Source: Bacilli bacterium (GTDB lineage: Bacteria; Bacillota_I; Bacilli_A; RFN20; CAG-826). Taken from it: a stretch of 64,000 nucleotides of DNA. A program made the position numbers and the translations under genes. Positions 1 to 64,000 of the stretch are shown here, piece by piece; the stretch's first letter is position 1; the number at the start of each line of letters is the position of its first letter. Below the pieces are notes generated by a model that was not told the DNA's origin, did not search any database, and was given only the letters and a program-made list of their open reading frames with translations. Location: NCBI GenBank assembly GCA_022641095.1, contig JALCDB010000001.1:311859-375858 (forward strand). The letters are read 5' to 3'.

Positions 1-36
1 CACTCCGCAGGGCCTGCCCACTCCGCAGGGCCTGCC
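1..36. repeat. 18-bp tandem duplication CACTCCGCAGGGCCTGCC x2 (may continue upstream)
   Basis: Exact copies at 1-18 and 19-36; unit length is a multiple of 3 (reads PLRRAC). Confidence 0.9.
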
Positions 37-110
37 ACGGCGCCTCGCCGATGTCGGCTCTTCTGGGCTGGCGGAGAGGATCCAAGAAAGGTAGGAAACC
101 AAGAAAATGA
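3..110 (+). CDS. 3' end of a small Cys-containing phage-type gene (partial)
   Basis: Open frame LRRACPLRRACHG...KPRK* whose TGA overlaps the next ATG (ATGA 107-110). Confidence 0.35.
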   Translation, partial: LRRACPLRRACHGASPMSALLGWRRGSKKGRKPRK

Positions 111-304
111 AGCTTAAATACATCCCCGACGAGTTCGGAGACGGCGACGTCGTGGAAGCCGGGGGCCTGTCGCTTACGGCCAGGGAGTTCAGAAAGTCCG
201 GGAGCCCCGTGCTGGAGAGGGAGGCCGGTTCTGGCAAGGTCGTCACCTGGTGCGTGGTGCCCCAGATCGGGCACACAGTGCCTTTGTGGGAGGCAAAGCG
301 ATGA
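107..304 (+). CDS. Small hypothetical phage protein (65 aa)
   Basis: AGGA upstream; ATGA overlaps at both ends. Confidence 0.6.
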   Translation: MKLKYIPDEFGDGDVVEAGGLSLTAREFRKSGSPVLEREAGSGKVVTWCVVPQIGHTVPLWEAKR

Positions 305-476
305 GAAAAATCAGGGACCTACCAGGGAGGAGTCGTTCCGCATCTGCTCGGAAAGAACGACGTGCGACTCGTGCCCGCTCTAGGTGCTCTGCATGGAGCC
401 GATCTCGGACGAGATACGGGACTACAGTTCCGGGCGCCTTCGGGAGATGATGGACGCGGAGGTCGAGGCCAAATGA
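301..476 (+). pseudogene. Disrupted small Cys-rich phage gene (C..CxxCPL..C)
   Basis: Reconstructs as MRKIRDL/TREESFRICSERTTCDSCPL*VLCMEPISDEIRDYSSGRLREMMDAEVEAK* with 1 nt missing near 320 and an in-frame TAG at 381-383; ATGA coupling at 301 and 473. Confidence 0.6.
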
Positions 477-1078
477 TAGCGCTCATTTACGTGTCGAAGG
501 GCGGGCCGAGGTTCGCCTACAGCCAGGCGCTCGGAAGGTACCGGGCCGGCGAGACCGGCGGGGAACCGCTCAACGGCAGGGTCGCCGCGCAGTTCGAGCT
601 CGAGAAGGCAGTCGAGATCGCCAGGGAGGGCCTCTGCGGCCGCGAAAGGATCCGCATATCGGATGACGCGGCGAGGCTCCTGCGCGGATCCGCCCCGAGA
701 AGCCGGGAGGGCGGGATCGGGGAGCTCCTGGCCGGGTCGCGCCTGACGGAGGGGCAGACGCTGGCCTACATGGCGGGGTGGAGCAAGGTGTGGGGCTGGC
801 TCATCCAAGGGCTGGCCCTCTACCCGCCCGGAGACTGGCAGATGGACCTCTCCGCCTACTGCAAACTCGCGTGGAGAGACGCCGGCGAACCCGAGCGCGG
901 CGAGGAGCACGTCAGAAGGCCCCCGCAGAGCCGGCGGTACGTGACGTGCTTCTCCGACGACGTCGCCGGCAAGGTCGTCCTCCTGTTCGTCCGCCCCGAG
1001 TGGGCGGAGAAGATACTCAACGGGGAAAAGACGATAGAGCTCCGAAAGGGCCTCCCCGAGGAGGTGGAGGCCGTGTAG
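473..1078 (+). CDS. ASCH/PUA-like domain protein, apparently circularly permuted
   Basis: GxKxxExR motif (GEKTIELR) preceded by VRPEWAEKIL at the C-terminus; IYVSK, NGRVAAQF, WGWLI and RPPQSRRYV segments upstream; start at ATG 473 after GGAGG. Confidence 0.75.
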   Translation: MIALIYVSKGGPRFAYSQALGRYRAGETGGEPLNGRVAAQFELEKAVEIAREGLCGRERIRISDDAARLLRGSAPRSREGGIGELLAGSRLTEGQTLAYMAGWSKVWGWLIQGLALYPPGDWQMDLSAYCKLAWRDAGEPERGEEHVRRPPQSRRYVTCFSDDVAGKVVLLFVRPEWAEKILNGEKTIELRKGLPEEVEAV

Positions 1079-1106
1079 AAAAGAGCCGGCGAGGCATCCC
1101 CCGCCC

Positions 1107-1136
1107 TTGAAATCGGCCGGCCCGAGAAACTATAAT
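1107..1136 (+). promoter_or_regulatory. Sigma70/SigA promoter of the defence cassette
   Basis: TTGAAA-18 bp-TATAAT, 11 nt upstream of ATG 1148. Confidence 0.7.
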
Positions 1137-1147
1137 CATGTAAAATT

Positions 1148-2122
1148 ATGAGCCCTGAGGAAAAGCAAAGCGCGATTGATTTGATCATCAGCTCACTTCG
1201 CGGGAAATCGGGGATGAACTATCAGAAAGGCGCCGACATCATCCTTGGGGAATACTATCGGTCGCAAGGCCTGACGTTCGAAGTCCCTGACCCTTTAGGC
1301 GGGGACCACAAAAACGACGGCTGGGTGGTCGAGTCCGGAACGTTCTTCCAGGTTTACTCCCCACGCGAGGTCAAATCGTCCTTCGCCTCGGAGACGAGAA
1401 AAAAATTCGACGACGATTTCGGAGGGCTTTGCGACCTTGTCCTGTCCAAGGGGCAATGGGGCGGGGCAATCAACAAGTTCTACATGATCGTCAACACCCG
1501 CGACGGCTCCCTTCCGCCGGATTACGACCGGCATTACGAATCGGCCAAAAAAGCCGAGCTAGAAGCCCATCAGGGGAAAGCCATAGGCGACGTCAAAGTC
1601 GTAAACGACAATTTTTTAAAAGACATTCTCCTCGAATGCGGGGACAGCGCCCTTGAGGCCACGCTGACCAAGCTTGACCTTTACGGGTGCCTCGCCGCCG
1701 AAAAGATAAGCAGCGCGGACATAGTCCGCTTCGTCGGGCGCGTCTCGGCGAAAATCTCCGACGGTTTCCTCCAAGGCCCCGCACCCGCTCCCGACTTCAC
1801 GCGAGTCCCGCCAGACAAAAAACTGGACATCAACAAATTGGGGGGCTACCAGGCACGGTTCGACCAAATCTATCCGTACATCGGCGCGGTGGACAAGGCG
1901 AACGAGGAATGCAACGAAGACATCGCCAGCGCCAGCGGCTTCCAAAGGACAAAGGACTTCGTAATCGCCTCCTACAGAAAGAATTCGGCGGCCATGAGCG
2001 GCATCGATCTCTACCAAAAGGTCAGAGACGACCTTACGGGCCTCTATCCTACGGGAAAGACGGCGGCCGAGATGGTCGTCGCGTACGTTTTCGACAAATG
2101 CGATATTTTCAAGAAAGAGTGA
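1148..2122 (+). CDS. ABC-three-component (Lamassu-like, LmuA-type) effector: N-terminal restriction-endonuclease-like domain plus C-terminal domain
   Basis: GGDHKNDG...FQVYSP motif; C-terminal YVFDKCDIF; first gene of a 3-gene operon ending in an SMC-like ATPase. Confidence 0.75.
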   Translation: MSPEEKQSAIDLIISSLRGKSGMNYQKGADIILGEYYRSQGLTFEVPDPLGGDHKNDGWVVESGTFFQVYSPREVKSSFASETRKKFDDDFGGLCDLVLSKGQWGGAINKFYMIVNTRDGSLPPDYDRHYESAKKAELEAHQGKAIGDVKVVNDNFLKDILLECGDSALEATLTKLDLYGCLAAEKISSADIVRFVGRVSAKISDGFLQGPAPAPDFTRVPPDKKLDINKLGGYQARFDQIYPYIGAVDKANEECNEDIASASGFQRTKDFVIASYRKNSAAMSGIDLYQKVRDDLTGLYPTGKTAAEMVVAYVFDKCDIFKKE

Positions 2123-2132
2123 CAAAAGCAAA

Positions 2133-2396
2133 ATGATTCTACCAGACAAATACACAACCAATCAGGACAGCCTCATCGGCGCGTCGGCGATCGTCCTCTC
2201 CTGCCTCGGAAGGCAGCGGGTGCCGGTCGAAGACGCCTGGGGCAGGTGCAAGAGAGAATCGGGCCGACTGAACGTCCGCCTGCCCTTCACGAAATTCATA
2301 CAGACGATCTGCTTCATGTTCGCCTGCGGGATGATCCAATGCGAGAAAGGAGGGCTTATCTTCAATGAAAATCTTGTCACTGACGATAAAAGATGA
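2133..2396 (+). CDS. ABC-three-component middle component (LmuC-like)
   Basis: 87 aa, MILPDKY...SLIGASAIVL..L...W...F...L..G.I pattern; lies between effector and ATPase and overlaps the latter by 32 bp. Confidence 0.75.
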   Translation: MILPDKYTTNQDSLIGASAIVLSCLGRQRVPVEDAWGRCKRESGRLNVRLPFTKFIQTICFMFACGMIQCEKGGLIFNENLVTDDKR

Positions 2397-4032
2397 CCTC
2401 CGCCGCGAGGTGAGGAGTGTCGCCTTTAAACCGTCGGGCGCCTCGTTCGTGTTCGGCGACGTCCAAGACCCCGCGGCCTCGCGCAAAACGTCCAACAGCC
2501 TCGGGAAAACCCTTCTTTTTAGCTTGGTCGACTCCGTCTACGGAGCAAAGGGCAACAGGGAGACCTCCAAGAAAGCGCTGGCAGGCTTCTCGATTTCGTC
2601 AGTAATAGAAGCCAAAGGCGCGAAGCACACCGTCGAGAAAACGCTCGGCACCCCAAGCAAAATAAGCCTGGACGGGAGGGCCATGAATCTGGAAAGCTAC
2701 AAGGAGTATCTCGGGATTGACCGAGGCATCTCGTCGAAATTCATCCACCTCAGCAACCGGCCGAGCGTCTGGAGCGACCGCTCCACCCCCTCCTGGAGCG
2801 ACTATGCGGCGATCCTCAGAATCCTGGGCCTCGGGAGGATGCCCGACCTCGTGAAAACGATCTACCTCGAGCAGGACAAGCTGAAGCTTTCGTCCTCGCA
2901 ATGCCGGCAGGCCATGGAAGACGCCGAATCCACGCCGAATAAATTCGAGGAGGACCGCTTCCTCAACGACAAGGCCATAGAATCCCTCGAAAAGGAAATA
3001 AGCAAGACAACCGCCGATGCGAAAAACCTGAAGATATCCAAGGAAAGCGCCGACGTCCAGGCCGAGTTCGAATCCCTGAACGAGAAGTTGAGGGAAAAGC
3101 AGGGAGAGATATCCCGCCTTGCGCAGCAAAAAGCAAAGCTCAGCTCCTACGTGGAGGGTGTCGCCTCCTCGAAAATGACGCCGGCCGACATCGAGAGGAT
3201 CTACAAAGAGGCGAACATCGAGCTCCCCGGGCTCGTGAAGAAGAGAATCGAGGACGTCGACGCTTTCTTCGCAAGCGTGGTCGCCGACAGAAGGTGGTCG
3301 ATCGAGAAGCGCATCGAGGAGATCGACGCCGACACGCTCAGGCTGAGCGGAGAGGCCAAGGCGATAGGCGCGAAGCTCGACTCCTGCGGGAAGGTCCTCT
3401 CCACGAACGAGGCCTACCAGACCGCGATGGAGATCCTCGGCAAAGCCAGCGCCGAACTTCAGGACGCGAAATTCAAAAAAGGGCAGTTCCAAAGCATCGT
3501 TAGTCTTCAGTCGAAGGCCGAGACCCTCGAAAGATCCGTGAAGGCGAACCTGGCGGCGCTGTCCGAGGAAAAGGGCCGCTACGAAGGAAAAATAGACGAA
3601 TACCGCAACTGGGTGTTCGAGAAAATAAGCAAGGTGTACGAGAACAAAGTCCGCGGGACCTTCGTGATCCAGATCGCCGGCGAGCGGGCTATAAAGAGAT
3701 CGAGGCCCATCTCCATGGACATGACGATGACGAGGGACGCCGGAGAGGGAATCAGCGCCGCGAAAAGGCTCATCTTCGACTATCTGCTTTTTCACGCGTC
3801 CAGCGACTTCGAAATGTGCGTCGAGGATTCGTCCTGCTTCAACGGGATAGACCCCAGGCAGGTGGACTCGCTGGCCCTCATGGCCGACGAGATTGCCTCG
3901 TCCGAAGGCAAGCAGGCCTTCATCGGCCTTAACAAATACCAGCTCCTTAGCGGCGAGACGATCGCCAAGATAAAAGGCGAGAGCGTGCTCGTCCTTTCCG
4001 AGGACGACCTTCTCCTCAGGCGAGAGTTCTGA
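2365..4032 (+). CDS. SMC/Rad50-like ABC ATPase (LmuB-like, DUF2326-type C-terminus)
   Basis: Walker A NSLGKT, long central coiled coil, AGEG signature, VEDSS..FNGIDPRQ Walker B/D-loop. Confidence 0.8.
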   Translation: MKILSLTIKDDLRREVRSVAFKPSGASFVFGDVQDPAASRKTSNSLGKTLLFSLVDSVYGAKGNRETSKKALAGFSISSVIEAKGAKHTVEKTLGTPSKISLDGRAMNLESYKEYLGIDRGISSKFIHLSNRPSVWSDRSTPSWSDYAAILRILGLGRMPDLVKTIYLEQDKLKLSSSQCRQAMEDAESTPNKFEEDRFLNDKAIESLEKEISKTTADAKNLKISKESADVQAEFESLNEKLREKQGEISRLAQQKAKLSSYVEGVASSKMTPADIERIYKEANIELPGLVKKRIEDVDAFFASVVADRRWSIEKRIEEIDADTLRLSGEAKAIGAKLDSCGKVLSTNEAYQTAMEILGKASAELQDAKFKKGQFQSIVSLQSKAETLERSVKANLAALSEEKGRYEGKIDEYRNWVFEKISKVYENKVRGTFVIQIAGERAIKRSRPISMDMTMTRDAGEGISAAKRLIFDYLLFHASSDFEMCVEDSSCFNGIDPRQVDSLALMADEIASSEGKQAFIGLNKYQLLSGETIAKIKGESVLVLSEDDLLLRREF

Positions 4033-4044
4033 GGCCGCCGGCTC

Positions 4045-4073
4045 AGGCCCCTTCCTTCGAAGGGGCTTTTTTT
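4045..4073 (+). terminator. Rho-independent terminator of the defence operon
   Basis: AGGCCCCTTC-cttc-GAAGGGGCTT hairpin ending in a T7 run. Confidence 0.9.
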
Positions 4074-4438
4074 GGCCGATGCCGATACCGACTGGGGAAA
4101 GGCGGCATCTAGTGCAGAAAACGCACCACATCCCCGCCATGGTGGGCCGGAGGCGGGCGCGCCAACGAAAAAGCCAGGCAGTAAGCCTGACTTTTCTTCT
4201 GCCCCGGTGCCCGTCCGCCGGTTTTCTTGGGCTTCGCCGATTCCGGGCTTACCCTTGGGGCCGGAGGAGGGAGACGCCATGGAAGAATCCGACGGAAGGG
4301 TCAGGACGGCACTCGACAGGAAACTGGGCGACCCGGGCCGAGAAAAGAGACAGGCCGAGGCCCGCAGGCATAGCAAGGCAGGGCGGCAAAGAACCGGAGG
4401 CGGGATGTGCTATCCTTTCGCCCGGAGGGACGGTCAGG

Positions 4439-5548
4439 ATGGCGAACGTTTTCAGGTCGGGCGACAGGACGTGGAGGGTGGACGCGAAAGCCACCGCCAG
4501 AGGTAGCGAGAGGGTCCACGTGGAGAGAAGGGGCTACGCGAGCGAGGCCGAGGCGAAGAGGGCGGCCCCGGCCCTTGTCGCGGCCACCCTGCGGAGGCGC
4601 GGCGGCTCGCCCGGGAAGCCATTCGCCTCGCTGACAAAGAGGTACTTGGAGCTGGAAAGAACAAGAAAAAGGGCGTCGTCGTTCGACGCCGAGGCCAGGA
4701 TGGTGAGGAACCACATAGGGCCGTGGCTCCGGGGCAGGACGGCCGCGCAGGCCTGCTCGAGGGCGGCGCTGTTGGCGTTCCGCTCCCGCGTGTCCTCGCT
4801 CCCCGTGTCCGCCGAGACCAAGAGCCGGATAGAGGGGCGGTTCTTCTCGATGCTCCGGTACGGGGCCTCGCAGGGGCTTCTGGAGGGCGCCGACGTCTCG
4901 AGGGCCGACGGGATCCTGCTCCCCTTCCGGAGCGACGGCTCCGAGGTCAGGAGGGAGAAAATCGCCTTGACGAAGGCCCAGTACGCCGCCTTCATCGCGA
5001 CGTTCCGCGACGACGACAAGCACAAGGCGATGTTCGAGTCCTGATTCTACCTCGGCGCCCGGTTCGGCGAGATGCTCGGGCTCCGCTGGGAAGACGTGGA
5101 CCTCGCGGGGAAAGCCGTCTTCATCCGCCGCCAGAGGCAGCGCTCCGGGGAGGATGGGCTGTGGCATGACGTCGAAACCAAGACCCCAAGCTCCGTGAGG
5201 CACCTGAGGCTCAGCCCGTTCCTGGCCGGGGAGCTCTACGCGCTGAAGGGGGCCGAGGGCGCCGGGCCGGGGGACTTCCTGTTCTTCGGGAGGAAGGGCA
5301 TCAGAAAGCACCCGGTGGTGTCGGCCCTCCAGGGGCACTGCCGCGCGGCGGGCGTCCCCGTCATCAGCCCGCACGAGATAAGGCACACGGTCGCCTTCTG
5401 GCTCGTCGCGGCCTGCAAGGACATGTCGGACCTCATCGTGGTCCAGCGCTGGCTCGGGCACACCTCGCTCAAGGAGACGCTCGACACCTACTCCCACTAC
5501 CTGAAGAGGGGGGACGGCGGCGCCATCTCCACCCTCGACGACGTGTGA
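4439..5548 (+). pseudogene. Phage tyrosine integrase interrupted by an in-frame TGA (5042-5044)
   Basis: One frame from ATG 4439 (GGAGG RBS): arm-binding RRGY motif, core-binding domain, then MFES*FYLGARFGE...TKT...HEIRH...LGH...TYSH with the full catalytic set. Confidence 0.85.
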
Positions 5549-5577
5549 AAAATCCAGTCAACGAAAAACGCTTTTGA

Positions 5578-5597
5578 TACGAACTTTTACGAACTTT
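5578..5597. repeat. Tandem 10-bp direct repeat TACGAACTTT x2, candidate integrase arm-type sites
   Basis: Exact repeats between the integrase stop and the tRNA 3' end. Confidence 0.6.
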
Positions 5598-5607
5598 TGT
5601 TATGAGC

Positions 5608-5635
5608 AAAATAAAACCCTCGATTTTATCGAGGG
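5608..5635 (-). terminator. Terminator downstream of tRNA-Pro(CGG)
   Basis: CCCTCGAT-ttt-ATCGAGGG hairpin with a T-rich tail on the minus strand. Confidence 0.75.
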
Positions 5636-5646
5636 ATTATGTCAAA

Positions 5647-5722
5647 TGGTCGGAACAGCGGGGCTCGAACCCGCGACCTCTTGGTCCCGAACCAAGCGCA
5701 CTACCAACTGTGCCATGTCCCG
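5647..5722 (-). tRNA. tRNA-Pro (anticodon CGG)
   Basis: Reverse complement CGGGACATGGCACAGTTGGTAGTGCGCTTGGTTCGGGACCAAGAGGTCGCGGGTTCGAGCCCCGCTGTTCCGACCA folds as a cloverleaf with encoded CCA. Confidence 0.97.
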
Positions 5723-5763
5723 ACGTATCGCGAGATAGCGCTCGCGTCCGATAATATAGCACT

Positions 5764-8700
5764 TTACTTGACGAAATCAAAGAGCGACATCTGGTTCGTC
5801 TCCCCAAGGTCGCCCAAAGCTCCAAGGTCGCTCAAATCCTTGATGTTGGTTTCGCTCAGCTTCGTGCGATTGCAAAGATCCTCCTTGCTGATGAACGGAC
5901 CTTTTTTTCGGGCTTCCACCACGGTTTCGCCGGCTTGGGCGCCAAGGCCGCTGATGACTTTGAACGGCGGGATGAGCATTTTGCGCTCATGATCGACCAC
6001 GAAATCGTCGGCTTGGCTCCTGTAAAGGTCGATGTTGCCCATCGTGAAGCCCCGTTCAAGCATTTCCACCTCGACGGTCAGGACCTTCTGTATCTCCACT
6101 TCCTTGTTGGAAAGGGGGTCGGCGCGGTTGTTCTCGCGCCGCTTGTATTCCTCCAAGCGGTCGAGAACGCCCTTAACGTCGCCTTTCATGACGGAAAGGT
6201 CATAGTTGTCGCAACGGACGCTAAAGTAGACCGCGTAGAACTCCAACGGATGGTAGAGTTTGAACCATGCCACGCGGACGGCGTCGATGACGTATGCGGT
6301 CGCGTGGGCTCTTGGGAAAAGATACCGGATCTTTTTGCAACTGTTGATGTAGTAATCGGGGACGTTGTGGGCCTTCATCTCGGCGATGTCCTCCTCTCGG
6401 AGGGGTTTGCCGACCTTGTTTTTCCGAACGTATTCCATGATTTTGAAGGCTTTGGAATTGTCGATTCCGTGGGCGATAAGGTACGTCATGATATCGTCGC
6501 GGCATCCGATGACTTCCTCAAGGGTGGCCGTCTTGCTCCTAATGAGGTCCTCGGCATTGTTGTTCCAGACGTCGGTGCCGTGACTGAGACCCGAGATGAT
6601 GAGCAGGTCGTTGAAGGTCTTCGGGCGGGATTCGGCCAAAATGCCCTGAACGAAGGAGGTGCCGAATTCCGGCATCGCCACCGCCCCCGTCTCGAAATGA
6701 AGAGGGTTGTCGCTCATTTTGAGTTCGGCGGGCGAACTGAAGAGAGACAAGACCTTTTTGTCGTTCATCGGGATCGACATCATGTCGACGGAGGAGGCGG
6801 CGCACATTTTGCGGATGGCCAAGGGATCGACGTGGCCCAAAAGGTCAAGTTTAAGGACCTCGTCGTGCATGCTCGCGAATTCGTAATGGGTCGTAAGCCA
6901 ATCGCTGTGGAGGTCGTCGGCCGGGTGTTGGAACGGCGTGAAATCGAAAACGTTCATGTCGCTCGGGATGACGACTATTCCGCCCGGGTGCTGTCCGGTC
7001 GTGCGTTTGACGCCTGTGCAACGAGTCGCGATTTTGGCGATCTGGGACCGCGGGATCCCGTCGGGGTCCTTGCCGATCCGCTCATAATAGCCGCGAACCA
7101 TGCCGTATGCCGTCTTTTGGGCGACCGTGGAAATCGTTCCGGCGCGAAAGCAATTGCGGGGCCCTAGAAGCGTTCGCGTGTAATCGTGGGCCTTGGCTTG
7201 GTAGTCGGGCGGGAAGTTTAGATCGATGTCCGGGACCTTCTCGGCGTGGAAGCCAAGGAAAACCTCAAACGGGATGTTTTGGCCGTTGGCGAGCATTTTC
7301 TCGCCGCACTCCGGGCAGACTTTGTCGGGCAGGTCAAAACCCGAATGGACGCTCGGGTCCTTGCTCCACTCGAAATGATGGCACTTCGGGCAAACGTAAT
7401 GGGGCGGAAGCGGATTGACTTCGGTGATATCGGCCATGGTGGCGGCGAAAGAGCTGCCGACCGAGCCGCGGGAACCGATGAAATAGCCGTCCTCGTTAGC
7501 TTTCTTGATGATGCAATGGGCGATGTAGTAGGTGACCGAATAGCCATGCCCGATGACGCCGGCGAGCTCTTTGTCGAGGCGTTCCTTGATAAGGGGATCG
7601 GGGTTGTCGCCGTAATGCTTCTTGAGGTTGGCGTAGCAAATATCCTTGATGCGCGCCGCGCTGTCTGGAAGATTGGCGTTCGGTGGGAAAATATCGGGTT
7701 TGACCGGATAAACCGGTTCCACCATATCGGCGATCAGATTCGTGTTCTTGACGACGATCTCGCGGGCTTTGCCCTCCGGAAGCCACGAAGAGAAACTGTC
7801 GAGCATCTCCTTCGTCGAGCGGAAGTGCTGGTCAGGGTTGTCGAAAAGGGGAAGGCGGTCCCGGAAATTCGGATTGAGAGGATGCCGCCCGCCGCCCAGG
7901 AGCTTGCCGAAGATATAAACGTCGCGGCACACTTTGTCCTCGGGGTTCACGTAATGGACGTCCCCGGTGGCCACGATCGGCTTATGAAGCTCGTCGGCCG
8001 CCCTCATGATCGTTTTCAGCATATCGAGGAGCCGCTCCTTGTCGAAATCGCCGATGTTAATGAGGTAAGAATAGTTTTCCAGCGGCTGAATCTCGACATA
8101 GTCGTAGAACGAGATGGCTTTTTTAAGATCCTCATAACTGCGGGTCTTGGCCATCTCGAAAACGTCGCTATTGAAGCAAGCACTGCCAAAAAGCAGATTC
8201 CGATGGCCCTTTTCGAGTTCGCTTCGTGGTATCTTCGGCAGGTTGTCGCTGCCCATGTAGTCGGTGTTGGACAAAGAAATCAGGCGATACATTTCGCGCA
8301 ACCCCTCGGCGTTTTTCACCAAGGCTATCATGTGGCTGCTATGAAGGTGCTGGTAGAACATCGAACGGACATCGGTCAGTTGCCCATCGCTGAGTTTGGG
8401 AAACCAGGTTTTGTTGACCTCAAGATCCTTTAAGTCGCAGTGGCGTTTGTCGCCACGAGGGTTCAATTTGGCCAAGATGGCCTCCCAAACCGCGTTGAGG
8501 GCCTCGGCGTCGAAGTCGGCGCGGTGAGCGTCGTCGTCGTTATAGGTCGAAAGCCCCAAACGACGGGACAAAGAGCCCAAACGGTGGCTGCTCGCTTCCG
8601 GGAAAAGAAAGTGGGAGAGCGCCAAAGTGTCGACCGCGGGGTTGGTTAGCGGAGGCAACCCCGCCCGTTCGCGGGCGGCATCGAGAAAGCCGATGTCGAA

Positions 8701-10215
8701 AGAAGCGTTATGCGAGACGATGATGGCGTCCCCGATGAAGTCGCAAATCTTCCTAATGCAGTCCTTCATAAGGGGCTTGTCTTTCACCATGTCGTCGCTG
8801 ATATGGGTCTTGGCGGTGATCTTATCGGGAATATGGACCCCCGGGTTCACGAGTTGGTCGAAACGCGAGACGACTTGGCCGTTCTCGACGATGACCCCGC
8901 CGAATTCGGTGATGCGGTCATAGTGGGAGCTTAGGCCGGTCGTTTCGGTATCGAGCACGCAGTAACGGGCTTTGCTGAGAAGAAGGTCACAGGGGTTATA
9001 GACATATTCCGGAGTGGGGTCGAACATGTAGAACTCACAGCCATAGATGGGTTTGAGCCCATTGTCCTTGCAGGCCTTTTGCATCGCCGGGAACGATTGG
9101 ATGTCCCCGTGGTCGGTGACCGCGATGGCGCTCATGCCCATGTTCTTGGCGAGGGCGCAATACTCGGCTGGGTCGCCGATCCCATCCATCGCCGACATAT
9201 TGGTGTGAAGGTGGAGCTCGACGCGCTTGGCCACTTCGGGATCGCTACGAAGGGGTGGGGCTGATAGGAGGTCGATGAATTGGCACATGACGATCGGTTC
9301 GCCGGTGAACTTATCGGGTTGGATATAGCCGCGGATGCGGACATAAGATCCCACTTTGACGGAATTGACGGATTCGTTGCTGAGGCCACTGCGACCGCCG
9401 GCGAACGCGCGAACCGCGACGGCGCTACGCTCATCGCCGATGCCGTAAGCGCCCGTAGGGAGGCCTTTTCGGCCCAACTTCACCGTCGATTCGAAGCAAC
9501 GGCCCGCGAATTCGACGTTTCCGCTTGGAAGGCTATAGATCTCCTCGATGGAATGGAGCTTAAGATACTCGCCGCGGCGGTTGGCGCCCCGATAAAGGTC
9601 GTTGGCTTTTTGCCGCTCGGCGGCGGCGAGGTACTGGGCTTGGGCCGCTTCGACTTCGGCCTGGCTTTCCTTTTCCTCGTCGCTCATGGGCTCATCCGTG
9701 GAAGGCGTATCGCCATCGGATGGTTTCATCGTGGGGGACGTTTCCTCAGCCTTGGGCTCAGAAACAGGCGCGTTTTCTTTCTTTTCGACGATAAGGAAAG
9801 GATAGGTCAGGAAGCGCAGGAGGCCCGCGAAGTCCCTCAGAATCGAACCGACGTCGCTCGCGTCGGCCCCTTCGTGGATTTGGGGATGGATCCGCCCTCC
9901 GCCATCGCTAACGAACGATAGGGGGGCGATGCCGTGATACATCGCGAGGTACCACCCTTCGAAAAGTTCCTCGACGTCGTTGACCGACGGGGCCTTCTCA
10001 TAGCTGAAGCGCAGGTTATAGGCATAACGGATGGAGGCGATGGCTTCCTGAAACTCCTCAAGGGAGGCGCTCTCCCATGGGGTTTCCTTGCGGATTGTCA
10101 TGTTGACGATATTCCTATCGGCGGGGTCGCGTCCGACCATCTCGAAATCCATGTCGAAACGCTCGGGATCGGCGATCCCGAGGGACGAAAGGAAACGACG
10201 CATTTTCTCCATCAT
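5764..10215 (-). CDS. polC: DNA polymerase III PolC-type
   Basis: PHP (ELHLHTNMS, TDHG), embedded exonuclease (DTETTG), SRGSVGSS, PDIDLNF, KLDLLGH. Confidence 0.98.
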   Translation of the reverse strand: MMEKMRRFLSSLGIADPERFDMDFEMVGRDPADRNIVNMTIRKETPWESASLEEFQEAIASIRYAYNLRFSYEKAPSVNDVEELFEGWYLAMYHGIAPLSFVSDGGGRIHPQIHEGADASDVGSILRDFAGLLRFLTYPFLIVEKKENAPVSEPKAEETSPTMKPSDGDTPSTDEPMSDEEKESQAEVEAAQAQYLAAAERQKANDLYRGANRRGEYLKLHSIEEIYSLPSGNVEFAGRCFESTVKLGRKGLPTGAYGIGDERSAVAVRAFAGGRSGLSNESVNSVKVGSYVRIRGYIQPDKFTGEPIVMCQFIDLLSAPPLRSDPEVAKRVELHLHTNMSAMDGIGDPAEYCALAKNMGMSAIAVTDHGDIQSFPAMQKACKDNGLKPIYGCEFYMFDPTPEYVYNPCDLLLSKARYCVLDTETTGLSSHYDRITEFGGVIVENGQVVSRFDQLVNPGVHIPDKITAKTHISDDMVKDKPLMKDCIRKICDFIGDAIIVSHNASFDIGFLDAARERAGLPPLTNPAVDTLALSHFLFPEASSHRLGSLSRRLGLSTYNDDDAHRADFDAEALNAVWEAILAKLNPRGDKRHCDLKDLEVNKTWFPKLSDGQLTDVRSMFYQHLHSSHMIALVKNAEGLREMYRLISLSNTDYMGSDNLPKIPRSELEKGHRNLLFGSACFNSDVFEMAKTRSYEDLKKAISFYDYVEIQPLENYSYLINIGDFDKERLLDMLKTIMRAADELHKPIVATGDVHYVNPEDKVCRDVYIFGKLLGGGRHPLNPNFRDRLPLFDNPDQHFRSTKEMLDSFSSWLPEGKAREIVVKNTNLIADMVEPVYPVKPDIFPPNANLPDSAARIKDICYANLKKHYGDNPDPLIKERLDKELAGVIGHGYSVTYYIAHCIIKKANEDGYFIGSRGSVGSSFAATMADITEVNPLPPHYVCPKCHHFEWSKDPSVHSGFDLPDKVCPECGEKMLANGQNIPFEVFLGFHAEKVPDIDLNFPPDYQAKAHDYTRTLLGPRNCFRAGTISTVAQKTAYGMVRGYYERIGKDPDGIPRSQIAKIATRCTGVKRTTGQHPGGIVVIPSDMNVFDFTPFQHPADDLHSDWLTTHYEFASMHDEVLKLDLLGHVDPLAIRKMCAASSVDMMSIPMNDKKVLSLFSSPAELKMSDNPLHFETGAVAMPEFGTSFVQGILAESRPKTFNDLLIISGLSHGTDVWNNNAEDLIRSKTATLEEVIGCRDDIMTYLIAHGIDNSKAFKIMEYVRKNKVGKPLREEDIAEMKAHNVPDYYINSCKKIRYLFPRAHATAYVIDAVRVAWFKLYHPLEFYAVYFSVRCDNYDLSVMKGDVKGVLDRLEEYKRRENNRADPLSNKEVEIQKVLTVEVEMLERGFTMGNIDLYRSQADDFVVDHERKMLIPPFKVISGLGAQAGETVVEARKKGPFISKEDLCNRTKLSETNIKDLSDLGALGDLGETNQMSLFDFVK

Positions 10216-10233
10216 GGCAACAACCTCCTTTCC

Positions 10234-11952
10234 TTAGAAAAGACCGGCGACGTCTTTGACCGTGATCAAAATGGCGAATAAGAAGAGCAAAGACAGACCG
10301 ACGATGGTGAACCAGCCTTTGACCTTGGCGGGAATCCGCCATTTGACGTAAAGAACCTCCCCTTCCTTAAGCTCGACTGGGTAAGCGAGGGAATCCTTTG
10401 ACTTCCCTTCCGAAGGCGGAATAGGCTCGTAAGAAACGACTCCGCTTTCGGCGGCGATGGAACTTTGGCGGTCGCTTTGCGAGCTTTTCCGTTTTTCCTC
10501 GGCCTTCATCGGCGGCAGGTAGTCGACGATCCTCTTTCCGCTATGGGCCTTTTTGAATCGCGAACGTTTGACGCCGTTGACGATGGCTTCGATTATGGTG
10601 ACAAGGAGCTGCCAGCCGTCAAGCCCCGGGAAAGGCAAGAGATTGAAGAAAGCAAGGTTGATCGAGATGACCCCGGCGTAGTAGAAAATCGTCGCCGCGT
10701 CGTTCATGTTCGTGAGGGTGGCGGTCATTCCAACGATACCAGAGGCGTTTTGCCAACCCGAGGTCGTGAAAAGGGTGCCGATGCCTTTGATGATGGCGAC
10801 GTTGGCGTAACTGACGTCTTCGCCCCATTGGCTCCAAGCCCTTTGGGCGCTGTTGCGCCCGCTTACGACTTTTAGGGACAGGCCCGGTTCGCTCCATCCT
10901 TTCCCGTCGACGGTAAGGCGGGTCGAGACCGTGATTCGGGAATCGTTGAAATGGCTGATTCCGTCCTTTAAAGGGAAAAGGGTGGTGTCAAGGTCGAAAT
11001 ACACGTCGCCGTCATCGAGTTTGGAGGGGTCGAATTCCTTGTTGGTGGCTTTGTAATCGTAGGGATCGGGAACGTCGGGGAAATGAGTCACGCCGATTTT
11101 CGCGAAAAGGTCGCTTACGCTCGCGGGGTCGATGGAGGCGGCCGGATAAAGGTGCAGATCGCCTGAGATGCCATGGACACTCGTGAGAGCGCCGCTCGAA
11201 GGGGTGTAAACGGCCACATAGGTCGTGGCGTTGCCATCGAGGCCTTTGTATGGGGTTCCGTCTTTGTTATAAATCGTGATGTCGCTATCGATGATGGGTC
11301 CGTAATTGGAGGTTTTGATGACCTTCTCGCCCGTTGAGGAGGTCGCGGGAACGTAATACAGAGTTCCCTCGAAAAGGCAATAATCCTCGGAAAGGAAGTC
11401 AGGGCTCTTCGCGGATTCGAAGGCGGTTTCGTATTCATCCGCGAACGAAACCGGGACATAGGCCGATCCGAGGGCCTCCGCCGCCTGGGAAGGCGTGTAG
11501 TCGCGCGCGGGCAACGAGGTGGACGGCTCCTCCGCCCCCGAATCGCGATAGGCGATGCCATAGTAGTACTGCGTGAAAGCGCTCGTGGAAACAAGGATCA
11601 AAACGAGGCCAAGAAGGTAATTGACGACCACGCCGGCGCAAAGGATGATGCATTTCTTCCATTTGGCGATGCCCTCGATGCTTCGGCTGGACGAAGGCGT
11701 GGCGAAGCCATCGGGCACGACGCCTGGTTCGCCATACATCGAAACGTAACCGCCTAGAGGAATGACGCGAAGCGAGAAATAAGTTTCGCCTTTTTTCCGT
11801 TTGACGTGAAGGAAAGCCGGTCCGAAGCCGATCGAATAATCGAAGCAATAGACGTGGAACAGCTTGGCGAAAAACAAATGCCCCGCCTCATGAAGCGAGA
11901 TGAGCACCCCAAGGATGAGGATCATAATAAGGATATAAAGAAAGGTGGTCAT
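10234..11952 (-). CDS. rseP: Site-2 intramembrane metalloprotease RseP/RasP
   Basis: HEAGH zinc motif, SIGFGP, NLLPFPGLDG; position after dxr. Confidence 0.92.
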   Translation of the reverse strand: MTTFLYILIMILILGVLISLHEAGHLFFAKLFHVYCFDYSIGFGPAFLHVKRKKGETYFSLRVIPLGGYVSMYGEPGVVPDGFATPSSSRSIEGIAKWKKCIILCAGVVVNYLLGLVLILVSTSAFTQYYYGIAYRDSGAEEPSTSLPARDYTPSQAAEALGSAYVPVSFADEYETAFESAKSPDFLSEDYCLFEGTLYYVPATSSTGEKVIKTSNYGPIIDSDITIYNKDGTPYKGLDGNATTYVAVYTPSSGALTSVHGISGDLHLYPAASIDPASVSDLFAKIGVTHFPDVPDPYDYKATNKEFDPSKLDDGDVYFDLDTTLFPLKDGISHFNDSRITVSTRLTVDGKGWSEPGLSLKVVSGRNSAQRAWSQWGEDVSYANVAIIKGIGTLFTTSGWQNASGIVGMTATLTNMNDAATIFYYAGVISINLAFFNLLPFPGLDGWQLLVTIIEAIVNGVKRSRFKKAHSGKRIVDYLPPMKAEEKRKSSQSDRQSSIAAESGVVSYEPIPPSEGKSKDSLAYPVELKEGEVLYVKWRIPAKVKGWFTIVGLSLLFLFAILITVKDVAGLF

Positions 11953-11955
11953 GAG

Positions 11956-13110
11956 TTAGTGGGTTCCCCCGAATCTGCGTTCGACGAGCATTCGCGCATA
12001 GGCGTCCGCCCGCAAAATGTCGCGAAGGGTTGGCTTCATTATATGGGGTATCTCCCGCAAAGCCAACGCGCAGGCGCGCTCAATGGACAAAAAGGGCATT
12101 TTGCCTTCGAGGAAAAGACGATCCGCCACTTCGTTGGCGGCGTTAAGGACGCACGGAGCCGTCCCGCCTTTCTTAAAGGCGTCGAGGCACATCCCGACGG
12201 CCGGATAACGTTCTGGGGTGAACTTGTGGAAATGGAAAGGCCCCAGTTCGTTTAAGGTCTTCGCCCTTTGCACTTCGTAAGGCCCCTTCCCTTCGTAAAG
12301 GGCATAGGCGATGGGCCCCTTCATGTCGGCTGGCCCGACATCGGCCACGTAAGAGCCGTCCTTCAGGCGAAGGGCGCTGTGGACCTGGCTTTCGTCGTGA
12401 AGAACGATCTCCATGCGGGAAAGGGGCCAATCGAAAAGATAATGGGCCTCGATAAGCTCAAAGCCCTTGTTCATCATCGTGGCGCTGTCGACCGTGATCT
12501 TCGGCCCCATTTTCCATGTGGGATGGCAAAGGCCCATCGCGGGCGTCACGTTTTCAAGCTCGTCCCGGCGAAGGTTCCGGAAAGCGCCGCCCGAAGCGGT
12601 CAAGACAAGCTTATCCACCGCTTGGCGGTTCACTTTGCGGAGGCACTTGCTCAGGGCCACGTGCTCGCTGTCGATCGGATAAACGACCCCGCGACTGGTG
12701 GCTAAAAGCGCCTTGACCAACTCCCCGCCGACGACGAGGGACTCTTTGTTCGATAGGCAAAGGATTTTCCCTAAACGAAGCGTCTTGAGAGTCGGAACGA
12801 GGCCCACAAAACCGACGAGGGCGTTCTCGACCATCTCGCAATCCGATTCCTCAATGAGGGAAGAGAGGCCTTCCTCCCCCTCGAAAACATTGAGTTTCGG
12901 ATAAGCGATTCGAAGCGAGGCGGCATCGGCTTCCTCCTCGACGCAGAGGTGGGTTATGGATGGGAACCGCTTCAAAATAGCCGGAATTTTAGCCACTTGA
13001 TGGCCAACGGAAATGGCCTTAAGGCAAAAAGAGGCGGGATCCGCCCCGATGACGTCAAGCGATTGGCTTCCGACGTTGCCCGAAGCCCCAAGCAAACAAA
13101 GATTGCGCAT
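11956..13110 (-). CDS. dxr: 1-deoxy-D-xylulose 5-phosphate reductoisomerase
   Basis: LLGASGNVG, NKESLV, PIDSEH, TASGG, WKMGPKITVDSATMMNKG; start moved to ATG 13110. Confidence 0.96.
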   Translation of the reverse strand: MRNLCLLGASGNVGSQSLDVIGADPASFCLKAISVGHQVAKIPAILKRFPSITHLCVEEEADAASLRIAYPKLNVFEGEEGLSSLIEESDCEMVENALVGFVGLVPTLKTLRLGKILCLSNKESLVVGGELVKALLATSRGVVYPIDSEHVALSKCLRKVNRQAVDKLVLTASGGAFRNLRRDELENVTPAMGLCHPTWKMGPKITVDSATMMNKGFELIEAHYLFDWPLSRMEIVLHDESQVHSALRLKDGSYVADVGPADMKGPIAYALYEGKGPYEVQRAKTLNELGPFHFHKFTPERYPAVGMCLDAFKKGGTAPCVLNAANEVADRLFLEGKMPFLSIERACALALREIPHIMKPTLRDILRADAYARMLVERRFGGTH

Positions 13111-13111
13111 G

Positions 13112-14170
13112 TCAGATGAAGAGGTTCCAGCCGTTGGTAAGGAAAATAAGGAAAGCGGAAACGCCAAGGCAAGCGAACAAATCGCTGCCGACCCGGTCGA
13201 TCATCCCCCCATGTCCTCTTAGGAGCGTGCCATAATCCTTGATTCCGTAATGGCGCTTGATGAAACTGAAGGAAAGGTCGCCCAAATCGCCTAAAAGCGG
13301 AATCACGATCGAGAGGGCGACGATCCAATACCAATTTCCCGCCCGCAAAGTCGGGAGCATCGGAAACCCGCAGAAAGTGAGGGGAAGCGCGAAAAGAAGG
13401 CAGCAAACGGTTCCCATGGCCCAACCCCCGAAGAAACCCACCCAGGTCTTATGGGGCGAGACTTTCACGTTGAGTTTCCGTTTGCCGAACAGCGAACCTA
13501 AGACATAGGCGAACGTGTCGTTGATCGTGGTCCCGATGAAGACGAAGCAAAGCAGGGAGGTCGAAAGCCCGTATTTGAAAATCGGCATGCCGATAAGGGT
13601 CTTGCCGTCGACGCCGGCGAAAACAAGGGCCTGGCTTTGGTATTCGGGGAAAGAGCCGAAAAGGTAGAAAGGGTAATAACGAACGAAGAAAGCCGCTTGG
13701 AAACCCAAACCCAGCAAAAGGGAGAAAGTGATGAAATACGAGACGTCGTCGAACGTGAGCGAATGGCCGATGATACCCATGAGAAGATAACCGAATATGG
13801 CGACGGCCAGTCCGATGACCGAAACGTCGAGGGTCGAGAAATGCTCCTCAAGGGAGAAATGGAACTCGGCGCCGCTCCGCTGGGCCTCAATGAGGGCAAA
13901 AGCGTTGCTCTTGATGATGAACCAATAAGTGAAAGAGAAAACGAAAAGGTAGGTGAAAACCCAGAAATACCATGGATACTTTTTCCCCGTCGCATGGATC
14001 ATCTCGTAAATCGCGAAGCAAAGGACGACCGCTATGACGAAAAAGAAAACCCAGCCGCCAAGGAAAAAGGCGGGTAAAATGACGGCTATCAGGATAAGGG
14101 CCACGATAGAGCGGTTAAGGAAGGAGGATTTGGCCTGCGGGGTTATCTCGTTCATTTCCGGTTTACTCAT
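13112..14170 (-). CDS. cdsA: Phosphatidate cytidylyltransferase
   Basis: SPHKTWVG, GDLSFSFIKR..IKDYG..L.GHGGMIDR; multi-TM. Confidence 0.95.
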   Translation of the reverse strand: MSKPEMNEITPQAKSSFLNRSIVALILIAVILPAFFLGGWVFFFVIAVVLCFAIYEMIHATGKKYPWYFWVFTYLFVFSFTYWFIIKSNAFALIEAQRSGAEFHFSLEEHFSTLDVSVIGLAVAIFGYLLMGIIGHSLTFDDVSYFITFSLLLGLGFQAAFFVRYYPFYLFGSFPEYQSQALVFAGVDGKTLIGMPIFKYGLSTSLLCFVFIGTTINDTFAYVLGSLFGKRKLNVKVSPHKTWVGFFGGWAMGTVCCLLFALPLTFCGFPMLPTLRAGNWYWIVALSIVIPLLGDLGDLSFSFIKRHYGIKDYGTLLRGHGGMIDRVGSDLFACLGVSAFLIFLTNGWNLFI

Positions 14171-14894
14171 TCGTTAGCCCTCCAAAGCGGCGATCGCGTC
14201 TTTGATATTCCTTTAAGCAGGCGACAAAGGCGTCTCGCTTGAAATCCGGCCATCTGACTCCGGTGAACACGAATTCGCTGTAAGCGCATTGGTAAAGCAT
14301 GTAATTGCTGATCCGTTCCTCGCCCGAGGTACGAATCAGCAAATCGACGTCAGGGAGATCCGGGACCCAAAAGAAATCGCGAAAACTCTTTTCGTCAAGG
14401 GAAGCGGGATCGAGTTGGTTTTCCTTGGCGAGCCGCGCGGCTTGGCGAGCCGCCCGGACGATCTCGTCGCGCCCACCGTAATTGAGACACACGTTGATGA
14501 CCCATTTTTTGTTGTTTTTCGTCCGCTCGATGGATTCGTAGCATACTCCCCTCGTCTTCTCGCGGATCCTCGTCAGGTCGCCCGAAACCACGATGCGGGT
14601 CCCGACCGAATCGAGATAATCGATTTCCTTCTTGAAGAAAAGCTCAAGGTAATCCATGAGATGGTCGATCTCTTCCTGCGGACGATTCCAATTTTCGGTC
14701 GAAAAAGCGAAGAACGACATATATTTGATACGAAATTCGCGGCAAACCTCAAAAAGCTCGATGATGCGGTTGCAGGCTTCTTTGTGCCCGAGGTAACGCG
14801 GCAATCCGCGCGAGGTGGCCCAACGGCCGTTCCCATCCATGATGAAAGCCACGTGGTCAAGTTTTTTGCTCAAAACGAATGGCTCTTTTTCCAT
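14163..14894 (-). CDS. uppS: cis-prenyl (undecaprenyl) diphosphate synthase
   Basis: HVAFIMDGNGRW, FSTENW, NYGGR, IRTSGEERISNY. Confidence 0.97.
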   Translation of the reverse strand: MEKEPFVLSKKLDHVAFIMDGNGRWATSRGLPRYLGHKEACNRIIELFEVCREFRIKYMSFFAFSTENWNRPQEEIDHLMDYLELFFKKEIDYLDSVGTRIVVSGDLTRIREKTRGVCYESIERTKNNKKWVINVCLNYGGRDEIVRAARQAARLAKENQLDPASLDEKSFRDFFWVPDLPDVDLLIRTSGEERISNYMLYQCAYSEFVFTGVRWPDFKRDAFVACLKEYQRRDRRFGGLTNE

Positions 14895-15035
14895 GCGGCT
14901 GAAATTATATCATGCGCGCCCATGGGCATGAAGGAGATGGCGCTCTTTTTCTCGCTTTGCCATCGAAAAGGGATGAAACATAGTGGCTTCGTCCCGAAGC
15001 GTCGACGAATCGCGCCCGAAAGAAGGAAAGGCTTC

Positions 15036-16487
15036 TCAGACCTCGGCCACGTAACCCACGAAAAGGGGGATGCCGAACCTGTCCTTGATGTAAAAGAGGA
15101 AGGGCGAATCGAGATCGACGACGTAGGTGTTATCCTCCTCAACCGGGGCGGCGGCGGCTCCTCCCAAGGAGAAGGTGACGCTTTTGGCGGTCGTGCCGTC
15201 CTCATCCATTGAGATCTCGTTTTTCTGATAGGTCTCCTCCAAATAGGCCGGAGCTCCATCAGGATAATCGGCGAAAGCTCCCGCCAAGGCGCTTGAAGAG
15301 GGGTCGTAGAGATCGCCTAGCCCCAATGAGGAGAGGGCCTCGTCGAACCGCAGTTTGCTCGACAGGGAGAATTTCGGCACCGTTAGATCGACGTATAAGG
15401 TGGAAGCCAGATTCTCCTCCGGCAAGGCGAAGATATCCTTCCCCGAGATAAGGGGCAATATATCGTCTCCGCTATCGCGAGGAGTCAGATAGACGATGTC
15501 AAGGCCATCGTTATACTGGTCGTCCACCGCCACGTAATCGCCGAACTCGTAGACGAGCCCGCCGTAAAGATGGTTCATGAAATCGATTTTTTGGGACTCG
15601 CCGCTCGCCGAGACGAACAGCCCCTCTTTCGTCTCGGCGGTCGAATAGCCGTTTCTCCAGGTTCCTTTGAAGCAGAAAGTCGAAAGAAGATAGAGAAGCG
15701 GATTCTCGCATTCCAGGTCCTCCGGGGAAACGAACCCATCCTCATCAACGCGCTCATTGGCCCACTTCGAAATCTCCGCGAAGGCTTTTTCGTTCGTGAA
15801 ATCGACCCCATAGGCTTCCGCATACATCGCGGTCAAAGCGTTCACGTAATCCCGGTTCGGCTCGTAGGCAGAACTGAGGAATGCGCCGTTATACATCTGA
15901 AGGTTGCCGTCCCCCTTGACGAAGTAGTCGTTCTCATAAGCCTCTCTGAACTTGGAGGCCCGTGAAGCGGCGTTGCCTCCCAAAAGGGAGTCGAATCCCG
16001 ACTGGTCCCCCACGGAAGCCGAAGAGGCCATCATGAGGTTGCCATAAAGGGAAAAAGGGGCGAAAGCGAAATTGCTCCCTCCGACGTCAAAAGCCCCGAA
16101 AACCGAATCCGTGAATTTCTGAACATCATCGACGAAGGTTGCCTCAATTTGGTTTTGCCCACCTGACAGCGAGGGGTATTCGACGGAATTCAGAGCCTTG
16201 AAGTAATCCTCCTTGAGAGCCGTTCCGACGTTTTGGGCGTAAACCCGCTTCTCCCGATGGAGCGATTCCTCCGTTCTAAGACCCATGGCCAAAACCGAAG
16301 ATATGGCGACCACGACGACGAGGCCGAAAGCGATTGCGATTCCCCACGCCGTCCAGCCAATGATCCCCTTGACGTTGACGTAGCGCCTCTCGTTGCTTGG
16401 GAGCGTCTCGACCGGAAACCGTTCCGGAACGGGCGAAAACGCTCGCAAATCGGCTTCGAAGGCCTTTCGTAAATCCGCTTTTTTCAT
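15036..16487 (-). CDS. Membrane-anchored serpin-domain protein (candidate anti-sigma factor)
   Basis: One TM helix at aa ~42-68, then serpin motifs: APFSL, FKGTW, PKF, hinge EDGTTAKSVT, DSPFLFYI...PLFVGYV. Confidence 0.85.
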   Translation of the reverse strand: MKKADLRKAFEADLRAFSPVPERFPVETLPSNERRYVNVKGIIGWTAWGIAIAFGLVVVVAISSVLAMGLRTEESLHREKRVYAQNVGTALKEDYFKALNSVEYPSLSGGQNQIEATFVDDVQKFTDSVFGAFDVGGSNFAFAPFSLYGNLMMASSASVGDQSGFDSLLGGNAASRASKFREAYENDYFVKGDGNLQMYNGAFLSSAYEPNRDYVNALTAMYAEAYGVDFTNEKAFAEISKWANERVDEDGFVSPEDLECENPLLYLLSTFCFKGTWRNGYSTAETKEGLFVSASGESQKIDFMNHLYGGLVYEFGDYVAVDDQYNDGLDIVYLTPRDSGDDILPLISGKDIFALPEENLASTLYVDLTVPKFSLSSKLRFDEALSSLGLGDLYDPSSSALAGAFADYPDGAPAYLEETYQKNEISMDEDGTTAKSVTFSLGGAAAAPVEEDNTYVVDLDSPFLFYIKDRFGIPLFVGYVAEV

Positions 16488-17002
16488 AAATCTCCTTTCT
16501 CGTAATGGGCCCTGATTTTGTCAAGAGCCCGCTTGTACTTCGACGAAACGGCGTTCACGCTGACGCCTTTGCCTTTCGCGATCTCGCGGAATTTAAAGCC
16601 GTAAAGGAAGCGATAGACCAGCAAATCGAGTTCCTCCCCGCTAAGGAAGGAGGAAAAACGTTCCAGATACTCCCCGAACGATTTGGTTTCCTCCTTCTGG
16701 ACACCAATCGCCTCTTCATATGGGACGAAGGATTCATGACGAAGGAAGTTGAGGGCAAGGTTCCGGCTCGTTTTCACGAGGTAATACTTGACCTTTTTGC
16801 CTTTCGTCAGTTTGTAGCGGCTCTCATAGAAGTTCGCGAAGGTTTGATTCGTTATGTCTTGGCTCGATGCCTCCTCATGGGTATAGGAAAAGGCTACGTA
16901 ATAAACGAGCAAGGAATACTCCTTGTATATCTCGTTGAAAGCCCCTTCCATCGTCGCTCGATCGAGCGACTTGAGGCGCGTGAGGGTATGATCGTGAATC
17001 AT
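16484..17002 (-). CDS. ECF (group 4) RNA polymerase sigma factor
   Basis: Region 2 (DITNQTF...YLVKTSRNLALNFLR) and region 4 (FKFREIA...VNAVSSKYKRALDKIR); 172 aa; ATGA overlap with the serpin gene. Confidence 0.9.
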   Translation of the reverse strand: MIHDHTLTRLKSLDRATMEGAFNEIYKEYSLLVYYVAFSYTHEEASSQDITNQTFANFYESRYKLTKGKKVKYYLVKTSRNLALNFLRHESFVPYEEAIGVQKEETKSFGEYLERFSSFLSGEELDLLVYRFLYGFKFREIAKGKGVSVNAVSSKYKRALDKIRAHYEKGDL

Positions 17003-17068
17003 GGCTTCGGTCGAGGTCTTTGCCTCAGTAAATAATACACGAGATGGTTCGTTTTTCGTCGGTCGAAA

Positions 17069-17096
17069 GAAAAAGGCGAAGCCAAAGCTTCGCCAT
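17069..17096 (-). terminator. Terminator after frr
   Basis: GGCGAAGC-ttt-GGCTTCGCC hairpin with a T run on the minus strand. Confidence 0.75.
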
Positions 17097-17113
17097 AAAA
17101 CGAGAAAGACGGG

Positions 17114-17668
17114 TCAGATCGCCATGATTTCCTTCGTTTTCTCAGCCAGGATGGCATCGATTTTCTTGTTGCTCTCGTCCACCGCTTTCTGGATATCCTC
17201 CTCGACGCGGTCCTTGTAATCGTCGGACATTGAGTCGTCGTCCTTTAGAAGCGAGAGATAGTCCCGCCGGACGTTGCGGACGCCGATTTTGGCTTCCTCG
17301 CCAAGGGCTTTGGCTCGCTTAGCGATATCGCGGCGGGTCTCTTCGGTGAGAGGCGGCACGATGATGCGGATGGCGTCGGCCTCCACTTGGGGATTCACCC
17401 CAAGGTTGGCCGCCGAGATGGCGGTAGCGACAGTCTTCAGATCCTCGCGGCTATAGGGGCACACCAAGAGCTGGCGCGGCTCCGGCATCGAAATCGAGCA
17501 AAGCGAGCCGATGTCCATTTTGTCGCCGTAGTATTCGCATTGGATGCCGTTAAGCATCGCCGGGTTGGCGCGGCTGCTGCGGAGCTTTCCTAGGCCCGTC
17601 TTGAAATTGCCGATGGCTTTTTCCATCTCGGCGGCGGCTTCTTTGGCTAAGGGATCCATATTGTTCAC
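17114..17668 (-). CDS. frr: Ribosome recycling factor
   Basis: RSSRANP, YYG, PPLTEETRR, VRNVRRD. Confidence 0.97.
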   Translation of the reverse strand: MNNMDPLAKEAAAEMEKAIGNFKTGLGKLRSSRANPAMLNGIQCEYYGDKMDIGSLCSISMPEPRQLLVCPYSREDLKTVATAISAANLGVNPQVEADAIRIIVPPLTEETRRDIAKRAKALGEEAKIGVRNVRRDYLSLLKDDDSMSDDYKDRVEEDIQKAVDESNKKIDAILAEKTKEIMAI

Positions 17669-18387
17669 TCCTTTGAGATGACGGTTCCGATTTTCTCGCC
17701 CATAAGGACTTTGGCGATGTTCTCCGGGTCTTCCATATCGAACACGTTGATTTTGATGTCGCTGTCCTCAAGCAAAGCGACGGCGGTCAGATCCATGACC
17801 CCAAGCTTCCGCTCAATGACCTCGCGGTAAGTGAGCTTCGGCAAAAGTTTGGCGTTCTTGTTCTTTCTCGGGTCATCGTCGTAGACGCCCTCGATGCCGT
17901 TCTTGGCCATGAGAATGGCCTCGGCCCCAATTTCCCGGGCCCGCAAAGTCGCGGTCGTGTCGGTCGTGAAATAGGGGTTGCCGGTGCCGCCGGCGAAGAT
18001 GACGACGCGGTCGTTCTTCAGATGATGGATAGCCTTCCGACGAATATAGGGTTCGCAAACCTGCGGGACGTTGATTGAGCTCATCACGCGGGTGCTGAGG
18101 CCTTTTTCCTCGAAGGCGCTTTGGAGAGCCAAGGCATTTATGATCGTGCCAAGCATCCCCATATAATCGCCGGTCGAACGCTCAATCCCGATCTTTTCGC
18201 TCAATCTGCCACGGTAAATGTTGCCAGCTCCGACGACGACCGCCACATGGACGCCCATGCCTTCGACTTTCTCGACGATGGCCGCCACCGCTTTGAGCTT
18301 TTTGGCGTCGAGGATCGTCTTATCGTTCCCATCGGCGAGGGCTTCGCCGGAGAGTTTGAGGACAATGGTTTGATAGATGGTTTTCAT
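17665..18387 (-). CDS. pyrH: UMP kinase
   Basis: LKLSGEAL, GAGNIYRG, DYMGMLGT, GTGNPYFTTD; start ATG 18387 after AGGAG. Confidence 0.97.
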   Translation of the reverse strand: MKTIYQTIVLKLSGEALADGNDKTILDAKKLKAVAAIVEKVEGMGVHVAVVVGAGNIYRGRLSEKIGIERSTGDYMGMLGTIINALALQSAFEEKGLSTRVMSSINVPQVCEPYIRRKAIHHLKNDRVVIFAGGTGNPYFTTDTTATLRAREIGAEAILMAKNGIEGVYDDDPRKNKNAKLLPKLTYREVIERKLGVMDLTAVALLEDSDIKINVFDMEDPENIAKVLMGEKIGTVISKE

Positions 18388-18439
18388 ACTGTCTCCTATT
18401 ATACGAAAAAACGCGCATGATAGGTGCGCGTTTTCTTTA

Positions 18440-19294
18440 TTAGTTGGCTTGGCTAGGATCTTTGACGATGCCATCGCCCACCTGATAGCGGACGAAGGAG
18501 ACGACGGAATTGCCTTTCCCCTTAAGGAACTCACCGACGGATTCGCTCTCGTCCATGAGATAGGGCTGAAGGGCGAGGCAACTCTGAGAGAGCACCTTGT
18601 CGACCTTGCGCTCAACGATCATGGCCTTGACCTGATCCGGCTTGGCCATAAGTTTCGGATCGTCTTTCACTTCCTGCTCGGCGATGGCCTTTTCGCGGGC
18701 GCGATCAGCGGCAGGGACGTCTTCCAAGTTGACGTAGAGCGGGTTATTGGCGGCGATATGCATGGCGATCGGCTTGGCGATTTCCTCATCGGCTTTCGCG
18801 AAGACGACGACGACGGAGATCTTCCCGCCCATATGGATATAGGAGCCGAAGCCTTCTTCGGGTTTCTTGCTCACGATGGCGAACCGACGGAAGTCGAGTT
18901 TCTCGCCGACGGCCAAGGCCGCGTCTTGGAATTCCTGAGTCGTGATGGCTTTGGCTTCCTCAATCGTCTTGGGCTCTTTCTCGAAGAGCGTGTCGGTGAC
19001 GCTCGCGACCAGGCTCTTGAATTTGTCGCTGGCGCTCACAAAGTCGGTCTCGCAGTTGATTTCGAGGATGACGGCTTTGCCGCACTTCTCGCAGATGGCG
19101 ACGTTGGTAAGGCCTTCGGCGGCCGTGCGGTTGGCGCGCCTGGCTTGCTTGGCGATGCCTTTTTCGCGCAGGTAATCAACGGACTTTTCGATATCCATCC
19201 CGTTGGCTTCGAGAGCCCGTTTGCAATCCATCATGCCAGCTCCGGTTCGTTCGCGGAGGGCTTTTATCAGTTCGATGACGTTCTTGTCGGCCAT
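18440..19294 (-). CDS. tsf: Elongation factor Ts
   Basis: LRERTGAGMMDCKRAL, EINCETDFV. Confidence 0.98.
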   Translation of the reverse strand: MADKNVIELIKALRERTGAGMMDCKRALEANGMDIEKSVDYLREKGIAKQARRANRTAAEGLTNVAICEKCGKAVILEINCETDFVSASDKFKSLVASVTDTLFEKEPKTIEEAKAITTQEFQDAALAVGEKLDFRRFAIVSKKPEEGFGSYIHMGGKISVVVVFAKADEEIAKPIAMHIAANNPLYVNLEDVPAADRAREKAIAEQEVKDDPKLMAKPDQVKAMIVERKVDKVLSQSCLALQPYLMDESESVGEFLKGKGNSVVSFVRYQVGDGIVKDPSQAN

Positions 19295-20364
19295 TAGGCT
19301 TTCTCCTCAACCTTCACAGGGGTTTCTTCTTTGGCTTTTTCCGGGGCGACGGGCGCAGCAGGGGCCGGAGTGGCCCTGCCTTCGTGGGCGGCGTAGCGGG
19401 CGGATCTCTCGGCTTGGATATGCGCATAACGCTCCTCGCGTTCCCTTCGGGCGGCGCGGATGGCGGCTTTGCGCTGCTCGTTGGCGATGTCAGCGACGCG
19501 GATAGCGTCTTTCATGGTGGCTTCTTCGCCTTCGTCTTTGACGTAAGCGAATTCGGTCACTCCGCCTTTGCTTTCGACGACGGCGTCGGCCATGGTGCCT
19601 ATAAGAAGTTTGATGGCGCTCGCGGCGTCATTGTTGCTGGGAAGCGGGAAGTTGACGAAGTCCGGATCGTCGGAAGTGTCGCAGATGGCGAAAACCTTGA
19701 TGCCGAGTTTGTAGGCCTCTTTGATGGCGTTGCGCTCAACGGAAGGGTCAGCCACGACGAGGGCCTGCGGAAGGCGGCGCATCTCTTTGATGCCTTCGAG
19801 GTTGCGGGCGAGTTTGACCTGCTCTTTCTTAAGGATGGCGACTTCTTTCTTCGGAAGTTTGTCGTAGGAGCCGTCGTCGTCCATGGCCTCAAGATCCTTG
19901 AGCCTCTTGATGCGGGTCAGAATAGTACGGAAATTGGTGAGCGTCCCGCCGAGCCAGCGGTTGGCGATGTAGAATGAGCCGCTGCGGGCGGCTTCATCGA
20001 TCACGATTTGCTGAGCTTGGGGCTTAGTGCCGACGAAAAGGACTTTTCCCCCAAGGTCGACGATGCCCTTAAGGGCTTTGTAGGCGGCATTCACGCAGGC
20101 GACCCCTTTGACGAGGTCGAGCAGATAGATGCCGTTGCGGGCCCCGTAGATGAATTTGCCCATCTTCGGGTTCCAGCGACGGGTCTGGTGTCCGAAATGG
20201 GCACCGGATTCGAGCATTTTTTTGATGGTCATGATCGGAGCGTTCGGGTCGCGAACGATATCCGCCATGGTAGGTTCTCCAGCAACCGGGGCGACAGCCG
20301 GGGCGGCTTTTTCGGCGGTCGCGACAGGCGTCGCGCTCGCTTCCACTTTGATTTCGTCACTCAT
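19294..20364 (-). CDS. rpsB: 30S ribosomal protein S2 with N- and C-terminal extensions
   Basis: GAHFGHQTRRWNPKM, RWLGGTLTN, PSNND; start ATG 20364 after GGAGG. Confidence 0.97.
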   Translation of the reverse strand: MSDEIKVEASATPVATAEKAAPAVAPVAGEPTMADIVRDPNAPIMTIKKMLESGAHFGHQTRRWNPKMGKFIYGARNGIYLLDLVKGVACVNAAYKALKGIVDLGGKVLFVGTKPQAQQIVIDEAARSGSFYIANRWLGGTLTNFRTILTRIKRLKDLEAMDDDGSYDKLPKKEVAILKKEQVKLARNLEGIKEMRRLPQALVVADPSVERNAIKEAYKLGIKVFAICDTSDDPDFVNFPLPSNNDAASAIKLLIGTMADAVVESKGGVTEFAYVKDEGEEATMKDAIRVADIANEQRKAAIRAARREREERYAHIQAERSARYAAHEGRATPAPAAPVAPEKAKEETPVKVEEKA

Positions 20365-20553
20365 TTTGGTGACCTCCATTTGTTTGTTCCTCCCCCGTTT
20401 CGAACAGCCGACCACCCAATCGATTTTTAAGCTATTTCGCCCAATTGGGAACACGGCGCTGAATCCGCGGGGTGCGCATATGGCGTTCTTTTTCCATTGG
20501 AAAAGCGCCGAGTGCGATTATATCATCCGCCTGCGCGTATAGGAAGCGAAAAC

Positions 20554-21468
20554 CTACTTCTTGGCCGCTTCCCGCTTCGGAAAATGCTCTTTGTACTGCT
20601 TCCTCATCGCCTTTTGGCTCACATGGGTGTAAATCTGCGTCGTGTTGAGACTTTCGTGGCCCAAAAGCTCCTGAATGAGGCGAAGGTCAGCCCCGCCTTC
20701 CAGAAGATGGGTGGCGAAAGTGTGCCGAAGCTCGTGAGGATGAAGCCCAAGGTAGATCCCGGTTTTGCTTTGGATGGCGAGAAGGATGTACTCGAGGTCG
20801 CGATCGCTCATCTCGTTGCCGCGGTTGGTGAGGAAAAAGGCGTCGGGATCCCCGCCGCCCTTATGGCGGGAAAGCAAAAGCCCGCGAGACTCCTTGTAGT
20901 ATTCCTTCATGGCTTTTTCGGCGGTGACCCCAAACGGGACCAACCGCTCCTTCTTGCCTTTGCCATAGACGCGGATCATCCGGTTCCCATAGTCGATCTG
21001 GCTCTTGGTGAGGGCGCAAAGCTCACTGGCGCGCATCCCCGAGGCGTAAAGCAATTCCAAAATGGCTTGGTCGCGAAGCCTCAATTCGTCGGTTCGTTTC
21101 GCGTTGGCGGAAAAAAACGCGTTGACCTGCTCGATCGTGAGGGCCTTGGGATAACGGACTGGCTTCTTCGGGGAGCCGACGAAACGGAAAGGGTTTTCCA
21201 TCACGTAGCCGCGTTCCTTCGCATAGTCGAAAAAGCCCCGCAAAGCCGACATCCTTCTTTGGCAACTGCGTTTGCCGATCCCGGCGTCGAGTTCCTCGCC
21301 AAGCCAGTCGCGGATATCGTCTTTGCTCACGCGATCGAGCAGAATCTCATTCCTCATGAGGTAATCGCAAAACTTGTCGATGTCGCGACGATAGCTGTCG
21401 ATCGTCCGCCCACTATATTGGCGATCGATCCGCAAATGCTCAAGGAATTCGGCCTCCGGCTTATTCAT
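20554..21468 (-). CDS. xerC: Tyrosine recombinase XerC/CodV
   Basis: GMRASE, GKGKKERLVP, HELRHTFATH, LLGH, TTQIY; dprA-topA-trmFO-xer synteny. Confidence 0.9.
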   Translation of the reverse strand: MNKPEAEFLEHLRIDRQYSGRTIDSYRRDIDKFCDYLMRNEILLDRVSKDDIRDWLGEELDAGIGKRSCQRRMSALRGFFDYAKERGYVMENPFRFVGSPKKPVRYPKALTIEQVNAFFSANAKRTDELRLRDQAILELLYASGMRASELCALTKSQIDYGNRMIRVYGKGKKERLVPFGVTAEKAMKEYYKESRGLLLSRHKGGGDPDAFFLTNRGNEMSDRDLEYILLAIQSKTGIYLGLHPHELRHTFATHLLEGGADLRLIQELLGHESLNTTQIYTHVSQKAMRKQYKEHFPKREAAKK

Positions 21469-22753
21469 TGACGCTCACCCAATAGGATTCTATCGCTTTT
21501 AGGCTCCTTACGATAGTTTCCTCCCGAGCGGAGGGAGAGCTGGAGGGCAGAAGGGCCCAATTGGCGTTCATGGGCTGAAAATAGGCGACGGTCGCGTGAA
21601 GCACGTAATCGAGAAGGGCGCCGACGACGGTTCCCCGCGGCAAGGCGATGAACCCTTTGTCCGCTTCCCGACGGTAGAGATTGACGGCCGCGACGATCCC
21701 AAGGGCGGCGCTCTCGACATAGCCTTCCACCCCCGACAGTTGCCCGGCCACATAGACGTCAGGGAGCCTTTTGAGCGAAAGGTCGTCGTTAAGGCTGCCG
21801 GGTGAATCGATATAGCTGTTCCGATGCATGAGCCCATAACGGAGAAACTTCGCTTTCTCAAGTCCTGGGATCAACGAAAACACCCGTTTTTGCTCCGGAT
21901 AGGTAAGATTGGTCTGAAAGCCGACGAGGTTATAGTAATCGCCAAGCTTGGTGTCTTGGCGAAGCTGGGCCACCGCATAAGGATGGGGATGCTCGGGGGT
22001 ATAGAGGCCAAATGGCTTGAGCGGCCCGTGGCGAAGCGTCTCAGGCCCGCGGGAAGCCATGACCTCGATCGGGAGGCACCCCTCAAAATAATGGGTGTCG
22101 AAATCGTGGGTCAGGGCTTTCTTGGCCCCCACCAGTTCCTTGACGAAGAGATCGTATTCCCCTTTCGTGAAAGGGCAATTGAGATAGGCATCGTCGCCTT
22201 GCTCAAAACGGCTCTTGGCATAGACTTTCGAAAAATCGAGGCCATTTTTTTCGACGATCGGGGCGGAGGCGTCGAAGAAAGAAAGGTTCTTTTTTCCGAC
22301 GGTCGCGCCCAAGGCCTCGAGCAGCGGGCCGCTCGTAAGCGGGCCCGTGGCGATGATCGTCGGGCCTTCCGGAATCGCCAAGACATCCTCCCGAATAAGT
22401 TTGAAACAAGGAAAAGACAAGAGGCGATCGGTTATTTCCTTGGAGAAGACGTCCCGGTCCACCGTAAGGGCGTCTCCGCCTGGGACGGCGGCTTTCGCGG
22501 CGGCTTCCATCGTCAACGAACCCATCTTCCGCATCTCTTCCTTAAGAAGCCCGCAGGCATTGTCGAGCCGTTTGCTCTTAAGGGAATTCGAGCATACCAG
22601 TTCGCCGAGATTTGGGTTGACGTGGGCCCCGTCTTCCACGAGCGGCTTCCGTTCGTAAAGGGTGACCGCGAGCCCTTTCTTTAAGAGAAAAAAGGCGGCT
22701 TCGCTGCCTGCGAGTCCGCCTCCGACGATCGTGACGCGAGAAGAAGGGCTCAC
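21461..22753 (-). CDS. trmFO: tRNA (uracil-54-C5) methyltransferase, FAD/folate-dependent
   Basis: GGGLAGSEAA, ELVCSNSL, GFQT, MHRNSY, GQLSGVEGY; likely GTG start overlapping the topA stop. Confidence 0.96.
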   Translation of the reverse strand: MSPSSRVTIVGGGLAGSEAAFFLLKKGLAVTLYERKPLVEDGAHVNPNLGELVCSNSLKSKRLDNACGLLKEEMRKMGSLTMEAAAKAAVPGGDALTVDRDVFSKEITDRLLSFPCFKLIREDVLAIPEGPTIIATGPLTSGPLLEALGATVGKKNLSFFDASAPIVEKNGLDFSKVYAKSRFEQGDDAYLNCPFTKGEYDLFVKELVGAKKALTHDFDTHYFEGCLPIEVMASRGPETLRHGPLKPFGLYTPEHPHPYAVAQLRQDTKLGDYYNLVGFQTNLTYPEQKRVFSLIPGLEKAKFLRYGLMHRNSYIDSPGSLNDDLSLKRLPDVYVAGQLSGVEGYVESAALGIVAAVNLYRREADKGFIALPRGTVVGALLDYVLHATVAYFQPMNANWALLPSSSPSAREETIVRSLKAIESYWVSVNE

Positions 22754-24870
22754 TTCTTGCCTTTCTTCGTGAGCCACTCATGGTAGTGGCATTTCGGGTA
22801 GTTGGTGCACCCAAGGAAATCGACCTTGCGCCCATGTTTGAGGACCAAGTGGCCATCATGGCACGATGGGCAGGGTTTCACCCAATCCTTCTCCGTGTAT
22901 TTGGGAGTTTTGGCCTGATGGTCTTCGGCCCCCTTGATGTAGTTGCATTTGGGGTAACCCGAACAGCCGACGAAAGTCCGTCCGCGCCTATCTTTGCGTT
23001 CGACCAAAGGGCGTCCGCAGACGGGGCACATCTCACCCGTTTCCTTAGCCGGGGCTTTGGGCTTCTTTTGGATGTAGTCGCATTTGGGGTAATTGCTGCA
23101 GGCGACGAAACTGCCGTAACGGCTCTTTTTTATCACGAGCGGCGAACCGCATTTAGGGCATAGTTCGCCCGTCTCTTGGGCCGGGTCCTTGTACATCTTC
23201 TCGGCCACTTCGGTGAATTTGCTCATGAAAGGCCCGTAGAAATCGTTCATCGCGTCGATCTGACGCTCCTTGCCATCCTCGATTTCATCGAGTTTTTTCT
23301 CCATGTTCGCGGTGTATTCGGCGTTCACGAGTTCCGGAAAGTACTTCTTAAGGACGAGGGTGGTTCGCGTTCCGCTCTCGGTCGGAGTCAAAACGCCGCC
23401 TTTGCTCGTGACGTACCCGCGGGTGAGAAGCGTCTTGATGGTCGAAGCGTAGGTCGAAGGACGGCCGACTCCCTTCTCCTCCATGAGCTTGACCACTTTG
23501 GCTTCGGTGAAACGGGCCGGAGCCTTGGTGAACTTCTGCTCCGGAAGGAGTTTTCCGATGCCATAAACCGCCTGTTCTTCCAAAGGCGGAAGAAGTTTGG
23601 TGTCGTCATCTTCGAAATCCCCGTAAATCGCTTCGTATCCTTTGAAAACCATTTGGACGCCAGTGGCTTTGAAGGTTAGCCCGTTCGTCGAGAAAAGGGC
23701 GACGGTATCACGCTCGATCTTGTCGCTCATGAGGGAAGCCATCGCGCGATCGTAAATCAGGCGATAGAGCTTCGCGGCGTCGGGGGTGAGGTAACGGGCG
23801 ACCATTTTCGGAGTCCGGTGGGTTCCGGTCGGGCGGATAGCTTCGTGGGCATCCTGAGCCGAGGCGGCGTTCTTGGCGCTCTTGACGCGACCAAGGTATT
23901 CGGGTCCGAAATTGTCGAGGATGAAGGGCTTGGCGTGCTTCATGAAGAAATCGGCGCTCAACCGGGTGCTGTCGGTGCGCATGTAGGTGATAAGGCCGAC
24001 GTGCTCGCCTTCCACTTCCATGCCTTCGTAAAGGGTCTGGGCGATGCTTTGGGTGCGCGAAGTCGAGAACTTAAAGCGGTTATAGGCCTCCTGCTGCATG
24101 GTGCTGGTCGTGAACGGGAGTTTTGAGGAGACGTGCCTCTCGACGGATTTCACGGATGCGAGCTTCATGTCTTTCCCGATGCGAGCCACCACGGCGTCGG
24201 CCTCCGCTTTGCTATGTATGGAAATGGTTTTCCCATCGATTTTGTCGAGAGAAACCTTAAGTTCCTTGTCGCCGACGACGAGTTCGGCGTCGATGGTCCA
24301 ATACTCCTCGGGCTTGAACGCTTTGATTTCCTCGTCGTTGTCGCAGATCATCCGCAAAGTGACGGATTGCACGCGCCCGGCGCTTTTGGAACCCATCTTC
24401 CTTTGGAGCAAACTCGAAAGCTTGAAACCGATTATCCGATCGTACATCCGGCGGGTCTCTTGCGAGTTCACGAGGTTCATGTCGATGCGTTTGGGGTTTT
24501 CGAGGGCCTCTTCGATCGCCGGCTTCGTGATTTCGTGGAACTGCCATCGTTTCGTGGTGGCCACATCAAGCCCAAGGACCTGGGCCAAATGCCAGGAAAT
24601 GGCTTCCCCTTCGCGGTCAGGGTCGGTCGCGAGGATGACTTCATCGGCCTTTTTGGCGGCACTGGTGAGTTCGCGAACGATGGGACGCTTCGTCGAAGTG
24701 ATCACGAAATCCGGCTTAAAGCCGTTCTTCACGTCGATGCCTAAGCCGCCAGGGCCTTTTGTCGAAAGGTCGCGAATATGGCCTTGGCTGGCCATGACCT
24801 TATAATCGGACCCCAAATAACGGCCGATGGTGTCGCACTTATGCGGAGACTCAACGATGACTAATTTCAT
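22750..24870 (-). CDS. topA: DNA topoisomerase I
   Basis: IVESP, ATDPDREGE, SAGRVQS, ITYMRTDS, three C-terminal Zn ribbons. Confidence 0.98.
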   Translation of the reverse strand: MKLVIVESPHKCDTIGRYLGSDYKVMASQGHIRDLSTKGPGGLGIDVKNGFKPDFVITSTKRPIVRELTSAAKKADEVILATDPDREGEAISWHLAQVLGLDVATTKRWQFHEITKPAIEEALENPKRIDMNLVNSQETRRMYDRIIGFKLSSLLQRKMGSKSAGRVQSVTLRMICDNDEEIKAFKPEEYWTIDAELVVGDKELKVSLDKIDGKTISIHSKAEADAVVARIGKDMKLASVKSVERHVSSKLPFTTSTMQQEAYNRFKFSTSRTQSIAQTLYEGMEVEGEHVGLITYMRTDSTRLSADFFMKHAKPFILDNFGPEYLGRVKSAKNAASAQDAHEAIRPTGTHRTPKMVARYLTPDAAKLYRLIYDRAMASLMSDKIERDTVALFSTNGLTFKATGVQMVFKGYEAIYGDFEDDDTKLLPPLEEQAVYGIGKLLPEQKFTKAPARFTEAKVVKLMEEKGVGRPSTYASTIKTLLTRGYVTSKGGVLTPTESGTRTTLVLKKYFPELVNAEYTANMEKKLDEIEDGKERQIDAMNDFYGPFMSKFTEVAEKMYKDPAQETGELCPKCGSPLVIKKSRYGSFVACSNYPKCDYIQKKPKAPAKETGEMCPVCGRPLVERKDRRGRTFVGCSGYPKCNYIKGAEDHQAKTPKYTEKDWVKPCPSCHDGHLVLKHGRKVDFLGCTNYPKCHYHEWLTKKGKK

Positions 24871-24995
24871 GATTTTCCCTTTTTCCGGCCCTCAATATAA
24901 AGAGGAAAGGGAGCCTTGTCAAATGAATGGCCGCCTCTTTTCCTAATATATAAATAAAGATTATTTATAGGTTCGCGAAAAGTTTTTTCCGGGCG

Positions 24996-25793
24996 TCATT
25001 TCGGCGTCTCGCTTTTCCTAGGACGCCCGATCATGTCAAGCAGGTCGTCTCGGTTCTCTATCATGAAAGCCCCGTCCTTGATGAGGGCGTTGCAGGCGCT
25101 TTCCTCGTCAGCCCGGTAAGGCACGCAACCGACTTCCTTGTTCCCGCCGAGGGCGTAACTGACGGTTATGAGGGTGCCGCTATGCGGCGAAGCCTCGCCC
25201 ACCACGATGCCATGGCAAAGGGCCGCGATAATGCGGTTGCGCGCCGGGAAGTTATCGCGCTTAGGCGGAAGGGATCCAGGATACTCGCTCATGACGAGGC
25301 CTGAGCTTATAAGGCGCTTATATAAGCCGAGGCTGCTCGAAGGATAAGGGCAGTCAATGCCGCTCCCGAGCACCGCCACCGCCTTTCCTCCATAATCCAG
25401 AGCCGCCTTCGTGGCCGCCGCGTCGATGCCCCGAGCAAGACCCGTCACGACGCTCAAGCCTTCCTTGACGGCCGCCAAAGAGAGACGCTCCGCCATTTTG
25501 AGCCCATAAGGTGAAGCGTCGCGGCTCCCGATGTAGGCCAGGCAGGAACTCTCCTCATTAAGGGTTTTGAGGTCCCCATAGTAATAAAGGACGAGCGGCG
25601 GACGGAACGATTGCTTCAAACCCTCGGGGTAAAGGGGGTCGACGATCGTGAGGGTTTTGCTTTTGACCGTCGCCTCCTTTTCCTCCACAAGAGCCTCCGT
25701 CACCGGCTCCCTTTTCCTTATCGCCTCCATGGTATGGGGCCAATCCCCCTCGTACTTGACCGATAGGGCGATCAAAATGTCTCGAGCGTGCAT
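24996..25793 (-). CDS. dprA: DNA-processing protein DprA/Smf
   Basis: IGSR, GLARGID, SEYP, FPARNRII, SGTLIT. Confidence 0.95.
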   Translation of the reverse strand: MHARDILIALSVKYEGDWPHTMEAIRKREPVTEALVEEKEATVKSKTLTIVDPLYPEGLKQSFRPPLVLYYYGDLKTLNEESSCLAYIGSRDASPYGLKMAERLSLAAVKEGLSVVTGLARGIDAAATKAALDYGGKAVAVLGSGIDCPYPSSSLGLYKRLISSGLVMSEYPGSLPPKRDNFPARNRIIAALCHGIVVGEASPHSGTLITVSYALGGNKEVGCVPYRADEESACNALIKDGAFMIENRDDLLDMIGRPRKSETPK

Positions 25794-25844
25794 ATAAGCA
25801 AAAACCTCCCGCTCTTAAGTAGGAGGAAAAAGGCGGATTCGTAC

Positions 25845-26465
25845 CTAAAGCGTTTTCGTTTGCCCCTTATAATAGGCGGCTACGGGACCGAAAGTCTTCC
25901 GATGAACGCCCTCGATCGGCCCGTATTTGGCCAAAGCCGCCAAATGCTCCTTGGTCCCGTACCCTTTATGGCGAGCGAACCCATATTGCGGGTATTTCCC
26001 GTCCAAATCCTCAAGATAACGATCCCGGCTCACTTTGGCGAGGATTGAAGCTGCGGCGACATTGAGGCATTGCGCGTCGCCTTTCACCATCGCGACGACG
26101 GGAACCTTCAGGTTCTTAAGGGGCATCGCGTCGGTGATGACGAGATCGTATCGGACTCTGATTTGGGAGAGGGCCGCTTTCATCGCCACCTTGGTGGCTT
26201 CGTAAATGTCGATCTCGTCGATTTTCTCAGCCGAGACGGATGCGATCCCGTATCCCAAGGCTTTCTCCTCGATGAGGGAAAAAAGCCGCTCGCGCTTCTT
26301 GGGGCTCAGTCTCTTCGAGTCGTTGATCTCATCGTTTTTGAAAGAGGGCGGAAAGACGACCGCCGCCGCATAGACCGGGCCCGCCAAAGGGCCGCGCCCG
26401 GCTTCGTCGATCCCAACGATCAGTTTGACCGACGGGCTATAGAATTCCCGTTCCTTTTTGAGCAT
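25845..26465 (-). CDS. rnhB: Ribonuclease HII
   Basis: GIDEAGRGPLAGPV, DSK, KGD, AASILAKV, HKGYGT. Confidence 0.97.
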   Translation of the reverse strand: MLKKEREFYSPSVKLIVGIDEAGRGPLAGPVYAAAVVFPPSFKNDEINDSKRLSPKKRERLFSLIEEKALGYGIASVSAEKIDEIDIYEATKVAMKAALSQIRVRYDLVITDAMPLKNLKVPVVAMVKGDAQCLNVAAASILAKVSRDRYLEDLDGKYPQYGFARHKGYGTKEHLAALAKYGPIEGVHRKTFGPVAAYYKGQTKTL

Positions 26466-27323
26466 TCAGGGCCTTTCGAGGCAAAGGCGGCCGAGCTCGC
26501 CGCCTTGGAAATCCTTGATGAGGGCCAAAGCGGCCTTGGACTCGTCGGGCGCCCCCCCGTTAAGCAAGAAACCTCGCTTGACGGCGATCGCGGAAAGAAT
26601 CTCATCGCCGTTGAGGGAGGAAATGTCCGCCAAGCCGTAACGAAGACCCAAACAACGCGGATACTCCGCTTTGAGGTAGGAAAGCAAAGCCACGGCCAAA
26701 TCGTCATTGGGCAAAACCTCTTCTTTGATGGAGCCTAGAAGCGCCAAGCGAACCGCCTGGGAACCATCGGGGTAGTTCATCGGCAGGATCCCCGGGGTAT
26801 CGAGAAGAAGAAGGCTTTCGCCGATTTTGATCCATTGCTCGGCGCGGGTTACCCCCGGACGGTTGGCGACCTTAGCGAGCTTATGGCCCGCCAAAGAGTT
26901 GATGAGGGTGCTCTTACCGACGTTGGGGATCCCCATGACAAGAAGTCGGGCGGGTTGCCTTTTCATGCCAAGGCGGGCCTCTTTGGCCCTTTTGGCGGCA
27001 AGTTGCGGACCAAGGAGGGCCTCGATGTTCCGGAAACGTTCCTTTTTCAAGTCACCAAGAAGAACGCAAAGGCCCTCTTTGTCCAAAAAACGGCGTTTCC
27101 ATTGCGCGGCGATGGCGGGGTCGGCTTTGTCGAGTTTACTGAGCAGCAAAACGTGGGGTTTGGCCCCGATGATACCCTTCAAGGCCGGGTTCCTCGTCGA
27201 AAGAGGGGCCCGCGCGTCCGCGATTTCGATCACGAGATCGCAGAGTCTGACGAGTTTCGTGAGGCTATCCTGAGCCTTCTTCATATGCCCTGGATAATAA
27301 TGGACGTTCTTCAGTTGGGCCAT
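26466..27323 (-). CDS. rbgA: Ribosome biogenesis GTPase RbgA/YlqF
   Basis: YPGHM, DARAP, GIPNVGKS, PGVT, DTPG; start ATG 27323. Confidence 0.96.
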   Translation of the reverse strand: MAQLKNVHYYPGHMKKAQDSLTKLVRLCDLVIEIADARAPLSTRNPALKGIIGAKPHVLLLSKLDKADPAIAAQWKRRFLDKEGLCVLLGDLKKERFRNIEALLGPQLAAKRAKEARLGMKRQPARLLVMGIPNVGKSTLINSLAGHKLAKVANRPGVTRAEQWIKIGESLLLLDTPGILPMNYPDGSQAVRLALLGSIKEEVLPNDDLAVALLSYLKAEYPRCLGLRYGLADISSLNGDEILSAIAVKRGFLLNGGAPDESKAALALIKDFQGGELGRLCLERP

Positions 27324-28306
27324 AACCGCCTCCGGGAATGGCGAAAAAGCGAGGGATCGCCGGTTGCCCCGCCGATGCTTACGGTCGCTCCGGCCTCGCC
27401 GTCGGGTCCAAGGTATTGGATGGCCCAAGGCATCGCGGCGCTGCCAAAAACCCAGGTGTTCTTGACGGCCTCGCCGCCTTTCATGACGACTCTTCGCTTG
27501 GCGGTGATGGCAATCGCTTTGGCGACGATGAGGTCGCGACCCGAGGGCAGCGAGGGGTCGCTGCGGCGGCCGATCCCAAGCGGCCCGTATTTGCGGCTGT
27601 CGTCGCTCTTGCCGATGCGGCGATTGTCGCCGACGAGGAAGTATTCGTCGTCCAGCAGAGTGACGGGGTCGGATTCGGAGCCGTAGAAAGAGCCCCTGAG
27701 GGCCGAGACGGCCTCGGCTGAGGCCGTCAAACCGATAGTCGGTTCGCCGGCGGAGTTCTCGTCGTTAACGATAGCCGCGGGCTGCGGAACTTCCTTGTAA
27801 TCGCTCGCGCCGGCTTCTTTGACGAACAGAGTCCCGTTCACGGAAAAATAGACGCTTTCGCCCGGCAAGGCGATAAGACGCTTGATGACCGCTTTGCCGG
27901 TGAATCCGCCAATCGAGGGATCGTAGTCATCGTCATAATGGGCCACCACCACGTCGAAACGTTCCAGTTTATCCTGAAACCCATCCGAGGAGTCGCTTAA
28001 TCCATAGTCGCAGACGTAAGTGCCGTCCGCATCGAAGTTACCCCATGTGCCATCGTTGATTTCGCCTTCGCGAAACGAGCACGTGGCGTCTTTATTGAGG
28101 GTGGGGTACATCGAGTCCCCGCTCACATAAAAATTGTCGTAACGGGTGTAGTCGTAGATGATTTGGCTTGAGACCCCGATGACGAGAACGAAAACGGTGA
28201 TCCATAGTAAACGGAAAAGAATCCCCCAAACCGAACGGGCCTTGCTGGGTTTCTTTTTCGGCGAAGGCAACTCGCTTTCGGTTTTGATGGTATCTAAATT
28301 AGCCAT
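27311..28306 (-). CDS. lepB: Signal peptidase I
   Basis: TM helix, VSGDSMYPT (Ser), IKRLIALPG (Lys), GDNR..SDDSR.YG. Confidence 0.92.
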   Translation of the reverse strand: MANLDTIKTESELPSPKKKPSKARSVWGILFRLLWITVFVLVIGVSSQIIYDYTRYDNFYVSGDSMYPTLNKDATCSFREGEINDGTWGNFDADGTYVCDYGLSDSSDGFQDKLERFDVVVAHYDDDYDPSIGGFTGKAVIKRLIALPGESVYFSVNGTLFVKEAGASDYKEVPQPAAIVNDENSAGEPTIGLTASAEAVSALRGSFYGSESDPVTLLDDEYFLVGDNRRIGKSDDSRKYGPLGIGRRSDPSLPSGRDLIVAKAIAITAKRRVVMKGGEAVKNTWVFGSAAMPWAIQYLGPDGEAGATVSIGGATGDPSLFRHSRRRLWPN

Positions 28307-28405
28307 GTCGCTAGGAAGATTATAGAAGGGGAAGGAAAGGTTGGCAACGCAAGAGGAAACGAAAAAGGCCAACCTTCATCAGGCTGGCCTTCGTTTGTCA
28401 CTTGC

Positions 28406-28771
28406 TTATTTCTTCGCGGTTTTTCTATCCTGCTCTTTGATACGGGCGGCTTTGCCGGAGAGTTTACGCATGTAATGGATGCGGGCTCGGCGGACGCAGC
28501 CAACCTTGACGAGCTCAATGCGAGCGATCGAGGGGCTGTTGACGGCGAACGTGCGTTCGACTCCGATGCCGCTTGAGATCTTGCGGACGACGAACGTCTC
28601 GCTGACCCCATGGCCTCGGCGTTGAATGACGACGCCTTCATAAAGCTGAATGCGCTCCTTCTTGTTTTCGATGATGCGGACGTACACCCTCACGGTGTCG
28701 CCGCTCGAGAACGCGGGAACGTCTTTCCGAATCTGGCGGGCGGTGATGTCATTGACAATGTTGTTATTCAT
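28406..28771 (-). CDS. rplS: 50S ribosomal protein L19
   Basis: [37 protein letters not shown]. Confidence 0.98.
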
Positions 28772-28799
28772 ATGACGGCCTCCTTTCAAATGGTGTTCT

Positions 28800-28850
28800 C
28801 CTCAGGTTCATGATCCTAGTGACGAGTTCAGCGGAGCCTGCGTATCGTCC
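28800..28850 (-). promoter_or_regulatory. Probable L19 ribosomal protein leader RNA
   Basis: Minus strand ACGAT...CAGGCTCCGCTG...CATGAACCTG hairpin just before the rplS RBS, resembling the Firmicute L19 leader. Confidence 0.5.
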
Positions 28851-29227
28851 TTACGGACGCAAGAAGAATGATAGACTTCGGCCACCAATAAAACAAGAGA
28901 AAAAAGGCTTGCCAGAAAGCAGAAGGACGACGCGGTTCCTCGCGGCGATATGACGGCAAGGCGAAACCATGAAACGTCAAAGAACTCAAACTGCCGTTTT
29001 TATGAAAGGCTTGAGCCGAAACGACGACGACCAAAAGCAAGGAAGCGACGCATTTGCCGAAAATCCGGGTAATCGGCAAGACGAAATAAACGTAATTCGA
29101 GGCTTTTTTGGACACATGCGCCAAAAGCTCCATGGTCTCAGGATTCCTCGGAAGCGCGCCCCTTTCCTTTCCGCGCGTCTCAAACGTTTTCTTTCAAGCC
29201 GCTTTATCGCATGTCAAGCGCAATGAC

Positions 29228-29256
29228 TTGACACGCAATCGACGCAAGCGTAATCT
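29228..29256 (+). promoter_or_regulatory. SigA promoter of the rpsP operon
   Basis: TTGACA-17 bp-TAATCT, 26 nt before ATG 29283. Confidence 0.7.
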
Positions 29257-29282
29257 TTTTTGTGGAAAAGAGGACATCAACC

Positions 29283-29555
29283 ATGTCAGTCAAAATAAGG
29301 TTGACCCGGATGGGCCGCCACAGCAATCCGTTCTACCGCATCGTCGCCGCGGACAGCCATTGCGCCCGCGACGGCCGCATCATCGAGCAAATCGGCGTTT
29401 ACGATCCCGCCAAGGGACTCGAAGGCGCCATCATCGACGAGAAGCTCGCCCGCAAATGGATTGAGGCCGGCGCCATCCCCAGCGACAGCATCCGCGCCAT
29501 GTTCGCGAAAAAAGGCCTTAACGCCAAAGCCGTCAAGGCCAAAGAGGCGAAGTGA
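29283..29555 (+). CDS. rpsP: 30S ribosomal protein S16
   Basis: VKIRLTRMG, PFYRIVAADS, RDGRIIEQIGVYDP. Confidence 0.98.
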   Translation: MSVKIRLTRMGRHSNPFYRIVAADSHCARDGRIIEQIGVYDPAKGLEGAIIDEKLARKWIEAGAIPSDSIRAMFAKKGLNAKAVKAKEAK

Positions 29556-29839
29556 TGGACTACGAGAGTATCGTCCACGGGCTCATCGACCCCCTCATCG
29601 AGCATAAAGACTCGGTGATGATCCGTGAGCTGCCGTCGAACGGCCGCCGTGACGTCACCCTCCTGATCGTCGCCGAGAACGACGACACCGCCCGACTCAT
29701 CGGGAAGCGTGGCGTCGTGGCCAACGCCCTGCGCGAAGCCGTCGACATCGCCGGCAAAGCCGACAACAGCAACGTCCGCATCCACTTGAAGTTCGAAAGT
29801 TTCGACGAAGGCGATGACAATAAGGACGACGCCAAGTGA
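29555..29839 (+). CDS. khpA: KH-domain RNA-binding protein KhpA/YlqC
   Basis: RLIGKRG KH loop; lies between rpsP and rimM. Confidence 0.9.
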   Translation: MDYESIVHGLIDPLIEHKDSVMIRELPSNGRRDVTLLIVAENDDTARLIGKRGVVANALREAVDIAGKADNSNVRIHLKFESFDEGDDNKDDAK

Positions 29840-29861
29840 TTGGCGCCGTTTTTCTCTTTTC

Positions 29862-30362
29862 ATGGACCTCGTGAAACTCGCTGAAATCGCTAAGACGGTC
29901 GGCCTTAAAGGCGATGTCCGCTGCTATTCGCTCACCGATTTTCCTTCAGCCCGCTTCAAACGCGGCCAAAAGCTTTACGTCGGCGAGGAAAACGCCCCCG
30001 TCATCGTGGAGCGCTTCCGGGACGAGGGGCGTTTCGTCGTCCTCGCCTTCAAGGAGTGGCCTTCGATAGAAGAAGCCGAAACGCACCTTCACCAAAGCGT
30101 TTATATCGCCAAGGACGAGGCCCCGCTTCCGAAAGGCTACTACCGCCTTGAGGATTTGAAAGGATGCGAGGTCGCCGACGAAAAAGGAACCAAACTCGGC
30201 GTCGTCTTCGACGTCCTCAGTTACGCCCCCACCAAAACCCTCCGCGTGAGACGCGAAGGCGGGCGTGACTTCTTCGTTCCTTTTCTGATGGGAAAATTCG
30301 TCCTTTCGATCGATCTCGACGCGAAAAGGATTACCATTAAGGTCATGGATGGCCTTTTATGA
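29862..30362 (+). CDS. rimM: Ribosome maturation factor RimM
   Basis: GLKGDV, YYRLEDLKG, VPF; start ATG 29862. Confidence 0.94.
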   Translation: MDLVKLAEIAKTVGLKGDVRCYSLTDFPSARFKRGQKLYVGEENAPVIVERFRDEGRFVVLAFKEWPSIEEAETHLHQSVYIAKDEAPLPKGYYRLEDLKGCEVADEKGTKLGVVFDVLSYAPTKTLRVRREGGRDFFVPFLMGKFVLSIDLDAKRITIKVMDGLL

Positions 30363-31132
30363 GGATAACGATCCTCACTTTGTTCCCCACGATGTTCGAC
30401 GGGTTCCTTGAGAACTCGATCATTAAGCGCGCCCTGGCCAAAAAATGCGTCAGCGTCGACGTCGTCGGAATCCGTTCCTTCACGAAGGACAAATACGGCC
30501 GCACCGACACCCCTCCAATAGGAGGCGGAGCCGGGCTCATCGAGAAATGCCAGCCTATCGTGGACGCGCTCCGCTCCGTGAGAACGCCGGGAAGCCATGC
30601 CGTCCTTTTCTCCCCGCGCGGGGGAACCTATGACGAGAAAAAAGCCCAAAGTTACGCCAAATTGGATCACCTGATCCTCGTCTGCGGCCACTACGAGGGA
30701 GTCGACGAACGGGTCAACCATTACGTCGACGAGCTCCTTTCGATCGGGGACTACGTCCTCACCGGGGGCGAGATCCCCGCCATGGCGGTCTCCGATTCGG
30801 TCATCCGTCTGCTCGATGGGGCCATCGCCAAGGAATCCCTCGTGGACGAATCCTTCAACGCTCCGCTCCTCGAATACCCCCAATACACCGAGCCGGCCGA
30901 CTATGAGGGCCTGAAGGTGCCGCCCCTGCTCTACACGGGCGACCACGGGGCCATCGCCAAGTGGCGCCGCAAACAATCCCTCGACCTCACGCGGAAGCAT
31001 CGGGCGGACCTCTTCGGAAAACTGGAGCTCACGAAGCAAGACAAAAAGCTTCTCGCCGAGCTCGACGGCGGAGAGGCCCCCAAGTGGGAAACCACCGCTC
31101 TTGAAAAGGGCAAGAAGTTCATTAAAAAATGA
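30359..31132 (+). CDS. trmD: tRNA (guanine-37-N1) methyltransferase
   Basis: TLFP, GGGAG, CGHYEGVDER, SIGDYVLTGGE, LEYPQYT. Confidence 0.97.
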   Translation: MRITILTLFPTMFDGFLENSIIKRALAKKCVSVDVVGIRSFTKDKYGRTDTPPIGGGAGLIEKCQPIVDALRSVRTPGSHAVLFSPRGGTYDEKKAQSYAKLDHLILVCGHYEGVDERVNHYVDELLSIGDYVLTGGEIPAMAVSDSVIRLLDGAIAKESLVDESFNAPLLEYPQYTEPADYEGLKVPPLLYTGDHGAIAKWRRKQSLDLTRKHRADLFGKLELTKQDKKLLAELDGGEAPKWETTALEKGKKFIKK

Positions 31133-31151
31133 GGCTTAGCCTCATTTTTTT
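31124..31151. terminator. Bidirectional terminator between convergent trmD and the flavin reductase gene
   Basis: AAAAAATGAGGC-tta-GCCTCATTTTTT inverted repeat. Confidence 0.75.
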
Positions 31152-31153
31152 CT

Positions 31154-31649
31154 TTATTCGACAAATGCTTTCACGATTCTAGCGACATACATTGAGTGAT
31201 GGCTCCCGTCGGGATAGTATTTTCCCTTAATCGCGGGATCGAGGATATCTCCGCTTGGGAGCGCGGTCGAAAGAAGCTTCTTTCCGACGATCGCGAGTTT
31301 CGATTCCTTGAAGTAAGGGACCCCATCCTCGCGGAGGAGAGTCAGCCCGCTTTCCCCGATCTTGTCCTCGTCGCGGCCCGAGACCCGCCCAAAGTATTCC
31401 CATAAATCGGCGTGCCCTTTGTCGAGCAGGCACACCGAATAGCCGTCGGCCTTCTCGAAGAGGCCGTGCGAGTAGCGGGACGTCTTGATGAAAACGAAGA
31501 CGCAGGGCACGGACCAAAGGTTTCCTAAAGCGCCCCCAGGCGATCGTGATGGCGTTCCTCTTTCCTTCCGCCTCCACCACCGCCACGGCGGGATGGGCGA
31601 AAAGGGAAAAGGGATCGCAAGGGATTCCCTTCGGATCGATTTCCTTCAT
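31154..31649 (-). pseudogene. Flavin reductase-like protein with a +1 frameshift
   Basis: N-half ...NAITIAWG joins ALGNLWSVPCVFVFIKTSRYS...GRVSGRDEDK...HSMYVARI if one G is removed from the G5 run (C5 at 31533-31537). Confidence 0.8.
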
Positions 31650-32989
31650 CGAAACCCGCCTCCGAAGCCGCCCGGCATCTTGCCGCCGCGCTGATACTGC
31701 TTCATCATCTTCATCTGCTGCTTGGCTTGATCGAATTTCTTTAAGACGCGGTTCACGTCGGCGTTAACCTTCCCCGCACCCTTGGCGATGCGGTTCTTCT
31801 GCGAGAACTTCAGCGCTTCGGGATGCCGCCTCTCATAGGGGGTCATCGAATCGATGATGGTTTCAAAGTCCTTCATCTGCCGCTCGGCCGCGCTCTTTTG
31901 CTCGTCCGTGAGATTAGGCATGCCGGGGATCATCTTGGCGATCGCCCCCAGGCTGCCGATCTTTTGGACCATCTTCATTTGCTTAAGCATGTCTTCGAGG
32001 GTGAACTCGCCCTGCATCATTTTCTTGGCTTGGCGTTCGGCGTCCTTCTCGTCGATCTTTTCCTTGGCCTTCTCGACCAAAGTGACGACGTCGCCCATGC
32101 CGAGGATGCGATCGGCCATGCGCGAAGGATAAAAGACGTCGAGGTCCTCGAGCTTCTCGCCAACCCCGGCGTACTTGATGGGAAGGCCCGTCATATATTT
32201 GATGGACAAGGCCGCGCCTCCCTTGGCGTCGCCGTCGAGTTTCGACATGATGAGGCCGGTGAGACGGACTTCCTTGTTGAAGGCGTTAGCCACGTTCACC
32301 GCGTCCTGGCCCGACATCGCGTCCACGAGAAGAAGGGTTTCCTCGGGACGAGTTTCCTTGCCGATGTCGGCCAACTCCTTCATCAGCCTCTCGTCGACGG
32401 AAAGGCGGCCGGCGGTGTCGAGGATCAGCAAATCGTAATTCTCCGACGCCGCTTTCCCCCTAGCGGCCTTCGCGATCTCGACGGGAGGCACGTCGGTGCC
32501 CATTTCGAAGAAATCGACCCCGATCTCCTCCGCGATGGTCCGTAGCTGGTCGAGGGCGGCCGGGCGATAAACGTCAAGGCCGGCGAGCAGAACCCTTTTG
32601 CCCTCTTTGCTCTTATAGTGAAGCGCCAATTTTCCGGCGGTCGTGGTTTTGCCCGAGCCCTGCAGGCCCACGAGCATGAGGGTTGTCGGACCGCCATGGG
32701 CGAATTCGATGCCTCTATTGTTCTCACCCAAAAGGGAGACGATCTCGTCATGGCATATTTTGATGAGCATCTCGCTCGGGGACACCTTCGCGTAGACCTT
32801 CTCGCCAAGGGCTTTTTCCTTCACGTCGCTGACGAAGGCCTTGACCACTTGGTAGTTGACGTCGCTCTCGAGAAGCGCCACTCGGATTTCCCGCGCCGCT
32901 TCGTCCATGTTCGCTTCGGTCAAAAGGCTTTGACCCCTCATCTTCTTGAAAACGTTCTGAAAACGTTGGGACAACGATTCAAATGCCAT
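31646..32989 (-). CDS. ffh: Signal recognition particle protein
   Basis: GLQGSGKTT, DTAGR, SKLDGDAKGG, Met-rich M domain. Confidence 0.98.
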   Translation of the reverse strand: MAFESLSQRFQNVFKKMRGQSLLTEANMDEAAREIRVALLESDVNYQVVKAFVSDVKEKALGEKVYAKVSPSEMLIKICHDEIVSLLGENNRGIEFAHGGPTTLMLVGLQGSGKTTTAGKLALHYKSKEGKRVLLAGLDVYRPAALDQLRTIAEEIGVDFFEMGTDVPPVEIAKAARGKAASENYDLLILDTAGRLSVDERLMKELADIGKETRPEETLLLVDAMSGQDAVNVANAFNKEVRLTGLIMSKLDGDAKGGAALSIKYMTGLPIKYAGVGEKLEDLDVFYPSRMADRILGMGDVVTLVEKAKEKIDEKDAERQAKKMMQGEFTLEDMLKQMKMVQKIGSLGAIAKMIPGMPNLTDEQKSAAERQMKDFETIIDSMTPYERRHPEALKFSQKNRIAKGAGKVNADVNRVLKKFDQAKQQMKMMKQYQRGGKMPGGFGGGFR

Positions 32990-33317
32990 GGTTGAGGATT
33001 TCCTCCAATTTCGCTAAGGCGGACTCTCTTTCCTTGGGTGAGCCCTCGCGGGCTTCTTTCAGAAGCTTTGTCGCCTCCCTTTGGCGGGAAAGCAAACCGA
33101 GTCGGCTTTCGTCTTCCTTCATCTTGGAAAGCGACTTCCCGAGCGAATCGCTCACGGCCGCGCGGCTGATGCTTTCGTTCTCGGCGATCTCGGACAAGGA
33201 AAGATCATAGGAATAATAATAGGAAAAAAGGGCTTTCTCCCGTTCGGTCAGAAGCGGGCCGTAAACCTCAAAGAGGCGAACGGCCTCGTCCCGATCCGCC
33301 AAAATGTCCGCGCTCAT
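32979..33317 (-). CDS. ylxM: YlxM-family DNA-binding protein
   Basis: YGPLLTERE..YY..DLSLSEIAE..ISRAAV; lies between ftsY and ffh. Confidence 0.92.
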   Translation of the reverse strand: MSADILADRDEAVRLFEVYGPLLTEREKALFSYYYSYDLSLSEIAENESISRAAVSDSLGKSLSKMKEDESRLGLLSRQREATKLLKEAREGSPKERESALAKLEEILNHGI

Positions 33318-34285
33318 TTGGATCCTCCCAAAAGCAATCCGTGCAAATACTTATCGAGGTCGAACTCCTCGAGGTCGTCCATTTTCTCGCCTAGGCCGAT
33401 GAAACGGACCGGAACGCCAATCTCGTCGCGAATCGAAAGGATGATGCCGCCTTTGGACGTTCCGTCCATCTTGGTGATGACGACGCCCGAGAGATCCGTG
33501 CAATCCTTGAAGGCGCTTGCCTGTTCGACGCCGTTTTGCCCCGTCGTCGCGTCGACCACGAGGAAAGTCTCGTGAGGGGCGCCCGGAATGGCGCGCGAAA
33601 GGACCCGTTTCGTCTTGACAAGCTCATCCATGAGGGCGCTTTTGTTCTGCAAGCGGCCCGCGGTGTCGACGATGCAAAGGTCGATGCCGTGCTCTTTGGC
33701 ATAGAGGGCCCCGTCATAGGCCACGGACGCCGGATCGGCCGCCGCCTTGCCGCAAACGATGGGCACTTCAAGGCGCGAGGCCCAGACCTTAAGTTGTTCC
33801 ACCGCCCCCGCCCGAAAGGTGTCGGCGGCGACGAACATGCATTTCTTGCCCCGCTTCCCATAGCGATAGGCGAGTTTGGCGATGGTCGTGGTCTTGCCCA
33901 CCCCATTGACCCCGACGACCAAAAGAACGGTCGGCCCCCCTTTGGCGAAGCGGATCTCGTTCTCGATATCCTCGCCTTTGCTCACGTAATCGACGAACAT
34001 CATGTCGATGAGTTCCTCGTTGATCGCGGAAGGGTCGTTGATTTTCTCTTTTTTGCTTTTGTCGAGGAGTTTCTCGATCAGGCGAAGCGAAAGGGCGACC
34101 CCGACGTCGGCCTCGACCAGAATCTGCTCCAGTTCCTCGAAATAGTCGCTGTTGACTGTTTTATAACGCTTGGCGAGCTCCGCCAGTTTGTCGCCGAAGG
34201 AAGCCCGGGATTTGCTGAGGCCCCGATCGTATTGATCCGGCTGCTTTTTTTGGAATTTGCCCTTCAGGAAAGCAAGAACGCCCAT
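33314..34285 (-). CDS. ftsY: SRP receptor FtsY
   Basis: GVNGVGKTTT, DTFRAGA, DTAGR, TKMDGTSKGG; start ATG 34285. Confidence 0.97.
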   Translation of the reverse strand: MGVLAFLKGKFQKKQPDQYDRGLSKSRASFGDKLAELAKRYKTVNSDYFEELEQILVEADVGVALSLRLIEKLLDKSKKEKINDPSAINEELIDMMFVDYVSKGEDIENEIRFAKGGPTVLLVVGVNGVGKTTTIAKLAYRYGKRGKKCMFVAADTFRAGAVEQLKVWASRLEVPIVCGKAAADPASVAYDGALYAKEHGIDLCIVDTAGRLQNKSALMDELVKTKRVLSRAIPGAPHETFLVVDATTGQNGVEQASAFKDCTDLSGVVITKMDGTSKGGIILSIRDEIGVPVRFIGLGEKMDDLEEFDLDKYLHGLLLGGSK

Positions 34286-34286
34286 C

Positions 34287-34985
34287 CTATTCGCCTCCCT
34301 TGAGCTCGGCCCGCTTAGCCATGGCGTTTCGGGCGGCCGCGACTTCGGCGAGCTTCTTGCTCCGCCCTTCGCCGCGCCCCAACTCCTGATCCTCGAAATA
34401 GACCGCGGCCACGTAACGTTTGGCATGGGCTGGGCCCTCTTCGGAAAGGATCTGGTAACGGACGGACTCTTTGTTCTCGGCCTGCATAGCCTCCTGAAGC
34501 TCGTTCTTGGGGTTGATGTCGGGGATGACCGCGGCGTTTTTGATGTCTTCCTCGAAAAGACCGCGGACGAACCTGTAGCAGAAATCAAGCCCCTGATCGA
34601 GATAAAGGGCTCCGATGAAAGATTCGAAAACGTCCTCAAGGACCCGGGAAGCGCTATGGATGTCGCCCTGAAAGGAAACGCCAAGGCGGACGAAATCGTC
34701 AAGGCCGAGCTTCCGCCCATAGGCGGATTCGCTTTCGGTGCGAATGAATTGGGATTTGAGTTTGCTTAAATCCCCTTGCTCCATGTCGGGGTGGTAAATG
34801 AAGCAAAGTTCGCTCGTCACCATGCCGACGACGGCGTCGCCCAAAAACTCGAGACGCTCATAATCGCGGTGGCGGGTCCCGACCATGCCATTGACGCTTG
34901 AGTGGGTGAACGCCAACTCGAAAAGCGTCGGATCGTGGGGCACGAATCCGAATTTGCGATATAAAAGCGCCAAATCCTTAGCCAT
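34287..34985 (-). CDS. rnc: Ribonuclease III
   Basis: ERLEFLGDAV signature and dsRBD; start ATG 34985. Confidence 0.97.
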   Translation of the reverse strand: MAKDLALLYRKFGFVPHDPTLFELAFTHSSVNGMVGTRHRDYERLEFLGDAVVGMVTSELCFIYHPDMEQGDLSKLKSQFIRTESESAYGRKLGLDDFVRLGVSFQGDIHSASRVLEDVFESFIGALYLDQGLDFCYRFVRGLFEEDIKNAAVIPDINPKNELQEAMQAENKESVRYQILSEEGPAHAKRYVAAVYFEDQELGRGEGRSKKLAEVAAARNAMAKRAELKGGE

Positions 34986-35955
34986 TGGCGACTCCTGCGG
35001 CGATTTTCTCAACCAGTCCGGCCTTGGCGAGTCTGTCCGCGAGCTCAATCGCATGGAAAAAGGCTTCGCCGTCGCTGTTGCCATGGGCTTTCACGACGAC
35101 GGCGTTCACGCCGATAAGCAAAGCGCCGCCGGTCTTCTTGGGGTTCATTTTGTCCTTGAGGGCCTTAAGGCCGCCGCGAACGAAAAGATAGGAAAGTTTA
35201 CTCAGTGGGTTCCTCATGAACGCTTTCTTGAGCAAACCCGACATCCCTTTGGCGGCCCCTTCGAGCGACTTCAGCATCACGTTGCCGCTGTAACCGTCGG
35301 CGACGATAACGTCGGCCTGGCCCTTAAGGACGGCTGAGGCTTCGATGTTGCCTAGGAAATTAAGGCGCTTATCAGCCTTTAGAAGCGGGAAAGCCTCCTT
35401 GCCTAGGGGCGAGCCTTTCCCATCCTCGCTTCCGTTGGAAAGGAGCCGCACCCGCGGTTTTTCGATGCCGTAAACCTCTTGGCAATAAAGCGTCCCCATG
35501 AGACCGAACTGGGCAAGTTCCTCGGCGGTGTTGGCGTTTGAGGCGCCAACATCGAGAACAGTCGCGAATCCATCGCCCTCAAGATTCGGGAAGGCCGTCA
35601 CGAGAGCGGGCCGCAAAACGCCCGGGATTTTCTTGTTAATAAGGGTCGCGGCCGTTAGGAAAGCCCCCGTGGACCCGGCCGATATGACTCCGTCGGCCCC
35701 GGTCAAGGCGACCGCGGAAACGGCTTTGACGAGACTGGAGCCCTTTTTGCGAAGGACCTCAAGGACCCCCACGTCCATCTTGAGGACATCCGGGGCGTCA
35801 ATGACCTCGTAACCCGTCAAGTCCGCCAACTCCTCCTTTTTGCCCACCAAAACGAGCGTGGTCTCCGGATGGGCGGCGGAAAAAAGGCGGACCCCTTCCT
35901 TGGCGGCGAGGCTCCCCAAGTCGCTTCCCATCATGTCGATCACGAGTTTGCTCAT
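34978..35955 (-). CDS. plsX: Phosphate acyltransferase PlsX
   Basis: IDMMGSD, SAGSTGA, RPAL, LDVGA, DGYSGN, KAHGNS. Confidence 0.96.
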   Translation of the reverse strand: MSKLVIDMMGSDLGSLAAKEGVRLFSAAHPETTLVLVGKKEELADLTGYEVIDAPDVLKMDVGVLEVLRKKGSSLVKAVSAVALTGADGVISAGSTGAFLTAATLINKKIPGVLRPALVTAFPNLEGDGFATVLDVGASNANTAEELAQFGLMGTLYCQEVYGIEKPRVRLLSNGSEDGKGSPLGKEAFPLLKADKRLNFLGNIEASAVLKGQADVIVADGYSGNVMLKSLEGAAKGMSGLLKKAFMRNPLSKLSYLFVRGGLKALKDKMNPKKTGGALLIGVNAVVVKAHGNSDGEAFFHAIELADRLAKAGLVEKIAAGVANG

Positions 35956-36005
35956 ATTCTCTTTCTTTCTCTCGCTAGTATAGCGAGAAGCGAAGGCAAT
36001 CGCCA

Positions 36006-37997
36006 CTAAGCGAGCGTGCTCCCCTTGCTTTCCTTCTTCGCTCTTTCGCTTATGGGGCCGTATTCGAGGCGCCCTTCGGAGGCGAGGATGGAAGCGGCGT
36101 CATCGCGGGCGCATTCGAAAATCTTGAAATCGCTGATGACGTTGGCGTAGCGGAAATCGGGCAAACCGCTTTGCTTCGTGCCGGCGATTTCGCCCGGACC
36201 CCGCAAACGCAGATCCTCCTCGGCGATCTTGAAACCGTCCTCGGTATGGAGAAGGACGGACAGCTTTTCGACGTCCTCCTCTTTTTCCTCGCTCACCATG
36301 ATGAAGGAAGCGGGGCTTCCGTCGCGCCCGATGCGGCCCCTAAGCTGATGGAGGCTCGAAAGGGAGAAATGCGTCGGGTCATAGACCACCATGGCGTCGG
36401 CCTCTTTGACGTCGAGCCCGACCTCGACGAGGGAGGTGGCCACGAGGATCGGGCAAAGGCCTGTTCGGAAGGCGAGGCTCGCGGCTTCTTTCTCAAGGGG
36501 GTCCATCCGCCCATGCATCATCGTGACCTTCCCCGGATAGAGGCGCTTGAACGCGGCCGCCCTCTTAAGGACGGAAGAGTCTTCGTCGGCCCCGTTGATC
36601 GTTGGGGCGACGATAAAAACGCGATGGCCGCTTTCCAAAGATCCATCAATCGTCTTCTTTATCAGCGCGGAACCTGGCTTCACAAGGAAAGTCCCCACTT
36701 GCCGTTTGCCCGAAGGGAACGAAGAGAGGGAGCTCACGTCAAGGTCGCCATAGATGGTGAGGGTGAGGGTTCGGGGAATCGGCGTAGCCGACATGAGCAG
36801 AAGATCCGCATGCTCGCCTTTGCCGAGGAGCCTTGAGCGCTGATCGACTCCGAACTTATGCTGCTCGTCGATGATGGCGAGACCAAGATAAGCGTATTCG
36901 ACCCCCTTGGAAAAAAGGGCATGGGTGCCCACCACCACGTCGATCGTCCCGTCGGCGATATCGCGAAGCGTGGCGGAGCGTTCGGCCGGAGCCAAAGAGC
37001 CCACGAGCAACCCCACGCGGACGTTCGTGCCCTTGAAAAAGCCGCAAAGGGTTTCGTAATGCTGATGGGCGAGGGTATCGGTCGGAACGAGAAACGCCGT
37101 CTGCTCGCTTCGCGTGTAATTGGCGAAGGAAAGCACACCGGCCACAAGGGTTTTGCCCGTTCCGACGTCCCCTTGAAGAAGTCGGTACATGACGGAAGGC
37201 GAATCCATGTCGGCAAGGGCCTCCCTAACGGCCCGCGATTGGTCTGGGGTCATTTTGTAAGGAAGGCTCGCGACGAATCGCCCCAGTTTTTCTTGATCGA
37301 TCCTCCGGCGGCGATCTTTTCGAAGCGACTTATTGGCTTTTCGGGCCATTTGGGTAGCGAGGGAAAAGACGAGGGCATCCTCGTACTTGAGGGTTCGCAG
37401 GGCTTGATGGACGTCTTCGTAGGAACTTGGGAAATGCGCCTTATACAGAGCGTCGAAATGCGATAAAAGCCGATATTTCCGGCTGAACTCAGGAGGCACG
37501 ACGTCGGGGGTTCTCCCTTTGGCATCGAGAAAACACCGTTTCAGCAAAGGAAGGTAGGTTCGCATCGAAACGCTTGCGGGCAGCGAGTAAACGGGACGCA
37601 AGGTCCGTCTCGGGTCGATAGGGCCCTTCACGATGTTGACGAGGGCCAGGGCGTGCCGCCTTTTCTCATAGATGCCGACGAGAGTGTAGGAAGCCCCTTC
37701 CTCAAGGAAATTCCCAAGGTAGCGGCGGTTCCAAGCCTCGACGAGGAAGGAGGCCCCGTCTTGGCTCTCGAAATAAAAACGATACAGGACCCTTGCCCCA
37801 AAACGAAGAGGGTGAGCCAATGGGCCTTTGAGGCGACCGTAGACAACCACCCTTTCCTTGTCTTCGTAAATGGCTTTAGCGGGCGTTAAAGCGTAGTTCT
37901 CGTAGCGGCGCGGAATATGCTCAAGAACATCCCGTTCCGAAACGATTCCGTATTGGAGGAGGGCCGCGTTCATAAGCGGGGATCTCGTCAGTTCCAT
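36006..37997 (-). CDS. recG: ATP-dependent DNA helicase RecG
   Basis: QGDVGTGKT, DEQH, SATPIPRT, HQLRGRIGR, DLRLRGPG. Confidence 0.97.
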   Translation of the reverse strand: MELTRSPLMNAALLQYGIVSERDVLEHIPRRYENYALTPAKAIYEDKERVVVYGRLKGPLAHPLRFGARVLYRFYFESQDGASFLVEAWNRRYLGNFLEEGASYTLVGIYEKRRHALALVNIVKGPIDPRRTLRPVYSLPASVSMRTYLPLLKRCFLDAKGRTPDVVPPEFSRKYRLLSHFDALYKAHFPSSYEDVHQALRTLKYEDALVFSLATQMARKANKSLRKDRRRRIDQEKLGRFVASLPYKMTPDQSRAVREALADMDSPSVMYRLLQGDVGTGKTLVAGVLSFANYTRSEQTAFLVPTDTLAHQHYETLCGFFKGTNVRVGLLVGSLAPAERSATLRDIADGTIDVVVGTHALFSKGVEYAYLGLAIIDEQHKFGVDQRSRLLGKGEHADLLLMSATPIPRTLTLTIYGDLDVSSLSSFPSGKRQVGTFLVKPGSALIKKTIDGSLESGHRVFIVAPTINGADEDSSVLKRAAAFKRLYPGKVTMMHGRMDPLEKEAASLAFRTGLCPILVATSLVEVGLDVKEADAMVVYDPTHFSLSSLHQLRGRIGRDGSPASFIMVSEEKEEDVEKLSVLLHTEDGFKIAEEDLRLRGPGEIAGTKQSGLPDFRYANVISDFKIFECARDDAASILASEGRLEYGPISERAKKESKGSTLA

Positions 37998-38074
37998 GAT
38001 GTTATTTTACCATGGTCGGCTTCGCTTGGTCGGAAAGAAAAAAGCCCGCTTGACGGGCTTTCTTTCCTTTTTTC

Positions 38075-39805
38075 TCATTCGACGCCGACGAGGAAACTGT
38101 AGACGGGTTGGCCACCGTTACGGATGTCAAGATCGACATCGGGGTGAGAGGCGGTGAACTTCTCGCTGACGGCATTGGCTTCCTCTTCCTTCACGTCGCC
38201 TCCGTACATGACGGAAACCATGGTGCTCTTTTTGCCCACGAGCGAATCGATGAGCTCATAGAGCGCGGCGAACTTGTCTTTCTTGCAACTCACGATGGTC
38301 TTGTCGTCCTTCATCCCCATGTAATAGCCCTTGGTGATGTGGACGTTGGCGATATCGGTGTCCTTGATGGCGTAGGTGATGGAACCGCTCTTGACGGTGC
38401 GGAGGGCGCTCTTCATGGCGGCGTAGTTGGCGGAGGGCGTTTCCTCGGGATTGAATTGCATGCAACTCACGATGCCTTGCGGGATGGTCTTGCTCGGGAC
38501 GACCCGGGCCACGATATCCTTCGTCTTGGCGGCAACGACTTCGCAGGCTTGGCTCGCGGCCAAAACGATGTTGGAGTTGTTCGGGAGGATAAAGACGTTC
38601 TTGGCATGGACCTCGTCGATCGCCTTCACGAAATCCTTGGTGGCCGGATTCATGGTCTGGCCTCCGCCGACGATCTTCGAGACCCCGAGCTCACGGAACA
38701 TCTCGTCGAGCCCGGCGCCGCTGCTGACGGCGATGAGGGCATAATCGGCCAAAGGATCATCGGGTTTCTTAACGGGTTTGACGCCGACCTTCTTGGCTTT
38801 TTGGCGGGCGATATTGGCATTCATGTCGGTGGCGAGGTCGCCGTTTTGGATATTCTTGTGCTCTTCGGACATGTTCTCGATCGTGACGGTCACGAATTCG
38901 CCGTAATTCTGGGCGTAGTTGAGAACGATGCCGGGGTTAAGGGTGTGGACATGGACTTTGACGATATCCTCGTCGCGCGCCAAAACGAGGCTCTTGCCAT
39001 GGGTGGTGAGGAAATTCTGGAACCGCTTCTCGATGAAGGGTTTCTTGAAATCCTCGGCTTTGCCCAAGCGAAGGATGAACTGGGTGCAATAGCCGTATCC
39101 TTCCTCGTCTTCGCTGAGCTTGGCGCCGGCGTAGGCGCTTAGGACGTTGGTGACGGGGGTGGCTTCGTTGGAAAGGCTCGCGCGGTTGACGAATTTCCCA
39201 TGCGCGCAGCTCGTCATGCCTTCGAGCACGACGCAAAGGCCCGCGCCCCCGCTGTCGACGACGCCCACCTCCTTAAGGATCGGAAGCAAGTCCGGCGTTC
39301 GTTCAAGGGAAAGCTTGGCCTCGCGAAGCAGAATATCGAAAGACTCCTCGACGCTGGTTTCCTTCTTCAACGAGCCCTCTAAGCCCGCCGCGGCTTCGCG
39401 GATCACGGTCAGGATCGTCCCTTCGACCGGCGTCATGACGGCTTTGTAGGCGACTTCCTTGCCTTTGCTCCAGCAGGCGGCGAGGCTTTTCGCGTTAAGG
39501 GAGGTTTTGCCGGCGGCCGCGTCGGAGAATCCACGGAATATCTGCGACGTTATGACGCCGGAATTCCCGCGTGCGCCCATCAAAAGGCCGCCCGAGAAGG
39601 CTTTCGCGATCGCGGCGCAACCGCTGTCGTTGAGGTTGTTGATCTCCTTGCAGCCGCTCGTGAGGGTGAGGTTCATATTCATGCCGGTATCCCCATCCGG
39701 GACCGGGAAAACGTTGAGTTGGTCGATTTCGGGATAGTGGTTATAGAGGTTGTTCGCTCCGGAGAGGAACATCTGTTTCAGCCGTTGTCCATTGATTGTT
39801 TTCAT
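38075..39805 (-). CDS. fakA: DAK2-domain fatty acid kinase subunit A (YloV)
   Basis: LNVFPVPDGDTG, GARGNSGVI, VVDSGG, GGQTMNP, GGQPVY. Confidence 0.94.
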   Translation of the reverse strand: MKTINGQRLKQMFLSGANNLYNHYPEIDQLNVFPVPDGDTGMNMNLTLTSGCKEINNLNDSGCAAIAKAFSGGLLMGARGNSGVITSQIFRGFSDAAAGKTSLNAKSLAACWSKGKEVAYKAVMTPVEGTILTVIREAAAGLEGSLKKETSVEESFDILLREAKLSLERTPDLLPILKEVGVVDSGGAGLCVVLEGMTSCAHGKFVNRASLSNEATPVTNVLSAYAGAKLSEDEEGYGYCTQFILRLGKAEDFKKPFIEKRFQNFLTTHGKSLVLARDEDIVKVHVHTLNPGIVLNYAQNYGEFVTVTIENMSEEHKNIQNGDLATDMNANIARQKAKKVGVKPVKKPDDPLADYALIAVSSGAGLDEMFRELGVSKIVGGGQTMNPATKDFVKAIDEVHAKNVFILPNNSNIVLAASQACEVVAAKTKDIVARVVPSKTIPQGIVSCMQFNPEETPSANYAAMKSALRTVKSGSITYAIKDTDIANVHITKGYYMGMKDDKTIVSCKKDKFAALYELIDSLVGKKSTMVSVMYGGDVKEEEANAVSEKFTASHPDVDLDIRNGGQPVYSFLVGVE

Positions 39806-39830
39806 GATTGATTAACGCCTGGGGAAAGCC

Positions 39831-40196
39831 CTATTTGATTTCCTTGACGCCTTGGACGTAGACGTTGACGTATTGAAAAGGGATCGCGAAAGCCTTTTCG
39901 AGCTCGTAACGAATCCGTTTCTGGACCTCGGAGAGAACCTCCGTGATCTTAACGCCATAAGCGGCCACGATATAAACGTCGACTTCGTAGCCTTTTGTCT
40001 TTCTATGGTGGTGGCAGTAGATGCCCTTCACGTATTCCTGGGGCTTAAGAAGGGCCACGAGACCTTGCTTCAGGCTTCTTTTGTCCGCCAAACCGACGAC
40101 GCCGTAGCAGCTTTGGGCGGCATCGCCCGCCACTCTGGCGATCGCTTCGATCGAAATGTTTATGGCCCCCAAGGGCGTCGTCTTGTCAATACCCAT
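39831..40196 (-). CDS. Asp23/Gls24 family protein (YloU)
   Basis: CYGVVG...YGVKI..V...YVQGV; directly upstream of fakA. Confidence 0.92.
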   Translation of the reverse strand: MGIDKTTPLGAINISIEAIARVAGDAAQSCYGVVGLADKRSLKQGLVALLKPQEYVKGIYCHHHRKTKGYEVDVYIVAAYGVKITEVLSEVQKRIRYELEKAFAIPFQYVNVYVQGVKEIK

Positions 40197-40472
40197 AAAA
40201 TGCCCCGAAAGGGGTACTTAATTATTGCACGATGCAGGGTCGCTTTCAATCGATGGTTTCGGCCCGCCGAAAAACGCGATTTTTGAAAACTTGGAAGTTC
40301 TCCCATTTCCAAACAATTGGTGAAAAAGGCGCGCCAAGACGAGCAAAAACCACAAAACGTTCTTCCACGGCCTTGCTTAGCGACGACTAAGCGAAACGCA
40401 AACTGACAGAGAACGATTTCATCATGAAAAAAGACCCTTCCAACAGCGGGAAGGGACCCCATAAAAGAAAAA

Positions 40473-40583
<111 letters not shown>

Positions 40584-40606
40584 CTTTTTCTTTGAGAAAG
40601 ATCTCT

Positions 40607-40630
40607 TGTTCTTTGAAAACCGAATATTAC
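40607..40630. repeat. 23S processing-stem arm (inverted repeat of 43749-43772)
   Basis: TGTTCTTTGAAAACCGAATATTAC is the reverse complement of GTAATATTCGGTTTTCAAAGAACA; a similar pair at 43786-43810 / 45506-45530 flanks the 16S. Confidence 0.85.
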
Positions 40631-40710
40631 TGTACCATGTTCTTTTCCGAAATTGTATGAATCTAAGCGACGACTTAGCTTACTCATTCCTTTAAAAGGA
40701 AATTAGTGAA

Positions 40711-43600
<2,890 letters not shown>

Positions 43601-43910
43601 TCGTAAGTTAAATCGGCTTATAAACAAAGCAATAAATTGCTTTTGATGATTCTACTCATCTCATATTTTTGTCATGATTGCTGATCGACTAAATCCGGTA
43701 AAAACCAAATCTAATTAACCGCAACAACAACAGAAAGAACATGTTTTGTAATATTCGGTTTTCAAAGAACAAAAGCCGAGAGAACCTGATCTCTCAAAAC
43801 TAAACAGATGCTCACCCACGCTTAACGCCCAAATACTGACTAAATCGGATTAAAAATAGAAACGAATGTGTACTGTCCGAACGCGCTATGCGTCGGACAA
43901 CTTTCTCCTT

Positions 43911-45432
<1,522 letters not shown>

Positions 45433-45878
45433 TTAGATCTAGTTCATAAAATATCTGGTTTTAAATTGATTCAAAAAAAGAATCGACGTTAGTGTATAAG
45501 TTGTACATCTGTTTAGTTTTCAAAGATCAGCTCACGCAACCTTACATAGTAAGGGGGATGCTATCCCAAATTTTCGCGTGCTTGGATAGTATATGGTTTT
45601 GCTTTGGGCCTGTCAACGTCTTTTTCAAGAAGTTATCGGGTCGCTTTCGCTTCCCTGTCCCTTGGCTTCCGCGCTTTTTCCGAAAGCGTGAACAGCGATA
45701 ATTCTACGCTTTGGGAGGACTTCGTCAAGCCAAACCACTTAAAAAGCCAAATAACTTAGATTCCATCGAAGAAGAAAGTGACTTTGTAAATCAATATTCC
45801 GCCTTATGCGCGCTCGCAGGCGCGCTTCCGCGCAAAAAAAGGAACGGAAAACCGCCCCTTTTCTTATCGGCGCCTCCT

Positions 45879-46259
45879 CTATACGTTAGCCGACCAAAGG
45901 CCATGCTTGGTGCAATGGGCCTCAACGGACAGCACCACTTCTTCTTCCCCAATCAAAAAGACCACTTCCGGTTTCATGCCGGGGTGAAGGACTTTCCGCT
46001 GCGTTCCTTGGTCGGTGAGAAGATAGACCCAATCGATGTAGTGATCCGAATCCATCGGATGGAGAGTCGAGCCGATTTGAACGTAGACTTTGCCGTTTTC
46101 CTCGTGGACGAGCGGCACATGTTTCTCGGCGCCTTCTTGCCCCGAGGAGAAAGGAACGGCCTCGCTCATTTCCGCGCCGCAGCAAACGGGCACGACGCCG
46201 ACGTCCTTCACCATGCCGATGAAATTGCCGCATTTCTTGCATTCGTAGAACTTAGCCAT
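45879..46259 (-). CDS. Desulfoferrodoxin / superoxide reductase
   Basis: CKKCGN, CCG, EKHVP, HPM, HYIDW, CTKHGLW; start ATG 46259. Confidence 0.93.
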   Translation of the reverse strand: MAKFYECKKCGNFIGMVKDVGVVPVCCGAEMSEAVPFSSGQEGAEKHVPLVHEENGKVYVQIGSTLHPMDSDHYIDWVYLLTDQGTQRKVLHPGMKPEVVFLIGEEEVVLSVEAHCTKHGLWSANV

Positions 46260-46376
46260 CGCTATGCCCTCTTTTCTTATTTTCATTGTAGCACCCGTTG
46301 CGTCGTCGTCCACCTCGCTCGCCCCAAAGAAAAAGGCCCCGCTCGCTAAGGGGGCCTTCATTGGGCGCGCGGCCAA

Positions 46377-47114
46377 TCAGCTATTTCGCCTCGTTAGCAT
46401 CAAAATGTAAAGCACGCGAAGGAAAATGTTGATGAAGTCGCAATAGAATTGATAGGCGTAGAAGAGGGCGGTGTTGTTCGTGGCCGTCCCATATTCGAGG
46501 GCTTTGTTCATGCGATTGGCCTCGAAGCCCACGAGAAGCATCGAGAAGGTGATCACGACGAAGGAGGCCACCAAATCGAAGACATAGAAAGTGCCGGGGC
46601 TCAACCAAAACCAGAACCCAAAGAGAAGCGCCACCATAAGATAGCCAAAAAGGAGTCCGTAGCCGATCATCCCCATCAAGGAGAGATCGCGTTTGCTGAA
46701 GTAACCGATGAGGAACATGCCGACGAAAGCGACCGAGGTAATGGCGAAGGCCTCGCCCATCATCTCCGGTTGCACCCCTAGAAGCAGAAGCGCGCCGGGC
46801 CAAACGCCCATGGCGACGCAGTAAAGGATATAAGGGATCCAGGCTCCGCGCTTATTTTTGGCAAGCGTCACGTTGAGGACGATGGAGTCGATAAGCATGA
46901 CGAGAAGAGCGACGCCGCAAGAGGAAAGAAGCGGAACGAGGGCGTTTTCGCCCACGGCGCCAATCGAAGGATCGTAGTAAACGTTATAGAAAACGTAGGA
47001 AAAGAGGAAGGCGACGCCCGCCGTTATGGCCAAGCCGATGCACAGGTACCCGCACACGACGGCCAAAAATTTGCTTTGGCCTTGCCGTTGTCCCGCGACA
47101 GCGCTGACGTCCAT
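46377..47114 (-). CDS. Bax inhibitor-1/YccA family membrane protein
   Basis: 7 TM helices, AFAIT, DLS.MG, FYCDFINIFL. Confidence 0.88.
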   Translation of the reverse strand: MDVSAVAGQRQGQSKFLAVVCGYLCIGLAITAGVAFLFSYVFYNVYYDPSIGAVGENALVPLLSSCGVALLVMLIDSIVLNVTLAKNKRGAWIPYILYCVAMGVWPGALLLLGVQPEMMGEAFAITSVAFVGMFLIGYFSKRDLSLMGMIGYGLLFGYLMVALLFGFWFWLSPGTFYVFDLVASFVVITFSMLLVGFEANRMNKALEYGTATNNTALFYAYQFYCDFINIFLRVLYILMLTRRNS

Positions 47115-47872
47115 TATCGGAGCATCCCCTCGATGAGACCCTTAAAGGAAACCGGATCGAGCGAAGCGCCGCCGACGAGAGCCCCATCGATGTCCGGAGC
47201 GCCTATATACGCGGAGACGTTGTCCGGCTTGACCGATCCGCCGTAAAGGATTCGCATGTCGACCGCCGCGGTTCCGAAAAGCTCGCGCAAAGTGCGACGA
47301 ACGAAGCCGATGGTGTCCTCGGCGATTTCCGTCGAGGCGCTCTTGCCGGTTCCGATCGCCCAAATCGGCTCGTAGGCGACGATAACCTTCCGAGCTTCAT
47401 CGGGGGTCAGATCCTTAAGCCCGGCGCGGATTTGCTCCGCGACGAACTTTTTGGTCTCGCCTTTCTCGAAGGCCTCAAGCGATTCGCCACAGCAATAAAC
47501 CGGGGTCATCCCCGCGGCCAACAGGGCTTTGATTTTGGCGTTGCAGGCTTCGGAGGTCTCGCCGTTGTAGGCGCGACGCTCGCTGTGGCCGACGATGCAC
47601 CAATCGATGCCAATGGCTCGAAGCATCGGAATCGAGATCTCGCCCGTGAACGCGCCGTGATCGTGCTCGCTGCAGTTTTGGGCCGCCACGATGCATTTCG
47701 GATTGATGGCTTTTTTGACCGCGTCAAGGCAAACGTAGGTCGGCGCGACGCCGACGTCGACGTTATGGCTGACCGCGAAATCGACCATTTCCGAAGCGGC
47801 CCTAGCAAAAGAGGCGGCCTCTTCGGGGGTTTTGTTCATCTTCCAGTTGCCAAGCAATAGTTTTTTACGCAT
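47114..47872 (-). CDS. tpiA: Triosephosphate isomerase
   Basis: GNWKMN, GHSERR, AYEPIWAIGTG, YGGSV, LVGGASL. Confidence 0.98.
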   Translation of the reverse strand: MRKKLLLGNWKMNKTPEEAASFARAASEMVDFAVSHNVDVGVAPTYVCLDAVKKAINPKCIVAAQNCSEHDHGAFTGEISIPMLRAIGIDWCIVGHSERRAYNGETSEACNAKIKALLAAGMTPVYCCGESLEAFEKGETKKFVAEQIRAGLKDLTPDEARKVIVAYEPIWAIGTGKSASTEIAEDTIGFVRRTLRELFGTAAVDMRILYGGSVKPDNVSAYIGAPDIDGALVGGASLDPVSFKGLIEGMLR

Positions 47873-47876
47873 AAGA

Positions 47877-49103
47877 TTACCTCAAAACGTCGACGCCAGG
47901 CAGGCTACCGTTGTTCTCGATCATCTCGAGGGAAGCGCCGCCGCCGGTGCTGACGTGGCTGAAATCGGCCTTGTAGCCAAACTGTTTGACGGCCGCGGCG
48001 CTGTCGCCGCCTCCGCAAACCGTGAAGGCTTTCCCCTTGAGGGCGCGGACCGCCTCGCAAATGGCCTTGGTCCCGCTTTGGAACTCGCTTTGCTCAAAGA
48101 CGCCCATCGGTCCGTTCCAGAAAAGCATGTGGGCTTGCAGAATGGCTTCTTTATAAAGCGCTTCGGTCTTCGGGCCGATGTCGACCCCCTGAAAACCGTC
48201 GGGGATATCGCCTTCGACCGTTTTGATGAGACGGCCTTCGACCGGTTCGAAACTATTGGTCACGACGCTGTCGATCGGAAGAAGGATCCGGCCTCCGGCC
48301 TCTTCGAGGCACTTCTTGGCATAGCCGATCTGCTCATCCTCGACCGGCGAGTTGCCGGTCTTCATCCCCAGGGCCTTTTTGAACGTGTAGGCCATCGCCC
48401 CGCCTATAAGGATTTTGTCGCATTTCTTCAAAAGCGCGTCGATCACTTTGATTTTGTCGCTCACTTTGAAACCGCCGAGAATCGCGATATACGGGCGATC
48501 CTTGATCTTGACGTCGCAGCAACGGGTGAGGTTGTCGACTTCCTTGATCATGAGATAGCCTTCGGCGACCGGTTTGCCTTCCGCCTTGAGGATCGTCGGA
48601 ACGCCGACGGTCGAAGCGTGGGCGCGATGGGCGCTGCCAAAGGCGTCCATGACGAACGCGTCGGCAAGGGACGCCCACTCTTTGGCGAGTTCGGGATCGT
48701 TCTTCTCTTCGCCTTTCTCGTAACGGGTGTTCTGAGCCAAAAGGACCTCCCCCGGCTGAAGGGCCGCCACGGCCGTGGCGAGTACCTCGCCGCGGGTCGC
48801 GGGGCAAAAACGGACCTTCACGTTCGGAAGGAGCCTCTGAAGCTCATCGGCGACGGGGGCCATGTCGTTGGCTTTTTTCATTGCCTCGATTTTGGCGAGA
48901 TCGGGTTCTTTCCATTTGATTTTGCCAAGATGGGACATCAGGATGACTTTCGCCCCTTTGCCCACGAGGTCCTCAATGGTCGGAAGAGCGGCTTTAATAC
49001 GGTTGTTGTCACGGATCACACCGTTCTTCTGCGGAACATTGAAGTCCACGCGAACGTAAACGCGCTTGCCGTAAACGTCTCTTAGGTCTTTGACTGTCAG
49101 CAT
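47877..49103 (-). CDS. pgk: Phosphoglycerate kinase
   Basis: RVDFNVP, DAFGSAHRAHAS, WNGPMGVFE, GGGDS, STGGGASL; start ATG 49103. Confidence 0.98.
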   Translation of the reverse strand: MLTVKDLRDVYGKRVYVRVDFNVPQKNGVIRDNNRIKAALPTIEDLVGKGAKVILMSHLGKIKWKEPDLAKIEAMKKANDMAPVADELQRLLPNVKVRFCPATRGEVLATAVAALQPGEVLLAQNTRYEKGEEKNDPELAKEWASLADAFVMDAFGSAHRAHASTVGVPTILKAEGKPVAEGYLMIKEVDNLTRCCDVKIKDRPYIAILGGFKVSDKIKVIDALLKKCDKILIGGAMAYTFKKALGMKTGNSPVEDEQIGYAKKCLEEAGGRILLPIDSVVTNSFEPVEGRLIKTVEGDIPDGFQGVDIGPKTEALYKEAILQAHMLFWNGPMGVFEQSEFQSGTKAICEAVRALKGKAFTVCGGGDSAAAVKQFGYKADFSHVSTGGGASLEMIENNGSLPGVDVLR

Positions 49104-49226
49104 GTTTGCATCTCCTATTCTATAATCGCAAATATGATAGCACGTCCGTCGCCTCTTTCCATATATCCATAATGGAAGAAAAAGGCCGCCCGGAATCACC
49201 CGGGGCGGCCCTGATCGTCCTCTTCC

Positions 49227-50306
49227 TTATTTGAGGGCGGGGGATGAAGTCATCGGAACGTATTCGCTAAGATCGTTCGGAAGGGAGACGTTCGCGTCCT
49301 GCCCATAGACGAAGTCGAGATTGAAAGAGCCTTTGCTCACAATCTGCGCTTCGCTTGTCTCGCCGCCCTCCGAAACGTCGGCCTTGACGGAGATGTCCTC
49401 GCCTAGGGCTAAGCCCAAGATGTGGCTGGCGTCGTAACTGAGCGAAAAGGAGAAATTGAGTTTGGCGTCGCCCGCTTGCGAAAGCATCGAAGAGACGGCA
49501 GCCGAAGCGTCGAACGAACTGTTTCCGATCCCCTCGAGGGCAGCGGTAAGGGAAGCCAAAGTTTCGACCGTGAACTCGCCATAGAGCGTGCTCGTGCCGT
49601 CTTCGTAATCCTTCAAGGTGAAGAACGGATCGAGGCTTGAGGCGTTCGCGGCAACCCCAGAGGCAAAGGAGGCGGCCTGTTGGTTGAATTCGCTGAGGTC
49701 GATCAGTGGGAGATCCTCGGCGGCGATAGCATCAGGCAACATTATTTTGCCCGGGATGGAAGCGGAGATGTACGAAGTGTCGACGCTCTGGTCGCCAATG
49801 ACGGCGGAAACGATGGCCTCGTGCAAAGTCGGATCGCTGAGGTCGACATAGAGGCCGCCATTGGACAAATAAGCCCCGATCCGGGATTTGCCGACGGAAA
49901 GGCTGGAAGTGGAAGTCGGCATGGCGCTCATGCCGGTGTCCACGGAAGCCGAAAAACCAAGGGAATCGAAACCGGCCGAAAAGGCGGCTTTGAAATTGGC
50001 GAGGGAAGTGCCGTCATATCCGCTGGCGGCGAAAGAAGCCGTCGCTTTTCCTAACGAAGTGGAAATGGACATATGGTCGGAGACGACGCTCGCCGAGAAA
50101 CTTGGGATCGAAAGGCTGAAGCCAAACGCGTCTTCGGCCACGGTTCCCTTGGCGGCGTTGGCGAGTTTGCTGGCGCCTTGGGCAAGACTGACGGTTTCGC
50201 CGCCCGAAGGTTTGGATACGCCATTGGAATCAAGCGAGCTTCCGCCGCCGCATCCGCAAAGCAGAAGGGCTGGGGCCGCCAATAGCAATAGGCTAGACTT
50301 TTTCAT
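49227..50306 (-). CDS. Ser-rich putative lipoprotein, function unknown
   Basis: MKK plus hydrophobic stretch plus lipobox LCGC. Confidence 0.8.
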   Translation of the reverse strand: MKKSSLLLLAAPALLLCGCGGGSSLDSNGVSKPSGGETVSLAQGASKLANAAKGTVAEDAFGFSLSIPSFSASVVSDHMSISTSLGKATASFAASGYDGTSLANFKAAFSAGFDSLGFSASVDTGMSAMPTSTSSLSVGKSRIGAYLSNGGLYVDLSDPTLHEAIVSAVIGDQSVDTSYISASIPGKIMLPDAIAAEDLPLIDLSEFNQQAASFASGVAANASSLDPFFTLKDYEDGTSTLYGEFTVETLASLTAALEGIGNSSFDASAAVSSMLSQAGDAKLNFSFSLSYDASHILGLALGEDISVKADVSEGGETSEAQIVSKGSFNLDFVYGQDANVSLPNDLSEYVPMTSSPALK

Positions 50307-50607
50307 ATGTTATGCTCCTAGAGGCATAATACCTCAAGAAAAGAATATCAATCATTTTTCGCTTTTTCAATCAACCGAATGATTCTTTTTTGACGAATTC
50401 GCTTCAAAACAGGGCTTTCCCGCGACGCGAGGGCGTTTTTGTAAAGATGTGAATCCTTCGTCGCGCTCTTCGCCGTTGTTTTTATTCTACGGGCTCTTAG
50501 GCGATGGCGGCGGCCCCGTCGAAAAAGGCATTTTCCCTTCCGCTGAGCCAGGCGCGAAAAAAAGGGCCCCGCGATGAAGCGGAGCCCTTTGTTTCCGTGA
50601 TGGCTGA

Positions 50608-51663
50608 TCAGCAGCCAAGGATTTTGGCGTAAGCGCGGGCAAGGCGGATATACTGGCAGGTGAAACTGTACTCGTTGTCGTACCACGAAACGACTTTGAC
50701 GTACTGCGTTCCTTCCGGATCCTTGTAAATCATGGTCTGGGTGCTGTCGAAGATGGAGCCGTTGGTGTTGCCGATGATGTCGCTGGAGACGATCTGGTCC
50801 TCATTGTATCCAAGGACTCCCTTGAGCTCGCCTTCCGAGGCTTTCTTCATGGCGGCGTTGACTTCCTCGGCGGTCACGTCCTTGTTGAGCAAGAGCGAGA
50901 GGTCGACGAGGGACCCGTCGGTAACCGGAACGCGAACGGCTCCGCCCATAAGGCGGCCTTTGAGCTCGGGGATGACGAGGTTGATGGCCTTCGCGGCGCC
51001 TGTAGTCGTCGGAACGATGTTGGCGGCGGCGGCGCGGCCGCGGCGGAGGTTGCCCTTCGCGAGGTCGAGGATGGTCTGATCGTTGGTGTAGGCGTGGACG
51101 GTGGTCATGAAGCCGCCCTTGATGCCGTATTCGTCGTTAAGGACCTTGCAGACCGGGGCGAGGCAGTTGGTGGTGCAGCTGGCGCCGCTGATGATCTTCA
51201 TGTCGGCGGTGAGTTTGTCGCTGTTCACGCCGTAGACGAAGGTCGGGATGTCTTTGTCGCTCGAAGGGGCGCTGATGATGACGCCTTTGGCGCCGTTGGA
51301 AAGATGGACCATGCCATCGGCTTTGGTCTTAAGGCGGCCAGTGCATTCGAGAACGATGTCGACTTTGTATTCGCCCCACTTCAGATCGTGGGGGTCCTTT
51401 TTCCCGAGGACCGGGATCTTGTGGCCTTGGAAAACGAGATTGTTTTTGACGATGTTGCCGTCGGCGTCCTTTTCGACTTCGGCGCCGATTTCGTCCTGAT
51501 GCCAGCCTCTATGGGTGGTGTCGTACTTAAGGAGATAGGCAAGGGTTTTCGCGTCGACGAGATCGTTGATGGCGACGACTTCGAATCCGCCTTCTTCGTA
51601 AGCTCTGCGGAAAGCGAGGCGCCCAATGCGTCCGAATCCGTTAATGGCTAGTTTAATTGACAT
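50608..51663 (-). CDS. gap: Glyceraldehyde-3-phosphate dehydrogenase type I
   Basis: INGFGRIGR, ASCTTNCL, WYDNE; start ATG 51663 after AGGAGG. Confidence 0.98.
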   Translation of the reverse strand: MSIKLAINGFGRIGRLAFRRAYEEGGFEVVAINDLVDAKTLAYLLKYDTTHRGWHQDEIGAEVEKDADGNIVKNNLVFQGHKIPVLGKKDPHDLKWGEYKVDIVLECTGRLKTKADGMVHLSNGAKGVIISAPSSDKDIPTFVYGVNSDKLTADMKIISGASCTTNCLAPVCKVLNDEYGIKGGFMTTVHAYTNDQTILDLAKGNLRRGRAAAANIVPTTTGAAKAINLVIPELKGRLMGGAVRVPVTDGSLVDLSLLLNKDVTAEEVNAAMKKASEGELKGVLGYNEDQIVSSDIIGNTNGSIFDSTQTMIYKDPEGTQYVKVVSWYDNEYSFTCQYIRLARAYAKILGC

Positions 51664-51763
51664 TATTAGATGTCCTCCTTTAATAAACCGCAAGATGATT
51701 ATAAACGCGCTTTCCCTTCTTTGGAAGGGACACGATACATCTTTACCGATATGCTTTTGAGCC

Positions 51764-52012
51764 TCAAAGGAGCTGCTCAAGCCCCACGACGCCGCGGAAA
51801 AGCTCCTCCAGCGTGACCCCAAGGGCCTTAACGAGGCGGACGAGAACCCCGACCGTGGGGTTTCTTTGGCCCCGCTCCAAATCGGAGAGATAGCTTTTGG
51901 AGATCCCGCTTTCGAGGGAAAGGGAAAGCTGACTCATGTGTCGCTCCTTACGCAAATAGGCGACGCGCTTCCCAAGTTGCGAGCACACGCTGAGACTACT
52001 GGTTTTTTCCAT
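51764..52012 (-). CDS. XRE-family HTH transcriptional regulator
   Basis: LRKERHMSQ..L...SGISKSYLSDLERGQRNPT. Confidence 0.9.
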   Translation of the reverse strand: MEKTSSLSVCSQLGKRVAYLRKERHMSQLSLSLESGISKSYLSDLERGQRNPTVGVLVRLVKALGVTLEELFRGVVGLEQLL

Positions 52013-52964
52013 GTTCCGTGGCCTTTCTGTATTCTTCGTCCAAACGGCGGAAAAGATGGTTGACGTTGCTCTTGCTCACTTCGCTCGCGAACTCCTCGCT
52101 TAAGAACCTTGCGAGTTCCCCTAGGGAGGCGTCGGGGTGGGCCAGACGCAGTTTCATGAGGGCCTTGAGTTTCTCGTTCTCGATTTTCTCGTAGCCGAGG
52201 GCGTTCACGAAGAAGGCGATTTCCTTCGTCTGCCGCTCGCTGGCTTTTATGGTTTTGCCCATATTGGCCGAATCGAGGTTCTGAAGGCGATTGCCGATGT
52301 TCGAGAAGTCCCGGTCGACCCGGACGTCCTCGAAACGGAGGCAACCGTCTTGGGCCCCTATGAGGACGAGGAAATCGCTGATCTCCTCGGCCCGTTTCAG
52401 GTAAAGGACCGTCTTGCCGCGCCGCTCCACCGCTTTGGCCGAGAAATGGTGGTTTTGGATCTGACGCCACAGATGAAGGAACCATTTGGCGTAGTTCGGG
52501 TCGCCGAAAGCGATCTCGAGATGATAATGGGAGCTCCGAGGGTCGTTGACGCTTCCGGCGGCCAAAAAGGCCCCGCAAAGACAGGCCGCTTGCTTCTCGC
52601 TCGTCTGAAGGGCGAAGGAAGGGAGCTTGCCCGTCAGCAAATCGATGCCGAGGTCGTTAAGGATGTCATCGGCTTCGCGCTCGACGAGGACATGAAAAAG
52701 AACGCGCTTAAGAAAACCGGCGCTTCTTGAGTATGCGAAGCGGACCTCGACCCCATAAAGGTCATGAAGATAACCGTAAATCGCTTTGGCGATGGCCGAG
52801 GACTCGCTCACCAGCTCAAGCGCGCTCCCTTCGCTGCTAATATGGTAACGGCCGTTGATCTTCACGAACGAGGAAAGGAGCGAACGTTTTTCCTCGTCCG
52901 GGCGCGAAAGGGCGGCGCATTCCTCCTTGACGGAGGCGGCGAAGGAAATCGTCTTCGGCTCCAT
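51996..52964 (-). CDS. whiA: DNA-binding protein WhiA
   Basis: SFAASVKEE, GAFLAAGSVNDP..YHLE, NRLQNLDSAN, SKSNVNH. Confidence 0.95.
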   Translation of the reverse strand: MEPKTISFAASVKEECAALSRPDEEKRSLLSSFVKINGRYHISSEGSALELVSESSAIAKAIYGYLHDLYGVEVRFAYSRSAGFLKRVLFHVLVEREADDILNDLGIDLLTGKLPSFALQTSEKQAACLCGAFLAAGSVNDPRSSHYHLEIAFGDPNYAKWFLHLWRQIQNHHFSAKAVERRGKTVLYLKRAEEISDFLVLIGAQDGCLRFEDVRVDRDFSNIGNRLQNLDSANMGKTIKASERQTKEIAFFVNALGYEKIENEKLKALMKLRLAHPDASLGELARFLSEEFASEVSKSNVNHLFRRLDEEYRKATEHGKNQ

Positions 52965-53833
52965 CAGTTCTTGCCATCCTCGCGGTAGCGAGACAGCTCC
53001 CGGTGGGTGATCAGGCAGTTGAACCGGCCCTTGAAATGGTCATAGAGGTGCTGAGCCACGTAAACGGAACGGTGCTGTCCGCCGCTGCACCCGACGGCGA
53101 TGAAGGCGAAAGCGCGCCCATCCTCGACCGATCCTTTGATGTACTCGCCGACGAGATCGTAGAGTTTCGTCAAAAACGGCGCCGTCTTCGGATCCTTGTC
53201 GATATAGTCGATGACGGGTTGGTCGATGCCCGTGAGTTTCCTAAGCTCAGGGACCCAATAAGGGTTTTTGAGCAGGCGGGCGTCGAGGACGACCTCGCTG
53301 TCGCGAGCCAAGCCGTACTTATACCCGAACGAAGAAAAGACCACCGAAATCGGGGCTTTGCCTTTGCTCTTGCTGAGAAGGTGGGCCGCCAGTTTCCGAA
53401 GGTCCTTCTCGGTGAGGTTCGTGGTATCGATGTAGATGTCGAAGGAAGCCCGGCACCGCTCCATGTCCTCCTCATCCTTTTTGATGGCGTCCAAAAGGGT
53501 GTATCCCCGCGGCTGAAGCGGATGGATGTGACGAGTCAGACGGAAACGGGAAAGAAGCACTTCCTGCGAGCAATCGAGGCCGATCGCGGTAACGTCCAAC
53601 GAAGGGCGTTTCTTGGCTTCGGCGATGATGGAAGGGGCCACGGAGATGTTGACGAAGACGGCCGCCTCCCCGTAGGTGATGGGATCGTTTTCGAAAACCG
53701 TCAGAAGCGAAGGCAGCATTTTGCTGGGAAGATCCTCGACCACGTAGTAGCCAAGTTCCTCGCAAACGCTCGCGAGCGTCGTTCTCCCCGCCCCGGAAAG
53801 CCCGGACACGATGACGAGATTGACCTTGTTCAC
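52964..53833 (-). CDS. rapZ: RNase adapter RapZ/YvcJ
   Basis: GLSGAGRT, SFGYKYG, DARLLKNPYW, GCSGGQHRSV. Confidence 0.92.
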   Translation of the reverse strand: MNKVNLVIVSGLSGAGRTTLASVCEELGYYVVEDLPSKMLPSLLTVFENDPITYGEAAVFVNISVAPSIIAEAKKRPSLDVTAIGLDCSQEVLLSRFRLTRHIHPLQPRGYTLLDAIKKDEEDMERCRASFDIYIDTTNLTEKDLRKLAAHLLSKSKGKAPISVVFSSFGYKYGLARDSEVVLDARLLKNPYWVPELRKLTGIDQPVIDYIDKDPKTAPFLTKLYDLVGEYIKGSVEDGRAFAFIAVGCSGGQHRSVYVAQHLYDHFKGRFNCLITHRELSRYREDGKN

Positions 53834-54741
53834 GCTTTCGCCTCCCGCAAATACGCGATGATTCCGGCGGAGGCGTTGGCTCCATCGCCGGCGGCGGTGA
53901 TCGCCTGGCGGAGGCGTTTAGACACGATGTCACCAGCGGCGAAAAGGCCCGGAACGGCCGACATAAGCGAGGAGTCGACGGGAACGAATCCGTTCTTGAG
54001 GGCCAGGTTAAGGGGAGAAAGAAAAGACGAGGCGCTCTTTTCGCCAAGAAGCGGGAAAACGGCGGAGACCGCCGCCTCCTTTTCGTTTCCCCTCGTTTCG
54101 TAGACGAGCGACTCGACATGGCCTGCGCCCTTGATTTCCAAGGCCTTGGCCTCGTAGACGATCTCAACGTTCGGTCGGCTTAGCAAGGTGGCGACGCTCC
54201 CCGGATCGCCCATCAGTTCTTTTCGTGGGGTGAGATAGAGCAAGCGGTTCGCGAGGGGGGAAAGATAAAGGGCCTCGGCAAGAGAGCGCTCCCCTTCGCC
54301 GATGAGGGCCACGTCCTTCTTGCGGTAAAGGGGCCCATCGCAGGTCGCGCAGTAACTGACGCCCCGCGCCAAGAGGGCTTTCTCGCCCTTAATCGAAGGA
54401 ACGTTCGATAGCCCCGTCGCGACAAGGACCGCTTTGACGAGGTGGCTTTCCTCGTCCGTGTCCACCAAAAAGCCACCCTCGGCCTTGGAAACGCTCTTGA
54501 CGGAAGCGGAGGTCACCTCGACGCCGCTATCAACGGCGCTCTTGACGATGGCCTGCGCCAAAACGAAACCCGGGACTTTCTCAAAGCCCGGATAATTGGC
54601 GATTTCGTTAACGGTGAGAAGCTTGCCTCCGGGGGCGCCTTTCTCGAGCAGAACAAAATCCTTGGAGGCCCGCTTCAGGTAAAGGGCGGCCGTCAGTCCG
54701 GCGCATCCCGCGCCGATTATGGCGATATCATGTCTTTGCAT
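53830..54741 (-). CDS. trxB: Thioredoxin reductase
   Basis: IIGAGCAG, GVSYCATCDG, FAAGD. Confidence 0.9.
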   Translation of the reverse strand: MQRHDIAIIGAGCAGLTAALYLKRASKDFVLLEKGAPGGKLLTVNEIANYPGFEKVPGFVLAQAIVKSAVDSGVEVTSASVKSVSKAEGGFLVDTDEESHLVKAVLVATGLSNVPSIKGEKALLARGVSYCATCDGPLYRKKDVALIGEGERSLAEALYLSPLANRLLYLTPRKELMGDPGSVATLLSRPNVEIVYEAKALEIKGAGHVESLVYETRGNEKEAAVSAVFPLLGEKSASSFLSPLNLALKNGFVPVDSSLMSAVPGLFAAGDIVSKRLRQAITAAGDGANASAGIIAYLREAKA

Positions 54742-54813
54742 CTATTCAATGATAACGCTCCCAAACCCGGGCGCGTAGCATTATGCGTGGCAACAACGCT
54801 TTTCGGCGTGTTT

Positions 54814-56649
54814 TCAGCCTTCGGAAGGAATTTCGGCCACCGAAGTTTTCTTCTTGAGGCGATGGTCGAGATAGGGAATGAAGAGGAAGCCGACGGCGAG
54901 GACCGTCAAAACGATTGTAAGCAAGAAACCGGCCCCGTAGTTGTAGCTGACGGTGACGCCGGTGAGGCTTCCAAAATCGCCCGTTCCGTCCTTTAGGCCC
55001 AAGAAGGCTTTTGAAAACACGAAGAGAATAACCCCCGCCCCGCCAAGGCCGGCGGATATGAGATAGTTACGATAATCGGGCGCTTCAGGATTTTTGCGGG
55101 CTTGAAGAAAGGAATAAACGGCATAGGCCAAGGCGGCGGCCACGAAAAAGTAAGCGACTATAAGGCCGGCGTTGGCCCTCCATCCGTTTCCGCCGAATAT
55201 GAGGTTCATGCCCATATAGTTTTGCGATTCGCTTTCGGTGATGACGCCCAGCGAAATCCGATAGCCGGTGCCTTTGATGCCGGTTAGAAACGGGGTGAAG
55301 AGAGCCGTCGCAAGGCAGCTGGCCGCCGCCACGAAGAAAGGAGCGGATCCCGATCCCGCAACCCTCTTCTCCTTAAAATCGAGAAGATGGTTGAAGACGA
55401 CGAAGCCGGCGCCCAAGATGACATAGACGAGGCTCGACCAAATGGACCACTCGTTGTCGGCGCCCATGTTGTAAGCCGAATCGCGGAACGGCTCCAAAAT
55501 CATGCGGACGATGCCATACCACATGAAATAGCAACCAGCCAAATCGCCTTTGGCGAGATGCCTTTTGAAAGTCTTGCCAATCCCCCAAGCGATAAGGAAA
55601 TAGCCCGCCAGGTTGATGGTTCCCTCAATGAGGAAAAGAGGCACGTGAATCTGCCCGTCGGGCAAACCCATCTGCATGTTTTTTTGAATGAATAAAGGCA
55701 ACCATCCCCAACCGTCGGCGACGTTTACGACTCCCCCGTAGACCTCTTGGTTGAGGAAATTCCCCCACCGCCCGATGCATTGGGCGAGCAAAATCGTCGG
55801 GACGATGACGTCCATAGCCCAACGGATGTTGACGTATTTTCGGCGCAGCATCATGAAGATAACCCCACCGACGACTCCGCCGAGAGCCCCGCCCATGATG
55901 GTGAGTCCACCGTTCCAAATGGCGAAAATCGAGGCTGGATTCTTGTCGAATCCATCGCGCGTCCAATTGCCGATCACATACCAAACGCGAGCCCCGAGAA
56001 CCCCGCAAAGGAAAGCGAAGATGGCCACGTTGTCGAGAATGCCGTGCTTATGGAATTCCTTGTAAAAGCGATGGTCGCCCACCCAATAGCAAACCAAGAC
56101 GCCGAAGAGCATCGTGAAGGCATAGAAAGCGACATGGAAATCGCCGCCGCTATAACCGCCACGAACCCACGCGAACCCTCTGGATGAGATGGTGAAGCCG
56201 CTCACGAGGGGGTAAGTGATGTAAGGCGCGCAGCCTTGGGTCCACAGCAGGAAAAAGACAAAGACGAGCGGAATGCCGACAAACATCATGACACGGCATA
56301 GTTTCCGCTGCCGCGGCTCCATCTTGGGCTTGTAGTAATAAAGGTAGAAACTAAGCCAAAGGACGACGTTCGATAAGGCAAGAAAAAAAGCGCCGATACA
56401 AGCCATGCTGGCATAAAGCGGGTACGAATAGTCGGCGTTCGTTTCCCATGAGGGGTTGAAAAGATTGATCGATACCTGCGTCAAAAGGGCGCCGATGGAA
56501 ATGGCGGCCGCGCAAACGGCGAAAACGGCTTTATCGCGCCTAAGAAGGGACGAGCGCGCCGATTTGGCGAACTTCTTTTGCGTGCGGATGAGGTAGACGG
56601 TTCCACCAAGAAGGAGAACCAAACCGATGACGAGAGCGGCGATAGCCAT
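54814..56649 (-). CDS. lgt: Prolipoprotein diacylglyceryl transferase, extended form
   Basis: GARVWY, GGLTIMG, QCIGRWGNFLNQEVYG, PLFLIE, YGIVR; extra TM segments at both ends. Confidence 0.9.
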   Translation of the reverse strand: MAIAALVIGLVLLLGGTVYLIRTQKKFAKSARSSLLRRDKAVFAVCAAAISIGALLTQVSINLFNPSWETNADYSYPLYASMACIGAFFLALSNVVLWLSFYLYYYKPKMEPRQRKLCRVMMFVGIPLVFVFFLLWTQGCAPYITYPLVSGFTISSRGFAWVRGGYSGGDFHVAFYAFTMLFGVLVCYWVGDHRFYKEFHKHGILDNVAIFAFLCGVLGARVWYVIGNWTRDGFDKNPASIFAIWNGGLTIMGGALGGVVGGVIFMMLRRKYVNIRWAMDVIVPTILLAQCIGRWGNFLNQEVYGGVVNVADGWGWLPLFIQKNMQMGLPDGQIHVPLFLIEGTINLAGYFLIAWGIGKTFKRHLAKGDLAGCYFMWYGIVRMILEPFRDSAYNMGADNEWSIWSSLVYVILGAGFVVFNHLLDFKEKRVAGSGSAPFFVAAASCLATALFTPFLTGIKGTGYRISLGVITESESQNYMGMNLIFGGNGWRANAGLIVAYFFVAAALAYAVYSFLQARKNPEAPDYRNYLISAGLGGAGVILFVFSKAFLGLKDGTGDFGSLTGVTVSYNYGAGFLLTIVLTVLAVGFLFIPYLDHRLKKKTSVAEIPSEG

Positions 56650-56669
56650 AGTGATATCTTAACGGACTT

Positions 56670-59537
56670 TCATCCGATTTGCCCCTTTTCTTTTTCTCGG
56701 GCGAGGATTTCCTTCAAATAGCGGCCTGTATAGGACTTCTCGCACTCCGCCACCCGTTCCGGGGTCCCTTCCACCACCAACGAGCCGCCACGATAGCCTC
56801 CTTCGGGCCCCAGGTCGATGATGGTATCGGCCACTTTGATGACATCCAGGTTGTGCTCGATCACGATCACGGTGTCCCCGTGGCTGACGAGCGATTGCAA
56901 AACGGAAACGAGGCGCTTGACGTCGTCGGTATGAAGACCTGTAGTGGGCTCGTCAAGGACATAGACGGTCTTCCCCGTCGGACGACGCTGAAGCTGACTC
57001 GCCAGTTTGACGCGTTGGGACTCGCCCCCGGAAAGGGTGGTCGCGGCCTGACCGAGCTTGATGTAACCCAAACCAACGTCATAGAGCGTTTTGATTCGGT
57101 GGAGAATCTGCGGCCGGTTCTCAAAGAAATGCAGGGCTTCCTCGACGCGCATCTCCAAAACGTCGTGGATGTTCTTGCCTTTATACGTGCAAGCCAGGGT
57201 CTCCTCGTTGTAGCGCATGCCATCGCATTCATCGCATTTGACGTAAACGTCCGGCAGGAAGTTCATCGGGATCCAAACGACGCCGGCCCCTTGGCATTTC
57301 TCGCAACGGCCGCCAGGCACATTGAAACTGAAACGACCTTTGTCGAAGCCGCGGGCCCGGGCCCCCTCGGTCTCGGCGAAAAGGGCGCGGATGTCATCGA
57401 ACAGTTTGGTGTAGGTCGCCGGGTTGCTGCGCGGAGTGCGGCCTATAGGTTCCTGATCGATGTCGACGACTTTGTCGATGTTCTGCAATCCTTCGATGGA
57501 TTTATAGGCCCCAGGGAAGGTTTCCTCGCCCGTCATTCTCTTTTTGATGGCTTTGACGAGCGTCTCGTTGATAAGCGAGCTTTTGCCGCTTCCGGAAACG
57601 CCGGTCACGACGATGAATTCGCCCAAAGGGAATTTCACCGTAATGTTCTTGAGGTTATGGCAACTGGCGCCTTTGATGACGATGCTCTTGCCGTTGCCCC
57701 TTCTCCGTTTGGGGGGGATGGGGATGAACTTGCGGCCCGAAAGGTAATCGCCGGTGATGCTGTCGCCGGCGTTCTCGATGTCTTTGACGGACCCGGCGGC
57801 CACCACTTCGCCCCCATGAACCCCGGCCCCCGGCCCGATGTCGACCAAATAATCGGCGGCGCGCATCGTCTCTTCGTCATGCTCGACGACGATCAAAGTG
57901 TTTCCCAAATCGCGCATCTCTTTGAGGGTGGCGATAAGTTTTTGGTTATCGCGTTCATGGAGGCCGATCGAGGGCTCGTCGAGGACGTAAAGAACCCCGG
58001 AAAGCCGGCTTCCGATCTGAGTGGCGAGGCGGATGCGTTGGGCCTCCCCGCCCGAAAGGGTCATGGCCAAGCGGTCGAGAGTCAGGTAATCGAGGCCGAC
58101 GTCGACGAGGAACTTCGCCCGGTTACGAATCTCTTTGAGGACCATCGAGGCGATTTTCGTCTGATTCGGGGTCAACGTCTCCCCAATCCCGTCAAGGTAA
58201 ACCAACAGCTTGTCGATCGACAGTTGCGTGACCTCGTAAATGCTTAGGCCGTTCACCTTCACGGAAAGGGCCTGCTCGTTAAGCCGCGCGCCATGGCAGG
58301 TTTCGCAAACGTCGTCGCGCATGAAGGACTCGTAATACGGCAGCATCCATTTGCTCGTGGTCCCGTTATAAAGCCGCTCGATTTTCGTCTTCACGCCTTC
58401 GATCGGCCCTTTGTGATGGGTTTGGTTGCCGCTTGAGGAAGTCAGAACGTGGTTTATGTCTTCCTTGGAGCCGAAAAGGATAATATCCCGCTGCTTCTCG
58501 CTCAGATCCTGCCACGGCACGTCGTAAGGAATATGGTAATGGTCCATGAGGACGCAGAATTCCTGCCATTCGAGATTGGCGGTCCCGACGACGTTCTTGT
58601 AGAAACGGATCGCCCCTTGGTTGATCGTCTTGGTCGGGTCGGGGACCAAAAGGTCCACCGCCACCGATCGATCGATCCCAAGGCCTTTGCAAGTCGGGCA
58701 ATAGCCTAATGGGGCATTGAAAGAAAAAAGACGAGGTTCGAGCTTAGGGATGGAAAAGCCGCAAATCGGGCACGAATGGTTGCTGGAGAGGAGTTTCTCG
58801 CCTTCGTCGGAAACGATCGTGAGTTCCCCGTGCCCCCAGTCCAGCGCGAGGTCGACGTCTTCCGCCACGCGGCTGCGCAAACCATCTTTCATGACGAGGC
58901 GATCGATGACGATGTCGATGTCGTGACGACCGTTTTTCTCAAGCTCGGGAGCCTCTTCCATAAGGCAAGTGGTCCCATCGACGCGAAGGCGCGCGAAACC
59001 CTGCGCCTTCAGTTTGGCCAAAGTGCTCTTGTGGGTGCCTTTCTCATGCTTGACGACCGGGGCGAGGATTTGAATCCGCGACCCTTCTTTGTATTTAAGA
59101 ATCGTATCGGTCATCTCGGCCGGCGTCGTGGCGACGATGGGGATGTGGTGATGCGGGCAATAAGGGACGCCGACGCGGGCGAAAAGAAGGCGGAGGAAAT
59201 CGTAGATCTCCGTCACCGTCGCCACGGTCGAGCGCGGGTTGTGCGAAGTGGTCTTCTGATCGATCGAAATGGCGGGCGAGAGCCCCTCGATGCTGTCGAC
59301 GTCGGGTTTGTCGACTCCGCCGAGGAACTGGCGGGCATACGGGGAAAGCGATTCGACGTAGCGACGCTGCCCTTCGGCGTAGATGGTGTCGAAAGCCAAA
59401 GTGGATTTGCCGCTTCCGGAAAGACCGGTGAAAACGGTCAGGGTATCCTTGGGGATCGCAACGTCAAGGTTCTTGAGGTTGTTCTCCCGCGCCCCCTTGA
59501 CGATGATGTAATGTTTGCTGTCGATCGTTTTATCCAT
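56670..59537 (-). CDS. uvrA: Excinuclease ABC subunit A
   Basis: Two ABC cassettes (GLSGSGKS, GVSGSGKS, LSGGE), zinc fingers. Confidence 0.98.
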   Translation of the reverse strand: MDKTIDSKHYIIVKGARENNLKNLDVAIPKDTLTVFTGLSGSGKSTLAFDTIYAEGQRRYVESLSPYARQFLGGVDKPDVDSIEGLSPAISIDQKTTSHNPRSTVATVTEIYDFLRLLFARVGVPYCPHHHIPIVATTPAEMTDTILKYKEGSRIQILAPVVKHEKGTHKSTLAKLKAQGFARLRVDGTTCLMEEAPELEKNGRHDIDIVIDRLVMKDGLRSRVAEDVDLALDWGHGELTIVSDEGEKLLSSNHSCPICGFSIPKLEPRLFSFNAPLGYCPTCKGLGIDRSVAVDLLVPDPTKTINQGAIRFYKNVVGTANLEWQEFCVLMDHYHIPYDVPWQDLSEKQRDIILFGSKEDINHVLTSSSGNQTHHKGPIEGVKTKIERLYNGTTSKWMLPYYESFMRDDVCETCHGARLNEQALSVKVNGLSIYEVTQLSIDKLLVYLDGIGETLTPNQTKIASMVLKEIRNRAKFLVDVGLDYLTLDRLAMTLSGGEAQRIRLATQIGSRLSGVLYVLDEPSIGLHERDNQKLIATLKEMRDLGNTLIVVEHDEETMRAADYLVDIGPGAGVHGGEVVAAGSVKDIENAGDSITGDYLSGRKFIPIPPKRRRGNGKSIVIKGASCHNLKNITVKFPLGEFIVVTGVSGSGKSSLINETLVKAIKKRMTGEETFPGAYKSIEGLQNIDKVVDIDQEPIGRTPRSNPATYTKLFDDIRALFAETEGARARGFDKGRFSFNVPGGRCEKCQGAGVVWIPMNFLPDVYVKCDECDGMRYNEETLACTYKGKNIHDVLEMRVEEALHFFENRPQILHRIKTLYDVGLGYIKLGQAATTLSGGESQRVKLASQLQRRPTGKTVYVLDEPTTGLHTDDVKRLVSVLQSLVSHGDTVIVIEHNLDVIKVADTIIDLGPEGGYRGGSLVVEGTPERVAECEKSYTGRYLKEILAREKEKGQIG

Positions 59538-59828
59538 AATGCGGGTTTATTATACCTGCCTGCGTATGCGCAAGCACGGGAAATGTCTTGCGATAAAATA
59601 AAGAAAACCGATTGTGGGTTTTACGTCGTAAACGGAACATAGTGCACGCGAGGCAGATTAAAAAAAACACTGGTTTCTTTTCGTTTTTAAAAGACAAGAA
59701 AAGCAAACATCGGATACGAAAAAGCAATAGGGCTATGTCTTTTTGCGCCTTTGCCCAAAGAAACGAGCCGAAACCAAAGCCGCTTTCTTTGTGGCAAAGG
59801 CTTAGCATTTGAGTATAATTACTTTCGC

Positions 59829-59905
59829 CGGGACGTAGCACAGCTTGGTAGTGCACTACCTTGGGGTGGTAGGGGTCATGGGTTCGAATCCCACCGTTCC
59901 GACCA
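59829..59905 (+). tRNA. tRNA-Pro (anticodon GGG)
   Basis: CGGGACGTAGCACAGCTTGGTAGTGCACTACCTTGGGGTGGTAGGGGTCATGGGTTCGAATCCCACCGTTCCGACCA cloverleaf. Confidence 0.97.
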
Positions 59906-60395
59906 TTAAAAAATTAAGCGCTGTTTATCGGCGCTTTTTTGTATTGTAAAACACCAGCCACTGATAGAGGCACTTCATGACAATAGTTTGCGAACGAAAA
60001 ACTTCATCGGCAAAAATTCTGAGTTCAGTGCCAACCAATTCCATCGAAATCACGCTTCCGTTCAATACTCAGCAAAAAAGGACAAGAAAGAATCAACCAC
60101 CAGGTGTTGATGTCCGTAAGCGCTCCGATTTTCTTTAGACTTCAAGAATAAAAAGATTTCCAAAGTCAAAGCGGCCATGGTTGGACGCCTGCTACTGGAT
60201 GCCCATTTCGTTTCTAATATTTTCCGAGGCGACTTTAAGCGTTAAAAAGTTAGATGTTTCTTAATTTTTTGTGGACAAAAATCGCTACATTGGCAAACGC
60301 GAAAAGAACCATTGAGGGATTCCCACTCTCGGCATTCGCCTTGCACGAGGGTCCGAAATCGGATTTTCTTCCGTTTCTATAAAGAAAATGTGGAT

Positions 60396-61628
60396 TCACA
60401 AAATGGAGAACGGCAAAAGCGACCATCCGCCGCTAGAGGCGATGAATTTATCATCACGGGAGCAAAGGATAAGGCGGGCTGTCTCGCTAAGGGAAAACTT
60501 CGTAAGCGGATCGCTGGAAGGGATTTTCGGATTAGCCGAGTTTTTGATTTCAAGGGGAAACAGCCTCTCGTTATCCGCGAAGAGGAGATCGAATTCCTTT
60601 TGGTCAAAATCGCGGTAGTAGAAAAGACAATCAAGGCGGGTATGGGTATTATGGTGGCTCTTCACTATTTCGCTCACAACGTAGTTCTCGAGATAATGGC
60701 CACTCATCGCGCCAATCTCCAGTTGCTCCGCGCTCAGCCAACGGGAAAGATAGGCCGCTAAACCCGTGTCCATGAAATAGAGTTTTGGCGCTTTCACCAA
60801 ACGTCTCGAAACGACATTGGAATAGGGCTTCAAGAAATAAAGGATGCCCGTGTTCTCTAGGATCGAAAGCCATGAAACGATTGTTTTGACATTCACCCCC
60901 AAGGCCGTCGAGGCGTTCGCCACGACAAATTGCTGGCCCACAAATCCAGCGCAATAGGCGATGAAATCATTAAAGGGGACCGCGCTTTTCTCTGCAATCA
61001 GACCTGAAACGTCTTTTTTGATGTAGGTGTCGATATAAGATGCGTAAAAATCATCTGGGTTTTTCTCTGGATGGTCGTAGAGTTCAGGGTAACCGCCCCT
61101 AAATATTTTTTGGTAGAGTTCGTGGGGTCCTAACGCCGGTCCGTTCCGCTTTGTCACGTCTTTGAAGAGCGGATCGAAGACCTCTTCGTCCCGGCCCTCG
61201 ATTTCTTCTTTGGAAAGCGTGCTCATTTCCAAAAACGCCACCCTTCCGGCCATGGATTCCTGCGTCCTTTTCAATAGTTCGGTTTTGTTGGATCCCGAGA
61301 GCCAAAACAAACCATAAACGCTCTCGCCTTTGGCTTTTCGCTCTTCGATGATATGCAAAATTTCCGGAAAGAGGGCTGGCGCGTTCTGCGCCTCGTCAAT
61401 GAAAAGAGGCAATCCATGATTCAATAAATAACCGCGAGGGTCTTCTTCGGCCAAGGACGTTTCGCTCAGAGTGTCAACGCTGGCCTCGTGGAAGCCTTTG
61501 GGGAGAATGTGTCGCAGCATTGTGCTCTTCCCGCATTGTCGGACGCCGATGACGCAAACGACTGGGAACTCTTCGCTTAAGCGAACCACTATTTTTTCAA
61601 GTTTACGGGTAATATACATATCGTTCAT
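60396..61628 (-). CDS. AAA ATPase with C-terminal DUF4143-type nuclease-like domain
   Basis: GVRQCGKST, FIDEAQ, ESMAGR, GGYP, PKLYFMDTGL, EN.V, YYRD..QKEFDL..EIK. Confidence 0.9.
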   Translation of the reverse strand: MNDMYITRKLEKIVVRLSEEFPVVCVIGVRQCGKSTMLRHILPKGFHEASVDTLSETSLAEEDPRGYLLNHGLPLFIDEAQNAPALFPEILHIIEERKAKGESVYGLFWLSGSNKTELLKRTQESMAGRVAFLEMSTLSKEEIEGRDEEVFDPLFKDVTKRNGPALGPHELYQKIFRGGYPELYDHPEKNPDDFYASYIDTYIKKDVSGLIAEKSAVPFNDFIAYCAGFVGQQFVVANASTALGVNVKTIVSWLSILENTGILYFLKPYSNVVSRRLVKAPKLYFMDTGLAAYLSRWLSAEQLEIGAMSGHYLENYVVSEIVKSHHNTHTRLDCLFYYRDFDQKEFDLLFADNERLFPLEIKNSANPKIPSSDPLTKFSLSETARLILCSRDDKFIASSGGWSLLPFSIL

Positions 61629-62005
61629 TTATCCATTGCGATACCATTTTACACGCTTATTTAAAAACATCAAGAAACGCCTGCACTTGGGTAATATTTC
61701 GCAAATGCGAACGACGGGAGAAAAGAGAAATCCCGATGTTTCGTCGCTAACATAAAAGAAGAGAGTTCAACCGAAAATAAAGAAGCACAACAACGGACGA
61801 AGGCAGTCTCAGTTCTGTTTGGCGTAACCTTCCCATAAGAAAAACCTTCCGTTTTTTTCAATGACAACGTAAAAATTCGCAAAAGCGCTCACCACTAGCG
61901 TTCTTATAAACCCTTCTAAAGACATCGAAAGCCGATTTCAAAACTTACATTATCAAAAATGACAAAACAAGTTTTACCATTGCTCGCCCATTAGAAAATA
62001 AAGCA

Positions 62006-62449
62006 CTATTTTTTAGTGCCTGAAAAAATTGCTTCTTCAAAGACTTTGTGGCGGTAATCTCTGGAAGCGACATCTCCCCCTATTGCTCTCGCCGCGTCAC
62101 GTTTGTCATATTCCTTAAGAGCTTTCTGTCTCGCTGTTTTAGCTGAGATCTGCCAAGGCTCCGACAGTAGAAACATAGAAGATACATAATAAAGAATCCC
62201 ACCACTCCCCTTTTCGCCTAGACTCATTTCGAACATGTAGGCCTGACTTACAGGCTGCCCCTTTTTCGCACTCACCATCGGAATAAATGTTTTTGATATG
62301 AGAGGCGAGTTCTGGAGCGATGTCTGATAGAAATCCGCCAAAGCGGCCCGCGTCATCCAAACGTTATCTCCGCTCAAAAGCACTTCAACTTTATCGCTTT
62401 TTTTGGTAATTCGTAAATAAGCATCTTGCCTTACTCGTCCGTCATCCAT
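62006..62449 (-). pseudogene. RhuM-family remnant (frameshifted and internally deleted)
   Basis: NVWMT...FYQTS / HIKNIYSDGE in different frames, followed closely by a C-terminal ISAKTARQKALKEYDK. Confidence 0.65.
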
Positions 62450-62562
62450 GTCATTTTCTTTCTGAAAACAGTTACCATGCCTGGCATGATTCGCAGTTCT
62501 TTTTTAGGGATGGCGCAGTCCATCGTCGAGTATGGACTGTTTTGCCCCTGATTGACCTTTGC

Positions 62563-63516
62563 TCACGATAAAAGAAAACCCATGGTAATTGCCACCATCG
62601 TTTCCTTTTCATTGGAGTCGCTTTCCGCAATAAGCAAAGTCAAAGAAGCCAATGCGTCATTAGAAATCCTGAGAGCCCTTCCTTTCTTGAGCAAAGCGTT
62701 GTTTTTTCGCAAAAACTCTAAGAAAAGAATAGCGGCTATTCGTTTGTTTCCATCGGCAAAAGTGATCCTTATCCGCGAAATAAAAAAGGTTAGCGGCTTT
62801 CTCTTCGACCGAATGGCAGAGTTCCTTGCCAAAGACATTCTGTTGAATTTGGTCGAGGATTCCTTTGAGTTGGCCCGGCTCTTTCTCTTTTCCGAACAAA
62901 TCGTGACGGGATGAAAAACGACTGGCTTCGATCATTCCCTTTGCCTCTTCATAGCCGATATATAAGACTTTGCTCGGCAAAGGGGCTTTTGGCTTCGACA
63001 ATCTCCCATGATCGTACTCATCAAGCGTGCCTAGCGCGCCCTCATAGGCTTTGATAACAGACGGTATCTCTTCTGAATCCCTGCCTGCCTTTTCAGATGC
63101 ACTAGAAATAAAGGCTTTCTGAACCGAGATGGTGCGTTGTAACGCGGCTAATCTCTTCCCATTAACGGCCTACCCTCGAACCATGTAATCCTTTAAAACT
63201 TTGGGGGCCCACTTTCGGAAAGCGACTCCGTTTGAAGAATGGACCCGATATCCAACTGAAATGATAACGTCCAAATTATAGTAAAGTGGTGGCCTTGATA
63301 CGGTTTTAAGGCTTCGGTCGAATTTTTCGACGGAAGTATCGAAATCTAATTCTTCTTCCTTGAAACCATTAGAAACATGATAGGAAATGGCAACCTAGAT
63401 GATTGAAAAAGGGCAGACATTCGATCAAGCGTCAGCCAAACGCTCTCATGATTTTCCGAAACAGCGACACCGAGGCTTAGCGATCCGTTAACAAATCTAA
63501 TGATTTCGCTTTTCAT
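62563..63516 (-). pseudogene. RhuM/Fic-Doc fusion protein pseudogene
   Basis: VWLT, YNLDVIISVGYRV..FRKWA, in-frame TAG at 63170-63172, EEKAANL, frameshifted KDH/FADGNKR Fic motif. Confidence 0.85.
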
Positions 63517-63850
63517 GATTCTAATATGACATTCCTAACAAGAATGGAAGAGCCGGTTTCCATTCATAAACTCTGGTTGCCTTCTCAAGTTAATTTTCTT
63601 TTGCTTTGGCTCTTCTAACTTCGCTGCTTATTGGAAATATAGGGTTGAGAGGAATCCAAAGTTTGAACTTACGTTTACGACGTTGTATCTACCCGCCATG
63701 TCAGCACTAACTTCTTGAAGAGCGTCATCCACAAGTAAATAGAAGATAGTCTCACTGGCTTTTGGGTTAGTGGCCACCTCAGCAAAACGCTATCTAGCGG
63801 TTGATGAAGTGGTCCCTTCTCCTAGTCAGGAACGGGAAACCTCCGCAAGA

Positions 63851-64000
63851 TTACTTGGCTTCCAGAAGGGCCTTGACGTCATGGTCGATAATATCGAAGG
63901 AGGCGGTCGGCTCATAACGTTTGACGACGTTCCCCTTTCTGTCGATCAGGAATTTGGTGAAGTTCCATTTTATGGATGGGTCGTTCTTCCAACCCTTGTT
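63851..64000 (-). CDS. Glutathione peroxidase family protein, 3' end (partial)
   Basis: Minus strand reads ...IKWNFTKFLIDRKGNVVKRYEP...LLEAK*. Confidence 0.88.
   Translation of the reverse strand, partial: NKGWKNDPSIKWNFTKFLIDRKGNVVKRYEPTASFDIIDHDVKALLEAK

What the first reader, a model, noticed from the sequence alone, without database searches (positions are those of the whole stretch)
15036..17002. ECF sigma factor coupled to a transmembrane serpin: candidate protease-sensing sigma/anti-sigma system
Seen: a 172-aa ECF sigma gene overlaps (ATGA) a 483-aa gene. That protein has a ~40-aa charged N-terminal segment, one TM helix and a complete serpin domain. The pair follows the frr terminator, and uppS has its own extended -10, so it forms a separate two-gene unit inserted into the conserved frr-uppS junction. 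Established: the gene coupled behind an ECF sigma with a short cytoplasmic domain, one TM and an extracellular sensor is the standard anti-sigma layout (RseA, RsiW, RsiV). Serpins undergo a large conformational change when their reactive loop is cut. Inference: the serpin is a bait-loop sensor that turns attack by a host or microbial protease into sigma release. I know bacterial serpins mainly as secreted or anchored inhibitors, not as signalling receptors. The alternative is a simple inhibitor co-transcribed with the sigma gene.
Basis: partly seen in the sequence, partly recalled or inferred. Interest (0 to 1): 0.85.

Follow-up and report, generated by a model that had tools for sequence, protein, structure and literature searches.

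The report
Serpin-domain anti-sigma factor with ECF sigma
A small sigma-factor gene is fused in one operon to a membrane protein whose outside part is a protease-trapping serpin, a pairing kept in dozens of gut and rumen bacteria, which suggests a previously undescribed way for bacteria to sense proteases and answer by making more inhibitor.

Summary
On the minus strand a 172-aa ECF sigma gene (16484-17002) overlaps by ATGA a 483-aa gene (15036-16487). That protein has a 40-aa cytoplasmic tail, one hydrophobic span and a complete serpin domain. The pair lies between the frr terminator and uppS.

New evidence:
- The pair is a conserved module. In 32 of 39 related loci a sigma gene lies directly upstream of the serpin. 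Four of the other seven are cut by contig ends, and three lack the long N-terminus.
- Flanking genes differ between loci.
- All 33 aligned sigma ORFs match Pfam Sigma70_r2, and all 33 partners match Serpin.
- A complex model places tail residues 1-34 between sigma regions 2 and 4 (ipSAE 0.80, best control 0.00).
- A conserved ECF-type promoter precedes the sigma gene. It is the only clear site of its kind in this genome.
- An M50 site-2 protease gene lies three genes downstream.
- The serpin hinge is conserved, and the loop is Ala-rich (Ala-Ala-Pro-X).

Best reading: a serpin-domain anti-sigma factor in a self-inducing loop. I put the anti-sigma role at about 0.8 and reactive-loop attack as the trigger at about 0.5; the trigger is untested. 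My literature searches found no description of such a system.

The parts
17075..17094 (-). Intrinsic terminator of frr, which isolates the two-gene unit from upstream transcription
   Evidence: 8-bp stem with 6 G-C pairs, 4-nt loop, T-rich tail.
17031..17061 (-). ECF-type promoter of the operon: CGACGAAAA-N13-TGTATTATT
   Evidence: One search gives the location and shows it is the only exact site in the 1.59-Mb genome; the same architecture (CGA[AC]..., 13-nt spacer, [TC]GT.T.AT) was found by a strict pattern in 19 of 33 upstream regions. Several others are visible by eye.
16484..17002 (-). ECF (group 4) sigma factor, 172 aa
   Evidence: regions 2 and 4 only; TIGR02937 above its cut-off.
16368..16487 (-). 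Cytoplasmic tail of the serpin protein (aa 1-40). It has a conserved N-terminal amphipathic helix (aa 3-17) and is the predicted sigma-binding segment.
   Evidence: motif M-x-K-[LFW]-K-K-x-x-K; helix at 3-17; residues 1-34 contact sigma residues 11-59 and 111-168.
16278..16367 (-). Single hydrophobic membrane span (aa 41-70)
   Evidence: across 33 homologues the 15 residues before the span hold on average 3.8 K+R and 0.4 D+E, and the 15 after it 2.9 and 1.7.
16143..16277 (-). Juxtamembrane linker (aa 71-115) with the conserved motif F96..N100..Y104-P. It is confidently placed in the model from about residue 91.
   Evidence: F96, N100 and Y104 nearly invariant; pLDDT 83-92 for residues 91-120; the motif is also kept in lipoprotein-type relatives.
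15036..16142 (-). Extracytoplasmic serpin domain (aa 116-483) plus stop codon
   Evidence: Pfam; tengpin 2pee, E 1.4e-18. AF2 mean pLDDT 80; Foldseek matches are serpins at E about 1e-27.
15105..15203 (-). Reactive-centre loop region (aa 429-461): hinge E-D-G-T-T-A-K-S-V-T, then G-G-A-A-A-A-P-V
   Evidence: hinge conservation; residues 440-452 have pLDDT below 50; the loop is 6 residues longer than in conserpin-AATRCL.
14986..15000 (-). Weak hairpin after the serpin stop; possibly a partial terminator
   Evidence: 6-bp stem, poor T tail.
14904..14912 (-). Extended -10 (TGATATAAT) in front of uppS
   Evidence: Read; it lies 9 nt before the uppS ATG.
10234..11952 (-). M50 (RseP/RasP-type) candidate site-2 protease, 572 aa, in the same gene string (uppS-cdsA-dxr-M50)
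   Evidence: the only PF02163 match in the genome. E 2.2e-39.

Best explanation
The 483-aa protein is a single-pass, N-in membrane anti-sigma factor whose extracytoplasmic sensor is a tengpin-like serpin.

Proposed resting state. The first roughly 35 residues lie between regions 2 and 4 of the translationally coupled ECF sigma and keep it off RNA polymerase.

Proposed output. The operon has its own ECF-type promoter, so free sigma makes more sigma and more serpin. No other target promoter was detectable in this genome.

Proposed trigger (inferred). An extracellular serine protease attacks the exposed, Ala-rich reactive loop (Ala-Ala-Pro-X). The loop then inserts into sheet A (the stressed-to-relaxed change). 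As in tengpin, this displaces the conserved juxtamembrane N-terminal segment from the serpin body, so that segment becomes open to a site-1 cut. The M50 protease encoded three genes downstream then cuts the membrane span and the sigma is released.

The net effect would be a demand-driven supply of a suicide inhibitor, with sensor and resistance determinant being the same protein.

Shown here (in silico): the conserved pairing, the domains, the predicted binding, the promoter, and the presence of the M50 gene. Inferred: topology, protease as the signal, coupling of loop insertion to site-1 cleavage, and involvement of M50.
For: Conserved module. Among 39 loci from species-representative genomes, 32 have a sigma ORF directly upstream of the serpin, with gaps of -20 to +37 nt. 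Together with the relatives this gives 33 distinct aligned pairs. Pfam finds Sigma70_r2 in 33 of 33 upstream ORFs and Serpin in 33 of 33 partners. Flanking genes differ between loci. In G009 the pair lies on another contig than frr-uppS.

Specific association. Serpins without the long N-terminus have no sigma. These are L030 (span at residues 10-28, 2.4 kb of upstream sequence available), L063, L064, L012, L014, L016 and L017.

Co-inheritance. Pairwise identities of sigma and serpin correlate (r 0.87 over 528 pairs; 0.60 for pairs below 60% identity).

Binding. Complex prediction of sigma with residues 1-48 gave a median ipSAE of 0.80 (runs 0.68, 0.82, 0.80). The best of 3 controls was 0.00. 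Partner pLDDT was at least 71 and the runs shared at least 84% of contacts. That mark was reached by 58 of 80 solved complexes and by 2 of 110 mismatched pairs. Contacts fall on both sigma region 2 (residues 11-59) and region 4 (111-168).

Layout. It matches the other ECF units of the same genome, where a sigma gene is followed by a protein with one membrane span.

Promoter. A conserved ECF-type motif with fixed 13-nt spacing precedes the sigma genes. In this genome the only exact site is this one. Relaxed scans gave 2 and 1 hits, against 3-6 and 1-10 in shuffled sequence.

Site-2 protease. An M50 protease gene is present.

Serpin competence. Hinge conservation is P17 Glu in 29 of 33, P15 Gly in 32, P14 Thr/Ser in 29, P10 Ser/Thr/Ala in 33, and P8 Thr/Ser/Ala in 31. 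The breach Trp (W277) is invariant; the alignment shows the invariance and the 'breach' label is my recalled assignment. The closest solved relative, tengpin, inhibits leukocyte elastase. It needs its N-terminal tail to stay native, and strand s1A takes the place of that tail after the stressed-to-relaxed change (passages of PMC1905895).

Precedent. Serpin expression is protease-inducible in Bifidobacterium breve through a two-component system (passages of PMC8012564).
Against: There is no experimental datum, and no RNA run was listed for this stretch.

The tail is only 40 aa, matches no Pfam anti-sigma domain and has no Cys or His, so it is not a zinc anti-sigma domain.

The complex score is the model's own confidence, obtained with my own alignments. 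It may in part reflect memory of solved sigma/anti-sigma complexes.

Long cytoplasmic tails followed by one span also occur on unrelated surface proteins of this lineage, for example the membrane proteins of L065 and L069. Topology alone is therefore not diagnostic.

The hinge departs from the classic small-residue rule: P12 is Val or Ile in 19 of 33, P11 is Lys or Arg in 25, and P9 is Ile, Val or Leu in 32. The loop is about 6 residues longer than an alpha-1-antitrypsin-type loop. Inhibitory competence is therefore uncertain.

The conserved juxtamembrane motif did not align with the tengpin tail. The profile match to 2pee starts at profile position 112, so the clamp analogy rests on position only.

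The AF2 model shows hinge residues 431-439 as a strand, and its top fold matches are cleaved or latent serpins. This says nothing about the state in the cell.

Charge bias across the span is moderate in the window protein itself, and the N side is more positive in only 25 of 33 homologues.
Confidence: 0.5

Rival explanations
1. It is an anti-sigma factor, but the signal is not cutting of the reactive loop. One version: the metastable serpin fold reports general envelope or folding stress, or acts as a timer by drifting spontaneously into the latent state. Another version: the domain binds a non-protease ligand.
For: All the evidence for the anti-sigma role applies here too. Without its N-terminal tail, tengpin folds past the native state into the latent form. 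The AF2 model and its best fold matches look loop-inserted. The hinge is atypical at P12, P11 and P9.
Against: The loop centre is kept Ala/Gly/Ser-rich, with an Ala-Ala-Pro-X-like motif in about 22 of 33 by my reading. This looks like selection for a protease recognition site. P15 Gly, P14 Thr and the breach Trp are conserved as in loop-inserting serpins (the breach label is recalled).
Confidence: 0.2
2. It is a membrane-anchored protease inhibitor that is merely co-transcribed with, and is a target of, the ECF sigma. The N-terminal segment is only a signal anchor, and the sigma is controlled by something else.
For: Bacterial serpins are known as secreted or anchored inhibitors (neither review mentions sigma factors). 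Long tail-plus-span anchors occur on other surface proteins in this lineage. The tail matches no known anti-sigma Pfam domain.
Against: No other candidate anti-sigma gene is conserved beside the pair. The extreme N-terminus carries a conserved motif. Binding to both sigma domains is predicted, with controls at 0.00. The variant that lacks the tail (L030) also lacks the sigma. The 4-nt overlap found in most loci fits production of the two proteins together.
Confidence: 0.15
3. It is an anti-sigma factor acting as a generic protease sensor. Any extracellular protease that clips the linker or degrades the ectodomain starts regulated intramembrane proteolysis. The serpin loop then serves only for local protection and plays no part in signalling.
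For: Residues 71-90 of the linker are modelled with low confidence and could be directly accessible. Site-2 proteases generally need only a shortened ectodomain (general knowledge; review PMC10202637 seen in the listing only).
Against: A conserved, structured juxtamembrane motif (residues 91-115, pLDDT 83-92) and a conserved hinge would not be needed for this. It also does not explain why a serpin, rather than any other domain, is always the partner.
Confidence: 0.1

Closest known systems
RsiV / sigma-V of Bacillus subtilis and Clostridioides difficile (lysozyme-receptor anti-sigma factor)
   Same: An ECF sigma is co-transcribed with a single-pass anti-sigma that has a short cytoplasmic N-terminus. 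The extracellular domain binds the very host enzyme that the response defends against. A juxtamembrane segment guards site 1 until the ligand binds, and a site-2 protease then acts. The operon is autoregulated. (Abstracts of PMC4183432, PMC5014341 and PMC6066255.)
   Different: The sensor domain is a serpin, not the RsiV fold. The proposed signal is covalent attack or cleavage and a stressed-to-relaxed switch, not reversible binding. The only output detectable here is the sensor-inhibitor itself rather than separate resistance genes. No sequence relation to RsiV was tested.
Tengpin (Thermoanaerobacter tengcongensis serpin; PDB 2pee, 2pef, 2vh4)
   Same: It is the closest solved sequence relative (E 1.4e-18). 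It has an N-terminal extension before the serpin domain. That extension holds the native state and is replaced by strand s1A after the conformational change. Tengpin inhibits leukocyte elastase.
   Different: In the passages I read, tengpin is not described with a sigma partner or as a regulator. The conserved pre-serpin motif here did not align with the tengpin tail. The proteins share about 21% identity in the fold alignment.
RsgI / SigI systems of cellulolytic clostridia and other anti-sigma factors with borrowed sensor domains
   Same: The modular principle is the same: a short cytoplasmic sigma-binding part, one membrane span, and an extracellular domain taken from another protein family that recognises an external macromolecule. 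(Recalled; only search listings were seen.)
   Different: The sensor there is a carbohydrate-binding or glycoside-hydrolase-like module, and the N-terminal domain is a defined Pfam family. Here no such family matches.
Protease-inducible serpin operon of Bifidobacterium breve, controlled by a two-component system
   Same: A gut bacterium raises serpin production when exposed to proteases, and the circuit is autoregulated (passages of PMC8012564, citing Alvarez-Martin 2012, which was not held).
   Different: There, sensing is by a separate histidine kinase and response regulator. Here the serpin itself would be the receptor, wired to an ECF sigma.
Anchored bacterial inhibitor serpins (miropin, Bifidobacterium longum serpin, siropins)
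   Same: They are extracytoplasmic serpins of gut or oral bacteria that act on elastase-like and other serine proteases (passages of PMC8233489).
   Different: In the two reviews searched they are not described with sigma coupling or with a cytoplasmic tail.

Membership tests
ECF (group 4) sigma-70 factors | Only regions 2 and 4, about 170-200 aa | tested here: met
   Sigma70_r2 at 25-91 and Sigma70_r4 at 120-165; 172 aa. TIGR02937 scores 58.7 bits against a cut-off of 42.9. No specific ECF subfamily model reached its cut-off.
ECF (group 4) sigma-70 factors | Own promoter with an ECF-type -35 (GAAC-like) and -10 (CGT-like); autoregulation | tested here: inconclusive
   A conserved motif stands upstream of the sigma genes. 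Recognition by this sigma was not tested. The window variant reads TGT rather than CGT at -10.
Serpin superfamily (PF00079) | Full-length serpin fold | tested here: met
   profile positions 16-368 of 370. AF2 model with serpin matches at E about 1e-27 and target-normalised TM-score up to 0.85.
Serpin superfamily, inhibitory members | Hinge consensus: P17 Glu, P15 Gly, P14 Thr/Ser, small residues at P12-P9 (consensus recalled) | tested here: inconclusive
   P17, P15, P14, P10 and P8 fit. P12 is Val or Ile in 19 of 33, P11 is Lys or Arg in 25, and P9 is Ile, Val or Leu in 32. The loop is about 6 residues longer than in conserpin-AATRCL.
Serpin superfamily, inhibitory members | Forms a covalent complex with a target protease | not testable with these tools
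   Needs an enzyme assay.
Class I / zinc-binding anti-sigma domain (ASD, zf-HC2) | Recognisable ASD or H-x3-C-x2-C motif | tested here: not met
   No Pfam anti-sigma family matched in 33 of 33 members. Residues 1-40 hold no Cys or His. The protein is therefore not filed as a member of this family.
Membrane anti-sigma factors (functional class) | Gene adjacent to and co-oriented with its ECF sigma, conserved across species | tested here: met
   32 of 39 loci. The other 7 are either cut by contig ends or lack the tail. Pfam check.
Membrane anti-sigma factors (functional class) | Cytoplasmic part binds sigma regions 2 and 4 | tested here: inconclusive
   Supported in silico only: ipSAE 0.80 against 0.00 for the best control.
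Anti-sigma factors controlled by regulated intramembrane proteolysis (RseA, RsiW, RsiV type) | Site-2 (M50) protease present in the genome | tested here: met
   a single PF02163 match, at window 10234-11952 (-).
Anti-sigma factors controlled by regulated intramembrane proteolysis (RseA, RsiW, RsiV type) | Signal-dependent site-1 cleavage of the ectodomain | not testable with these tools
   Needs immunoblots of tagged protein with and without protease.

The most novel reading that the evidence does not exclude
A serpin works as a transmembrane signalling receptor. Irreversible insertion of its bait loop after protease attack is transmitted through a displaced juxtamembrane clamp to regulated intramembrane proteolysis and release of an ECF sigma. 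This would be a bacterial 'protease-activated receptor' that is also the inhibitor it induces. It would define a family of at least about 88 clusters (at 50% identity) in gut and rumen Bacilli.
Probability: 0.45. Interest if true: 0.9.

Novelty: new variant of a known kind. Interest (0 to 1): 0.8.

Why it matters
Serpins are textbook suicide inhibitors. In the material I could search they are not described as receptors in bacteria. Anti-sigma factors are known to borrow sensor domains, but a domain whose ligand is a protease and whose response is an irreversible fold change would be a new sensing principle.

It would explain how reduced-genome gut and rumen Bacilli match inhibitor supply to protease load, since each inhibitor molecule is consumed when used.

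It would also give a compact, portable two-gene module (sigma, serpin-anti-sigma and one promoter) that could be tested as a protease biosensor.

Finally, it assigns a role to a sizeable set of proteins that sources now name 'hypothetical protein' or 'serine protease inhibitor'.

Tried and rejected

The look-up of sequencing runs listed no RNA holder. Co-transcription and the transcript start could therefore not be examined, and read laying was not used.

The search for homologous proteins with the single protein returned only 5 proteins. The profile search replaced it.

Regulon search. The exact and relaxed promoter scans of the own genome gave nothing beyond the operon's own site. The four approximate matches carry 2-3 mismatches. 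Only one of them lies upstream of an ORF (C1:218321, spacing 12), and I do not count it.

The profile of the family did not align its juxtamembrane motif with the tengpin tail. I therefore dropped the claim that this clamp is homologous to the tengpin tail and keep it only as an analogy of position.

I considered a zinc anti-sigma domain and rejected it: no Cys or His in the tail and no Pfam hit.

I considered that the hydrophobic span is an ordinary cleaved signal peptide. I rejected this as the sole reading because a conserved 37-57-aa charged segment precedes it in all 33 members. Regulated cleavage by signal peptidase remains possible.

Assigning P1 by counting 17 residues from the hinge Glu gives an Ala. 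The alignment instead puts the Pro at P2 and the following residue (Val in the window) at P1. I leave P1 unassigned.

Literature. Searches for serpin with anti-sigma, ECF, sigma factor, regulated intramembrane proteolysis or transmembrane found no paper linking the two. The main text of the ECF re-classification paper holds 0 occurrences of 'serpin'. PMC3457475 was not held.

Full report
**What is there.** The window carries, on the minus strand, the string tsf, pyrH, frr, a 172-aa gene, a 483-aa gene, uppS, cdsA, dxr, then a 572-aa gene.
- The 172-aa protein has sigma-70 regions 2 and 4 only. It passes the NCBIfam ECF superfamily model (58.7 bits, cut-off 42.9) but no specific subfamily model.
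- The 483-aa protein matches Pfam Serpin over profile positions 16-368 of 370 (E 2e-36).
- Its stop/start junction with the sigma gene is ATGA, and a Shine-Dalgarno lies inside the sigma 3' end.
- Residues 1-40 are charged and contain no Cys or His. Residues 41-70 are hydrophobic.
- The frr terminator (17094-17075) precedes the pair. A weak hairpin (15000-14986) and an extended -10 (TGATATAAT, 14904-14912) separate it from uppS.

**Is the pairing more than chance?** Yes.
- In 61 related genomes, 17 had a serpin match.
- Every full-length match with a 37-57-aa N-terminus and one hydrophobic span had a sigma-like ORF directly upstream. More distant serpins with signal or lipoprotein peptides (L012, L014, L016, L017) had none.
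- A scan of one genome per species found 39 loci, and 32 of them have a sigma ORF immediately upstream, with gaps of -20 to +37 nt.
- Of the other seven, four are cut by contig ends (L032, L050, L055, L062). One has only a 9-residue N-terminus before the span and no sigma in 2.4 kb upstream (L030). Two are distant serpins from other phyla (L063, L064). No weaker sigma hit exists in L030, L032, L063 or L064.
- The sigma HMM was partly trained on the same genomes, so I checked independently with Pfam. All 33 distinct upstream ORFs match Sigma70_r2, and all 33 partners match Serpin and no anti-sigma family.
- Flanking genes differ from locus to locus. In G009 the pair sits on another contig than frr-uppS.
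- Sigma and serpin divergence are correlated (r 0.87).

The pair therefore behaves as a mobile, co-inherited two-gene module. By their record titles its hosts are uncultured Bacilli ('Mollicutes', Erysipelotrichaceae-like, Candidatus Scatoplasma), mostly from human gut, rumen and faeces. A profile search of 1.84 billion cluster representatives gave 39,873 serpin hits at E up to 0.001. Of 153 proteins held after searches have a span starting at residue 30 or later (at least one, P0153, is a false call), 46 have a signal- or lipoprotein-like start, and 17 have no span.

**Does the tail bind the sigma?** The extreme N-terminus carries a conserved amphipathic motif (M-x-K-[LFW]-K-K-x-x-K), modelled as a helix at residues 3-17.
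- Complex prediction, run with my alignments of 33 pairs, gave a median ipSAE of 0.80 (0.68, 0.82, 0.80). The best of three controls was 0.00.
- Partner pLDDT was at least 71, and at least 84% of contacts were shared between runs.
- In the tool's calibration that mark was reached by 58 of 80 solved complexes and 2 of 110 mismatched pairs.
- Residues 1-34 touch sigma residues 11-59 (region 2) and 111-168 (region 4), which is the sandwich geometry typical of anti-sigma factors.

This supports binding but does not show it, and memory of solved ECF complexes may contribute. Charge distribution fits an N-in orientation: on average 3.8 K+R and 0.4 D+E in the 15 residues before the span, against 2.9 and 1.7 after it, with the N side more positive in 25 of 33. 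The other ECF units of this genome have the same sigma-then-one-span-protein layout.

**Output of the system.** Upstream of the sigma genes there is a conserved promoter with fixed geometry.
- In the window and its nearer relatives it reads CGACGAAAA-N13-TGTATTATT (window 17031-17061).
- In another subclade it reads CGAACGTTTT-N13-[TC]GT.T.AT, that is GAAC-N17-CGT, the usual ECF pattern. The 'usual pattern' is recalled.
- A strict pattern found it in 19 of 33 upstream regions. Several of the rest show it with one deviation or have a miscalled start.
- In the window's genome (1.59 Mb, 89% complete) this is the only exact site. Relaxed scans returned no more than shuffled sequence does.

The only detectable target is therefore the operon itself, perhaps with read-through into uppS-cdsA-dxr-M50 past the weak hairpin. 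This points to a self-inducing loop whose product is the serpin.

**The serpin as sensor.** The domain is complete. It is closest in sequence to tengpin (E 1.4e-18) and models confidently apart from residues 440-452 of the loop.
- Hinge conservation is P17 Glu in 29 of 33, P15 Gly in 32, P14 Thr/Ser in 29, P10 Ser/Thr/Ala in 33 and P8 Thr/Ser/Ala in 31. The inward-facing positions stay small or beta-branched and uncharged.
- P12 is often Val or Ile, P11 is Lys or Arg, and P9 is Ile, Val or Leu. This departs from the classic rule for fast-inserting inhibitors (rule recalled).
- The loop centre is 24% Ala, 16% Gly and 13% Ser. It carries an Ala-Ala-Pro-X-like motif in about 22 of 33 by my reading; the window reads A-A-A-A-P-V. 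That motif is the classic recognition pattern of elastase, chymotrypsin and subtilisin substrates (recalled).
- Against conserpin with the alpha-1-antitrypsin loop, the family loop is 6 residues longer and its Pro aligns with the P2 Pro.
- A longer loop may make these proteins better baits than tight inhibitors (inference from recalled work on loop length). Tengpin, also with a longer loop by my count, inhibits leukocyte elastase with a stoichiometry of 2.1.

**How the signal could cross the membrane.** Between the span and helix A lies a conserved segment (F96, N100, Y104-P nearly invariant). It is modelled with pLDDT 83-92 and is also kept in lipoprotein-type relatives. [quoted passage not shown]

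By analogy of position only, loop insertion here would expel the juxtamembrane segment and expose it to a site-1 cut. HMMER did not align the two tails. This would resemble RsiV, where ligand binding frees a protective juxtamembrane helix for signal peptidase (abstract of PMC6066255). The genome has one M50 protease, encoded three genes downstream. These steps are inferred.

**Comparison and novelty.** The system works like RsiV/sigma-V: a receptor anti-sigma for a host enzyme, presumably controlled by regulated intramembrane proteolysis and autoregulated. In its modular build it resembles RsgI-type anti-sigma factors. It is not a member of the zinc or class I anti-sigma domain families, because that feature was tested and not met.

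Protease-inducible serpin expression exists in Bifidobacterium breve, but through a two-component system. Four literature searches, two serpin reviews and the main text of the ECF re-classification gave no link between serpins and anti-sigma factors. I rate it a new variant of a known kind. If the loop-triggered mechanism holds, it would be a new sensing principle.

**Verdict.** I put the anti-sigma role at about 0.8, the protease-loop trigger at about 0.5, and the full mechanism as stated at 0.5. Interest is 0.8.

Noticed in passing
L065:2092-3054 (-), L069:2070-2981 (-); L068 gap about 2047-3107; compare window 14895-17113: The frr-uppS junction is a variable spot in this genus. Two genomes have frr directly followed by uppS. 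Three have about 1 kb between them; in the two read (L065, L069) it is an opposite-strand gene for a tail-plus-one-span surface protein that looked leucine-rich to me (no family search run), and L068 was not read. The window holds the sigma-serpin pair there.
   Followed up: partly
window 14894-14912 (-): The extended -10 of uppS ends 9 nt before the ATG, and no Shine-Dalgarno is visible. A transcript started here would be leaderless or nearly so.
   Followed up: no
window 10234-11952 (-): The only M50 protease of the genome is 572 aa. The Pfam match is spread over residues 10-469, so there is a large insert (possibly PDZ-like) inside the protease domain. The insert was not characterised.
   Followed up: no
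L030:2424-3770 (+); also P0022, P0058 and others: Some close relatives keep the span, the juxtamembrane motif and the serpin but have only about 5-10 residues before the span. L030 has no sigma gene nearby. This looks like a natural 'tail-less, sigma-less' form.
   Followed up: partly
L060:508-2038 (+): On a 2.2-kb contig the serpin gene behind a sigma gene is split into two ORFs (273 and 229 aa). It may be a frameshift, a pseudogene or an assembly error.
   Followed up: no
G000 loci L023 (1384-3193 +), L025 (534-1731 -) and L022: Three further ECF-like sigma genes in the same genome are each followed by a protein. In L023 and L025 that protein has about 45 cytoplasmic residues and one span. 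The L023 partner starts with a Lys-rich helix-like N-terminus not unlike that of the serpin protein.
   Followed up: partly
model me950420ad74a, residues 420-439: AlphaFold2 draws the hinge (431-439) as a strand next to 420-428. The best Foldseek matches are cleaved or latent serpins (2vdy, 5cdz, 2pef), and native tengpin ranks 29. So the model may be loop-inserted.
   Followed up: partly
PDB 9hbk_C: A solved 'superinfection exclusion protein' of 413 aa matches the C-terminal half of the serpin (query 253-480, E 8e-9). This suggests a serpin-like protein with a superinfection-exclusion role.
   Followed up: no
P0087, P0102, P0107, P0119, P0124 and others: Among the profile hits are proteins of 700-1150 aa with two or three serpin stretches (tandem serpins). 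Their origin is unknown.
   Followed up: no
window 17003-17030 (-): The only GAGG lies about 20 nt before the sigma ATG. Most orthologous loci have GGAGG or AAGGG 5-8 nt before their start. The 90%-identical relative L026 is called four codons longer. The true start of the sigma gene is therefore uncertain by a few codons.
   Followed up: no
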